Shown here: positions 1-64,000 of the stretch, one piece after another
Numbering within the stretch: the stretch's first letter is position 1
Layout of the letters: every line of letters begins with the position of its first letter
Assembly: GCF_006345805.1 (NCBI RefSeq)
Contig: NC_043004.1
Coordinates: 35,340,001-35,404,000, forward strand
Length of the DNA stretch: 64,000 bases
Direction: 5' to 3'
DNA from: Octopus sinensis
Taxonomy: Eukaryota
The notes under the pieces: model-generated
What the model saw: only the letters and a program-made list of their open reading frames with translations
Told to the model about the DNA's origin: nothing
The model's database searches: none
Translations under genes and position numbers: made by a program

Positions 1-22
1 CAATAAACAATACTAAACAAAG

Positions 23-64
<42 letters not shown>

Positions 65-279
65 GCATGTACACACACACACTCAAATATTTTATTTTAT
101 ATTTTGCTCATCATAGGTGTGGTAGTGTAATTAACAAGCTTGCTTAGCAACTATGTGGTCTTGGGTTCTGTATCACTGCATACCATCTTGTACAAGTCAC
201 TTCAATGATAGCCATGAGCTGACAAGTGCCTTGTGAGGGAAATTGGTGGACAGAAACTGAGTGAGAGCATGTTTTGTAC

Positions 280-425
<146 letters not shown>

Positions 426-808
426 GGAAGCACTCCGTCGGTTACGACGATGAGGGTTCCGGTTGATCCGATCAACAGAACAGCCTGCTCGTGAAATTAA
501 CGTGTAAGTGGCTGAGCACTCCACAGACACGTGTACCCTTAACGTAGTTCTCGGGGATATTCAGCGTGACACAGAGAGTGACAAGGCCGGCCCTTTGAAA
601 TACAGGTACAACAGAAACAGGAAGTAAGAGTGAGAGAAAGTTGTGGTGAAAGAGTACAGCAGGGATCACCACCATCCCTGCCGGAGCCTCGTGGAGCTTT
701 TAGGTGTTTTCGCTCAATAAACACTCACAACGCCCGGTCTGGGAATCGAAACTGCGATCCTACAACCATGAGTCCGCTGCCCTAACCACTGGGCCATTGC
801 GCCTCCAC
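426..808 (-). mobile_element. tRNA-derived SINE, family B, full-length
   Basis: Minus strand starts GGAGGCGCAATGGCCCAGTGGTTAGGGC (A box) ... GTTTCGATTCC (B box-like). The body is shared with copies at 8519-8822 and 27866-28182. It sits in a GATA repeat. Confidence 0.88.
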
Positions 809-1046
809 AGATAGATAGATATAGATACACACACACAATTATTTTTATGTACATATATATAAACACACATATATATTCTCATCCATAATGGATGAGTACC
901 AACATTCCCAGATAGAAGACTTCATAACTGTTAAGAAATTCCTCTCTTCATGAAACTATTGGTAGCCTTATTAATCTACAAATAAAGTATATGTATACAT
1001 TTGTACATATACATATACATACATACATACATTTGTACATATGTAT

Positions 1047-1634
1047 AGGTCACTTTAAATAAAAACCTTTGACTCTGCAACACTGTATATAAATTCTCTA
1101 CAGGGAATGACCAATTTTAAAAATCTGCTGTATCTCACACATAAGGGAATCTTACATTACTTATAAACTCTATATTTGGATGGACTCATTTTAATCTCTG
1201 TTGGACTTTTGGACTTTACTCATAGGATATTGGAATATTGCATATATACCATTATGCCTAAAAGATGGATTTACAACTTCAATACCCATACATATCTTGC
1301 ATCTATTTTCTTTCCTCCACCTCACTCTCTATTTTGTATCACATCGAAACTAACTATGACTTAGCTTTCCTCTCACACCGTCTCCAATGAAGGGATATTA
1401 TTAATATCCTAGAAACAGCTGTAAGACCTTCTATCTATAAATGCTCTAATATCTACACAGCCTTGGTTTTTTTATCTTATTATGCAAAAAATTATTATAT
1501 ACACACACTGACATAGAACCAACGTTGAACCCTTTATTCGCAATAATACCGAATTTGGAACTTAACTATGGTCTGTCTATAGCACTTATTCAGCATTACC
1601 TGACACCTTTGGGTCTCAATGACACCATTATCTC
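1047..1634 (+). mobile_element. Hammerhead-bearing non-coding retroelement, family H3 (PLE pLTR/retrozyme-like)
   Basis: The 3' 230 bp is nearly identical to 33598-33830. It contains a hammerhead motif at 1380-1427 and is flanked by TA/TACA repeats. The left boundary is approximate. Confidence 0.65.
1380..1427 (+). ncRNA. Type I hammerhead ribozyme motif with degenerate core
   Basis: gtct-CCAATGA-ag-ggatatt-att-aatatcc-ta-GAAA-CAGCTG-TA-agac. Helix I is gtct/agac, helix II has 7-8 bp, helix III is the palindrome ACAGCTGT, and the site is GUA. The CUGAUGA box has two substitutions. Confidence 0.65.
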
Positions 1635-2089
1635 ATATATATGTATGTGTGTGTGTGCATCTGTGTGTAGGGAGGGTGCATGTGTGTAAATAAATAAATA
1701 TATCATCTCATTGTTACTTTACATTTCCTTTCTATGCTGGCATGGGTTAGATGGGTTGTCAGAGTCTGAATCATTTCTTACTGAGAGGTACATTTGCTGA
1801 GATGATCGAAGAAGAGATTCGAACACAAAGCAATGAGATCAGAAGGATGAGGAGGATGGTTGGGTTGAAGAAAAGGTCAGTTGTCTGATGTAAACTGCAG
1901 TTAACATCGCTTTTCCATGATGGTATAGGTTGAACATTCTGACTGAAGTGCTGCAGGACTGCATCAAGCTCCAATGCCAGTTTTTGCATGGTTTCTAGGG
2001 CTGGAAGCCCATCTTAATGCCCAGTGTTTTGTCAGCTGGATCAATGATGGCAAGATATTGCAAAAGGCTGGCAGTAAATAGTGATCATC

Positions 2090-2505
2090 AAGGTCAGAAA
2101 CAGAAGGAAAAAGCTTCGAATGATGAGAACTGGGATGGAGTTTGGGTTAGGGTTGCAGCAGATCGTGTAGTGTGTGAATGTGGTTTTCCAGTACCAACAT
2201 GGGAGAAGCCTGATATGGAAATAGGTATGAGGATTGTACACCTTGTTGAATTAACTGTTCCACCTGAAGACAATATAGATGCAGCTCAGGTTAGGAAAGA
2301 AGTTTTATGAGATTTAACTGGGAGACTATGTAGATACAAATTGGAATGCTGGACACTTTCCTGCAGAAGTTGGACGGAAGGGTTTTATAGGAACCAGAAT
2401 AAGATGGTGTCTGCTATCAAGTGGTATCAGACGTCACCAATAAATATCATCTTGAAAAAGATCCAGGTGACTTTTGAGAGAGCCCATTATTGGATATAGA
2501 TGTGA
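2090..2505 (+). pseudogene. Non-LTR retrotransposon relic, restriction-like endonuclease domain (HERO/NeSL-like)
   Basis: Translation across a frameshift gives KPD...IVHLVELTVPPEDNIDAAQVRK...FPAEVGRKGF...AHYWI, matching the PD..ELTVP..K..EVG.RGF pattern of REL endonucleases. Confidence 0.75.
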
Positions 2506-2920
2506 TGGTATAATGAAACCAGAAGATGTGTATGTGCAAAAATTGGTGGATAGAAATTGTGGAAGGCAATCAAATGGGTTGATCAGTGCTGTAAGTGAAA
2601 ATTACCACATTCGGCTTAGAAATTGTTGTCTGTGGAATACCCAGCAGCTTTCACATGAATTTAATGATTGGAAAGTTCAGTTAAAACCATCAGACAAACC
2701 AACAAATATTTCTGAGAACAATGAAAATAAACGTTTGTTTTGTTTTTGGTTTTGTTTTTTGCAAACATTTCAAATGGTGATAAGCTACCAATAAATTTAG
2801 ACTTAACCAAAGTCTTTTTTACTTCCTGATTGTTCTATTTTATTTAATCACACTTCACACCTGTGATGGTCAAAACTAATCAATGATGATGAGGAATGTA
2901 ATCTTCTATGCTCTTTAACA

Positions 2921-3285
2921 CCAACATCAAAATGAAAATCAATGGAAATTGTAGTTAAGATACCCATGCCGGTGACACATTAAAAGCACCATCCTAACGT
3001 GGCAGATGCCAGTGCCGCTTGACTGGCGTCCGTGTCAGTGACACATAAAAGCACCAACTGATCGTGGCCATTTGCCAGCCTCTTCTGACCCCTGTGCCGG
3101 TGGCACGTAAAAAGCACCCACTACACTCATGGAGTGGTTGGCGTTAGGAAGGGCACCCAGCTGTAGAAACACTGCCAGATCAGACTGGAGCCTGGTGCAG
3201 CTTCCTGGCTTCCCAGACCCCGGTCGAACCGTCCAACCCATGCTAGCATGGAAAACAGACATTAAAGGATGATGATGATGATGAT
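2921..3285 (+). mobile_element. SINE-like family E with RTE-type 3' tail and (GAT)n end
   Basis: Ends AACCCATGCTAGCATGGAAAACAGACATTAAAGGATGATGATG. Homologous to 8862-9225, 43185-43922 and 55646-56190. Confidence 0.85.
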
Positions 3286-3922
3286 ACAACAACAAAAAGA
3301 TGAAGATTTGTGTGGTCCTCCTCTTCATTTTGTTATCCTTAAAATAAATAAAAAGTTAAAATGTTTTTTGAATCTCAAAGTTGCTCATAGTTAACAGGGA
3401 ATTTTCGATGACCTAAAATTTTATTCATGTTAACATCTAATGGTGTCTCAATTCATGAAAAGTTATTAAACAGAATAAATTTGGTCTAGTCAAGAGACAG
3501 ACGGGAAGATATTACAAGACTAACTCAGTATAAAAAAGGAAAATTAAAAGTAATAGTTTGACCATTTAATGTGCTGTTTCAATCAGAAGCATCTAAAGGA
3601 ATATACATTATTCCTTGAGCATTTAGGAAGCATTTCATGGAAGACTTTAGAATATATTTAATGCTATCTCTTCTGTGTTTTTAGGACAAATATTAAGGTT
3701 TTAAAATTTTGTAAATCTAATATTAAAACTGAATGAAGTAGCGAACTCTTTAGAAAATATAAGATGAAACATCATTCTTTCTTTTTTCCCTTTTCCCTTC
3801 TCATTAACTTTTTATTCTTTGAAAATTTTTGAAATTCCAAATTTGAAAGCTGTTTTAATAGTTTGACTTTTTTTCACATCATACGCTTGAATTTAATGCT
3901 ACATTTTTGTATATTCTGAAGT

Positions 3923-3936
3923 GTTGCTATGGAAAC
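3923..3936. promoter_or_regulatory. Candidate RFX X-box motif
   Basis: GTTGCTATGGAAAC fits the GTHNYYATRRNAAC X-box pattern in a repeat-free stretch. Motif match only. Confidence 0.25.
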
Positions 3937-5042
3937 CGAAAGGGATGACGGTATTCTAAGTGACTTCTTACAAGGCATTTATAAAATGAGATTAATATCT
4001 CTCAAACGATTGATGTAAAGATTTTTAGAATCCAACCATGCATCCATTTGCTTTATTTCCTATCTTCAAAGTTATTTGATTCTTTGAGATGTATAACATG
4101 GAAAATAGATTGCAAGTAACCAAGTGACACATAACTCAAGTTTAGCATCTCCTGTGCAGCTACTGCCACTGGCAAACACACCCATATCATGGTAAAGCTT
4201 GTAACTATACTAGAATGAAACTATATTTTAAATCAATTGCATGCTTCTTTGGTTTTTTTTCCTTGTTTTTGTTTTTTTTTTAACAAGAGATACACGTGCA
4301 TGAAAGTCCAAGGCAAACGGAAAGAGTTTGGTCAGAAATTCATTTTGATATGTGATATCCAGATTATGAAAATCCACTGACATCTTTCAAAAGCATGGAG
4401 AGTGCTTGTTATTGTGCAGTGGAATGGAAAAACAAAGAGTATATTTAGGATAGAGTAAGGCTGTTTGAAAAGGCACAACATCGAATTAAACAGGAAATGT
4501 TCAGTAGAAACTTATACACATACATCATATATGTGTGAACATATATATATATATATATATTATATAAAAGGGTTTAGTAAAATAAATTACTTTGCCGCAT
4601 ACTGAACTCGTTAGAAATAGCAGCTAAAAAAAACTATTTCTAACACTTAAAGAAAACCTCTATTTCTAACGAGTTCAGTATGCGGCAAAGTAATTTATTT
4701 TACTAAGCCCTTTTATATAATGTAATAATTTGAATTTGCCTTAAATGGTCCCTTTGCATACTGAATACTTGGTGAAATTGATTAATTAATTAATTAATTT
4801 TACCCTCAATTGTTGAAATTATAATTCATCTCTCTCTACTTAATTGTCTTGGATTTTACCGAAAAAAAGCGTAGTGTTTGCTGATTTTAACCCACGCTGG
4901 TGGAAAGGGGAGAACAGAAATTTTTCTCTTGCATATTTGAGTTAGCTAGCACTGTTAGTTGGGAACAGATCTTCAGAAGCGATAACAAGCCGAAATGGTA
5001 TGCTCCCATTTTCAGTGTTTTCAAACTCAAACAAGGGCATTC

Positions 5043-5094
5043 TGAGCTGATGAGAGAAGGGTCGAATTTGGCTAATCTTGAACGTACGTACTCA
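5043..5094 (+). ncRNA. Type I hammerhead ribozyme, H1 copy 1 (GAAA box one A short)
   Basis: tgag-CTGATGA-gaga...tctt-GAA-CGTACG-TA-ctca. Identical to copy 2 except for one homopolymer A. Confidence 0.75.
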
Positions 5095-5590
5095 AATAAC
5101 CTTGCATTTGATTTTTTAATGTCTCTACCCTCATACTTTCTTGGGTTGAATTGAGCAAGCACTATATGAGAGAGGTTTTCTTTAAGTGTTAGAAATAGTT
5201 TTTTTAGCTGCTATTTCTAACGAGTTCAGTATGCGGCAAAGTAATTTATTTTACTAAGCCCTTTTATATAATGTAATAATTTGAATTTGCCTTAAATGGT
5301 CCTTTGCATACTGAATACTTGGTGAAATTGATTAATTAATTAATTAATTTTACCCTCAATTGTTGAAATTATAATTCATCTCTCTCTACTTAATTGTCTT
5401 GGATTTTACCGAAAAAAAGCGTAGTGTTGCTGATTTTAACCCACGCTGGTGGAAAGGGGAGAACAGAAATTTTTCTCTTGCATATTTGAGTTAGCTAGCA
5501 CTGTTAGTTGGAACAGATCTTCAGAAGCGATAACAAGCCGAAAGGGTATGCTCCCATTTTCAGTGTTTTCAAACTCAAACAAGGGCATTC

Positions 5591-5643
5591 TGAGCTGATG
5601 AGAGAAGGGTCGAATTTGGCTAATCTTGAAACGTACGTACTCA
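5591..5643 (+). ncRNA. Type I hammerhead ribozyme, H1 copy 2, intact
   Basis: tgag-CTGATGA-gaga(agggtcgaatttggctaa)tctt-GAAA-CGTACG-TA-ctca. Helix I is tgag/ctca (extendable att/aat and caaggg/cctttg), helix III is the perfect palindrome ACGTACGT, and predicted cleavage is after A5639. Confidence 0.9.
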
Positions 5644-5976
5644 AATAACCTTTGCATTTGATTTTTTAATGTCTCTACCCTCATACTTTCTTGGGTGAAT
5701 TGAGCAAGCACTATATGAGAGAGGTTTTCTTTAAGTGTTAGAAATAGTTTTTTTAGCTGCTATTTCTAACGAGTTCAGTATGCGGCAAAGTAATTTATTT
5801 TACTAAGCCCTTTTATATAATGTAATAATTTGAATTTGCCTTAAATGGTCCCTTTGCATACTGAATACTTGGTGAAATTGATTAATTAATTAATTAATTT
5901 TACCCTCAATTGTTGAAATTATATATATATATATGTATGTATGTATGTATGTATTTATGTATGTATGTATATATGC

Positions 5977-6026
<50 letters not shown>

Positions 6027-6182
6027 TGGCAGGGCTGGCCTGCTAGGTAGCCGGCCAGAATGCTAGAAATAGATCATCAACGATCAAACTACAAGGGAAA
6101 TTCTCTAGAGGAAGAATTCAGCGAACACCAGAACCAAATTTGGCGGGCAGGACATATGAAAACTTAAATAAAAAACAGACTT

Positions 6183-6260
6183 AAATGCATACCTCGGTTT
6201 CGGTCTTAACAAAAGAATTACTTGCATAATTCAAGTGTCCGTGACTTCTTCAGTACATTC
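6183..6260 (-). ncRNA. Type I hammerhead ribozyme, H2 copy 1
   Basis: Reverse complement of the motif at 7542-7619. Confidence 0.8.
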
Positions 6261-6728
6261 GGTCCTCGAGATGCAAACCGCAAGACTAACCCCAGCTCTC
6301 TGTGTCAAGACAGACACGTGCTTAGTCTTACTGATTACATCGGGAATAAAATTTCAAATGTCTTGGTTCCGGCGCGCTAAGAGACTCCTGAAGCGAAGGG
6401 CTGCAGTGAATAATTCACTGCGGGTAAAGCTTACTACTAGGGAACGTATTTATTTAAATATTTAAAAATTGAGGGAGATAAATTAATATTAATTTTAATA
6501 TCAATTTAAAACCAGTAGTCCAGCATTCAAAAAATCTGAGGAGTCAGAGAAAATTCAAATATATGTGTATATTGGCAGGGCTGGCCTGCTAGGTAGCCGG
6601 CCAGAATGCTAGAAATAGATCATCAACGATCAAACTACAAGGGAAATTCTCTAGAGGAAGAATTCAGCGAACACCAGAACCAAATTTGGCGGGCAGGACA
6701 TATGAAAAATTAAATAAAAAACAGACTT

Positions 6729-6806
6729 AAATGCATACCTCGGTTTCGGTCTTAACAAAAGAATTACTTGCATAATTCAAGTGTCCGTGACTTCTTCAGT
6801 ACATTC
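6729..6806 (-). ncRNA. Type I hammerhead ribozyme, H2 copy 2
   Basis: Reverse complement of the motif at 7542-7619. Confidence 0.8.
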
Positions 6807-7541
6807 GGTCCTCGAGATGCAAACTGAAAGACTAACCCCAGCTCTCTGTGTCAAGACAGACACGTGCTTAGTCTTACTGATTACATCGGGAATAAAATTT
6901 CAAATGTCTTGGTTCCGGCGCGCTAAGAGACTCCTGAAGCGAAGGGCTGCAGTGAATAATTCACTGCGGGTAAAGCTTACTACTAGGGAACGTATTTATT
7001 TAAATATTTAAAAATTGAGGGAGATAAATTAATATTAATTTTAATATCAATTTAAAACCAGTAGTCCAGCATTCAAAAAATCTGAGGAGTCAGAGAAAAT
7101 TCAAATATATGTGTATATTTGGTTCTGGTGTTCGCTGAATTCTTCCTCTAGAGAATTTCCCTTGTAGTTTGATCGTTGATGATCTATTTCTAGCATTCTG
7201 GCCGGCTACCTAGCAGGCCAGCCCTGCCAATATACACATATATTTGAATTTTCTCTGACTCCTCAGATTTTTTGAATGCTGGACTACTGGTTTTAAATTG
7301 ATATTAAAATTAATATTAATTTATCTCCCTCAATTTTTAAATATTTAAATAAATACGTTCCCTAGTAGTAAGCTTTACCCGCAGTGAATTATTCACTGCA
7401 GCCCTTCGCTTCAGGAGTCTCTTAGCGCGCCGGAACCAAGACATTTGAAATTTTATTCCCGATGTAATCAGTAAGACTAAGCACGTGTCTGTCTTGACAC
7501 AGAGAGCTGGGGTTAGTCTTGCGGTTTGCATCTCGAGGACC

Positions 7542-7619
7542 GAATGTACTGAAGAAGTCACGGACACTTGAATTATGCAAGTAATTCTTTTGTTAAGACC
7601 GAAACCGAGGTATGCATTT
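7542..7619 (+). ncRNA. Type I hammerhead ribozyme, H2 copy 3
   Basis: gaatgta-CTGAAGA-agtc(acgga..gaattat-GCAA-gtaattc..tttgt)gacc-GAAA-CCGAGG-TA-tgcattt. Helix I has 7 bp, helix II is long and capped by a GNRA loop, helix III is the near-palindrome ACCGAGGT, and predicted cleavage is after A7612. Confidence 0.82.
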
Positions 7620-8087
7620 AAGTCTGTTTTTTATTTAATTTTTCATATGTCCTGCCCGCCAAATTTGGTTCTGGTGTTCGCTGAATTCTTCCTCTAGAGA
7701 ATTTCCCTTGTAGTTTGATCGTTGATGATCTATTTCTAGCATTCTGGCCGGCTACCTAGCAGGCCAGCCCTGCCAATATACACATATATTTGAATTTTCT
7801 CTGACTCCTCAGATTTTTTGAATGCTGGACTACTGGTTTTAAATTGATATTAAAATTAATATTAATTTATCTCCCTCAATTTTTAAATATTTAAATAAAT
7901 ACGTTCCCTAGTAGTAAGCTTTACCCGCAGTGAATTATTCACTGCAGCCCTTCGCTTCAGGAGTCTCTTAGCGCGCCGGAACCAAGACATTTGAAATTTT
8001 ATTCCCGATGTAATCAGTAAGACTAAGCACGTGTCTGTCTTGACACAGAGAGCTGGGGTTAGTCTTGCGGTTTGCATCTCGAGGACC

Positions 8088-8165
8088 GAATGTACTGAAG
8101 AAGTCACGGACACTTGAATTATGCAAGTAATTCTTTTGTTAAGACCGAAACCGAGGTATGCATTT
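8088..8165 (+). ncRNA. Type I hammerhead ribozyme, H2 copy 4
   Basis: Identical to 7542-7619, 546 bp downstream. Predicted cleavage is after A8158. Confidence 0.82.
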
Positions 8166-8424
8166 AAGTCTGTTTTTTATTTAATTTTTCATATGTCCTG
8201 CCCGCCAAATTTGGTTCTGGTGTTCGCTGAATTCTTCCTCTAGAGAATTTCCCTTGTAGTTTGATCGTTGATGATCTATTTCTAGCATTCTGGCCGGCTA
8301 CCTAGCAGGCCAGCCCTGCCAATATACACATATATTTGAATTTTCTCTGACTCCTCAGATTTTTTGAATGCTGGACTACTGGTTTTAAATTGATATTAAA
8401 ATTAATATTAATTTATCTCCCTCA

Positions 8425-8462
<38 letters not shown>

Positions 8463-8476
8463 TATATATGAATATA

Positions 8477-8516
<40 letters not shown>

Positions 8517-8518
8517 CA

Positions 8519-8818
8519 GGAGCACTCTATCGGTTGCGACAACGAGGGTCCCAGCTGATACGATCAACGGAACAGCTTGCTCATGGAATTAAAGTGCAAG
8601 TGGCTGAGCAATCCACATACGCGTGTACCCTTAACGTAGTTCTCAGGGAGATTCGGCGTGACACAGTGTGTATCAAGGTTGGCTCATTTTTGCCAGCTGA
8701 GTGGACTGGAGCAATGTGAAATAAAGTGTCTTGCTCAAGGACACAACGCGCCGCCGGGAATTGAACTCACAACCTTACGACCATGAGCCGAATGCTTCTA
8801 ACCACTAAGCCACGCACC

Positions 8819-8822
<4 letters not shown>
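8519..8822 (-). mobile_element. tRNA-derived SINE, family B variant
   Basis: Minus-strand head GGTGCGTGGCTTAGTGGTTAGA...GAGTTCAATTCC. The body matches 426-600. It lies between TA repeats. Confidence 0.85.
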
Positions 8823-8861
<39 letters not shown>

Positions 8862-8862
<1 letters not shown>

Positions 8863-9225
8863 GCACCATCCGAATTGTGGCCGATGCCAGCGCTGCCTTG
8901 ACTGGCTTCCGTGTTGGTGGCACATAAAAAGCACCATCCAAATCGTAGCCGAAGCCAGTGCCGCCTCGACTGGCTTCCATAAAATGCACCAATCCGACCG
9001 TGGCCAATGCCAGCCTCGCCTGGCACCAGTGCAGGTGGCACGTAAAAAGCACCCACTACACTCACGGAGTGGTTGGCATTAGGAAGGGCATCCAGCTGTA
9101 GAAACATTGCCAGATAAGACCGGAGCCTGGTGCAGCCTTCTGACTTCCCAGATCCCCGGTCGAACCGTCCAACCCATGCTAGCATGGAGAACGGACGTTA
9201 AACGATGATGATGATGATGATGATG
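8862..9225 (+). mobile_element. SINE-like family E
   Basis: Homologous to 2921-3285 and ends in (GAT)n. Confidence 0.85.
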
Positions 9226-10406
9226 ACAGGTGTTGTGTAGTTTTTCCCAGCCAAATTTGTTCCCAAAGCATTAGTTGGCCCAGGGATATAATAAATGATA
9301 CTCACCCAAATTCCATACAGTAGGAATGAGCTAAAAACCATATGGCTGTAAAGCAAACTTCATAGTGAAGCCATGACAGTACCTCTATCTATCTACCTAT
9401 CTGTCTAGCTATATGTCTGTCAGTCTGTTTGTCTACCTATCTGTCTGTCAGTCTATCCATCCATCTATCCATCCATTCCTGTATTTATCTATCTATCTAC
9501 TCATCTGTCTGTCTGTCTACTTATCTATCTCTTTATATGTGCATGTGTGTGTGAAATATACTATCATGCTATATTATCTACATGTATAACTATTAAACCA
9601 AAAAAAGTATCATTGTAAATATTTATACAAAGCAAAATAACAAATCTATGCCGTACCATCAAATAAAATACAATGCACAGACAATTTCATTTTTAAATTA
9701 TTTATGGCTCTATAAGTTTCATAGTTTAAAACTTTGTTTTTTGGGGGAATTTTTCTTCTTTTTTTTTTTTTTTGGAGAAAGATTTCTTAGTTGTTTCAAA
9801 ATAAAAAATAAATATAGAAATAAAATTGGATGGTAAATAAAAATAACTGTTCAGAAATATAATTTTAGTAGGTATAGAAGAAAAAAATTGTTAAGCCATG
9901 ACAGTATATGAATTAAAACAATAGCAATTCACATGAAACATTGTAATGTTGACAAAAAATATGTAAAATCTGATAAGACTGCTTAAGCACAAGAAAGGGT
10001 GAAATGAAAGTAAAAAAAAAAGCATTTAAGAAGGAAATGTAATAAAAAATAAATAAAAACCCACATAAATAATGATAAAAGTATGAAAAATCATTTCAGT
10101 TTAAAGTCTTAAGTTTCAGCAAAAAAATAATAATTTTGTGAAAAAACTGTAATACAAGGGAAATTTGTGAGAAAAATTCATGAAAATCAAAACAACATGC
10201 ATTTATTTGGTAAATTCAACTGAATTAGTTAGAAAAATTAAACAATAAGTTTTTATTGCTCAAAAAAACTAAAAAAAAAATTAACCCAAACTAAAAGAAT
10301 CCTACCCTTATACACATACATAAATTTACACACACACATACACATATAAGTACACACATAAATTTGCATATGTATATATATATATATATATATGTATATT
10401 TGTATG

Positions 10407-10440
<34 letters not shown>

Positions 10441-10832
10441 TAGACACAAACACACATATACACACGCACACTACTAATACATGTCATGTTTGTGTATGTG
10501 TCTGCCTGACTGTTTGTGTGCATTTGGTGTTATGTATAATTTTCTTTATTTAATACTTTCAAACTTTTTAGGACGTTTATGAAATATTTGTTCAGGGATT
10601 TAAACTTGAAAGAAGATAAGCTGACTTTGAGAAAGCGCAAAGTCATAAAACTTCAAGTAGCTTTATTAAGATGGAATTGTCTTTATTAGCATCTAAAGTG
10701 GGATATTTAATTTGACAAGCCATGTCATCAAAGCAGAAACTCATCATTATGTTGTGTGTGTAAATGAATCTTTGCAAACAGATACACACACATACAGCCA
10801 CAAATGTCATATATATATATCTGTGTGTGTAT

Positions 10833-10866
<34 letters not shown>

Positions 10867-11178
10867 TATTCAAAGAAATTTCAACTCTGCCTGTTTTTTA
10901 TGTTTTATTTATATTCTTTATAATATTAATGTAGAATATAGAATATATAGTATAAATAATATATATATATATATAGTAAAATGAAATGAAGTATGGATTG
11001 TCTTATTGAATAGATGAAATGCTGAATATAAAATATTAAGGGACTAGTATACTTTCTTGCATTATAGCAGTCTTCAAGGTCCCAGGTTGTAACAGGAGTG
11101 TCGTATATATAGGTCGTGAGAGGTAATGGTGTCAGTGAGCTACACTGCCTTGGTTTTTTATCTCATTATGAAAAAATG

Positions 11179-11222
<44 letters not shown>

Positions 11223-12605
11223 GTATGTGTGCGTGTGTATGTATTATAAGAAAAGAAATGAGAAAGGAACAAACAGTTATTCCTTTGTCATCTCTTTTCT
11301 TATTACTACTCTGTTCCCAACTAATACACTTCATTCAGAAGTATATTGAGTGAGATAGCTTTCCATTTGAGTTGTGGTATCTACCTTTACGACAGTCATT
11401 GAAGGTCATTGAAAATCATTATTGTGAAATGTCTTGAAAATGGAGTAGGATCCATTATAGCGTCTTGTTTGACATCACCACAAACACTAATTAAAAGGGA
11501 GCTTTTGGTATTCTCCAACAATTACAGAGCATGTTCTTCCTGAAATCATGAAAGAATTGATAGTATTTGGAAATTTGTCTTAATTGTGCTCCATAGTGTC
11601 CCTACAGCACTGAAGAAGGAAATGCCTCAAACATTATTCCATGATTTTACCTTTGCAAAACACGTTCTGCAATGTATTCCTCAAATCTTGAAAAACTGGA
11701 CCAAGTCCTCCCAAATTATATCAAACACTGTGCAACAGAAGACCTAGCATTCTGTTTCCTCTAATTTGGGCACTTCAGCCAGAATAGCATGAATGCTAGG
11801 AATTTTTCCATTTTTAAGTTTGTGCAAAACATTGTTTCAATAGGTTGCTGACAACATATTTTACTGGAATTTGTGAAATGGACAGAAAGACCGTAGGAGT
11901 TAGATACACTTTAATAGAGCTTAACTAACCTCAGTTCTTAGCTGGTTTATATTAATATCAAAAGGGTTTAAGAATCACACTGTATATACTTCAAGAACCC
12001 TGCATCTGATGTTAAATATGTTGCTTTTGAACCGAAAGCTTTGTGGAATATTAGAAACCATGTGTGAAGCTCATGTGACCAATGATGGGGAATGGGAGAG
12101 AGAGAGAAAAAGAGAGAGATATTGTAAATGTGACACTGATTGATAATTTTATAAGATTGTCATGATAGAGTGGTTTGGAGACATTTATGAATGAGATGGA
12201 AACCTTGTTTAGGATGTAGTCAATAAGATGGCAGAAGATAGATGAGCAAGAAGAGAGATACTGAGAGAAACCTTCGCGGGAGAGGCAGTGAAGAATAGAG
12301 GAATAATTTAAGGGACATGGGATAAAAATCATCATTGCTGCAACGTAAAGACTGAAACAAGTAATAGATAAAAGATATATTTTTGTGTTGTGTGCATGTG
12401 TGTGTGTGTGTGTGAGCACGGGTAAGGCTGTGTGTTTAAGAGGTTAAGTTTGCAACTATGTGGTTTCAAGTTCAGTCGCAGGGTACACAAAATTGGTCAA
12501 GTTACTGTCTACTTTTATTGCAGGTTGAGCAATGATCAGTGAGTAAATTTAGGAGACAGAAACTATGTGGAACACTGTAGAAGCAAGCACACACATATGA
12601 ATATA

Positions 12606-12825
12606 CACAAGAAGGTGGTGGTAAGTTGCTGGCTTTAAGGGTATTGTAAAAAGCCTGGTTGGAGGCTCAACCTTCTGAATTCTTTTACAAGGCTTAGAAA
12701 AACAGAAGGACTGCTGCAATAAGTGTGTAAATCTGAGAGGGGAATATGTTTACTAAAATCATAATTAATTGATCCTCCTCAAGTTTCTTTTACCCAAAGT
12801 CAGGAAATTTTCAGCACCCTCTCAT
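12606..12825 (+). mobile_element. Internally deleted mariner (MITE-like)
   Basis: Degenerate terminal inverted repeats (aagttgctggcttt / aaagtcaggaaattttcagcaccctctcata). The internal remnant translates to CNKCVNLRGEYV, a mariner C-terminus. Confidence 0.6.
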
Positions 12826-12885
12826 ATACATATATATATTTATGTATATATGTATATGTATGTATGTATATATATGAGATGCCAT

Positions 12886-13020
12886 GATAGATCGTTAGCT
12901 ACTACACACATTTTTTTTCTCTCATTGTTTTTTCTGTGTCCCTTTCTGTAGAAGAGCATAGGCTCGCAACGTAAAAGCCTTTTTCTATTCCTGAGCGTTA
13001 TACTAATACATTTGTTTGTG
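12886..13020 (+). mobile_element. Minimal-hammerhead short element, family H4 (degenerate copy)
   Basis: cttt-CTGTAGAA-gagc-atag-gctc-GCAAC-GTA-aaag at 12942-12977. Homologous to 13587-13870, 20970-21135 and 42035-42230. Confidence 0.65.
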
Positions 13021-13261
13021 CATTACTTGACAACTTGTGTTGGTCTGTTTCTATTCCCATAACTTAGTGGTTCAGTGGAAGAGAGCGATAAAATGAGGAG
13101 CAGACTTTAAAAAAATAAGTCCTGGCATCAAGTTGTTCCACTAGAACCCTTCATGGTGGGGCCTCAAACAAGGTCAAAGTTATGAGGGAATTTGATGAGC
13201 TGAATGTTTCCGTATACCACACAATTAGCAACCAGAGTTGCTATGAATGCAAATAAAAATC

Positions 13262-13583
13262 CAAATTAAAGAAGTGGAATGGGTGAAATCCAGGCTGCAT
13301 AGGTTTCTTAGCCGAGCCTCTGGAATGGGAGCCCAACAGATCTAATCATCAGGGGCCAAGAATACCTTCATTACATGAAGGCTGCATTGTTGCTTCAACT
13401 CACATCGACAGTGAGTTAACTCGGAATTCCAAGCAACAATGTAACCTTCATATAATTAGGGCATTTTCAACCTGACGATTTGCTCAACTGAGCACGTCTC
13501 ATGGAGTAATTGTTATATCAAAGGATCAGCTAGCTAAGAGACATTTGTAGCCTGGATTTTACCCATTCCACTCCCTCAATTTG
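13262..13583. mobile_element. Rod-like foldback of two diverged head-to-head hammerhead elements, family H5
   Basis: Arms pair along almost the whole 322 bp. Minus arm reads CTGATGA-ttag...ctaa-GAAAC-CTAT-GCA and plus arm reads CTGACGA-tttg...ctaa-GAGAC-ATTT-GTA. It ends in CTCCCTCAATTTG. Confidence 0.65.
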
Positions 13584-13586
13584 CAC

Positions 13587-13870
13587 TAGCCGCTACACAC
13601 ATTTTTTTCTCTCCTTGTTTTTTTCTGTGTCCCTTTCTGTCGAAGAGCGTAGGCTCGAAATATAAAAGACTTTTTCTATTCCTGAGCGTTATACTAATAC
13701 ATCTGTTTGTTTTGTACACCACCTGTCTTTGTGGAGCATTATACTAATACAGATGTATTAGTATAATGCTCAGGAATAGAAAGTCTTTTACGTTTCAAGC
13801 CTACGCTCTTCTACAGAAAGGGACACAGAAAACAAGGAGAAAAAAAAATGTATGTAGTGGCTAACGATCG
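13587..13870. mobile_element. Family H4 inverted pair
   Basis: Plus copy 13587-13730 and minus copy about 13748-13870. The junction forms the hairpin gagcattatactaataca-ga-tgtattagtataatgctc. Confidence 0.8.
13785..13820 (-). ncRNA. Minimal hammerhead-like motif with variant core CUGUAGA-A
   Basis: cttt-CTGTAGAA-gagc-gtag-gctt-GAAAC-GT-A-aaag. Helix I is cttt/aaag, helix II has 4 bp, helix III is the palindrome ACGT, and the site is GUA. Confidence 0.6.
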
Positions 13871-14569
13871 AGAGAGAAAGAGAGAGAGAGAGAGATAGAG
13901 CCATGTTTTCTTCAATGTTTGTTACCTCAAAATCTAAAAGCATTCTGTTCTCACCTTCCAAAACTGTTTGTAAAATTCAAAATATGAAGATGTGTAGTAA
14001 CTAATCTAACACAGCTATGGCTTTATACTCGCTGCCACCACCAGACACACACACACATCAAGGTAGTTATTAAATCACCTCTTTCTGTACAGAATTTCTT
14101 ATTGCTTGTGAAACATGACAGACTATTTTAAAATCTATTTCATATTTCTCTTCATATTAATTATCAAACAGAATCATTTGTTGAGCTTAATTTCAATTGA
14201 TTGTTTTAAAGATTCAAGCAAAAATAAAAATTAAGCAAACAAAAAGAGCCTGTCAAATGTTCATCAAATATTTGGAGATGTTTACTGTTGGAATAACACT
14301 TTATAATCACTTCAAGTGAAATAAGAATCTAAAATATAACAAATAAATTGATTACCTGGAAATCTTTTAGTAAAGAAAAATCTGATTAGTGTCATTAAGA
14401 CATATTTTTGAAGTGTTTTTACAATATCACATTTTAATTACTTATGCATATTTATTTCAAGATTGGAGATAAAATTGGTTGATGCTGTAAAATGGGTGAC
14501 TAACAGGCTAACAGTCACTGGTTCGGGTTTAGTTATCTGATTTGCACTCTTGACTATGACCAATATTTG

Positions 14570-14825
14570 CTGGCTCAGTATATCTCATTGTTATTAGGTA
14601 CAATGATAAAGTACAGCGACAAACAAGAATAGTTTGTAATTAATAGCTGTAATTAATAAATGTTTGTTAGTTTAATTTTTCTGTAGGACATTCTGGCTCA
14701 GTATATCTCACTGTAGATAGGTACAATAGTAAAGTACAACTACAAACAAGAATAGTTTGTAATTGTTTGTAATTAATAGCTGTAATTAGTAAATGTTTGT
14801 TAGTTTAATTTTTCTGTAGGACATT
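14570..14825. repeat. Tandem duplication, about 123/133 bp x2
   Basis: ctggctcagtatatctca...tttttctgtaggacatt occurs twice. The second copy has a 10-bp internal duplication. Confidence 0.9.
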
Positions 14826-15194
14826 GAGAAAGTAGTCCAAACTTTGCTCCAATATTCAGCCTCAGATTGAATACCTTAATTATCTCAGTAGAGCTCACTA
14901 TTGGATACAAACCCTGTGATTCAATAATATCAAGCTTTATGGAATTGTGAGAATACAACTGACTCAGATGAAGACATTAGGATCTGAAATTTTACCTCTT
15001 CATTAACTTTTGTAAAGTCACACACCTAGTAATACCAGCATACTGCGTATATTTTTTGAGAAATTTTGATATATGCAGTTAGTGAGAAATGTGTGCAAAA
15101 GGACATTCAGGCATGGAATGCAATTATAAGCCCAAATGGTCAAATCTTACAGTTGGAGTTAGATGTTGTAGTGCATAAGCAGGAGAAGTATATA

Positions 15195-15430
15195 TATTTC
15201 TTTATTGCCCACAAGGGGCTAAACATATAGGGGACAAACAAGGACAGACAAACGGATTAAGTTGATTACATCGACCCCAGTGTGAAACTGGTACTTTATT
15301 TATTGACCCCGAAAGGATGAAAGGCAAAATCGACCTCGGCGGAATTTGAACTCAGAATGTAATGGCAGACGAAATACCACTAAGCATTTCGCCCAGCGTG
15401 CTAACATGTCTGCCAGCTCGCCACCTTTAA
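15195..15430 (-). mobile_element. tRNA-derived SINE, family F
   Basis: Minus strand GGTGGCGAGCTGGCAGA...GAGTTCAAATTCC...GCCTTTCATCCTTTCGGGGTCAATAAAT. Many homologous copies occur in the window. Confidence 0.85.
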
Positions 15431-16233
15431 GCAGTAGAAGTATATAACCCGTAACATTATAACAAAAAAACAGACATTAAAACAATTTGTATTGCAACCT
15501 GTTGATTAGTTGGTGCAAGGGAGATAATCATTTCTACATAATATTTGAAGGGATTAGAAGGTTGAATTTGAAATTAAGAAAAAAGATGATGCATACAATA
15601 AACATATTTAGATTATTTAATACTGCAAATTTAGTGGAAGGATGTAGTTATTTGAATAAAGAACTGTCTTTTGGAAAAGAAACGACTGGAAAGATAAAAG
15701 ACAAAGTCAGTTCAACATAGATTTGAACTCAGAATGTACGCTGATGTAGTAAAAACTGCTGCGGGGATTCCTACCACTCAACCATTCTAAACAAGAATCA
15801 TAGAACAGAAAAAACAAAATATTAAAACATACATCACTAAATCTAAATCAACAGATATTTCTGCTTAAAACGGGTGATTTCAAGTCATCATAATAAAATT
15901 TCACAAAACGGCCCGACTCGACTGAGTGAAGTGATGTAGCACAAAGAGAGTAGCAGCCAAGACCAGAATACAAAGGTTATGGCTAGCTTCCAGATTTTAT
16001 TTAATTAATTCATTATATTCATTATAAAATATGATACAAATTTACCAGGCTTTTACATTCATTCAAACTTAAATGTTTGATCTTTAGAGAAATGAAAGCT
16101 AATATTATTTTTATCACAGTTTTTTATTGTATTCTATTATATTAATCCTTGTAGATTACATGGTATTTTTAAAGATTTACTATTTTGAAGTTCTAATTTA
16201 ATATGAGTTTACATATTCATACATACATATGTA

Positions 16234-16272
<39 letters not shown>

Positions 16273-16551
16273 ACATGCTTGTGTGTGTGTGTGTGCTTGC
16301 ATGTATTACATACATACGCACATACATATATAAAGACACACATACATATATACACACATAGGCACACACACATACACACAGAGCCATAGGTGCAGATATA
16401 ACTGTGTGGTTAAGATGTTTTCTATCCAGTCACATGATTTCAGTCATGGTTCAATCCCATGGCACAGCATATTGGGCCAATGTCTTCTCTTTTAGCCCCA
16501 GGTCAACAAAGTCCTGTGAGTGAATTTAATAGACACTCCTCATATATATAT

Positions 16552-16932
16552 ACTAGCAGTATCGCCCGGCGTTGCTCAGGTTTGTAAGGGAAATAACTAT
16601 AAAGCATTTTTAGAGAGTTATAGCCAAAAAATAGCAAAAAAATGGAAAAAAATGATGGTAAATTTTTGTTTGAGATTTAAAAAAGGTAGAGTTGCGTCCC
16701 CTAGACAGTTTGTGGTTCGTATTCCTGATTCTCGACCCCATGTCGAATTTATCGATTTTTTTCAGAACTGGGGGAACTTTTCAAAATTTTCGCTGCGTTA
16801 GTTTTGAATTATGACATTGGGCTATGTGTGTGTCAAGTTTCATCAGAATCAGTTGAAAGCCGTGGTCAGGGTGAGGGTACAAGCAAACAGACACACAGAA
16901 ACACGCACAGACAAACTGCCGTTTATATAGAG
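16552..16932 (+). mobile_element. Non-autonomous Helitron/Helentron-like element
   Basis: Starts ACTAGCAGTATCGCCCGGCGTTGCTCAGG (5' hairpin), has a subterminal AAGTTTCATCAGAATC, an ACAGAC-type simple repeat and a TTTATATAG end. This is the architecture of Lep1/DINE-like elements. Confidence 0.6.
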
Positions 16933-18544
16933 AGAGAAGAGATGAGAGAGAGAGGCTTTTTTTTTTGTTGATTTTGTGCCCTAAATTCAGATCTTTAACC
17001 CCAAACTTCACTAATGTTATTGACCACATTGTAAATAAGTGCTAAATCCCATTGTCATTAAGATTACTACCATAAATATGATGAACACTTCATAACTTTG
17101 TGATCCTTTGAAAATGTGAAGTTTAGAAGGAGAAGGACCACACCAGGCTAAATTGATCCACATCTGTATAATGTAATATATATATACTGCACCGGAATGA
17201 AAAACTTATGTGATCTAAACTTGAAAAAGTATGTCTAAACTGGTGAGCCAGTTTATACATCATAGATATCTCTTCCACTGTTATATTTGGTGCCTAGCTT
17301 CCACTTCTATGGAAATTTTAAATGCCAGCGGATGGGCAAGAGACATGAAGAGGTGTGTCTTCAGACTGACCATATGAAAATATAACTTATATAAACACAA
17401 ATATATGAGAAACATACTAAGCAATTTAGTTTCCAATCAAACGTACACATGGTTACACACATACATTCACATAAACAAGCTTCAAATCAGAATTCAGCTG
17501 GGAGAAGAATTAATAATAATAATAATATTGCCCATCACTAGCATCATCAACATCATCAATATCATCATCAATAGGAGGAAGGGAGTGAACAAAGATATTA
17601 GAGCAAACACTGGCTGTGACAACAACAAATATATAAACAGTGTGTTAGTGAGGTAGATTATAATGATAATAGTATTTATACGATCTAAACAATAATTACA
17701 GCTAACGAACAAATATCAGGCGTTTCATTGTAATAACACAAACAACTACCATTCCATCACAGTTGTCACTAGAATATTTATTGCTGCTTGGTAATATGTT
17801 TGAAAAATTTTTGTGGTTTTATATAAAATTTAATGTCATTCTTGCTGCTGACAGCAAAATTAAATGTAAAAACATAATTTAAGTACATATTTTTAGCTGT
17901 TTTATTTCATTATATTTTTTATTTTTCTTCTAAACTATTTTTTTTTTTCACTAGTTTGATATATTCTTAATATTTTGTTGAAATAATGACACTAATAATA
18001 CACAGCAGTAGTGACAATAGAAACAAAAAAACCTCAGTGAAATGTGTTTAAAAGCAAGATTGTTTTAAAAGATGTTGTCGTCATACGCTTGAATATAATA
18101 TGACACTTTTTAAACACCTATTTGAGATTTTGTGTCGTGGTTAGACATGTTTATCAAACATTTCCTTTATCAACAATTAAAAATCTATTTGTCTTTGTCT
18201 AATCAGCAACAGGATACATATGTTTATGTGTAACCACATACACAAATACACATGTTTGTGTGTATATATATATATGTGTGTGCATGTGAGTACTCTTGTT
18301 TTTGTGTACAAATGGAAGAAAGCACTCATTATATGAAGCAGAGTTTATAACAATTGGAATAGATTCAGTAAGTTACTAAGTTACTCATGTGATCTTTCCA
18401 ATGATATTTTGAGTGTCGATGGAAGCTGTAATGTTCATTGGTGTACATGTAAGGTTGGCCTCATTTATCAAGCTTATTGTGATCCAAAAGGCTACTATTG
18501 TTTGAATTAGTGTGCTGCAATGGCCAATGACTCGCAGTTATCTA

Positions 18545-18771
18545 TAACTCATTAGTATTCACATTATTCTACCAAATGTGATGCTTGTTTATTCACATTG
18601 CATTGAATTAATCATGCATTATCTCATAGCTGTGAGATTTCTGCGATGTGACTCTTTACTTTGGGAATAATATTGTAGGATAGAGTAAGAGGCTGGATCT
18701 AACTGGGTTTGAACAAAAAGGAGATAAAATATTTAGGCCGGATATGGCCGGCTTCAATGCTAAAGGGTTAA
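18545..18771. mobile_element. MITE with piggyBac-like end (...AAAGGGTTAA)
   Basis: Degenerate TIR taactcattagtattc / aatgctaaagggttaa. A homologous copy at 39290-40064 is split by a mariner. Confidence 0.55.
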
Positions 18772-18834
18772 AGGCAATCACTTGGAGGAGCTGATTTTTA
18801 GATGCCATGTTTTAGCATTGATTTCAGTGTGTTA

Positions 18835-19500
18835 GAGAAATAAATTCTCTTCCTCTGGCAACACCCAAACACTTTTTTACCAGTTAAAAGATGTCTCAGG
18901 ATGCTTCATGATTTGAAATTTATCAGTTAAGTTTGGTCTGCTGTTCCATGCCTTTAAAATATGACTTGCCCTCCCCCTCTCCCCCCTTATCAATGTACTA
19001 TGTTAGACTCTTGTCATTGAGTTTCCAGATGTTTTAAGACAGACATGGAATTTTTTCCAGGTTTTTTTCAATATAACATTTACATGTTGGAGGAAGTAAC
19101 CCTTCAAAGTGTCCTCTATTAAACCCATAATATTCCTTGCAATATCATCTGAAGATGTTACATTTGTTAGAATATGGCTTTTAAAGAGGATGGAACCACT
19201 ATCAAAAATCTATTTACATGAATGGACTTGACAGCAACTGGTTAACTGATGCAATGGTCATTGCATATAGGTGTATTTGTGGTGGTAGGCTTTGATCAGG
19301 GAAGCTATGTACAAGAATATCTTAATTTTGTGTGGTTTAAATAACTGTAATGGTATCTGTGTGTGAGTGGGAAATAATGTCATAATAATCAAGAAATTCT
19401 TTGTTAGGTCTGTAGTAACCTCTAGGTTGTAGAATGGATTAAACCTGGTTATTCTCCTCTTCCTAATTCTGCTCTCTGGTGGTATCAAAAGCAGCAACAG
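18835..19500 (-). pseudogene. Penelope-like element relic: RT thumb/linker and GIY-YIG endonuclease C-terminus
   Basis: ORF 19258..19497 has RKRRITRFNPFYNLEVTTDLTKNFL (compare the PLE motif RKRxIxWFNPPYSxxVxTNIGKxFL). Downstream frameshifted pieces read VTSSDD..GLIEDTLK and HIWKLNDK (PLE GIY-YIG SKHIWxLK). Confidence 0.75.
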
Positions 19501-20892
19501 TTCCCTAATGTGTGATGTTACAGGATTCTGAGCCTGGCAATGTTTGTGTGAATCAATGAAGTGTGTCTAAGAGTTGGAAGTGGATGGAGAGAAAATTTGT
19601 TCAGGTGATATCAACGTCGAAATAAGTGCAGGCATGGGTCGGTTGGTTTGACAAGACCTGGCAATGCCACAGAGCTACATCAAGCTCCAGTGTCTGTTCT
19701 GGCATGATTTCTAAAGCTAAATCCCCTTCCTAATCCCAAACATTTTACAGTGTGTACTGGGTATTATTTTCAGGACTCCAACACAATGAGATCACTAAGA
19801 CAAGGAAAGAAAAGTAAAGTGCTTGTGGCAGGTGGTAGTAAGATTTAAAGGAGGCTTTATGCCAGGTCTTGAGAAGTTAAAAATATGATAGAAGTATAAG
19901 TATAGGTGCTTTGCTATGGAAAAGATACATGGCTACCCTGAATTTTATTAGGGTAGGTGAGAGTAGCTGGGAAGATGATAAAAATGGTAATGGTGGGATG
20001 CCAGAGTGAAGTCTCAATGTACAAAAAAGGTAAGCATAAGAGAGGATGCAGATAGTCGACCAGAGGAGAGCAACAGGTAGTTAGAGATGGGATTAGAGGT
20101 AAATGTAGTGAGTGATGGGTAAGGGTGGAGGTGATGGGATATATCAGCATAGAGAGTTGATAAGGTGAGAGAGACAGAAATGACTCAGGAGGGAGGATAG
20201 ATCAGAAAGTAGGAGGATGGTGTGCAAGGTTTAATATGAGTGGTGAGAAGGGAGATGTAGAGGTACATAAGGGTGACTGTAGTGAGTGGATTTGAGAGAG
20301 CGATGAAACTGATAGCAAATATGAGAGGTGTTAAAGATGAGGCATAGCAGAAAAGAAAGGAGGATTACTGAAGGCACAAAAAAGGATGGTGGGAGGTACT
20401 TGGAGAAAATAGTGTGGGAAGGAATGATACTGATGAAGGATGGAAGTCATTCAAGGGAAGGCGGAGGGAACTAATAGTGTACAGAATGGGCTGGGGAATG
20501 TAATACTAATTCTGCTCTTAAGGAATAACAGAGGAGTGATGGAGGAATAGGTGTTAGGACTAAGAATTGCAGGGAATGCTTGATGGAGAGAATGAGTGCA
20601 AAGCTTCATAATGTGGCTAATCTATATAATATAGAAATTAAAGCCAACAGGAGAAATGAGTCTGGAGTATACATAGCCTTTCCATTAGGTAAGGACAAGA
20701 GGGAGAGAGAGTGATGGAGAGAGAGAGAGAGAAGGAGAGAGAGAAGGAGAGAGAGAGAGAGGGAGAGAGAGGTGTAAAACAAATGACGAGGAGTTACATT
20801 TTAGTGATTGAACAAAACAGAAAACATAGGCCTTATCTGGCAGGAGATTCACACAGGTGTGTATGTGTGTGTGTGAGTATTGCCAGCTCGCC

Positions 20893-20926
<34 letters not shown>

Positions 20927-20928
20927 TA

Positions 20929-20969
<41 letters not shown>

Positions 20970-20971
<2 letters not shown>

Positions 20972-21135
20972 TCTCTTATTTTATTCTCTGTTCATTTCCT
21001 CATGTTCCTTTCTGTTGAAGAGTGTAGACTCCAGACGTAAAAGACTTTCTCACCTTCCTGAGTGTCAGACTAATACACCTGTTTGTTGTTTATACACCTG
21101 ACTTTGCCTTTTGTTTTTCTGTAAATTTCAACTAT
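20970..21135 (+). mobile_element. Family H4-related element in (TA)n
   Basis: cttt-CTGTTGAA-gagt-gtag-actc-CAGAC-GTA-aaag at 21008-21043. Helix II shows a compensatory C-G to T-A change. Confidence 0.65.
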
Positions 21136-21161
21136 TTATATATATAATATAATACAATATA

Positions 21162-21217
<56 letters not shown>

Positions 21218-21454
21218 CAGGGTGGCCCAAAACTAGGTTTACAGTTATTCAAATATCTGTTTCACATTCATATATTAACAGTTTAGATCTTAATTATATA
21301 AAAAAATATGAAACCATTATTCTATGCTAAATTAGTTAACTTTGTCAAGCTCCCATTTCAGTTTGTAAGATAGAAATTTAAATGTAATAAAATGTTTTAA
21401 AATAAATTTTAAGTGCCTACATGATAACTGTAAACCCACTTTTAGGCCACCCTG
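21218..21454. mobile_element. Tc1/mariner-type MITE
   Basis: TIRs CAGGGTGGCCCAAAACTAGGTTTACAGTTAT / ATAACTGTAAACCCACTTTTAGGCCACCCTG with TA on both sides. Confidence 0.9.
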
Positions 21455-21488
<34 letters not shown>

Positions 21489-23949
21489 CATGTATATTGA
21501 CAGAGACAAAATCAACTTAGTTGACCAATATAGAGGAACAAACCCAAATAAGTACAGAATTAGTCTGCTGCTCTTTATTTTGTATTAAAAAACCTCATCA
21601 TCATCATCATCATGCTTAAAATTCTTTTTTTTCCCCCCTTGATATGGCTGAGTTTCATCATTTGTCTCAGTTATGTGTCACAGAAAAACCCAACTGGCTT
21701 TCATGTGGTGCATATATGGAGAGTATTACCTGAGTGTGAGAGCCAGGGTGTCTTTGGGGTGCCAGATGACATATTTTGGTAAAGAGTACAAATTTGCTCA
21801 GACCTGCAGGGATTTGAACTCAGAAGGTAAAGTGACTTTGCTTACTACTATATATGACATTTTAAGTGTTGTTGGTAGTCTGATGTGGTTATCATATAGT
21901 AACGATACTGATGCTGATGATGATGATGACGATGATGGTGATGACGACGACGATGATGATGATGATTGTGAAAAGAAATTGTAAAAATATTCTAAAATGT
22001 TTATCTATCTGAAACCAAGAAAATAAATTGATTTTTATCATTGTCCCTTCATTAATATTAGACTAAAATATTCAAAACAATTTATCTTAGTATCCTGAAA
22101 AATAGTTTACTTTTTATTATTCAACTCAACTCTTATATACCCCCCCACACACACATAAACACAGCACACACACACATACACACACACACACACAAACAAA
22201 CAAACAGAATACACAAATAATGCACACAAAAATCTAGCAAAACTTGGTTTGCTTGTTTTATATTTAAAATAAAATGACATTATTATTGTTGTTGTAATTT
22301 TTTTCTTGAAATTGGGAAGTAAATCTTCAAAGTTCAACAGTTCTGTCTGTGTTTCTGCTGATATATTTGCAAAGTATTTCAAGAACAATACAAATGATTA
22401 ATCTTGTGAAATGTAGCAATTTATAAACGTTTGATTAATTCTTCTTACAGGAACCTATGCAATATGTCACTCAGCTATTAGGGAAAAGATATACTACACA
22501 CTATGGAAACAGTGACCATTGTCAAGATTTATCATTTCATCATCGCCATCATCATCACAATCATCATAAGCATCACAATCAGCATCAGAATTTAATTCAG
22601 TGACTTTAACATCCATTTTCTTACCACCACCACCCCTGCCACTGCCACCCCGCCTCCCACCCTGTCACCACCACCACCACCACTTACTTAGCTGATTTTT
22701 ATCGCAGAAGGTTTTATATAATCTCAGGTGGAAAAAAACAAAATGAAAATTCAGTTAAATCTATAAAACACATTTGATAATATTTTGTGAATTAGATTTA
22801 CAGGAAAATAATGAGGAAATATCTATTTTTATAACTAAAACCTTCTCAACAGACCTGGGTATCCACGCTGAGTACACCAGTTGGTTATCCATTTCAACAA
22901 TTTCGTTTATTCTTCTCTTAGAACATTCTTTCTGGCAAAATGAGTTGAGGTTATTTCTTTCTGCAACAAATGAAAGAGAACACATATACTCTGCAGGTGA
23001 TGCAATACTTTTTAAAGGCAGTGCTCCAGCATGGCCGCAGTCAAAATGACTGAAACAAGTAAAAGAATACTTACTCAATTTGATACAAATAGAAACCAAA
23101 TCAAACGCTACTATCGTCATCATTTAACATCCATTTCCCATGCTGATATGGGTTGGACATTTAGACACCAGGATCCAATTGTCCATCTTGGCATGGTTTC
23201 TATGGCTGGAGGCCCTTCCTAATGCCAACCATTTTACAAAGGGTACCGAGTGCTGTTCATGTGGCACCAACAAAGGTACATTTTACATGGCTTAACATGG
23301 GTGCTTTTAACATGACACTAGCATGGGTGCTTTTTTTATGACACCAGCACCAGTGAAGACAAGGACCTCTCAGCTGAAGGTGAGAGTACCACCTGAAAGA
23401 AAATAAGGACACATTATAGTCAAATGATACGTGATCATTATCCTTTTAACATCCCCTTTTTCCATGCTTGCATGGGTTAAATGGAGTTTGATGAGGCAGA
23501 TTTCTACAGCTGTCACTAAGCCTTACTTGTTTCCAAGCAAAAGGAAATTCCTCCATGGCCAGACATATATCCACAGAATATATATTCAAAGAAAGACACA
23601 GAAAAAAGCATAGGAAGTGGGTCCCTGGATGGTCAACCTCACAAAGGAATGTGACAAGTAGATGGATGCATTTTTGGACAAGATTCGTATGCCCCATGCA
23701 AGCATGGAGAAACAAAAGTGATGATGAGAGGAGGGGGAGGAGAAGGAGGAGCGATTGAAAGGAAGATCCATGCATATACCTTTCTCTGTCAGTTGGCAAA
23801 GGCTATTAACATCAGGGAAAATCCTGTGACCTTTAATCATCTGGTGAAAGATGTTCCTTCGTCACCCTCAACATCATCAGAAATTCGGTGAATTACTGAT
23901 TGTCTCTTTGGATTCCTGGAGCTAGTGAGGTTATTCTTCACAAATTACA

Positions 23950-23972
23950 AAATAAATAACTAAATAAATGAA

Positions 23973-24031
<59 letters not shown>

Positions 24032-24032
24032 A
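23950..24032. repeat. (TAAA)n microsatellite
   Basis: Read directly. Confidence 0.95.
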
Positions 24033-24741
24033 AGTAACTCTAGTGCCAGGTAAAAATCTTAGTTACATTTTCTCTTAAGGTCACCTGAGACAACTATATG
24101 TTGTTTTGTTTAGAGAAATCACAAAGATTGTAATTAGATTTGAAGTTGGAACAATGTCACTGCCTAAAATCTTAATACATTTTCTCTCAGGATTTTCAAC
24201 CACAGAGTTTATCCTATTTCTATAATTTTGGAAGAAAGAGAAGACAAAATAATGTTTAACAAATCTAAAATACTGTTAAAATTATAAGAGATCATGGCTG
24301 AATAATGAAACAATGAATAAAATTATGGAGTTTTAAAGGTTTGTAATGGATCGCAAAAATGGTTTGCCAAAACCTGTAGAGTTTAGTATAGGAAGAGCAT
24401 ATCTGAGTAGAGCAAATTAAAACCATATACTATGCACTGGCACATATTATAGCCATATATTGTATACAGACATTTTAAAATAACACACACGCATGTATGC
24501 ACACATGTACACACACATAGTGAAAAAAAAATAGATAAAAATATATATATTTCCACATGGTTAACTGTAGTGAAAAAATAAAAGGAAGCACAATACACAG
24601 AAATTTTACAATGGACAAAATATATTGTTTTTATGAGATAAAATATTTACATAGTCAACCAGTTTCACAAGTACTAATCATGACTAAGAAATTATTTCAG
24701 GCTATCATTAGAAGTTTTCATTCCATGTTAGTAGGAGGAAG

Positions 24742-24772
<31 letters not shown>

Positions 24773-24777
24773 CATAT

Positions 24778-24808
<31 letters not shown>

Positions 24809-27165
24809 ATGTATGTATATATATATAACCAAAAGTTTTAAAATAAATGGTATTGGCACACTTATTTTCTAGTTTTATAATGTTTTTAATCTTAGAACCA
24901 GGCAGTTGCTTTGGTAATTTACTTTTCTTCTAATTTAGATTATTCACGTGAATCATTAGAAATAAAAATTGAATTTTTCTTTGCTTTAATGATTTACTAT
25001 AAAAGTTCAATAATATCGAGATTTGTAATCAGTTCATATCAAAAACAGAATCTCAGTTTCCTGATCTTGGTAAAATGATACAATAAACAAGAATATTCAA
25101 TAATTTATATTGTTGAAAATGATTTTGTGAAATACTTCCTTTAAATATCATGAAGTGTCCCTTTCTTTGCAGAGAACGAGTAAATCCTTTGACTATTGAA
25201 ATATTCCTCCATAACATCTGGCAATGACTTAGAGTTTGTTTGGAAGAACTCTCAAGGAATTTCTCATCATGCTGATCTTTTTGATGGCTAACTGAGAAGA
25301 GGTAAATATTTATCCAAGAAGGAAATATTTTGAAATAAAAGTGAGGCTTCTTTTGTACATGCATAAAAGAGTGAAAGATATTTCATAGAGCAGAGCTTTT
25401 TCCTTTCTGTTCATGTTGCATCTCAAACATCAACCCATAGAACATTTTAGATGTCTTTAAGAACTTTCTGGATATATTTCTACCATTACTTCAAGAAACA
25501 ATTTATGGTCTGTTGCCTTAAATCTTGAACTCTGAGATACTTAATGGCTATTGACCTTATTTCATGGTTTGCTGGAATGTTCTGTGTTGTGGTAAATGAA
25601 ATGCCAAATTTATTTCCTAGTTTTTTTCTTCATGGTCCTAAATTTATGTTCTTCCTCAAGAAGTAAAATAAAACCAACTATCATCATCATCATCATTCTT
25701 TACATTAGATAAAGTATTATCATATATGAGTCCTGGCAAGCCTGAAGTTGTTAGAGACATTGTCAAAAAAAATTAGTAAAATTATAACTTTAATGAAAAA
25801 AAAATTTGCACAAAAATTTTTAACAAAAACTGAAATGAAAGAATAAAATTGAAGTGAAAGAGCAGAAATAGAAATCAAATATTTTATCATATTTTATAAA
25901 ACATAAACACATTACTGTAATGAGAAACCTTAATTTCAGCTTGGTTGGCCAACAAAAGGTTTCAATCATGCATCACAGCTGAGCTTAAAATGCATAAAAC
26001 TCTAAACACAATTCGTTCAACAAGGTGTAAATTATTAATTTCTCCAACAATTTTTAAATTACTAATTTATCTGTGAAAATATTTTCTCCAACAATCTATA
26101 TGCAAATTTACAAATCTGTCCAATCCGGCTAACTTGGTAAAGTCATTAAAAAATATGTATGAAAACTTTGAAACAATGGCATATTCTAGCAACATGATGT
26201 GTAGACAATGTTGTTCTCTGTTTAAAACAATTGGTATTTTTATTTTAAAATCTCACAAAAGCCAAAATAATTGTGTTGCATTCAACAAGGTTTTTTTTCT
26301 TCTTTTTGCTTCTCATCTCAGATTTGGCAAGTCTACTGATTTATGAGAGTTTTATTTATAAATTCCAGGATCTGATCCAAATCTTTCAATTAATCTTTTT
26401 AAATAGTAAAAAGAAACAGAAAATTTGCTACCAACCTTTTATTCTATCAGGAAAACAAACCCTGTATTTTCTTATTCTCTATGGAACACTATGATTCTTC
26501 TATTGATTTATTCCAACAAACCAAATTCTTTTGAGCCTCAAAACTAAACACATTGCTCTCCTTGTCGCAGTCTGTCTAGTTAACAGAAGATTCTAGTCAT
26601 ACATCACAGATGACTAAGTACTGTTTGGAAGGAAATATTCTCTGCAATGACTTTTCAACAAATTCTAAGATAAACATTGCAGAAAATTACCATTTTTTTT
26701 CTTTTTTTTTATATTTCTCTTATACATTGGGATAACACTAGATTTTCTGTTGATTTTTCAAACTACAAAAGATAATACTGACCAGTTTCTTAATAATCTT
26801 TTTTAGTAATTTCTTAAATGTCTAATTGCCCTATTTCCTTCAATGCTCTATCGGAATTTTAGAACAAAACTGTTTCCTTAAATTGGTTCCACGAGTAATT
26901 TATAAATATTATTTTAATGTACATTATCACAAACAATTGATGCCTATTATTATTTGACTTTCCTACTGACCATTAAACAATTAGAATCAAAATGCAAACA
27001 TAGGCAATGAGGAATCCGCAACTGCTTAGAAATAGAAGATGAAAACAGCTGTTGATTTGGTTGTTTATGTTTCTGAGTTCAGATTCTTGCAGTGATGATT
27101 CTTCACCTTTCATCCTTCTGAGTTAAATGTAGTGAATCCTGCCTTTTAGGCAGGATTCACTACAT

Positions 27166-27380
27166 TTAACGTAGTTCTCAGGGAGATTCAGCATGACACA
27201 GAATGTGACAAGGCTGGTCCTTTGAAATACAGGTTCTCCTAATCATTTCTCCTAGCTGAGTGGACTGGAGCAGCATGAAATAAAGTGTCTTGTTCAAAGA
27301 AACAGAATGCACTGTCAGGTATTGAACTCATGACCTTACGATCATGATCCAAATACCCTAACTACTAAGCCATATGCCTT
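27166..27380 (-). mobile_element. Local duplicate of SINE family B 5' half
   Basis: Near-identical to 27966-28180 at an offset of exactly 800 bp. Confidence 0.85.
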
Positions 27381-27865
27381 TTAGGCAGGATTCACTACAT
27401 TTAACTCAGAAGGATGAAAGGTGAAGAATCATCACTGCAAGAATCTGAACTCAGAAACATAAAAAATGGCAAACTACATTTGGCGGTGTTCTAGGGAAAC
27501 AAGCTTGATCACACAGATTTATGTAATAACTGAATTAAATTTCAGTCGATAAATGATTAGTGTGATGCTATATCATCAGGCATGTCTTATAAGACTGGTA
27601 GACTTCACAGCAACACACCAATGCAGCTCAATCTGAACTCCCTGCGCCAAATGGAGGACTTTATTATAATTGATTTAACCTTCAAGATGACTGTTGTTAA
27701 ACATTCTCATTCTGAAATTTCTATAAAGCAAAATATTTTGTACATTGTTCTCCATATTGCATGAATCCTTACTTCTCTGTGATGGCAATAAGAATACGTC
27801 TCAGTAATTTGCTGCAGTAAAATGTGTGTGTGTGTGTGTGTGTTTGTCCACTCCTGGCTATTTGT

Positions 27866-28182
27866 CAGTTATGATGGAAAAGGTTCCATTTGAACCAATC
27901 AATGGAACAGCCTGCTCGTGAAATTAACATACAAGTGGATGAGCACTCCACAGACACATGTACCCTTAACGTAGTTCTCAGGGAGATTCAGCATGACACA
28001 GAATGTGACAAGGCTGGTCCTTTGAAATACAGGTTCTCCTAATCATTTCTCCTAGCTGAGTGGACTGGAGCAGCGTGAAATAAAGTGTCTTGTTCAAAGA
28101 AACAGAATGCACTGTCAGGTATTGAACTCATGACCTTACGATCATGATCCAAATACCCTAACTACTAAGCCATGGGCCTTCA
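27866..28182 (-). mobile_element. tRNA-derived SINE, family B variant
   Basis: Homologous to 8519-8822. Confidence 0.85.
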
Positions 28183-28696
28183 CTCTTATATCACAGAGAA
28201 CAGGTAATGAGCCGAGAAAGAAATCTACAGAAGCTTAAGATAATTTTTTTAAGAAATGGAAATTCCATCTTTTGGCAGATGCATTGTTACATTTCATCAG
28301 TCAACAAAAACACATTTGAATGCACTTGAATAATTAATTTTGAATATGCTTTGACAAATATCACCACGTTTCACTCAATAACCGAATGAAATATTTGTGA
28401 AAAGTTTAGACTTCTATAAACAAAAACAGTAATATAAATGTCTGTTTTGCATTGGTTCCTTTATTAGGCATTTTTATTCCTTTTTCACTTTTATAAATTT
28501 GTTTTATTATTTGTTTGGCCCTAATTAGCTTCAATATTAGCATCTTAACACTTTTTAAAAAGATTTTGTCTTTAAAAAATAGGCAGGGCATCTCTGTTTT
28601 AGTATTGAACCCATAGCGTGAAGATTTGTGTCTTGCAATTTATGTCAGGAAGATGTCGATATATCGATTTGATTTATCTTTTAGTATGAGCTGCAG

Positions 28697-28731
<35 letters not shown>

Positions 28732-30169
28732 CATTGTAACCATACTTATAACTATTTCAAGGGTTCTCATGAAAATCTTTGGATATTATCTGTGTCACTC
28801 CATCTCATAGCTTACTCTAAAGGAATCCCTTTCAAATGCCTGCATTAGTTTCAATAAATACTCTGCTTGGTTGGTGCCTTTACCATTAATATTACAAATA
28901 ATAAAAGTAAAAATCCTAAGTATTTTCCCATAAAACTCATCAACCATTTCACATAGATGCACACACAAATTAAGACGTACATGCTTTTACATACGATGAC
29001 AAAGATAGATAAAACATTTCATAAAAGCAACAGCAATCATGAGAGTGTCTCTCAAGAAATGTCTATTTATTTATGTTCTACCATTATCCAACATATATAC
29101 TGAAATCCATAGTTCTAAACCTTTATAACTAGAATTTCTATAAGATTTACCGATTTTATTTATATGATTATTATCTCAACAGATAAAATGTGTATTTTAT
29201 GGAGAAATTCATTGGAATCTTTTAAAGAAAATTATCCAAGTTCATTCTCATTCCATTTATCAATCGTCATTGCTGTTTGATGCAATTAAATTATATGGTT
29301 GTCACAAGTTAAGAGCCATTTCACAATCATAAACCAAAATTCAGCTGGAAGATATTTGTTAAAATGGCAGCAGTTTGATAGTAACTAAATACAGCCTTGA
29401 TAGATTTGATCTTTACACACAGTTCTGCTATACTTCCCCTTTAGCACTATACCAATTACTGAAATATATTACTCATCCACTATACAATTCACATGTTTCC
29501 AGTTCTCAGAGGTATACAAAATTAAAAAAATTTTCAATATGTGTGTGTGTATGTATATATATATATATATATATACATACACACACACATATATTGAAAA
29601 ATTTTATATATATATATATATATATCTGTAGTATAATATGTGACAATCATTCGGTTATCCGAGATGCCAGAGCAGATTTCTGCCCCAACATCCAAAACTC
29701 GGAATTTATTATGGCAACCAATAGAATTGTCACATATTATATTACAGATAAATTCCTCTACTTGCATAATATCGAGGTCTCATTCTTTCTTTTGTTATCA
29801 TACTATAACTATTCATAATATATATATATATATACACACACACATACACACTCATATGTATTTAATTGATATAGTCTGGTTAATAAACTCATAGTGTGAA
29901 TTTGAAAGGTCCTATATGGTCATTGGCTACCATATGCCTTTCTGCAGCAGGATATTTTGGGAGTTCCACATGCCTATATAAATATTAATACCACCATCAT
30001 CATCGTCATCATCATTTTTTTAACATATTTTCGTCATGCTGGTATGAATTGGACAGTTTGACAGGAATTGGCCTGTTGGAGAGCTGGCCAGGCAGCATTT
30101 GTGTTGTCTAGTGCTGGATGTCCACCACTTTACAGAGTGTACTGAGCACTTGTACAAGGCACCAGAAGT

Positions 30170-30480
30170 TTTGACCCCATGTAAAGCTCAAACTCTGGAG
30201 GTCCTTTCCCACCACTTCATCCCACATCTTCCTGGATCTAAACCTTCCACACACTCCTTCCACAATTAGAGATTGGCACTTCTCAATGCAGCTGTCTTCA
30301 TCCATATGCATCACATCACCATACCAGTACAGTCTTCTTCTCTCTTGCACACTGCATCTCAAGTCTCACATACCCAATTTTTTTATCTCTGACATCACCC
30401 ATCCAGCAGAGCACACTGGCTTCATTTCTTTCAAGCTTTTGCATGTCTTCAGTAGTCATAGCCCATGTGTTCCTTGCATC
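30170..30480 (-). pseudogene. RTE-clade LINE C-terminal relic
   Basis: TWAMTTEDMQKLERNEASVLCWM and VQERRRLYWYGDVMHMDEDSCIEKC...GRFRSRKMWDEVV, matching the RTE RLRWFGHV and GRPRKTW motifs. Confidence 0.8.
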
Positions 30481-30560
30481 TAGTATAGCTATTCGTATAT
30501 ACACACACACACATACACACATATATACATACATTATCATCATCATCATCATCATATATA

Positions 30561-31848
30561 TTGAGTCATCTCATAAATAATGTGTTTTTTTTTCATTTGC
30601 ATGAACTGAAAGTCATTTGGGGGGTGGGATAAACTACCTGCATTAACTTCCTGTAAATGCAGGTGGTAATTTTACCTTGCCTTATTCTTAGTGCAAGTTT
30701 TGAAGAGTGCAGTTCGACTTTAACAGCTATTTATTGAAAGTTATAAGGGAAATAACAAAGGAGCATATTCGGTATGTTTTGCTTTATGAGTTCAGTAAAG
30801 ACAACAAGGCAACGGAAAGTGTGAAAAATATTAATGCAGAATATGGGAATCAAACAATAAGCATAAGCCAGTGTCAACGGTGGTTCCAGAAATTCTGAGC
30901 CGGAAACTACAGCCTAGAAGATGAGCCTTGACCTGGAAGATCTGTAGAGCTTGATGAAGATGTCCTGCAAACACTGGTGGAACAAAATCCCATAGTAACT
31001 GTGGAGGAACTAGCAGAGAAGCTTGGATTTGGTCATTCAACCATTCATCGACACCTGCATTCCATCGGAAAAGTCAGCACATTGGGTCAATGGATTCCTC
31101 ACACTCTTTCTGAGTCTGATCAGGCACAGAGAGTCAATGTGTGCTCTTCTTTGCTGACACATCTCACAAATGAACCTTTTTTGGATTGAATAGTGACTGG
31201 TAACAAGAAATGGGTTCTCTATAAAAATGTGAAGTGCCAAAGACAGTGGGTAGGGAGAGGAAAAACACCAGCACCCCAGGCTAAAGAAGGTTTTCCTCCA
31301 CGTAAGGTGTTGTTATCTGTTTGGTGGGATACGAAAGGTTTATTCCACTTTGAACTTTTAAACACAAACCAAACAATAACAAAGGAGATCTACTGAGAAC
31401 AGCTTGAGAGGCTTAAGTCAGTGTTAGAAGAAAAACGACCATCTTTGGTTTCAAGACAAAAGGTGTTCTTCCATCAGGATAATACTTAGCCACATACAGT
31501 GAGGATAATGTTCCAAAGGCTGGAGCAGTTTGAATGGGAAACGATACCCCACCTACTATATTTACCAGACATTGCCCTATCTGAATATCATTTATTCTGC
31601 AGTCTTCAAAATCATTTGGTGGAAAAAAAATGAATTCCGTAGATGAGGTCAGAACAGTAGTGGAGGAGTATTTATCATCACAGGCAAGTGAATTTTGGAA
31701 GAGGAGCCTTGAAATCCTACCACTTAGATGGAAGGGCATTGTAGAAAATGAAGGAGAGTATATTCTAGATTGAAAAAGAACTTTGTTTATCTTAATTTTG
31801 AAAAATAATAGAATTATAAAAAACTGCATTATTTATAGGATGACCCAA
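30561..31848 (+). mobile_element. Full-length mariner transposon (about 1.29 kb), defective
   Basis: About 28-bp TIRs TTGAGTCATCTCATAAATAATG / CATTATTTATAGGATGACCCAA with TA flanks and an internal transposase pseudogene. Confidence 0.95.
30747..31773 (+). pseudogene. Mariner (D,D34D) transposase pseudogene
   Basis: KEHIRYVLLYEF, WIPHTL (WVPHEL), VTGNKKW (TGDEKW), HQDNT*PH and YLPDIALSEYHLF (YSPDLAPSDY), with multiple stops and a frameshift. Confidence 0.93.
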
Positions 31849-31856
31849 TATATATA

Positions 31857-32010
31857 GGCATAGGAGTGGCTGTGCGGTAAGTAGCTTGCTTATGAACTAC
31901 ATGGTTCTGGGTTCAGTCCCACTGCATGGCACCATGGGCAAGTGTCTTCTGCTATAGCCTTGGGCCGACCAAAGCCTTGTGAGTGGATTTGGTAGACGGA
32001 AACTGAAAGC

Positions 32011-32053
<43 letters not shown>

Positions 32054-32268
32054 ATATGTTTGTGTGTATGTGTTTGTCCCCCCACCATTGCTTGACAACT
32101 GATGCTGGTCTGTTTACATCCCTGATACTTAGCGGTTTGGCAAAAGAGACCGATAGAATAAGTACTAGGCTTCCAAAAAATAAGTCCTGGGGTTGATTTG
32201 ACAGACTAAAGGCGGTGCTCCAGCATGGCCACAGTCACATGACTGAAACAAGTAGAAGAGTAAAAGAG
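31857..32268 (+). mobile_element. tRNA-derived SINE, family A, full-length, with internal microsatellite
   Basis: Head GGAGTGGCTGTGCGGTAAG...GGGTTCAGTCCC, central TA/TG repeat, and tail GGCGGTGCTCCAGCATGGCC...GAAACAAGTAGAAGAG. Confidence 0.9.
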
Positions 32269-32282
32269 TATATATGTGTGTG

Positions 32283-32314
<32 letters not shown>

Positions 32315-32464
32315 TATATATAGTTAATAAAACATATATCAGAAAGAAGCATACTCTAAAGAACAGAGCAGTAATTATTACAACAAAGAATTTTATATCT
32401 TGGACATAGAGTTACCCAAGTTTTAGTATCCACCAAGCGAAAGCCTTGTGGACAGCTTGTCAGA

Positions 32465-32500
<36 letters not shown>

Positions 32501-32510
32501 GTGTGTGTGC

Positions 32511-32544
<34 letters not shown>

Positions 32545-33502
32545 TGTATATTCGTGGATGCTTCTAGTGAGAGATTCCAGTAAACCAACCAAGTCTGCAG
32601 CAATATAGTTTACATATCTGAGTGACTTTATTCCCGTTATTCCCTCATGGCACCAGTTCTTGGTTATTACTTGACACCCTGACACATAATTTGAACTAAT
32701 ACCTTTTAAGAATTGATCCAATTCCCAAAAGCGATAATGAAGTAAATACATAAATGGTATGCATTCATTTTCCTATACTGCTATGAGTGGTAGACATCTG
32801 CAGTTTTAATTTAATATATATATATATATACATACATATATATACACATACACACACACATGTCGATGTGCTTTATTGTTATGGGGTGGGTGATATATTT
32901 TTAGTAAATCAATTCATTTTTCCACAATTGATTCTCATATGAGACATTTTATCTCACTTATTTACTTTTACCTTCAATTTTCAATCACCGTCCATGAACT
33001 GGAGAGGAATTGGCTTCTTCAAGAGACATGTCTTCCTTAACACAATGCATAAAGATGGAAGTGGGCCATTAACTTATTGTGCTGTCCTAAGGAACACAAT
33101 ATATTTCCTGTTGTAGAACACACTTCCAGCAGCTGACTTGTTATTGTCCCAGCGAGTTAAGTCTGTAACCTAGTTTTGCTGTTTTTTATCAGTTAAAAAC
33201 ATTTCATTTCAATTATGTGATTAATGTCTTTGAAACAGGTAAAAATGTTACAATTTCTCCCCTCCTTAAATATTCAGGCTTCTTAATTCATTTTAATGGT
33301 TGAAACACTTTATCTCTTCCACATTGCTCTAAATCAATATATTTACAGACTTAATTTTACCACCCACCAAGACAGCCAACAAGATAATCACTTACACAAA
33401 TATCATTGCAGTTCTAGTCAAGCTAATTTGTGGCACAGATACACAGAAATGAATGCCTAGAGGTGATGAAAAATCTCTATATTATTAGTTCTCATAATCT
33501 TA

Positions 33503-33845
33503 TGCATAACGAGATAAAAAAAAACCAAGGCTGTATAGTTATTAGAGCATTTATAGAGAGAAGGTCTTACAGCTGTTTCTAGAATATTATCATTAATTAA
33601 TATTCTAGAAACAGCTGTAAGACCTTCTATCTATAAATGCTCTAATATGTATACAGCCTTGGTTTTTTTTTATCTCATTACACAAAAAATTCATATATAC
33701 ACACGCTGACATAGAACCAACATTGAACCCTTTATTCACAATATTACCGAATCTGGAACTTAACTATGGTCTGTCTATAGCACTTATTCAGCATTACCTG
33801 ACACCGTTGGGTCTCAATGACACAATTATCTCTTATAACCTCAAC
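33503..33845 (+). mobile_element. Family H3 5'-truncated, 5'-inverted copy with a 14-bp target-site duplication
   Basis: About 80-bp inverted arms centred near 33593. It keeps GAAACAGCTGTAAGAC. TTCTCATAATCTTA is duplicated at 33489-33502 and 33846-33859. Confidence 0.85.
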
Positions 33846-34439
33846 TTCTCATAATCTTACTAATTTTATGATTGAAGGAGCAGATGTAGCTAAATGCCTG
33901 GCCAATGATTTTCATTCTTTAGTTTTCTCCTTCAGTGTCATCATTTTGCATTCCTGCTCTGGTTGACTGGGCCCTTAATTTTCCCCAAATTACTTTTATA
34001 TGCAACAGGCTTGTGCATGGGTTAATTCAATAAATCCAAGCTATTTGCAAACTGTTGCAATGTGGCAAATCACTTTTTCTGGGTGACGATTAAAGATATT
34101 CACATTTGGTTATACTTAGTCATTAGTCAACCCATTTTTACCTCCACCCACCATTATACTTGCACTGTCTTTTTCTGTTCTTTCGATACCAACCGACTTG
34201 TACTGCCTTGTGTTCAATAATACAAACTTCCGGTTTAAAAGCGATCTAAATTAAAACTTTCAATAAAAATTTCCTGCTAATATACATTCCAAACACTAGT
34301 GTCATAATGGCAAATTCATTATTTCAAAAATTAATTGAAATAAAGGCAATATATTTCAACAGAAATATAGCATTAGAAGGATTTCCCTCTCTCTCTCTTT
34401 CAGAGAGGCACTGAGCAGCTATACGCACACATACATACA

Positions 34440-34592
34440 CGGCAGTAACTTCCACCTACCGAATTCAATCACAAAGCTCCGGTCAGCTTGGGGCTATAGT
34501 GGAAGACACCTACCCAAAGTGCCATGCAGTGGGACTGAACCCAAAACCATGTAGCTAGGAAGCAAGCTCCCTGACCACACAGCCATGCCTGC
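34440..34592 (-). mobile_element. SINE family A head fragment
   Basis: Reverse-complement match to 31857-32010. Confidence 0.75.
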
Positions 34593-35477
34593 AATATTAA
34601 GAAATTGTTCTGCCAAATATTTTACCTGTCAACTGACTGGTATAATTATTCTTTGAAATGTAATTCTTCAGATGTCCAGTTTTCAGTTCTATTCTTGTTT
34701 TTATATGAAAATCACTTTTACTTGTTAGTTTGATTGAAGAAATAGAATAGAATTAGGTACTCTGAACAAATGCAGCAGTTCTTATTGAATTTAGCAATTG
34801 TATAACATACTAAAAAAAAAAAACACAGTTGTTCAAACAAATATGAGACCATTTTCTTGAATCCTCATAATGCTAAATGTGAGAATTTTACTTTAGTTAA
34901 GAATTAGTTGCATAGGTGACTTGTTCTGTTGCTAAAATTACATTACTTATTTGGTTCTGAGATTTTTTTTTCTTTCAAGACAAATTTAGTTGTAAGCCCT
35001 AAGAACTCATCAATAATTTTTCACATTATTTTTTCTTGTATCTATAAGAGTTCTGTTCTTTTTCTAGTGTATGAGTCTACGAACCCATTCTACTTCAAAC
35101 TATGCTTGTCTTTTCATCGCAATTCCAGGGAGTTTGACCTTGTGTTATTTCGGTTTGATAAATATGGAACTTACAGCTCTATAAAAGTCACATTTCCTCA
35201 TACAATTCTGTTATGACTGTTGCTGTACACTTGACATTTCTCTCAGACTAATAAACAAAATAAAATAAAAATAAAAATAAAATATTTATTTTTGTCAATG
35301 TAAACACATTTAATCTCCTAATTTAATGTGTGGCATATTTATGATAAAACTGGTTATTTTAATATTTAAATTTAGCCATCTTTTTATGAATAATTTGTAT
35401 CTTTTAATAAATTATCTAAAGTTCTATCACATGTTTATCTTGAATTATCTCAATTAAATACATATAGATAAATACAT

Positions 35478-35522
<45 letters not shown>

Positions 35523-35530
35523 CATACATA

Positions 35531-35617
<87 letters not shown>

Positions 35618-35745
35618 GATAGATAAGTTAGATAAGGCTGGTTTATGGGATTACTGGCCTTATCTAACTTTATAGTATATTGCTCTTTAACTTAGAGTGC
35701 GCTTCTTTCTCAAATTTATATTTTACCGACAATATATATGTTTAT

Positions 35746-35790
<45 letters not shown>

Positions 35791-36199
35791 GGTTGCCTTG
35801 ACATATAACCAGATGTGTTTATTATTTTAATTTGGTACATTTGAAAATGTTTTCACAGTTCTACTTTACAATTTAAAAAAAAATATTTATGGATAAATTC
35901 TTGGTGTGTTGGTTGGGTGATAGTATTTGAAACTTGTAGCTGTATACACTCTAAAAGTGAACTAGAACAATCCACAATGGCTCAAAGGTAAGGTGTTGTA
36001 GAGTTTAAGGTAAGTATTTTGCAAATAATAACTATTTAAAATCATAAAATCAAGATGTATGAGTGGTGAATAGATATTTATCTAACCATGCCTTTCATAG
36101 AGTTATAGCTGTTTCACAACCTTCTTTATGCAATTTTAATTTTAGTATGGAAGAAATTATATGTCCATGTATGCATTAACATGTATGCTTGGCAACATA

Positions 36200-36900
36200 A
36201 AGGCAGCATCCTGGCAGAAACGTTAGCATGCTGGGCAAAATGCTTAGCAGTATTTCGTCTGTCTTTACATTCTGAGTTCAAATTCCACCAAGGTCGACTT
36301 TGCCTTTCGTCCCTTTGGGATTGATGAATTGAGTACCAGTTGCATACTGGGGTTGATCTAATCGACTGAGCCCCTCCCCAAAACTTTCAGGCCTTGTACC
36401 TAGAGTAGAGAATAATTGTTAGCATGCCAGGCAAAATTATTAGCAACATTTTGTCTGTCTTTACATTCTGAATTTAACTTCCACCAAGGTTGACTTTGCC
36501 TTTCAGTCTATCAGGGTCGATAAAAGAAGTACCATTTAAGCACTGGGGTTGATGAAATCAACTTATCCACTGCAGCGAAATTGCTGGCCTTGTGCCTAAA
36601 TTTTAAACCAATATGTATGCTCACAAATTAATGCAAATAAAGAAAGCTACCTCATTAGATTACCAGAACATCATATCAGGACCATATATTATTCTTTTCT
36701 ACTCTAGGCACAAGGCCCGAAACTTTTGGGGAGGGAACCAGTCGAATAGATCGACCTCAGTACACAACTGGTACTCAATTTATCAACTCCAAAAGGAGGA
36801 AAGGCAAAATCAACCTTGGTGGAATTTGAACTCAGAACGTAAACACAGACAAAATACCAATAAGCATTTTTCCTGGTGAGCTCATGTCTCTGCCAGTTCA
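36200..36900. mobile_element. Cluster of three SINE family F copies (36200-36415 +, 36417-36610 +, 36690-36900 -)
   Basis: Each has the TTCTGAGTTCAAATTCC..GTCGACTTTGCCTTTC core or a decayed version of it. Confidence 0.82.
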
Positions 36901-36930
36901 CCACGTTTAGAACCATATATTATTTCTATA

Positions 36931-37145
36931 CTCTTACTCTCTTTTACTTGTTTCAGTTATTTGACTGCGGCCAAGCTGGATCACCGCCTTTAGTTGAAGA
37001 AATCGACCCCAAAACTTATTCTTTGTAAGCCTAGTACTTATTCTATCGGTCTCTTTTGCTGAACCACTAAGTTACGGGGATGTAAACACACCAGCACCGG
37101 TTGTCAAGCGATGTTGGGGGGACAAACACAGACACACAAATGTAT

Positions 37146-37193
<48 letters not shown>

Positions 37194-37361
37194 TATATAT
37201 ATATACATATATACAATGGGTTTCTTTCAGTTTCCGTCTACCAAATCCACTCACAAGGCTTTGGTTGGCCCAAGGCTATAGTAGAAGACACTTACCCATG
37301 GGGCTACGCAGTGGGACTGAACCCGGAACCATGTGGTTAATAAGCAAGCCACTCCTGCACC
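36931..37361 (-). mobile_element. SINE family A, full-length
   Basis: Reverse complement of 31857-32268. Confidence 0.9.
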
Positions 37362-37474
37362 TATAGCAATTATTTTATACTAAACATATGTCTTCTATTA
37401 CTTTTTAAGACCTGATTTAAGAAAATAGGAATCGGTTAAAGAAGCCTAAAACCTTATGTAAATATTTAAAGCAG

Positions 37475-37601
37475 TTGATGATGATGAAGGTGATGATGAT
37501 GATGATGATGATGATGATGGTGATGATGGTGATGATGATGATGGTGAAGATGATGATGGTGATGGTGATGATGATGATGATGATGATGGTGATAGTGGTG
37601 G

Positions 37602-37635
<34 letters not shown>

Positions 37636-37815
37636 GGTGAAGATGATGATGGTGGTGATGATGATGAGGAAGGTGAAGATGATGGTGATGGTGATGATGA
37701 TGATGATGAAGAAGGAGAAGATGATGATGGTGATGGTGGTGATGATGATGATGATGAATATGGTGGTGACAATGGTGATGATGATGAATATGGTGGTGAT
37801 GATGATGATGATGAA
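37475..37815. repeat. Imperfect (GAT/GGT)n trinucleotide array
   Basis: Read directly; it gives poly-Met/poly-Ser pseudo-ORFs. Confidence 0.95.
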
Positions 37816-38469
37816 TAAATGTTTTCTTTATTATTAACCATCACATAGCATTAAAAGAGTTCTAACTGTTTTTGATTCTTTTGTATCTATTTCTACATTT
37901 TAATTCTCCTTCAATATCAAACACAGCCAGAAATAAAGGCCATCAGAACAGTTTAGTCATAATTTGGGGTCACCCCTACTCCTCTTTCAGTCTGTAATGT
38001 CCCCTCCGCTCAGTCTTTTCAGATCCTTATTGCCTTCATCTCACTCTCTATTTTATGCTCCCTCCTTAACCCCACAACCCATATCAACCCCTTTTTATAT
38101 ATCCTCTTCTCTCTTTCCTGCTAACCTTACCTTCCCCAATGTCCCTACCCTACTTCTCTCCCTACAGTAACTTCCGATAGTCTCCCCATCCCCCCTCATA
38201 ACTAGATACCTGTTCCTTTCATCATCCTTCACCCTTTCATCACCTTACTTAAAAGTGTCATGCTCTTCTTCATTTTTTCTTTCATTTGGAGGGGAGGGGT
38301 TCTTTAGTCCAGACAGTTACAAGGGAACCTACTAATGCTGGGGCAAAAAAAAAAACAAAAAAAAACATCCATTACACTCTGCAAAGGGGTTGGCATCGGG
38401 AAGGGCATCCAACCATGGAAATCATTGCAAAACTGAGCCGGGGTCATACAACATAATAGTGATGGGAAT

Positions 38470-38615
38470 GACAATGATGATGGTGATGATGATGATGGTG
38501 ATGATGATGGTGATGGTGGTGATGGTGATGGTGGTGATGATGATGATAATAATAATGGTGATGATGATGATGAAGATGATGGTGGTGGCGGTGATGATGA
38601 TGTTGGTGGTGATGC
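38470..38615. repeat. (GAT/GGT)n array at the tail of a family E relic
   Basis: Read directly; preceded by GGTTGGCATCGGGAAGGGCATCC. Confidence 0.9.
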
Positions 38616-39363
38616 TGAGTCAGCCGTAAAAGTAACAACCAACGGCAAATTTTACAGAGGAAGGTTTGAACCCCAGAACAGAATCTCTATAACAGTCACT
38701 GATGCTGTCTGTTGAATGTATTACTATGAAGAAGACAGGGAATACTAATCACTGAACCATTGCATGATTTCGGTAAAACATTATCAATAGCCAGGAATGT
38801 GACTAAAATGTAATTAGCAGTGAGAGATCTCTATGGTAAATAGCACTAGAGAAAACTATCCATCTCAGTGTGTAGGAAAAGTGTGGGCAGGAATTCAATA
38901 TTATGTTGGCAGACCTCAGCTGACAAAGATAAAATAATTTACATCTGACACATACAGAAGTGCAACTGACAGACTGATCAGTCTAAGGCTAAAAGACCGG
39001 GAAATGGTCCGAGGGTTTGCTTTGATTGCAATACTTAAACGATATGATTTGTACTGAATGAGGAATTCAAAACACACATAATATGGAATGTCGTGAGGTT
39101 TTATAAACTCTGCTCTCTGGTTGGTGGCAATGTAATCTTCTCTTTCTATTAAGGGCAAACTCTGTAATATTTACGCACCTGCAAAATAAACCATGACATG
39201 GGAAACATATTGACGATATATACAAAGGTACAAATTATCCCAAGTTGAAGTGAGGGTGATTCAAGGTAGTCACACAAGCAGCCCAAAGTGACCTTTTTGC
39301 ATTCAGATCTTTGCCAAATGTAAGGTTTATTCATTCGCATTGTTTTGAATTAATTATGTATTA

Positions 39364-39930
39364 TTGGGTCGTCTGGAAAGTTCGTGCCAATTTTTAAAGG
39401 AAAGAAAAAGGTCAATAAATACTTGCCATTACATTTTTAATCAACCAAATATGAACCATTTTATTGCACAATGTGTCTCCATCTTTCCTTGAACTTGAAA
39501 ATACCCTCTTCCCAGAATTGAGGTGGTTTCATGGCAAAGAATTCATCAAGGTATCTTTTTACATCATCCAAGGAATTGAAATTTTTACCATTAAGACTAT
39601 TCTGCAGAGACTTGAATAAGTGAAAATCTGAAGGAGCAATATCTGGTGAATATGGAGGGTGGGGTAACACATCCCAGCTGAGCTGCAGCAATTTTTGTCT
39701 GGTTCTCAAAGCATCAAGTACCAAAATTAAACTTTCTTATCTTCCATTTTAAAGAGTTACAGAATTAACACAGGTTATAGGAACATAAACCTTCTTCCAC
39801 GAAAAGATAGCTTAAACTGTGTTCTAGATAGAGGTGAAGTCAAATCCTATTTTATGAACTCAAACATGTTCTAAAATAACTTGAAAGATAAGCTACTATA
39901 AATTGGCACAAACTTTCCGGACAACCCAAT
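39364..39930 (-). mobile_element. Internally deleted mariner
   Basis: About 30-bp TIRs TTGGGTCGTCTGGAAAGTTCGTGCCAATTT / AAATTGGCACAAACTTTCCGGACAACCCAA with TA TSD. ORF 39461..39724 has PHPPYSPDIAPSDFHLF. Confidence 0.95.
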
Positions 39931-42034
39931 ATTTTGTAGTGTCAAGATATCAATGTTTACTTTTACATTGACATTGTAGATTAGGTGTAAGAACTGACTC
40001 ATCTGAAAATAAAACAGGTAGAATATTTGGGAGGATATGGCTGGTTTAAATGTTAATGGCTTAAAAATCAAATATTTGAATCAGATCATACAAGTTGGAA
40101 AGTTATTCATGAAAATATGACTTTACTACAACTTTGTTCAACCAAGCCTGGCATGGGAAATCGAAATTTAAGTAACATTGAAGGTGACTTACAGATATGT
40201 GATAGGTTTTTGAACTTTGCAAAAAGACAAGAATATTTTCAGGATTATTTTTATGGAGAGACTACACGGATGAATACTGAAATCAAATTCATTGAGGCTG
40301 TCACCAAATTTATTTGGTGATTTTTGTTTCATACTTTTCCCAGGCATTGTAGCAGATTTTATTAACTAAAAAGTCATTAGGCTACTAGACACAATAAAAA
40401 AATTATTAGTGCTACATTTAACGAGCTGCCAAAACTCTTATAATTACACCTTCTGCTAATAACTTGTGTGCATCTGCTCTGTTAGTTTTGAAAGTATTCT
40501 GCTAACATTTGTGAAATAAATCTAAATACTGACTGACTCGTGCCGGCACAGAAGACGGATGTTAAATGATGGTGATGACAGTGATGATGATGATGACGAT
40601 GATGACGACGACGATGGCAATGACAACAATAAGGGAAATGTAATCGAAAGGAAGTTACAGATATTTTGAATCTGAACTAACAATGCTGACAATTATTTAA
40701 TGCCAAGAACCCGGGAATATAAGATAGGGCATTCAGAGATAAAATATACAACTCCACAGAACAGAGTTGTCAAATCTGTGAAAGTAAGGACAAAAATCCA
40801 ACAAGTGTATTTTATAAATGAAATGTAACATAATTGGAAATAATTCAAAATGTGTCAGAAATGAGAAAAAATTTGCTTATGTTAAAATATAATAATATAG
40901 AAAAATGAAATATAGTTTTAGAAGGATTTCAAGAACTTTTAGAAAAAAATATTAAAATTAAGAAAAATTTTGGATTTGTTTAAAAAATAAAATAGAGTTT
41001 GACTCCACATGAAGAAGCGAAAAGATTTATTAAGCCAATAAAAATCTATTCTTGAAAATCAGCTTGTCTACTCACATGCCTTCACTTAGGGAATGGCATT
41101 TATCAACTTCATGAATTATTTGTTGAGAATCTACTTACCTGCTGCCTATATAAATTCTGTCCACAATGAACCAAAAATTCTTGTATGAGCTGTGAAGTAG
41201 TGTGTTCACCTGTCAACTCTTCCTCCTACAGGGAATGTTTATCTTTCTGCAATAAACTAACCGTTGATTTGTCTGGTTGACAAAGAGAGGCATTAGATTC
41301 TATGGAAATGTCACCTTTAATAGACTGATGGCCTGTCTAAAGAGAGACATTTTCATTATGTAATGACATTGCTCCAGCAGGGTTATACCCGACCAACAGG
41401 AAACTGTAAAACAAACAGATTTCCTTAGCACCATCATGATGAGTATAATTGTTTAGGAAGTTGTCTGATTGAGTCGTATTTTTATTTGTCGCTGATTCAA
41501 AGGAAGTGTGTACTTTGAAGAGGTGGAAAGGAAATGATAGCAAGACAAATTTAGCAAAAGCAAAGAATTAATTTCTAACAAAAATAACTCTGGTTGGAAG
41601 TACCGTGGAGAGAGTTTAACAGCTCAAAACTCAATGCTTATTGTTCATCTATAAATGTTATTCTGCTGTAGTCTACAGATATCAAGCGTCAAGTATAGGA
41701 TGCAATTGAAGATAATCTATAATAAACACAGCATTTATATTATTCATAAGACAGGTGACTGATAAACTATGGATTGACATTAGGGATATAATCTATTACA
41801 GTTACAACATTTTACATACACTGTTTATATTATTCATAACACAATTTACTATTAAATAGTTTAAATTAAACGATATGTCATCATCATCATCATCATCATT
41901 TACCATCTGTTCTCCATGCTGGCATGGGTTGGATGGTTTGACAGCAACTGAACAGCTGAAGAGCTGCACCAGGCTCCATTGTCTGTTTGGCTTGCTTTCT
42001 ATGACTAGATGCCCTATACATATATATATATATA

Positions 42035-42230
42035 GGGAGAGTTTACTATGAAGAAAACAAAAGATGAAGACAGGTGGTGTACAAGACAAACAGATGTATT
42101 AGTATAACACTCAGGAATTGAAAAAGTCTTTTACATTTCGAGCCTACGCTCTTCTACAGAAAGTGACACAGAAAAAACAAGGAGGGAAACAAGGAGGGAA
42201 AAAAATGTGTGTAGTGGCTACCGATCTATC
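42035..42230 (-). mobile_element. Family H4 element, 3' end in (TA)n
   Basis: Minus strand cttt-CTGTAGAA-gagc-gtag-gctc-GAAAT-GTA-aaag at 42128-42163. It ends ...AAACTCTCCC-TATATA. Confidence 0.75.
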
Positions 42231-42419
42231 TATATTTAAAAATTTCGTTATATATGTATATATATATATATAAAACGAAATTTTAAAAAGTTTCTTTTGG
42301 CTTATTTTCCTTGTTTCAACATGCTATGTATTTATAGTGGAAAATACTGTATGTGGTTAGACAATCTAAAGTCTGTTTTTCAGCATTTCGGGATAGAAGA
42401 TTTTTTATTTAAAACTGCA

Positions 42420-42816
42420 TATTCTTTTAATTATTTCAGTCATTTGAATGTGGCCATGCTGGAGCTCTACCTTCAGTTGAGCAAATCAACCCCAGGACTT
42501 ATTTTTTGTTAGCTTAGTACTTATTCTATCGGACTCTTTTGCTGAACCGCTAAGTTTTATGGGGACGTAAACACACCAGCATCAGTTGTCAAGCAATATT
42601 ATGGGGACAAATACAGACACACAAACAAATACACTAACATGCACACACATTTATATTTGTATACGATAGGCTTATTTCAGTTTCCGTCCACCAAATCCAC
42701 TCAGAAGGCTTTGGTCAGCCCAAGGCTATAGTAAAAGACACTTTCCTAAGATGCCACAAAGTGGGACTGAACCTGGAACCATATGGTTGGTAAGCAAGCT
42801 ACTTACCACACAACCA
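42420..42816 (-). mobile_element. SINE family A
   Basis: Reverse-complement match to 31857-32268. Confidence 0.85.
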
Positions 42817-43184
42817 TATATATATTTATACATAAATACACACACACACAAACATACATACAGAATTTATATTTGAGAATCCACAGAGAGTACTATACTC
42901 CATTTCATTGAGATTGAAGTTTGAAGTCCCTGCTTTTCTATGATAAAGCAATAAGGAAGTAATAATCAAATTAAGAATTTTTTAAGCTTGACAAAGTACA
43001 ACTTTGTCTGTAGAATATTATGGATAGATTGTGCATTGACGTTCATTCTACAAATAATGTTTTTCATTTGCTGATGTAATGCTAAAAATAGTAAACTATA
43101 ACTCAGAGGTTACAAGTGTATAACAAAGAATACAGTTTTTAAAGATGTTCTCTCCAAAGACTGCAACTTTGGTAAAGAAGTGAG

Positions 43185-43922
43185 ATCACAGCCATGGCCA
43201 ATGCCAGTTTTGCATGTCTGGCCCATTTAAGAGTACCCTTGATGCGTCAGGGGATATGATATGCTTGAGAAGACCTGTTAAGTCAAGTAAAACCAAAATC
43301 GTAGCTGTGGCCAGTGCCCCCTGATTGGCTCCCGTGCCAGTGACATGTAAAAAGCACCATCTGAACATGGTCGATGCCAGTATTCCCTGACTAGCTCCCA
43401 TGCCAGTGGCTCATAATAAGCACCATTCAAACGTGGCCAATGCCTGTGCCCCCCCGACTGGCTCCCGTTCCAGTGGCATGTAAAAAGCACTATCTGAACA
43501 TGATTGATGCCAGGCTCGCCTGACTAGCTCCCATGCTGGTGGCATGTAAAAAGTACCACTCAGGCATGGCCAATGCCAGTGCCCTCTGACTGGCTCTTGT
43601 GCCAGTGGCACATAAAAAGCACTATCCAAACGGGATCAGTGCCAGGCCCGCCTGACAGGCTCCCATATCCGTGACACATAAAAAACACTATCTGAACATG
43701 ATTGATGCCAGGACCACCTGACTGGCTCTTGTGCCAGTGGCACATAAAAAGACCCACTACATTCTCAGAGTGGTTGGCATTAGGAAGTGCATTCAGCTGT
43801 AGAAACATTACCAGATCAGATTGGAGCCTGGTGCAGCTGCTGGCTCTCCAGACATCAGTCAAACCATCCAACCCATGCCAGCATGGAAAACAGACGTTAA
43901 ATGATGATGATGACGACGATGA
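43185..43922 (+). mobile_element. Family E element with an expanded internal minisatellite of about 60 bp
   Basis: About 7-8 diverged units (tgccag...gactggctccc.tgccagtggcacataaaaagcac), then the RTE-type tail and (GAT)n. Confidence 0.88.
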
Positions 43923-44271
43923 CTCTACCCTATCTCTAGAATGAAACACATTAGAAAAAAATACAATTTTAAAAGAAACTGTGTGTATTATGGGTCTGTT
44001 TTAAATTCCAGCAATTTTATTGTTTTCAAAATAACTACAGAATTTTTTGAGATCTGTGAGATAATTTCTGTTATTGAAGGAATGGATGTGTGTGTGTGTG
44101 TTTGTGTACACATGAAAATTATTTAAATTTGTACCACTATTTATGGCAGCATATATGTGTGTATGGAAAGCCAACCTAGATTGTACCCCACCCATAGAAT
44201 ATCAGTCATATTTAATAAAACCAGTGAGATGACCTTTAAATATAGCAGCCAAATCTACCTCAAATTTCAAG

Positions 44272-45265
44272 TTGTTGATGACAGTTGAAGCCCACCATCC
44301 GAAAGCTGATCTCAACTGGCTGTACTTGAGGAGAGACCAGGGTGGAAGAGGTTTAATAACAGTAGAAGAATGTGTACAGGTGGAAAGTAAAAGTCTAGTA
44401 GAGTATTTACAAAGCAGAACAGAAAAATTACTAAAGACAGTGAATAAAGAACAGGTGATGAAGCGTGTAATGGGGGAAAAAGGACAAGAATGAAATACAA
44501 AGAGAGCACGTCAGACAGGTCGAAGAGAAACTTCTGCATTTTCAATTTTGGAGAGCCACTGAAGAAGATGCATGTGGCGCAAAATCCTGGGCCTTGTTAA
44601 AAAAAGGGGCAATAAAAAACAGAAACAGAGAGCCTAATTGTAGCAGCCCGACATCAAGTGATGAAAACAAACTTGCGAAAAAGTATATAGGGAGAGAATG
44701 TATCAGAAAAATGTAGAGCCTGTGGAACTTGGAACAGGACAGAGGCACACACTGTGGAAGAATGTCCCAAATTGGTACAGAAAGAATATAAGAAATAGAG
44801 GCATGACCCGGTTGTAAAACTTTTACACTGGAGGCTCTACCAGAACTGGGGATTTGAAGCTGGAAACACACGGTACAATAATCGAGTCAAAAAAAAATTG
44901 GAGTTAGAGAATTGTAAGATTTTGTGGGACTTTCCTATTCAAATGGACAAGAAGTTGGAAAATAATGGACCAGACCTAACGATTATAGATAACGAAAAGC
45001 AAGGTTGCTTACCAATTGACCCATCATGCCCATTTGATTCCAGGATTGTAAATAAAAAATAAAAAATATAATCCTTAAAATTTGAAATAGGAAGAATTTG
45101 GAACGTACAAGCAGTACAGATCATGCCTACAATAATCAGTGTGTTTGGGGAACAATAAGCAAAGATATAGACAAAAGGCTGAAGGAGATTGGAATAGAAT
45201 GCCCAGTAGAGCTCCTACAGAAAGCTTGGCTTTTAGGGACATCAAGGATTATCAGGAGGGTTTGA
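44272..45265 (+). pseudogene. R4/Dong-like non-LTR retrotransposon 3' relic (RT end, CCHC finger, REL endonuclease)
   Basis: HPKADLNWLYLRRDQGGRGL; KCRACG..H..EECPKL; RHD.V.KLLHW; KILWDFPIQMD..GPDLTIID..IDPSCPFD; LLQKAWLLGTSRIIRRV. Confidence 0.85.
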
Positions 45266-45499
45266 AGCACTGCTGAAAACTTGTGGATATCTAAGGTTGC
45301 TACCTACATAAATCCTACCAGGAATAAGACTGAACCTGAGCCAAACCAAAATAAGAATATTAACATCTAACTAACTCTGTCTAGAATAGCATTGTTAAAA
45401 CAGCAATGTCACCTTTGTGTAGATTATGTGGAAATTCATGTGAAACAGTTAGACACATAATTAGCAGATCATCAAAATTAGCCCAAAAGTAGTACAAAA

Positions 45500-46600
45500 A
45501 TCGCCATGACAAAAGTAGCAAAGTGAAAACACTGGGAGTTGTACAAGAAATATGGGATAGAATGATTCAACAAGTCATATGAGCAGCAACCTTTGCTGTT
45601 GCAAAGAATTTTAAGATGAAACTCACATGGAATATGTCACTATATACTGGCAAAAATCTTAAACTCAGTCAATCAGATATTACTCTCCAAATAAAGGAGT
45701 CCAAAGAATGGACCTTTGGTAACATAGCTCTACCTGCTGACCAGAATATTGTGAAGACAGAGGATGAGGAAGTTTGGAAGTAGCAAGGCCTAAGTGTGGA
45801 AGTGAAAAGAATCCACAGAGCTGCAAAAGTGAGTGCAGTACATATTGTGACTGGTGCACTTCAAAAAGCTGCAAATACCAAACTGCATAGGAAGAGTATA
45901 TAGTTGGCAGCAATACTTAGAACAGCTCAAGTGCTGAGGAAAGTGTTGTGTTTGTAAGTTGTGAGGTGGAACTGTAATATGACATAGACATAGCTATATC
46001 AGGAGAAGTGAAAGGAATAAATAATAAAAACAACAATAATAATAATGGTTTCACAAGGCCTGCAATTTCAGGGGAGTCGGGGAGTGAGTCGATTACATCA
46101 ACCTCGGTCCGTAACTGGTTCTTATTTTATCAACCTCGAAGGGATTAAGGGCAAAGCCAGCCTCGGCAGAATTTGAACTCACAATGTAAAGACACTCTGT
46201 CACTCAATAGTAATAATAATAAAAATAATGATAATAATAATAAGAAGAAGAATAGAAAAGGTCTCAGAAAATGACAAAGTAACCAAACTCTTGGATGTAC
46301 CAATACACACAAATAGGGAAATCAAGACTAATCAACTAAATATTGTTATCAAAATCCATGAAGGAAAAAATATACCTCCTAATTGATATATAGATTCCAA
46401 TAGATGAGAGTGTATCTCTAGCAGAAATAGAGAAACAATTGAAATACAAAGATCTGAAAATAGAGATAACCTAGTGTGGCACTGGAAGACAGGAAAAGTC
46501 CCCATAATAGCAGATGCTTTGAGTATGAGCAAAAAATATGCAGATAAACACCAGGACTTATGTATGCATAACATACATAAAATAGTACTGGATGGACCTG
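45500..46600 (+). pseudogene. Two further, more decayed R4/Dong-like REL fragments (about 45500-45960 and 46260-46600)
   Basis: Remnants such as TAQVLRKVL, DVPIHTNREIKTNQLNIVIK, KYKDLKIEIT..W and VPIIADAL, separated by (AAT)n and a SINE F relic. Confidence 0.6.
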
Positions 46601-47149
46601 ATGTAGAGCACTTTCAAAACAGTCAAAATAACAACACTAAAACAAGTTACACAGAGTTGTGCACGGCAGTGAAAGCATGCAATAGAAATAAATAAGACTA
46701 CTGAAAATAATAATCATAATGATTTTGAATATAGAAACATCGTTAGCATTTTGATGGGAGGAGATATTATCAATCTCAGAATTTAATTTGTTCCATATTT
46801 CATCAATTTCAGAAGAACAAAACACTAAGTTGACTTCAACAAGATTTGAACTCAGAACATGAAGAATCAGAACAAATACTGCAAAGCAATTTTTCAGAGC
46901 TTTAATGATTCTGCCAGTTCAGTGTCATATGTAACAACAACAACAACAATAATTTATTCTTTTATTAGCCACAAGGCCTCACATACAAAAACATTGAATG
47001 ACATACAACATAAAAGACAAAAACAGGACAATACAATGGGTTCTCCAGCATTTAAACAATATGAGTAACAAATAAAAATTAAGCAAATTAAGCTCCCAAT
47101 AGGGGAGGTGCTTTAAGGTCCTCATGGAACAACAACAATAATTATTATA

Positions 47150-47353
47150 GTTTCTAATTCTTGCCATGAGGGCAGCAATTTTGAGGGAGGAGATTACGTC
47201 AGCCCCAGGGTTCAACTGGTTCTTATTTCATTGACCCCAAAAGGATGAAAAGCAAAGTTGACCTCAGTGGAATTTGAACTCAGGACATGGCAGCAGGCAG
47301 AAAACCGCTAATCATTTCACCCAGCATGCTAATGATTCTGCCAGCTTTCCACC

Positions 47354-47396
<43 letters not shown>

Positions 47397-47417
47397 TAAT
47401 AATAATAACAACAATAA
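47150..47417 (-). mobile_element. SINE family F adjoining (AAT)n
   Basis: Family F core on the minus strand; (AAT)n at 47355-47417. Confidence 0.78.
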
Positions 47418-48388
47418 TGTGAAGTTTTATCGACAATATTTTTATCTCGCCCATATCATACAATGGAAACTCTAACAAATTTTTACATTTTGTTTCTTGA
47501 AATAGATTTTTATTTTTCATTGTAGTCAAGTTGCTCCAAACATAAAAGCAGACCTGATCTTTGACATATATATATAATACCTTAATTTTGTAACTACAAA
47601 ATGCTTTAGAATAAAAGTTTACATGATAAAGACGTCAAAGGATGAGGAGAAATCTTTCTTTATAAAATATATACCAAGAATATGAGTTACATATGTACAT
47701 TGTAACAGATATATAACATATACACATTACATTATGTGTATATATATATATATAAACACACCCAAGTATATTAAAGCTCATATGCACACATGAAAATACA
47801 TACATGCATTTACATTTAAATTGGCATATATCATACACAGGATATATATCATACACATGATATATATATGCATTAATGTATGTAAATACCTATAGTCATG
47901 CATAAAAACACGCTGTTATACACATAGATGACGTGTCTAAAGATATTACACTGAACTACATGCCTAAATATATACACATAAATACATATATAAACAATCG
48001 CATATACACACAACCCAGACATGTATTCACTTACATAACTAAGTGTATACATGTTTGTGTACATGCATATTTATAAATATGTATGTGTATCTAGAAGTGT
48101 CAGTCTATGATAGCCTTTATCAACTTTTATACAATGAAGTTATTGATCCCTTTGGCATCAAAGATATTGGTTTTCTTTTGAAAGATAGACTTATCGATTC
48201 AGTGATATCTGACATCAATTTAAAGGAGAGATATATTTCTCTTATGAAATGAACAAACTATTCCCAAAAATCAATAAGGAAATGATGTATTATTGATTAT
48301 ATGTTTTATGAGGAATCACGCCACAGATGTCTATCTCGTTTCTGTCTTAGGATTGTCAATGTGGTACTATTTGAAATCATATATATAT

Positions 48389-48436
<48 letters not shown>

Positions 48437-49079
48437 TTATATATATATATGTATGTATGAATGTATGTATATATATATATATATACTTGTATACATATTC
48501 ATTGTTTTTAATTATCTTCATCTTGTTCAGACTCATATGTATGCACTGTTTCACATTTACTATTGTTCCTCCTTTACGTATGTCAACATAATACAAATTA
48601 AGTACTTCATATAGATTGTTGTTGATTTTTTTTTATAACATTCAATCTGATCTTATCTGAACTAATTAGCTATAATTAACTAACTCTTGTTATTTATCAA
48701 AGATTTCTAATCAATGTTGTACTATCTGAGAAACCTTCAAGTAATCAGCATAACTAAATCAGCCAATGGCTTCGATTGCCAAACAAGAATCTAGAAGGAC
48801 TACAAATATAGCTGTAGTCTCAAACCATGGCTTTGATTTACTCCTTTAAAACTGTTTCACCTTTTGTAGACAGAATCCTTGTATGTAAGCTTTTGGTTTG
48901 GTCCTTTAAAGCGTCATGCCACCCATCTTTTCTGCTCTTTTCTTACTGGGCTTTGATCACAGAACTTTTGATGGCTTATTTCACCCACCCAGCAACAGGA
49001 ACTGCAACTGTATCAAGGGCAAGTGTATAAATGTATCCCAACAGCAGAACGGGGCACCACTACATGATGCCAATGATCC

Positions 49080-49408
49080 TAGCATCACCATCAAAATACG
49101 GGACCAGATACTGCAACAGCTTGGGTTTCAGGGGACCACAGCTCTTCAAAATCCTTCCTAAATACTGAGAGACCTGCATGGTGTGGGTATAGGTTTCTTT
49201 AAAACTAAACTGGATCTCTTCTTGTCAGAGGTTCCAGATAAACCTACCACTTGGCAGGGAACACAGATGCGGGCAGCGGTGTCAAACTTCCTTGTTGATC
49301 AAGTACCACGTATCAGAGGTGGTTTCACATACTAGTGTAGCTCATTCATTGGTGGTGCCCCAGCATAGCCGCAGATTTCGGGCTGAAATATTTTAAAGGA
49401 TTTAAGGA
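49080..49408 (+). pseudogene. CR1-like LINE 3' end
   Basis: RYCNSLGFRGPQLFKILP..LRDLHGVGIGFFKTKLDLFLSEVPDKP (CR1-type FKxxLDxFL), followed by the 3' UTR GGTGGTGCCCCAGCATAGCCGCAG...GAAA. Confidence 0.78.
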
Positions 49409-49621
49409 TATATATATGAAGTGAAAGCAGCCCTCTTAAAATAAATATCATTAAATACATATACTAATGTATATACTTTGTGTATTTCCCAGTGGCTACA
49501 ATGGTGTAATGGAGTATAAAACTCACATGCCACCAGTGTTAAAACACCTTGGAGTCATGGACAAGTGAGATAACTCATCCTCAATCATGATGCTGATATT
49601 ATATATATATATTCATATATG

Positions 49622-49670
<49 letters not shown>

Positions 49671-49789
49671 TATATACATATATATGATGTATGTGTGCAT
49701 ATATGTATATTTATATGTGACAATCCAAGATGCAAGACTATCTATATTGCATTTTTTATAAAGTCAACATTTCAGAATGGAATCGTCAT

Positions 49790-49965
49790 TGTCATCATCA
49801 TCATCATCATCATCATTCTTTAATGTCTGGTTTCCATACTGGCATGATCTGGACGATTTGGCCAGAGCTGGCAAGCCAGAGAGCTGCACCAGGTTCCAGC
49901 CTGATTTGGTTTGATTTCTGTAGCTGGACACCATTCCTAATGCCAACCACTTTACAGTGTATGCA
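49790..49965 (-). mobile_element. Family E 3' fragment
   Basis: (CAT)n followed by the reverse-complemented RTE-type tail. Confidence 0.75.
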
Positions 49966-50284
49966 ATGTATTTGTTCATATATTTTTGTTTTATCATACC
50001 CAACGCTTTAATTATTCTTTTGATTTCCATTGAATTAAGGAGGGGCAAGAAAAAAAATGACAGGGACTCGTTGAAGTGAAAAGAGGAGGGAAAGTGAGCA
50101 TGAAGAGAAGGCAAGGAAATGTGAGAGAGGGGGAATGAAAGAAAAAGTGTGAAAGGGCTGATATACACATATATCTATACATACATACAAACATATATAT
50201 ATGTATGTATGTATGTATGTATATTTGAAGTGCAAGTCAGAGATAACTGAAATATAAATATCAAAAGTAAATCCCCAGTAATTA

Positions 50285-50490
50285 ATTGGTTTCAAATTTT
50301 GGCACAAGGCCAGCAATTTCGGGGAGGGGATAAGTCAATTACATCGACCACAGTACTCATCTGCTACTTGTTTTATTGACCCCAGAAGGATGAAAGACGA
50401 AATCAACCTTGGAAGGATCTAAAATTAGAACATAAAGACAAACAAAATGCCATTAAGCATTTTTCCAGCATGCTAACGAATCTACCAGCT
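50285..50490 (-). mobile_element. SINE family F
   Basis: Family F core on the minus strand. Confidence 0.75.
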
Positions 50491-51204
50491 TGTTACATTT
50501 CCCCAGTAATTAATTGATAACAATACATTAAAATCCAGCTTGTTATGTTACAGTAAATCCAAGTCGGACTGAGTGTTATCTATACATAATTGGCTAAATG
50601 ATCTTCATGTGTAACATATTTAAAATAGAAGCAGAAAAGCATAAATTTCATATATGGTTCATACTTTAATTTTATTCAACAGCTGTTTCATTAAGATAAA
50701 TACCTTTTAATGTATAATTACAAAATTGTGATGCATAATTGATTTGAATAAAAGTAAATTCATTTAGAAGCTGTGTTACCTGAATCTTGAGAAATATTAT
50801 GAGTTATGCTAATCAGACTAGACAAGAATGTATATATTGCAAATGTGTGTCCAGGCTTATGTTTCATGAGCTTTCATAAAATGTAATTATGAAAATGATT
50901 GACATCACTAACATGTTTACTGACACACAAATAAATAACATTGATGTCTGTTATTCATATTACTCATTGCTTGCCATTTGTAAGCTCCGACATCTCTCTG
51001 CAAAACAAATATGAGAATTCCTGATGGACTGGCAATATCCAGGTAAAACCCATCAAATTGTTCTTTTGTTTTGTTGAGTGGACCAGAGTGGCTTCAGGCC
51101 ATCTCTTATTTGCTCAGAAAGATCTAATACATGTGCATTAGACAGAAACTTATTTGCAATTTATTTACATGCTGTCTCAGTGCCTCACTTAATTTAGATG
51201 TTTT

Positions 51205-51246
<42 letters not shown>

Positions 51247-54200
51247 TGTGAGTGTGTGTATGTGCTTGCATGTTTTAATGTGTGTGTTTTTAATGGCTGT
51301 ACAAAGACATAAAAGGGAAAGTGATATGTTGTTTATATATACACCTGTGTGCGTACAGTGTTCAAATGATTTGAAATTAAACTCTGGAATCTACAATGTA
51401 TTTTGTATATTGAGCATCTCCCATTTGTCTGTGTGTGTAAGCATGTACGTGTGTGTGTGTCTGTTTCTCAGTGTGTATTGTACATGTATGTATATGGTCA
51501 TTGTTCTTAATATGTAGCATTCTGGTTACCCTTAATGCATTACGGCTACTTGAACCAACCTGACAAATGTAACCCTACAATAAAATGACATGGTAACAAT
51601 GAACAAAACTTTCTAAATGAGTAAGGAAAAGTTTGAACAAATCATATTTTGATGTGCAAATATACCTTATTTCCTAAAAATTTTTACATATTTCTCAAGT
51701 TTTAAAGAATTTCTCAAAGTGCTATTTTCGTTTTACCACTGTACAATGTTACTTATATCCCTGATCTCTGCCTTTTATATATTGGTGTTGTATTGTTTGG
51801 AAAATGTCTCACTACATAAAATGTTCACATTATTTTGATGTTTTAACATTCCTCTTTACCATCTATTAGTTGCAACAATTCCTTCTCAAAGTGAAAGATC
51901 TGAAAACTCCTCTGAGAATTGTTGCCATTAAATAAAAAACAAAAAAATTCAATATTTCCATATTCTATATTCAAATCCATACACTATTTTTTTTTTTATC
52001 ATTTTTTAGGAAACCAATCATACATTTTTTCCTTTTCAATGATTTTTGTAAGTTTTTTCCTTTTTTAATACATTATCACTTTTATATGCAAGCCTTTGTT
52101 CTTTGGAACTATTCAAGTTATCACTTTACTGTAGTGTATCTTGAGGCGATATGTTTTACCACTATCAGACCAATTGTGCCATATCAATGCACAAAACATG
52201 CAGAAACTTTTGCTACTTTATGAACTTTGCCCAACGAAACAAAACAGTTTTACAGCACCCAAGTGATTCCATGGTGTGTATTAATGTGAAAAGAATAACA
52301 TAATCCTTTTGTCACAGAGTTGATGAAATGGATTTCTCTGACAAATGCTAACATTTTATTATTCCCAGTTAATACTTATTTCTTATTTACAAGTTTTGAC
52401 AATAATTTTCAACAGACTACAAACTGTTGAATGTCATGCTATCTCCAGGTAAACAGCATTTATTTATTATATATGCTAGTTAGAACATACAAATGGTCTG
52501 TCAGTCTACATTAGGGCATAGTAATTTAATATTTCACCTTTCACTATGACTTTGTTACTACCCAAAATGTTGTGCAATACATTGGCTTCTGCTACCAGGC
52601 TGGGTTTTTTTTTCTGTTACTGCTACATAACCATTTCTTTTTTTTTTTTTTGCAGTGATAAGAGAGTAGGGTTTAAGACATGTTTATATTTACAATTATA
52701 AACATTATATTTGTAGTTATTATGGCATTAATACAGAATTTATTATTATGTTGTGTATATTTTTGAATATCATTATTTTTATTCAGCTTGCATTAATTGC
52801 TATTACAACTTCTACTGTGTTTTTTTTTCCTGCTGACATTCCAGCAGCTTGTGGTGACACCTGGCTGTCATTGAATTTTATATGATAACAAATTGAAATA
52901 GATTTAGGAAATTATTAGAAATTATGAGAAAACTCTTCTTCAGTTGAAATACCCAACTGACAAATGGTGAAAATTCCTCAACAAACTTACAACATCTACA
53001 CATCAGCACCATCTTGGAAATATTTTCTGCTCACATCTATATGGACATAAATTATAGCTTAGACATAAATAAAAATGATCAAACAAGCGCATGCACAAAG
53101 AAAGAAATCAGCAAATTGCATATATTGAATAAGAAAGATCAAATGCTAATGTATGTTGTTTATGTTTTCTCAAGAACATTAAGAAATGTGGGTAAATTAA
53201 AATGGCTGCATTCTGTTGAAAAACATTTGTTCTAAGAACATATATGCAAATATTTAAATTCTAAAATAGTTATTAGCCAACCTGAAAATGAATGTAAAAC
53301 TATTCCATGAGAATAGAGAAAAGAAGAAAAGTGAAAATATTCAGCAAAGGTGATGTTATGAAACATAGGAAAACCTTTCAACGGAAATGTGCTTAATGGC
53401 ATCTTTCTTTTCAAGAAACTATTCGTTTCCTTTGAGATCACTTAACAAGGTTCAAAAGTTAGTTTGATGTCACAGCTACATAAGGATCTCCTGCAATTCA
53501 AATACATGTTTATTTATTTCAACAAGTAAGCAATTCAACCTCTCTCTCCCCCAATTTCCTGTGTGTGTGTGTGTGTGTGCATGTGTTTGGATGTGTGTGT
53601 GTGCATGTGTTTGTGTGTGTGTGTGTGTGTGCATGTGTTCCTCTCTTATGTGCATAAATCTAAAAATGCAACATTAAATCTGCATGAATCAGTAACAAAG
53701 TGGATCAGAGTGTTACCACACATCAGAGTGTTAGAAAAAAAAATAATAAAAAAACAAGCTCCTAGTTTGAATACAAGTTGGCACTGCTGACATCTACTGA
53801 AATAAGGGAGAGTTGAGGTCAAGGGAAAGAAGAGGAGAGAACATTGAGTAAAAGAAGTGGGGAAGGTGTGGAAGAAGAGAGAATAATGATAAAGAGGGAA
53901 GGAAAAGATAAAGCAAGAGGAAGATGTTTGAGACAATATTTCTGAGAAAGTCATTAGATTTCTCAAACCTAAGTTAGCCAGTGTACAGAAAGCAAGAATA
54001 TCTACTGGAAATAAGAAAGCAATAAATGTTGAAATCATCAGAGAATATTCTGTAATTTGTTTAATAGAGAACTTGTCATGTTCTTCAACAATTGATGAAC
54101 AAAATTTTGTGGTTCTATCGATATGAGGTGTGAAATTAATCTCAACCTGAAGTACTTTAAAACAGAAACCAAACAGCAACCAGAGAGGAAGAGAGAAAGT

Positions 54201-55070
54201 AATAAAGAAAGGATGTGAGTGTGTGTGAGTGAGAGAGAGAGAGAGAGAGAAAGAAAGAGAGAGTGTGTGTGTGTGAGTGTGTGTGTGTGTGTGTAGGTCA
54301 GTCTTGTACTGGTTCCATAGTATTTCTCATGCTGCTGACATAAATTGCAATGCTGTCTACAGGAGTAAAGTTTCTACTCTCTTTATAACTGACTGTACTC
54401 CTTTCACAAATTGATCAACCATATATTAGAAGTGACATTTGATGTCTTCTTAGCAAACAGAGCTTTGTGCCATATATATAGTAAAAACATACTGACACCT
54501 ACCAAGTTGTCATTTCACAGCAACAAGTTCAGCAGTCTGTCACATTCTACATTCTACAGTTATTGTATTTATAAACAATGGAACTAAGTTTTTTTTTTTT
54601 TATCTTTGTCTTTGTTTCCAGCTCAACAAGATGCCTTAAAGGATCCGACTGGTTTAGAAAGAAAGATCCAATGGCTTCAGGTAGATGTCAGGGACACCGG
54701 AAGTTAGAGAGGAAAGCTACCACAATGATGCCTAATCATTTGAGGGGATATGGCATTAATGGGGTTTATGAGAGAAGTTAATTATTAAAGATGATGTCGC
54801 TTATCTAAGTAAATTACTTAGATACACTTAGGCAGGGTGTGCAGTTAAGGAGTTTTGCTTCTTAACGATATGGCTTTCGGTACTGTTCTGTTGTGCCTCA
54901 CTCTGGGCAAGCGTCTTCTGTTATGGCCCCATGCCAACCTGTGCCTTGTGAGTAAATCTGGTAGATGGAAACAGTATAAAGCCTGTCATATATGCATGCA
55001 TGTATGTATGTATGTATGTATCTATCTATCTATCTATCTACACACATGTACACAGGTGTGTGTGTGTATG

Positions 55071-55131
<61 letters not shown>

Positions 55132-55335
55132 GTATGTATGTATGTATGTATCTATCTATCTATATAGGCTGACTACAAAGGAGGGATGCTAGAGCTGTGG
55201 AACCTTGCATGCGTTAATTTCGGCTCTTATTAATAACTGGTTTGTTTCTTAACAGGAACACTGACATCTGACTGTTCAAAGAAGACTTCAGAATTAACTT
55301 ATAGCAACTTCTCTTTAAAATGGACAGACTTTAAA

Positions 55336-55560
55336 ATGGACAGACTTTGGCATCAAGTACTTGCAGAAAAAGGGTTTAGCTCCTAAGGATTCATGCTGAT
55401 ATGGTTGCTACATAGCACGAAGCTCCAGATATATAAAAGCAGTGCAATTGTGGGCAACTGAATTTAGGAGGGAAAGGGAGTCTTGAAGATAACCCAGGGT
55501 CTAGACATCCTGCTAATGTCACCAGTAAGGAAAACATCGATTGTGTTCACCACATGGTGA
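55336..55560 (+). pseudogene. Mariner transposase N-terminal HTH relic
   Basis: Frameshifted IKYLQKKGLAPK..HADMVAT...VQLWATEFRRE..SLEDNP.S..P......ENIDCVHHMV. Confidence 0.7.
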
Positions 55561-55645
55561 ACTTAGAACCTTGGGCTTAGTAGCCCACACTCTTAACCAT
55601 TGCGCCATATGCCCATGAGCAATTAAAGAGTAAATTTTAGGGCTT

Positions 55646-56190
55646 ATCATCATCATCATCGTTTAACGTCCGCTTTCCATGCTAGCATGGGTTGGACGGT
55701 TCACTTTGGGTCTGGCAAGCCCGAAGGCTGCACCAGGCCAGTCAGATCTGGCAGTGTTTCTACAGCTGGATGCCCTTCCTAACGCCAACCACTCCGAGAG
55801 TGTAGTGGGTGATTTTATGTGCCACCGACACAGGTGCCAGACGAGGCTGGCAGACGGCCACGCTCGGATGGTGTTTTTTATGTGCCACCGACACAGGTGC
55901 CAGACGAGGCTGGCAGACGGCCACGCTCGGATGGTGTTTTCTTATGTGCCACCGACACAGGTGCCAGACGAGGCTGGCGAACGGCCACGCTCGGATGGTG
56001 TTTGTTACGTGCCCTCAGCACGGAGGCCAGTCGATGCGGTACTGGCTACGGTCACGTTCGGATGGTTTTCTTATGTGCCACCGGCACTGGTACCACAAGG
56101 ATACATATTCCATTCATGTTCATCTATTTTGATTTGGTTTGATTTGATTTGATTTGATTTTCACTTGCCTCAACAGGTCTTCACAAGTGT
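55646..56190 (-). mobile_element. Young family E element with internal repeats of about 62 bp (x3 near-identical)
   Basis: (CAT)n and RTE-type tail on the minus strand; CpG-rich unit tatgtgccaccgacacaggtgccagacgaggctggc repeated. Confidence 0.9.
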
Positions 56191-56489
56191 CACAAGAAGG
56201 AATCTAAATATTGTGTTCTAGCATATGTGCTGCCTCTTAGTTTCCATATTTTCCAGTGGTGTTCTCTGTGTATTATTTTAACTTCATCCCGCAGGAGAAG
56301 ATGGTCTCCATTTTTTCTGAAGTTAAAATAATAAACAGAGAGCACCACTGGAAAATATGGAAACTAAAAGAGACAGCACATATGCTAGGACACAATAACC
56401 TCTTATGCAGACCTACTGCAGATATGTGTAGAATATGGGAAGGATACAAAAATATTAGGTTTATAAACCCTAAAATTCACTCTATAATT

Positions 56490-56745
56490 TCCCATAGGCA
56501 TATAGTTTAATGGTTAAGAGTGTGGGCTACTAACCCCAAAATTCCAAGTTCAATTCCAGGTAGTGCCTTGAATAAATAATAATAATAATAATACTAGTAA
56601 CATCAGCAAAAAATATCTTAGGGCTGGGTTAAAAATTCCACCAGGACACCTGATGAAGGTGCCAGAGTAAATCAGGCAAAACATTATGGTAACAACATAC
56701 ATGATGAGGACACATATACATCCAATGTAAATAATGAACATAATA
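56490..56745 (+). mobile_element. Element with tRNA-like segment, (AAT)n and a degenerate hammerhead-like motif
   Basis: GGCATATAGTTTAATGGTTAAGAG...AGTTCAATTCC, then (AAT)n, then acac-CTGATGA-aggtgcc...ggc-AAAAC. An inverted partner lies at 55560-55647. Confidence 0.55.
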
Positions 56746-58156
56746 TCAAGTATCTTGTTCTGGAATATGGTATATAACATCAGAATGGATTGTAATATGG
56801 AGGGCATATTTCTAAACTCAGTGTAGTAATGTCCTTGTCCCCTATTTCCTTGACACACGGATATTTCATGGCATATTATTAGGTTATTAAGCTTATTTAT
56901 CCCTAACAGGAACCCTATTAAGCTGATGTCAGCTCAAGGTTTACCGATTTTTCAAAGTTTCCACCGTGATTCTCAATCAATTATGAAAATCTGATTCCAT
57001 AGCTGTAAAGGATTTCCTTTTTCATGCCATGGATATATATTCAGCCATTCCTGACTTAGATGTTCTTCCTCTCATTAAGGCATTTTTTTTAACCTTTAAG
57101 GGCTTCACGGTTTTTGTCTGTTTGTTTGTTTGTTTTGTTGTTTTTTTTTGTTTTGTTTCTCTTATAAACCTTTTGCAAATGCATGGACTATTATAGATGC
57201 AGTTCTTATGCTGCAGCTATTCCTGGATATGTTTAGCATTGGTGAGGAATCTAAAAGTGTGGCGTTACTTTTGAACATAGTTCTGATGTTATTCAGGATG
57301 CATATTTCTCTGAAGAAAAATAGAAACAATAAGAAGAAGAAGCAGATGAAAAAATGTGGAGAAAATGCAAAATAAAAAGAAGAAATGAAACCCAACAAAT
57401 TAAAGAAGAGGAATAAAAAGGACATGCGAAAGTGTGAGAAGGAGAGATGGTAACAAGGAGGATAAAGTAGATGAAAGCAAAGGAATGAATCGCAAATAGA
57501 TGCATGAAAAATATAAACTATATAACTAATAGGATAATGGAGGGGAAACTAAAATCAAGAAAAATAAATACGGGAGAGACAAGAGGGAATAAAAGAAAGC
57601 TTTATAAAGAAGAATGAGATACACAATAAGAAGAATACAATGAAACAAAAGGTGTAGAAAAGAAGATAAAGATGTGGGGTGGGGGTTGTTTGAAGAAATA
57701 ATGGGGAGAATAGGTGAGAATTAAAATTAAAGATGTTTCTCTTTCCACCCTCTGGTTGAGTTATAAATTACTTATTCCTAATTAAATTTGGTTAATTATC
57801 ATCAAAAATCAAGAACAAGTGATGGATATGTTGATTAAGATTTATATCAAACAATTCGCAATGTGTATATATGTTGATATATTTTATATGAAATATTTCA
57901 CAGTGTGTTAGCGTTCTGTTGTATGTATTAAACAGTTCAATACTCTAAGTATTGGAAATACAGATTAATGTGGACTGAGATCAATTTGTCTTCTGAGAGT
58001 TGTGGAAGAAGGATTGGCTCCAATAAAGTTCATTCCTGAAACACAATACCTTACAAGACTCAACATTGAATTTATGTTTTGAGTATGAACTAAGACATGC
58101 TGAGACACTGATGTTCTAGTGACACACATATCTATTTTAATATAGAGGCACCAATA

Positions 58157-58370
58157 AGGCAGCGAGCGGGCAGAAATGTTAGCATACTGGGCGAAATGCT
58201 TGGTGGTATTTCATCTGTCTTTACATTCTGAGTTCAAATTCCGCTGAGGTCAACTCTGCCTTTCATCCTTTCGGGGTCAATAAATTAGGTACTAGTTGCA
58301 TACTGGGGTTGCTCTAGTTGACTGGTTCCCTCCCCACAAATTTCGGGCCTTGTGCCTAGAGTAGAAAAGA
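58157..58370 (+). mobile_element. SINE family F
   Basis: GGCAGCGAGCGGGCAGAAATGTTAGC...GAGTTCAAATTCC...TTCATCCTTTCGGGGTC. Confidence 0.85.
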
Positions 58371-59492
58371 ATATAGAATCACCAATGGGAACCAGTTGTT
58401 ATCTGCATTATACAGAGTGGTTATAAAGCCAGGTATTATATTAATATAACTCAGAGGAATACAGAAAGGTGTGTAGGAGTAATTACCTGATTGTTCCAAG
58501 AAAACAAATCCATTTAAATCAGAAATAAGTTTGAAAGGAAACTGGAAGTTCAACAAAATAGGGCAGATGGATAAAACAAGGTAAATTACTGAATAAATTG
58601 AAATGAGTTGGTTCTAATGAAGGAAGAAGTAGACATCCAAATATGTCAGATGGTATGATGATGAGTTCTGTGGATTAAATCATTTAGGAAAATCCATGAA
58701 TGACACTTTGTGCAGAAGCAGAATGTAGATTCGATCAACGAAAGACAAAGAATTTCTGAAAGTTCATTAGTGTCAAAACGACAACCATTTGCAGGTTCTA
58801 CACAATTTGTGAGATAACTCTTGCTACACACTTCACCATATTCATCTTAAAGTGCAGCAAAAGGAAAAGAAAATTCTTTAATTGAAATAGTACCTGATAG
58901 TACCTGACTTTATGTCCATCCTGTATGTTGAAGAATAACTTATGTTAAATGCTATTACAGAATCTAGTTTACAGCTTATCTCTGTTGAGCTCAAATATGA
59001 TGGTTTACAGCATTTGTATAAAGTCCTTGACAAGAAAGTAGCATCTGTTCTGGCAGAGACTTGGGTCGATTAGCATGGGTTGTTTGTTTATCTTTTAATC
59101 ATGAGAGAAAGCCGAATCCATGATCTGTCAGATGGCTTTGAGGTCGATAAAAAAGTACTAATCCATGGTACTCTAGGCACAAGGGCTGAAATTTGGGCGG
59201 AGGGGGGACAGTCGATTAGAATATGGGGAAGTGTGTAGCAAGAGTAATCTCGCAAATTGTATAGTTAGGTAGGAAGGATTGTCAAAATGGAAACCCACCC
59301 TGAAGGCTTGCAACAAAGGAGAATCTGCTAAAAACATCCAAGTTGCCATGTGGTGGTGTTGAACCAACAAGTTGAGTTAAATAACCAAAGCAGGCCTGGG
59401 TGGGATTTGAACTCAGAGCCAAAAGAGCCAGAATGAATATCACAATCCTCCTATCTGGCATCCTCATAGTTCTGCTAGTCCTCTTCCATGAA

Positions 59493-59706
59493 AAGGCGGC
59501 AAGCTGGCAGGAACGTTAGCAAGCCGGGCAAAATGCTTGGTAGCATTTCGTCTGTCTTTACATTCTGAGTTCAAATTCTGCCAAGGTCGACTTTGCCTTT
59601 CATCTTTTGGGGGTCGATAAATTAAGTACCAGTTGTATAATGGGGTTGATCTAATCAACTGGCCACTCTCCCCCCAAATTTCAGCCCTTGTGCCTAGATT
59701 AGAAAA
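59493..59706 (+). mobile_element. SINE family F
   Basis: Same head, core and tail as 58157-58370. Confidence 0.85.
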
Positions 59707-60664
59707 GTCCTCTACCTTGGATTAGTACTTTTTTATCGACCTCAAAAGAATGAAAGGCAAATTTGACATAACTAGGATTTGAACTCAGAGAATCCGTCCG
59801 TTTGAAGCAACTATTTTCTTTCTTCTTATCTCTTTTATTACATTCAATAATCTTCGATCAGATGTTTTCATAGACGTCTTTAGTACCTTACTGTGTTTAT
59901 TAGTGTTATAAGTACAGCCTATCTTTGATTTATACCAGTGGTTTTATTGTTAAAATTAGCACAATTTATTCACATAACCTTTTACTTCTCTCCTGTGATG
60001 TAGTGACCTTCTTTCTGAACACCCTTGTGCACAACCTTCTTCATGAAGTAACTGCGTGGATCCAATGGATCTTGCTCAGTCGATTTATTTTCAGCAGTTT
60101 TAGAGCTCTGTGATAGCATTAGATAAAAATATTGGAGTTATGAATGAAATAGAGCTTCTCAAGTTCAACCCAATATCAAGCAAAGAAATAAAATAACTAT
60201 GGTGCAAGATAATATAACGAGAAACAGTTTAGAAATGTAGGATTTCACACGCGCACAAACACACACACACACACGCACTTGTGCGCACGACACACAAATG
60301 AAATGAAATGGTCTGGGAATTTTTCCATCAAGGAAATTTATATTTCATAAATTTCCCAAAAATCTTATCATCAATCAAGTTGTTATTAATGTAACGATTT
60401 CATTGTATTACTGAGTGAAGAGGAAGTGAAGGGGAACCGGTTTTATATATAATATAAACACATATAATGGAACTCAACATGGCAGTTTGACTCCCAGATA
60501 TTCTTAGAATATATTCTTAAATATGTATTCAACAATCCATCAATTTTACCTTCAATGTAAAAACAAAATGCCAAAAAGAAAATATTCACAAAAGATATAT
60601 TCCATTTGTGTATGAAATTCTTCATATACATGAGTGACTGTACAGCCATCTTTGCTTAGAAACA

Positions 60665-60727
<63 letters not shown>

Positions 60728-60786
60728 TTATCTATCTATCTATTTATCTGTCTGTCTATCTATCTGTCTGTCTGTCTGCCTGTCTA

Positions 60787-60853
<67 letters not shown>

Positions 60854-60950
60854 GTCTTTCTGTCTATCTATCTGTCTGTCTGTCTATCTATCTACCTGTC
60901 TGTCTGCCTATCTGTTTATCTGTCTACCTGTTTAGCTGTTTGTTTGTCTG
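60665..60950. repeat. (TATC)/(TGTC)n microsatellite
   Basis: Read directly. Confidence 0.95.
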
Positions 60951-61174
60951 CATACATATATATACACACATATATATGCATATAATTAAAGTGAGGAAAG
61001 ATAACAGTGAGTATATCAGAGCAAAAACAATGATTTAGGTGTTCATCTTTTTATTTTACTGTATTTTATGTAGAGAGCTTCTACATGGTTGATCCATATC
61101 CTAGAAATAGCGAAACCTCCCTTAAATCACACTCTAATGTCTTTAAAGATGGAATGATACTATATATATATATA

Positions 61175-61839
61175 TAGGGTGCAGTGAATAATCATTGCCT
61201 TCAGTTCATCTTTGGTGTTACAAGGAGTTTCGTTGCTCTCTCACTCAACTGCACCTCACACATAATCAAGGGAGTTGAAGTGTGGGGAGTTAGGTGGCCA
61301 GATGTTAGGGGTGATGTGGTCGCAGAAATTACCTGACACCCATGACTGGGTTCCCCTGCTTGTGTAACATGGTGCAGAGTCCTGTTGCGAGACACAGGGT
61401 CTTCCAGCAGCCAACCTCTTCACCCAGAGCAGCACTACCTCCTCCAGGCACTTGATGTAGGCCTCCGTGCTGAGTCTGAGGCTATGTAGGAAGATGAATG
61501 GAGGCATAACGTTCCTATCACTAGTGATCATACCAAACACCATGATGTTGATTGGATGCTTGATTTTTATCACTCTCAGTTCATGTCTTCAGACAGCATT
61601 GTCCTCAAATTGACACCTAAACACTCTGAAATGTTTGTATTGGAGCTTCCAGTGCAAATGCCAAGCAGTACAGCATGTTGTTTCCAAATTTCTGGAGAGT
61701 GAATTGCAGCATGGTGATGTTTTTCTCACAGACAGTGCCCAACTGATCCTACTCTACTGTGTAGTTGACAAAATCAAAAACAATGTGCATGCACGAAATT
61801 ACAAATATAAAATATGGACAATTTACCCATTGCACCCTA
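61175..61839 (-). mobile_element. Internally deleted DD37D (maT-like) transposon
   Basis: TIRs TAGGGTGCAGTG / CATTGCACCCTA in TA context. ORF 61256..61573 has QQDSAP...WPPNSPHFNSLDY, with 37 residues between the two Asp. Confidence 0.85.
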
Positions 61840-61842
61840 TAT

Positions 61843-61990
61843 ATAGTCAAATGCTATAAAGGTAAAGGTGATGCATTATATATAAATAATTACAGAGGTA
61901 TCAAATTGTTGGATCAGGTAATGACAGTCACAGAGAGGGTCATAGCCCAACTAATTAGAAACAGAGTTAGTTTAGACGTGATGCACTTTG
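61843..61990 (+). pseudogene. RTE LINE reverse transcriptase fragment
   Basis: IVKCYKGKGDALYINNYRGIKLLDQVMTVTERVI...MHFG, matching the non-LTR RT motif KGD....NYRGI.LL. Confidence 0.8.
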
Positions 61991-62120
61991 GCACATAAAA
62001 AGTCCTTAGTCAAATTGTCCAGCCCATGCCAGCAGGGAAAGCGGATATATGATGATGATGACATACATATATATACACATGTATACATACATATATATGT
62101 ATATACAAAGATATACACAT

Positions 62121-62181
<61 letters not shown>

Positions 62182-62764
62182 CACATACATACACACATAT
62201 ATATATACACATACATTATATATATATATATACACACACACACATATATATATACACATACATTATATATATATATATACACACACACACATATATATAT
62301 CCATATATACATAGTGAAACTATTAAAAGGGAAAGAATAAAAGTGAAACTATTAAAAGTGAAACAATATAAAAATGAAACTATTTATAATTTACTCCAAA
62401 GGCTTCACTTTTATTTCTCAAGTTTTGAGACATAATACAGAACTACTGCCAATGTTGCATAGCTTTTATCCCATAAAATTACATGTTGACACTTATGGGG
62501 CCTCATAGTATTACCGTGTAAAATTTGATTTGATTTGAATAGAGAATGCATTAGAAAGAGACAGGGATTAAAAAAGTATGGAAGATCCTACAGACAAAAA
62601 AAACTATGTCCATTTAAGTCCATTTACGTGAGAGCTCTAGGCAGAATGTTATAGTGCATGACCATCCTTGGGACATAAGTAATGTGTGTGTAAAGTTTGG
62701 TGGAAATTGGTTGAGAATTGTGAAAATGTATGTGTTAGTCATTATATACATGCATACTGTGATT

Positions 62765-63071
<307 letters not shown>

Positions 63072-64000
63072 TCATTCTCCTCCTCCTCATCATTATTTTA
63101 ATGTTCCCTTTTCTATGCCAACATGGATTAGACGAAGCTTATTGAGATAGATTTTCCACAGTGAAATGCCCTTCCTGTTGGCAACCTTTACCTTCTTCCT
63201 CATCACCAGACATGTCTTTGTAGATTAATAGAAATCAATGACACTGCCTATACAACAGTGGAAATCATTTACAACAATCAAATGATATCAAGACTAAGAA
63301 ACAGTGAAACACACACACACATAGTTCCTCTTGCAAGCTACCACAATGGTTCAATGAAGGGTGATACTTATACTCAGACAAGTAGCCTGAACCAAAGTAA
63401 TAAGCATTTACACAGAAGCTGTGGGGTACCACTTGCATATTTTACAGCATACAAGTTGATGCAGAATAAAGTATAAACATGTTCTGTTAACATTTTAACA
63501 TCATTACTATCTTTCCAAATCTTGCAGCACTTCACCTGGAATTATAGGTCCTCCAAGATGACAATGCAGTCCGATGTCATCTTGGTGTCTAAGTCAACCC
63601 ACTTTGTTTTGCTGTAAAAATTTGGTCTGAAAAATTTGACTTGAATACCAGAAAATACAGTATATAATTTAAAAACTTCACAGCTTTATCAACAAAGAAT
63701 CAGCGCAACTGATGTAGAGACAAGGTTGTCAAATAAAGTGGGTTACATTACATTATTATTTCCTATATTATTAAGTTCAAATCCTCTGGATTAGATTTTA
63801 TTTCATGTTTGGGCAAGGCTCATAATTCTAAGTGCTTCAATTGACTTAAAGATCAACAAAATGTAACAAACTTTGGAGAATATTATCCATAATAGACAAG
63901 TGTATTATCCAAAGTGAGAGTCATCAACCACTATCCACTTAAAAACATGAAACCAAAACTAAATACCAACACTAGTAAGCCCCGTCCCCACTCCAGAGGA

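Follow-up and report, generated by a model that had tools for sequence, protein, structure and literature searches.

Our results indicate, with good confidence, that the motifs of five families (H1 to H5) are type I hammerheads with a short self-complementary helix III, that they lie in non-coding repeats likely mobilised by Penelope-like elements (PLEs), that they likely cleave mainly as double hammerheads, and that their tandem layout likely derives from reverse transcription and not from a requirement for dimers. The motifs had been described in an earlier note on the window (the whole 64,000-nt stretch of DNA analysed here, on contig C8 of the 2.72-Gb Octopus sinensis genome, in a microsatellite-rich setting), and all five were recovered there at the places which that note implied.

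Five hammerhead families in the window and the genome

An Rfam scan of the window at E values up to 1 returned no hammerhead and only low-complexity microRNA and snoRNA matches. Therefore, we applied a purpose-made descriptor, which scores helices I and II, the core, and A15.1/U16.1 only and is blind to helix III. The motifs of the window and the insertions that contain them are collected in Table 1. The motif at 5591-5643 is a complete type I hammerhead, composed in order of helix I TGAG, the core CTGATGA from 5595, helix II, GAA, ACGTACGT, A, and CTCA, while the H5 copies of the window carry GAG or GCA in place of GAA. Decayed copies of two more hammerhead-bearing families, outside the list of the earlier note, are located at 29661-29731 and 56635-56704, and short tandem repeats of 66, 63, and 196 nt derived from common interspersed repeats occupy positions 43310-43751, 55813-56095, and 36222-36598, respectively.

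Table 1. Hammerhead motifs and hammerhead-bearing insertions of the window
Feature	Positions	Strand	Details
H1 type I hammerhead, intact	5591..5643	+	core 5595-5601, GAA 5628-5630, palindrome ACGTACGT 5631-5638, A17 5639, 4-bp helix I
H1 hammerhead, tandem copy 548 nt upstream	5043..5094	+	GAAA without one A
H1 insertion in (TA)n	4556..5923	.	short minus arm to unit position 185; plus arm of ~2.3 units to unit position 283 (from cut site)
H2 insertion in (TA)n	6013..8447	.	546-nt units in head-to-head arms; ends at unit positions 177 (minus arm) and 289 (plus arm)
H2 hammerhead	6183..6260	-	core CTGAAGA, helix III ACCGAGGT, 7-bp helix I
H2 hammerhead, tandem copy	6729..6806	-	
H2 hammerhead	7542..7619	+	
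H2 hammerhead, tandem copy	8088..8165	+	
H3 hammerhead, single decayed copy	1380..1427	+	core CCAATGA (family majority CCGATGA); helix III ACAGCTGT 1415-1422
H3 3' fragments, head-to-head pair	33500..33833	.	ACAGCTGT kept in both; 5' core half lost at junction (pair 33569/33611 without core)
H4 minimal hammerhead, decayed	12942..12977	+	GCA replaces GAA
H4 minimal hammerhead	13633..13668	+	helix III is ATAT
H4 minimal hammerhead, best copy in window	13785..13820	-	core CTGTAGA, extra A, helix II, GAA ACGT A
H4 copy, also decayed	21004..21058	+	
H4 copy	42113..42174	-	helix III ATGT
H5 hammerhead, decayed, one arm of head-to-head pair	13290..13356	-	ACCTATGC
H5 hammerhead, decayed, other arm of same head-to-head pair	13468..13553	+	GAG, ACATTTGT

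Genome-wide family patterns with an unconstrained helix III, which gave 0 control matches for H1, H2, H3, and H5, confirmed that the palindromes belong to the family consensus sequences. ACGTACGT followed by A was found in 99 of the first 100 of 415 pattern matches of H1, ACCGAGGT followed by A in 98 of the first 100 of 261 matches of H2, and ACAGCTGT followed by A in 83 of the first 100 of 1315 matches of H3 (counted by hand). For H4, ACGT was present in 46/55 hits of the H4 cluster, which includes a related family. The H5 consensus implied in the earlier note, ACATATGT, proved right, being found in 49 of the first 100 of 262 pattern matches (hand count) and in 18/30 loci by script; a DNA search with the window copy had returned just 2 matches due to the decay of that copy, and it was the pattern search that recovered the family. 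Since copies of young repeats agree by descent, all of these counts give the majority sequence of a family and are not evidence of selection. It should be noted that ACCGAGGT of H2 is complementary at 6/8 positions, with a GA/AG mismatch at its centre.

The H1, H2, and H5 majorities agree with the type I core (C3-U4-G5-A6-N7-G8-A9, G12-A13-A14, A15.1-U16.1, and H17). The H3 core, CCGANGA in 18/20 hits, is non-canonical (U4C), as is that of the H4 cluster, CTGTNGA in 47/55 hits (A6U). The H3 and H4 families (window 1384 and 13816) are also very abundant, with the majority cores CCGAUGA and CUGUNGA. Helices I and II comprise 4+4 bp in H1, 7+3 in H2, 4+8 in H3, and 4+4 in H4, with open ends in helix I, and helix I of H5 has only ~3 bp. 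In the usual hammerhead, G10.1-C11.1 sits directly on the core at the base of helix II; in H2, H3, H5, and several other families, an unpaired nucleotide is present on each side at this place. The core variants of H3 and H4 would be expected to lower activity while leaving the resemblance to a type I hammerhead unaffected. Low activity of A6C and U4C hammerheads is described in PMC3088659, and by analogy the majority cores of H3 (U4C) and H4 (A6U) should be weaker in catalysis; no report on a hammerhead A6U variant was found in the literature searched. Most H3 and H4 copies have core changes, and several of the window copies are decayed. The GUA triplet attributed to the best copy of each family is not constant, with GUA, GUU, and GUC all occurring in H4, GUC in a sister family of H1, and mostly GUU in the H1 relatives of four public runs (at the place of 5639, in assembled contigs). 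Relatives of both H1 and H2 are present in assembled contigs of public runs, and one H2 relative (5 contigs, one public run) has a 9-nt palindrome around a central base. Within families, no compensatory change was seen, and the deviations in the H5 and H3 listings resemble single neutral substitutions. Two of the 100 listed H5 copies do have other palindromes, which double hits could account for.

The palindromic centre and the predicted double-hammerhead fold

The outer pairs of helix III are required of any hammerhead. As these pairs are obligatory, the decisive test lies in the inner pairs, which are unable to form within one molecule. In the 19 families with ≥2 loci, 33/36 inner pairs were Watson-Crick, compared to a mean of 9.2 and a maximum of 21 in 20,000 shuffles. 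Over all 52 clusters, false hits included, the figure was 67/87 versus 22.3 by shuffle; clusters share descent, so the inner-pair figure should not be read as a p-value. Helix III varies in length from 4 to 16 nt across the clusters. The descriptor itself gave 41 hits versus 2 in the same DNA reversed for 100 stretches of 10 kb at round coordinates (999,800 bases), and 421 hits versus 5 for all 322 loci (1.81 Mb, partly targeted and overlapping), which fell into the 52 clusters. That the palindromes arise by chance or as a descriptor artefact in AT-rich repeats is hardly credible in light of these numbers. It is true that the outer two pairs are forced in any helix III, that the families are related by descent and hence non-independent, and that some single descriptor hits are false. 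However, the 41 versus 2 descriptor hits, the 0 control matches in four pattern searches, and an inner-pair test that excludes the forced outer pair all oppose this explanation, and a chance origin was ruled out by the first and last of these, apart from the reservation about shared descent. The earlier note had claimed that the sequences differ between families while self-complementarity is kept, which is borne out by the inner pairs of the 19 families and holds less well for H2. The sole homologous comparison of differing helix III sequences is that of H1 with its sister family, which has 66% identity to H1 over 554 columns and a different helix III, ACAGGCTTGT, self-complementary with G-U pairs, in 14/17 copies. 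In the families of L141, L219, L127, L186, and L142, helix III measures 10-16 nt, so that a monomer stem is possible, and the self-complementary centre is nonetheless kept.

In all five families, helix III is too short for a monomer and has a self-complementary centre, that of H2 including the central mismatch. The computed energies of the helix III duplex were -9.8, -6.6, -11.1, -1.7, and -7.0 kcal/mol for H1 to H5, respectively, whereas the helix III hairpin came to +1.8 to +2.4 kcal/mol and was impossible for H4. In the unconstrained ensemble of natural H1 tandems, the dimer helix III had a probability of 0.46-0.57 in 5/5 pairs from 2 arrays; the corresponding values were 0.65-0.97 for crossed helix I, 0.00 for self helix I, and just 0.1-0.2 for helix II. 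When the inner four letters of H1 were permuted in silico, the dimer helix was lost in 16/16 non-palindromes and kept in 3/7 other palindromes. For natural H2 tandems, the dimer probability was 0.01 or less in 4/4 pairs. Under constraint, the H1 dimer was 3.6 and its monomers 15.7 kcal/mol above the free ensemble; the corresponding values for H2 were 7.0 and 11.0 kcal/mol, the dimer being 4 kcal/mol better. A single pair of the sister family had helix III paired at 1.0 and crossed helix I at 0.13 and 0.0. Circular monomers (single MFE each) had the cut-site helix I engaged elsewhere in H1 and gave a mixed result in H2. All of these values come from equilibrium modelling that leaves out Mg2+, tertiary contacts, and proteins; it predicts that H1 tandem RNA folds as a double hammerhead and that H2 tandem RNA does not. 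Thus, the dimer-type reading of the earlier note is favoured by the sequence statistics, by the folding of H1, and by published precedent, while H2 is the part of it that folding does not predict.

A competing reading is that the motifs of 8-12 nt cleave adequately as monomers through a 2-4-bp stem together with tertiary contacts or protein help, the palindromic loop being a relic or an aid to RNA pairing, such as the co-packaging of two RNAs on a dimeric reverse transcriptase (RT). We regard this as rather doubtful. In its favour, single-motif cleavage is known from retrozymes of invertebrates (PMC7229834), the hammerhead of the anole PLE requires the PLE protein, a predicted dimer (PMC11167929), the palindromic centre is retained where a helix III of 10-16 nt allows a monomer stem, and folding does not predict the H2 dimer. 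However, folding helix III as a hairpin costs energy in the 8-mers and cannot occur with ACGT, at least 9 different inner palindromes would be unexpected of a relic, and dimer cleavage has been demonstrated for related motifs (PMC4209133, PMC7229834). Cleavage mainly as double hammerheads is the reading that we consider likely.

Tandem arrays and their fixed ends

H1 and H2 are arranged in head-to-tail non-coding units of about 550 nt (546-552), each with one type I hammerhead, no long ORF, and a GC content under 45%; the arms of two H1 arrays reach 20 and 24 full units. Among 30 loci per family, examined for 1.5 kb on each side, same-strand tandems were present in 30/30 for H1 (few independent arrays), 18/30 for H2, 5/30 for H4, and 0/30 for both H3 and H5. 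The H3, H4, and H5 copies are dispersed short 3' pieces, mostly single or in head-to-head pairs, which stop at (TA)n just past the motif, and many H2 insertions have one motif per strand. By their layout, H1 and H2 are non-LTR retrozyme arrays; H3 and H5 showed no tandem units in the loci examined.

A key feature of the H1 and H2 insertions is that their RNA-sense 3' ends, counted from the cut site, are fixed at two internal positions and followed by (TA)n. Of the ends listed, which contain repeats from overlapping loci, 26/27 in H1 were at 185 or 283, 45/46 in H2 at 177 or 289, and 20/33 in the sister family at 207 or 294. Two-armed insertions had one short and one long end in 6/6 cases for H1 and 10/11 for H2 (distinct insertions with both outer ends visible, counted by hand, with the three-armed locus L037 excluded); the short end of the eleventh H2 insertion lies 24 nt earlier. 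In the sister family, which is older, the exact short/long pair was found in 4 of ~10 insertions and the same end twice in none. The pattern was seen at window 4556-5923 and 6013-8447 and at L013-L017, L027-L029, L032-L059, and L269-L272, all in (TA)n, whereas the junctions between arms vary. The tail between the two ends measures 87-112 nt (~100; 98-112 in H1 and H2). When the H1 and H2 units are compared on the same strand, this tail is the only homologous region (65% over 107 nt, E 6e-6). A microsatellite target, 5' truncation with an inverted arm, and two fixed 3' ends are thus common to both families and the sister family. These are PLE-type insertion marks, as the ends of H1 and H2 match the behaviour of a PLE protein described in PMC11167929 and the tail described in PMC8557442. 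The arrays accordingly have the look of having been written by a Penelope-type RT.

Private substitutions are often common to all units and both arms of one insertion (C7, L016, L030, L047, L195, and L032), while variants are mixed within the insertions C2, L014, and L037. Such a bottleneck of a single unit followed by re-multimerisation fits with the proposal in PMC7229834 that a circle is copied in rolling-circle mode, although the shared variants may alternatively stem from a linear multimer transcribed from a homogeneous source array, from later expansion, or from polishing errors between near-identical copies. In the C7 array (L269-L270), one variant recurs at roughly four-unit spacing, and in the H2 arrays L049 and L058 variants alternate every second unit; multimeric templates, later block duplication, and polishing artefacts are the alternatives that we offer for these.

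Two other accounts of the tandem layout have to be weighed against reverse transcription. After insertion, one or two units could have been expanded into arrays through unequal crossover and gene conversion, like ordinary satellites, a model discussed in a preprint by Li, Clavereau and Pollet (2026; bioRxiv 10.64898/2026.07.22.740005). The variant that returns about every four units in C7 and the heterogeneity of the C2 array would agree with this, and such growth may account for part of the longest arrays. Yet insertion-specific variants are common to both opposed arms, even in arrays of 1-3 units, and the arms run across the cut site and stop at fixed internal sites in (TA)n, which makes growth of this kind an improbable general explanation. 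The second account is the causal one given in the earlier note, namely that cleavage gated to dimers is the selective reason for the tandem layout. H1 is predicted to adopt the dimer fold only with a palindrome, the youngest families with near-identical copies (H1 and H2) are the tandem ones, selection would favour source loci with two motifs, and the idea has been voiced in PMC6765202. On the other hand, H3 and H5 retain the palindrome and show no tandem in 30 loci each, release of a unit needs two cut sites for monomeric and dimeric ribozymes alike, the monomer-competent retrozymes of coral and mussel are also tandem (PMC7229834), and many H2 insertions have a single motif per strand. We consider this account unlikely. 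The insertion signatures point to reverse transcription, and gating is not supported as the explanation of the tandems; the palindrome signature is more likely a consequence than a cause of the tandem layout.

For H1 and H2, reverse transcription could operate in the following cycle. An array would be transcribed by read-through, and the palindromes of two neighbouring motifs would join as one 8-bp helix III with swapped helix I partners, such that each core cuts the site of the other motif. The unit-length RNA freed in this way would likely be circularised by a host ligase. A PLE RT-endonuclease would then nick both (TA)n strands and prime at the two internal sites flanking the ~100-nt tail, with the cDNA passing the cut site for one to >20 units and the two arms being joined head to head. 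The dimer requirement would come at no cost, as only multimers can release a unit, and the monomeric circle would be protected from self-cutting. Against our main reading stand the H2 tandems, which are not predicted as dimers, the low crossed helix I of the sister family, the H3 and H4 core variants, and the absence of an autonomous partner among the loci searched, as well as two published results, namely in vitro insertion that was unaffected by hammerhead mutants (PMC11167929) and the lack of cleavage in 8/9 retrozyme dimers (2026 preprint). It is further conceivable, although we would stop short of calling it probable, that each array is written in one event, in which a dimeric Penelope-type RT takes an RNA circle made by the ribozyme as template, primes on it from both strands of the target, with one subunit per side of the conserved ~100-nt tail, and copies its way round the circle as many as 20 times or more. 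The palindrome, retained even where a monomer stem is possible, would protect the circle from being cut and may tether two RNAs to each other. If true, the sequences would be direct evidence for the rolling-circle cycle proposed for retrozymes and PLEs, and they would define a portable recognition signal of ~100 nt, together with a strict rule of one site per arm for PLE priming.

Relation to known elements and to the PLEs of the genome

Metazoan type I or minimal hammerheads of Penelope-like elements are reportedly the subject of Lunse et al. (RNA Biol 14:1499), and the double hammerheads of avocado sunblotch viroid and newt satellite 2 are said to go back to Forster et al. 1988. The palindrome, dimer cleavage, and multimer gating are all already in print (PMC4209133, PMC3088659, PMC6765202). 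A short palindromic helix III, a dimer fold, family covariation, and cleavage that is allowed in multimers and avoided in monomeric circles are described by Cervera and de la Pena (2014, PMC4209133), where dimer cleavage is low but real. Palindromes of this kind are listed in the legend of Fig. S8 of PMC3088659, and PMC6765202 and PMC6466107 suggest that a tandem layout may help dimers form. The axolotl hammerhead is dimer-dependent, whereas those of coral and mussel retrozymes cleave as single motifs (PMC7229834), and in the 2026 preprint 1/9 retrozyme dimers cleaved and 8/9 did not. Thus, the observation itself repeats published work and adds families from another animal. The two-end rule, with fixed ends around a shared tail and one end per arm, is the freshest part; no papers on the H1-H5 families or on the tails of retrozyme arrays were found in a search that was thin on subscription papers and preprint supplements.

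Compared with the metazoan PLE hammerheads of PMC4209133, the present motifs are similar in their short or absent helix III with a palindromic centre, the dimer fold (predicted here for H1), and family-specific sequences, in the U3-A8 covariant core (in the PLEs of this genome), and in the mostly solitary truncated copies, and H4 further shares the extra nucleotide after A9 and the G10.1-C11.1 pair. They differ in H1-H3 and H5, which combine a helix III of 8 nt with a helix II that is long or interrupted, in the H3 and H4 cores (CCGAUGA and CUGUNGA), and in that none of the five was tied to an RT ORF. With the non-LTR retrozymes (Cervera and de la Pena 2020, PMC7229834; 2026 preprint), the arrays share tandem non-coding units with one type I hammerhead each, a GC content of 34-39%, sizes from dimers to >20-mers, and co-existence with PLEs, all seen here at the level of DNA. 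The units of 546-563 nt exceed the 170-400 nt given in PMC7229834 and lie within the 51-972 nt of the preprint, which links retrozymes to PLE termini and discusses local amplification; PLE-type array ends such as those seen here are unreported in the accessible portions of these two papers.

Several features are shared with PLE insertions (Craig et al. 2021, PMC8557442; Frangieh et al. 2024, PMC11167929): tandems that are partial, an inverted arm with 5' truncation, targets of AT-rich or (TA)n sequence, two internal sites at which the RT starts, and a tail that is often one-ended. According to PMC11167929, AT-rich DNA is cut and extended on both strands by the PLE protein, which starts at two internal positions of the RNA, one on either side of the tail, and hammerhead mutants were without effect on insertion in vitro; the PLE tail of PMC8557442 is 30-40 bp long and often on one end only. 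In contrast, the tail found here is 87-112 nt, is homologous between H1 and H2, and belongs to non-coding arrays, and complete H1 and H2 insertions never had the same end on both arms. With avocado sunblotch viroid and newt satellite 2 (PMC4209133, PMC6466107), the motifs have in common a two-base-pair helix III and a palindromic loop, which fuse to a single helix in multimers, although cleavage was measured there and the motifs here are known from sequence. H1 and H2 bear on the tandem and inverted insertion of PLEs and on the mobilisation of retrozymes via RNA circles (PMC8557442, PMC7229834, 2026 preprint). Both families are young, with near-identical copies, two fixed priming sites, and a common tail, and could serve directly as substrates in the in vitro PLE system described in PMC11167929 and in a comparison of monomer and dimer cleavage.

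The genome does hold PLEs, with 147 GIY-YIG matches scored. ORFs of ~780 aa combine RVT_1 with a C-terminal GIY-YIG domain; both domains were found in 2/4 proteins scanned, and RVT_1 was just below the cut-off in one. PLE ORF homology near H1 to H5 copies was detected by tblastn in 0, 1, 0, 2, and 0 of 30 loci, respectively, in 6/100 random larger loci, and nowhere in the window, using queries from two PLE protein lineages only and copies that are 5'-truncated. Likewise, the window ORFs had no match to the PLE proteins of the genome, and blastn of the retrozyme unit against PLEs gave no clear tail match in the PLE 3' ends examined. In these searches, none of H1-H5 was linked as a family to the 3' end of an RT + GIY-YIG ORF, whereas other hammerhead families of the genome were: in 5/16 loci, a hammerhead with ACATGT or AGTACT is located 500-620 nt downstream of such an ORF. 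The loci L253-L268 represent young PLE families with intact RT + GIY-YIG ORFs of ~780 aa that are 90-99% alike, and two of these loci (L257 and L261) have an additional upstream ORF of 479 aa with no Pfam match.
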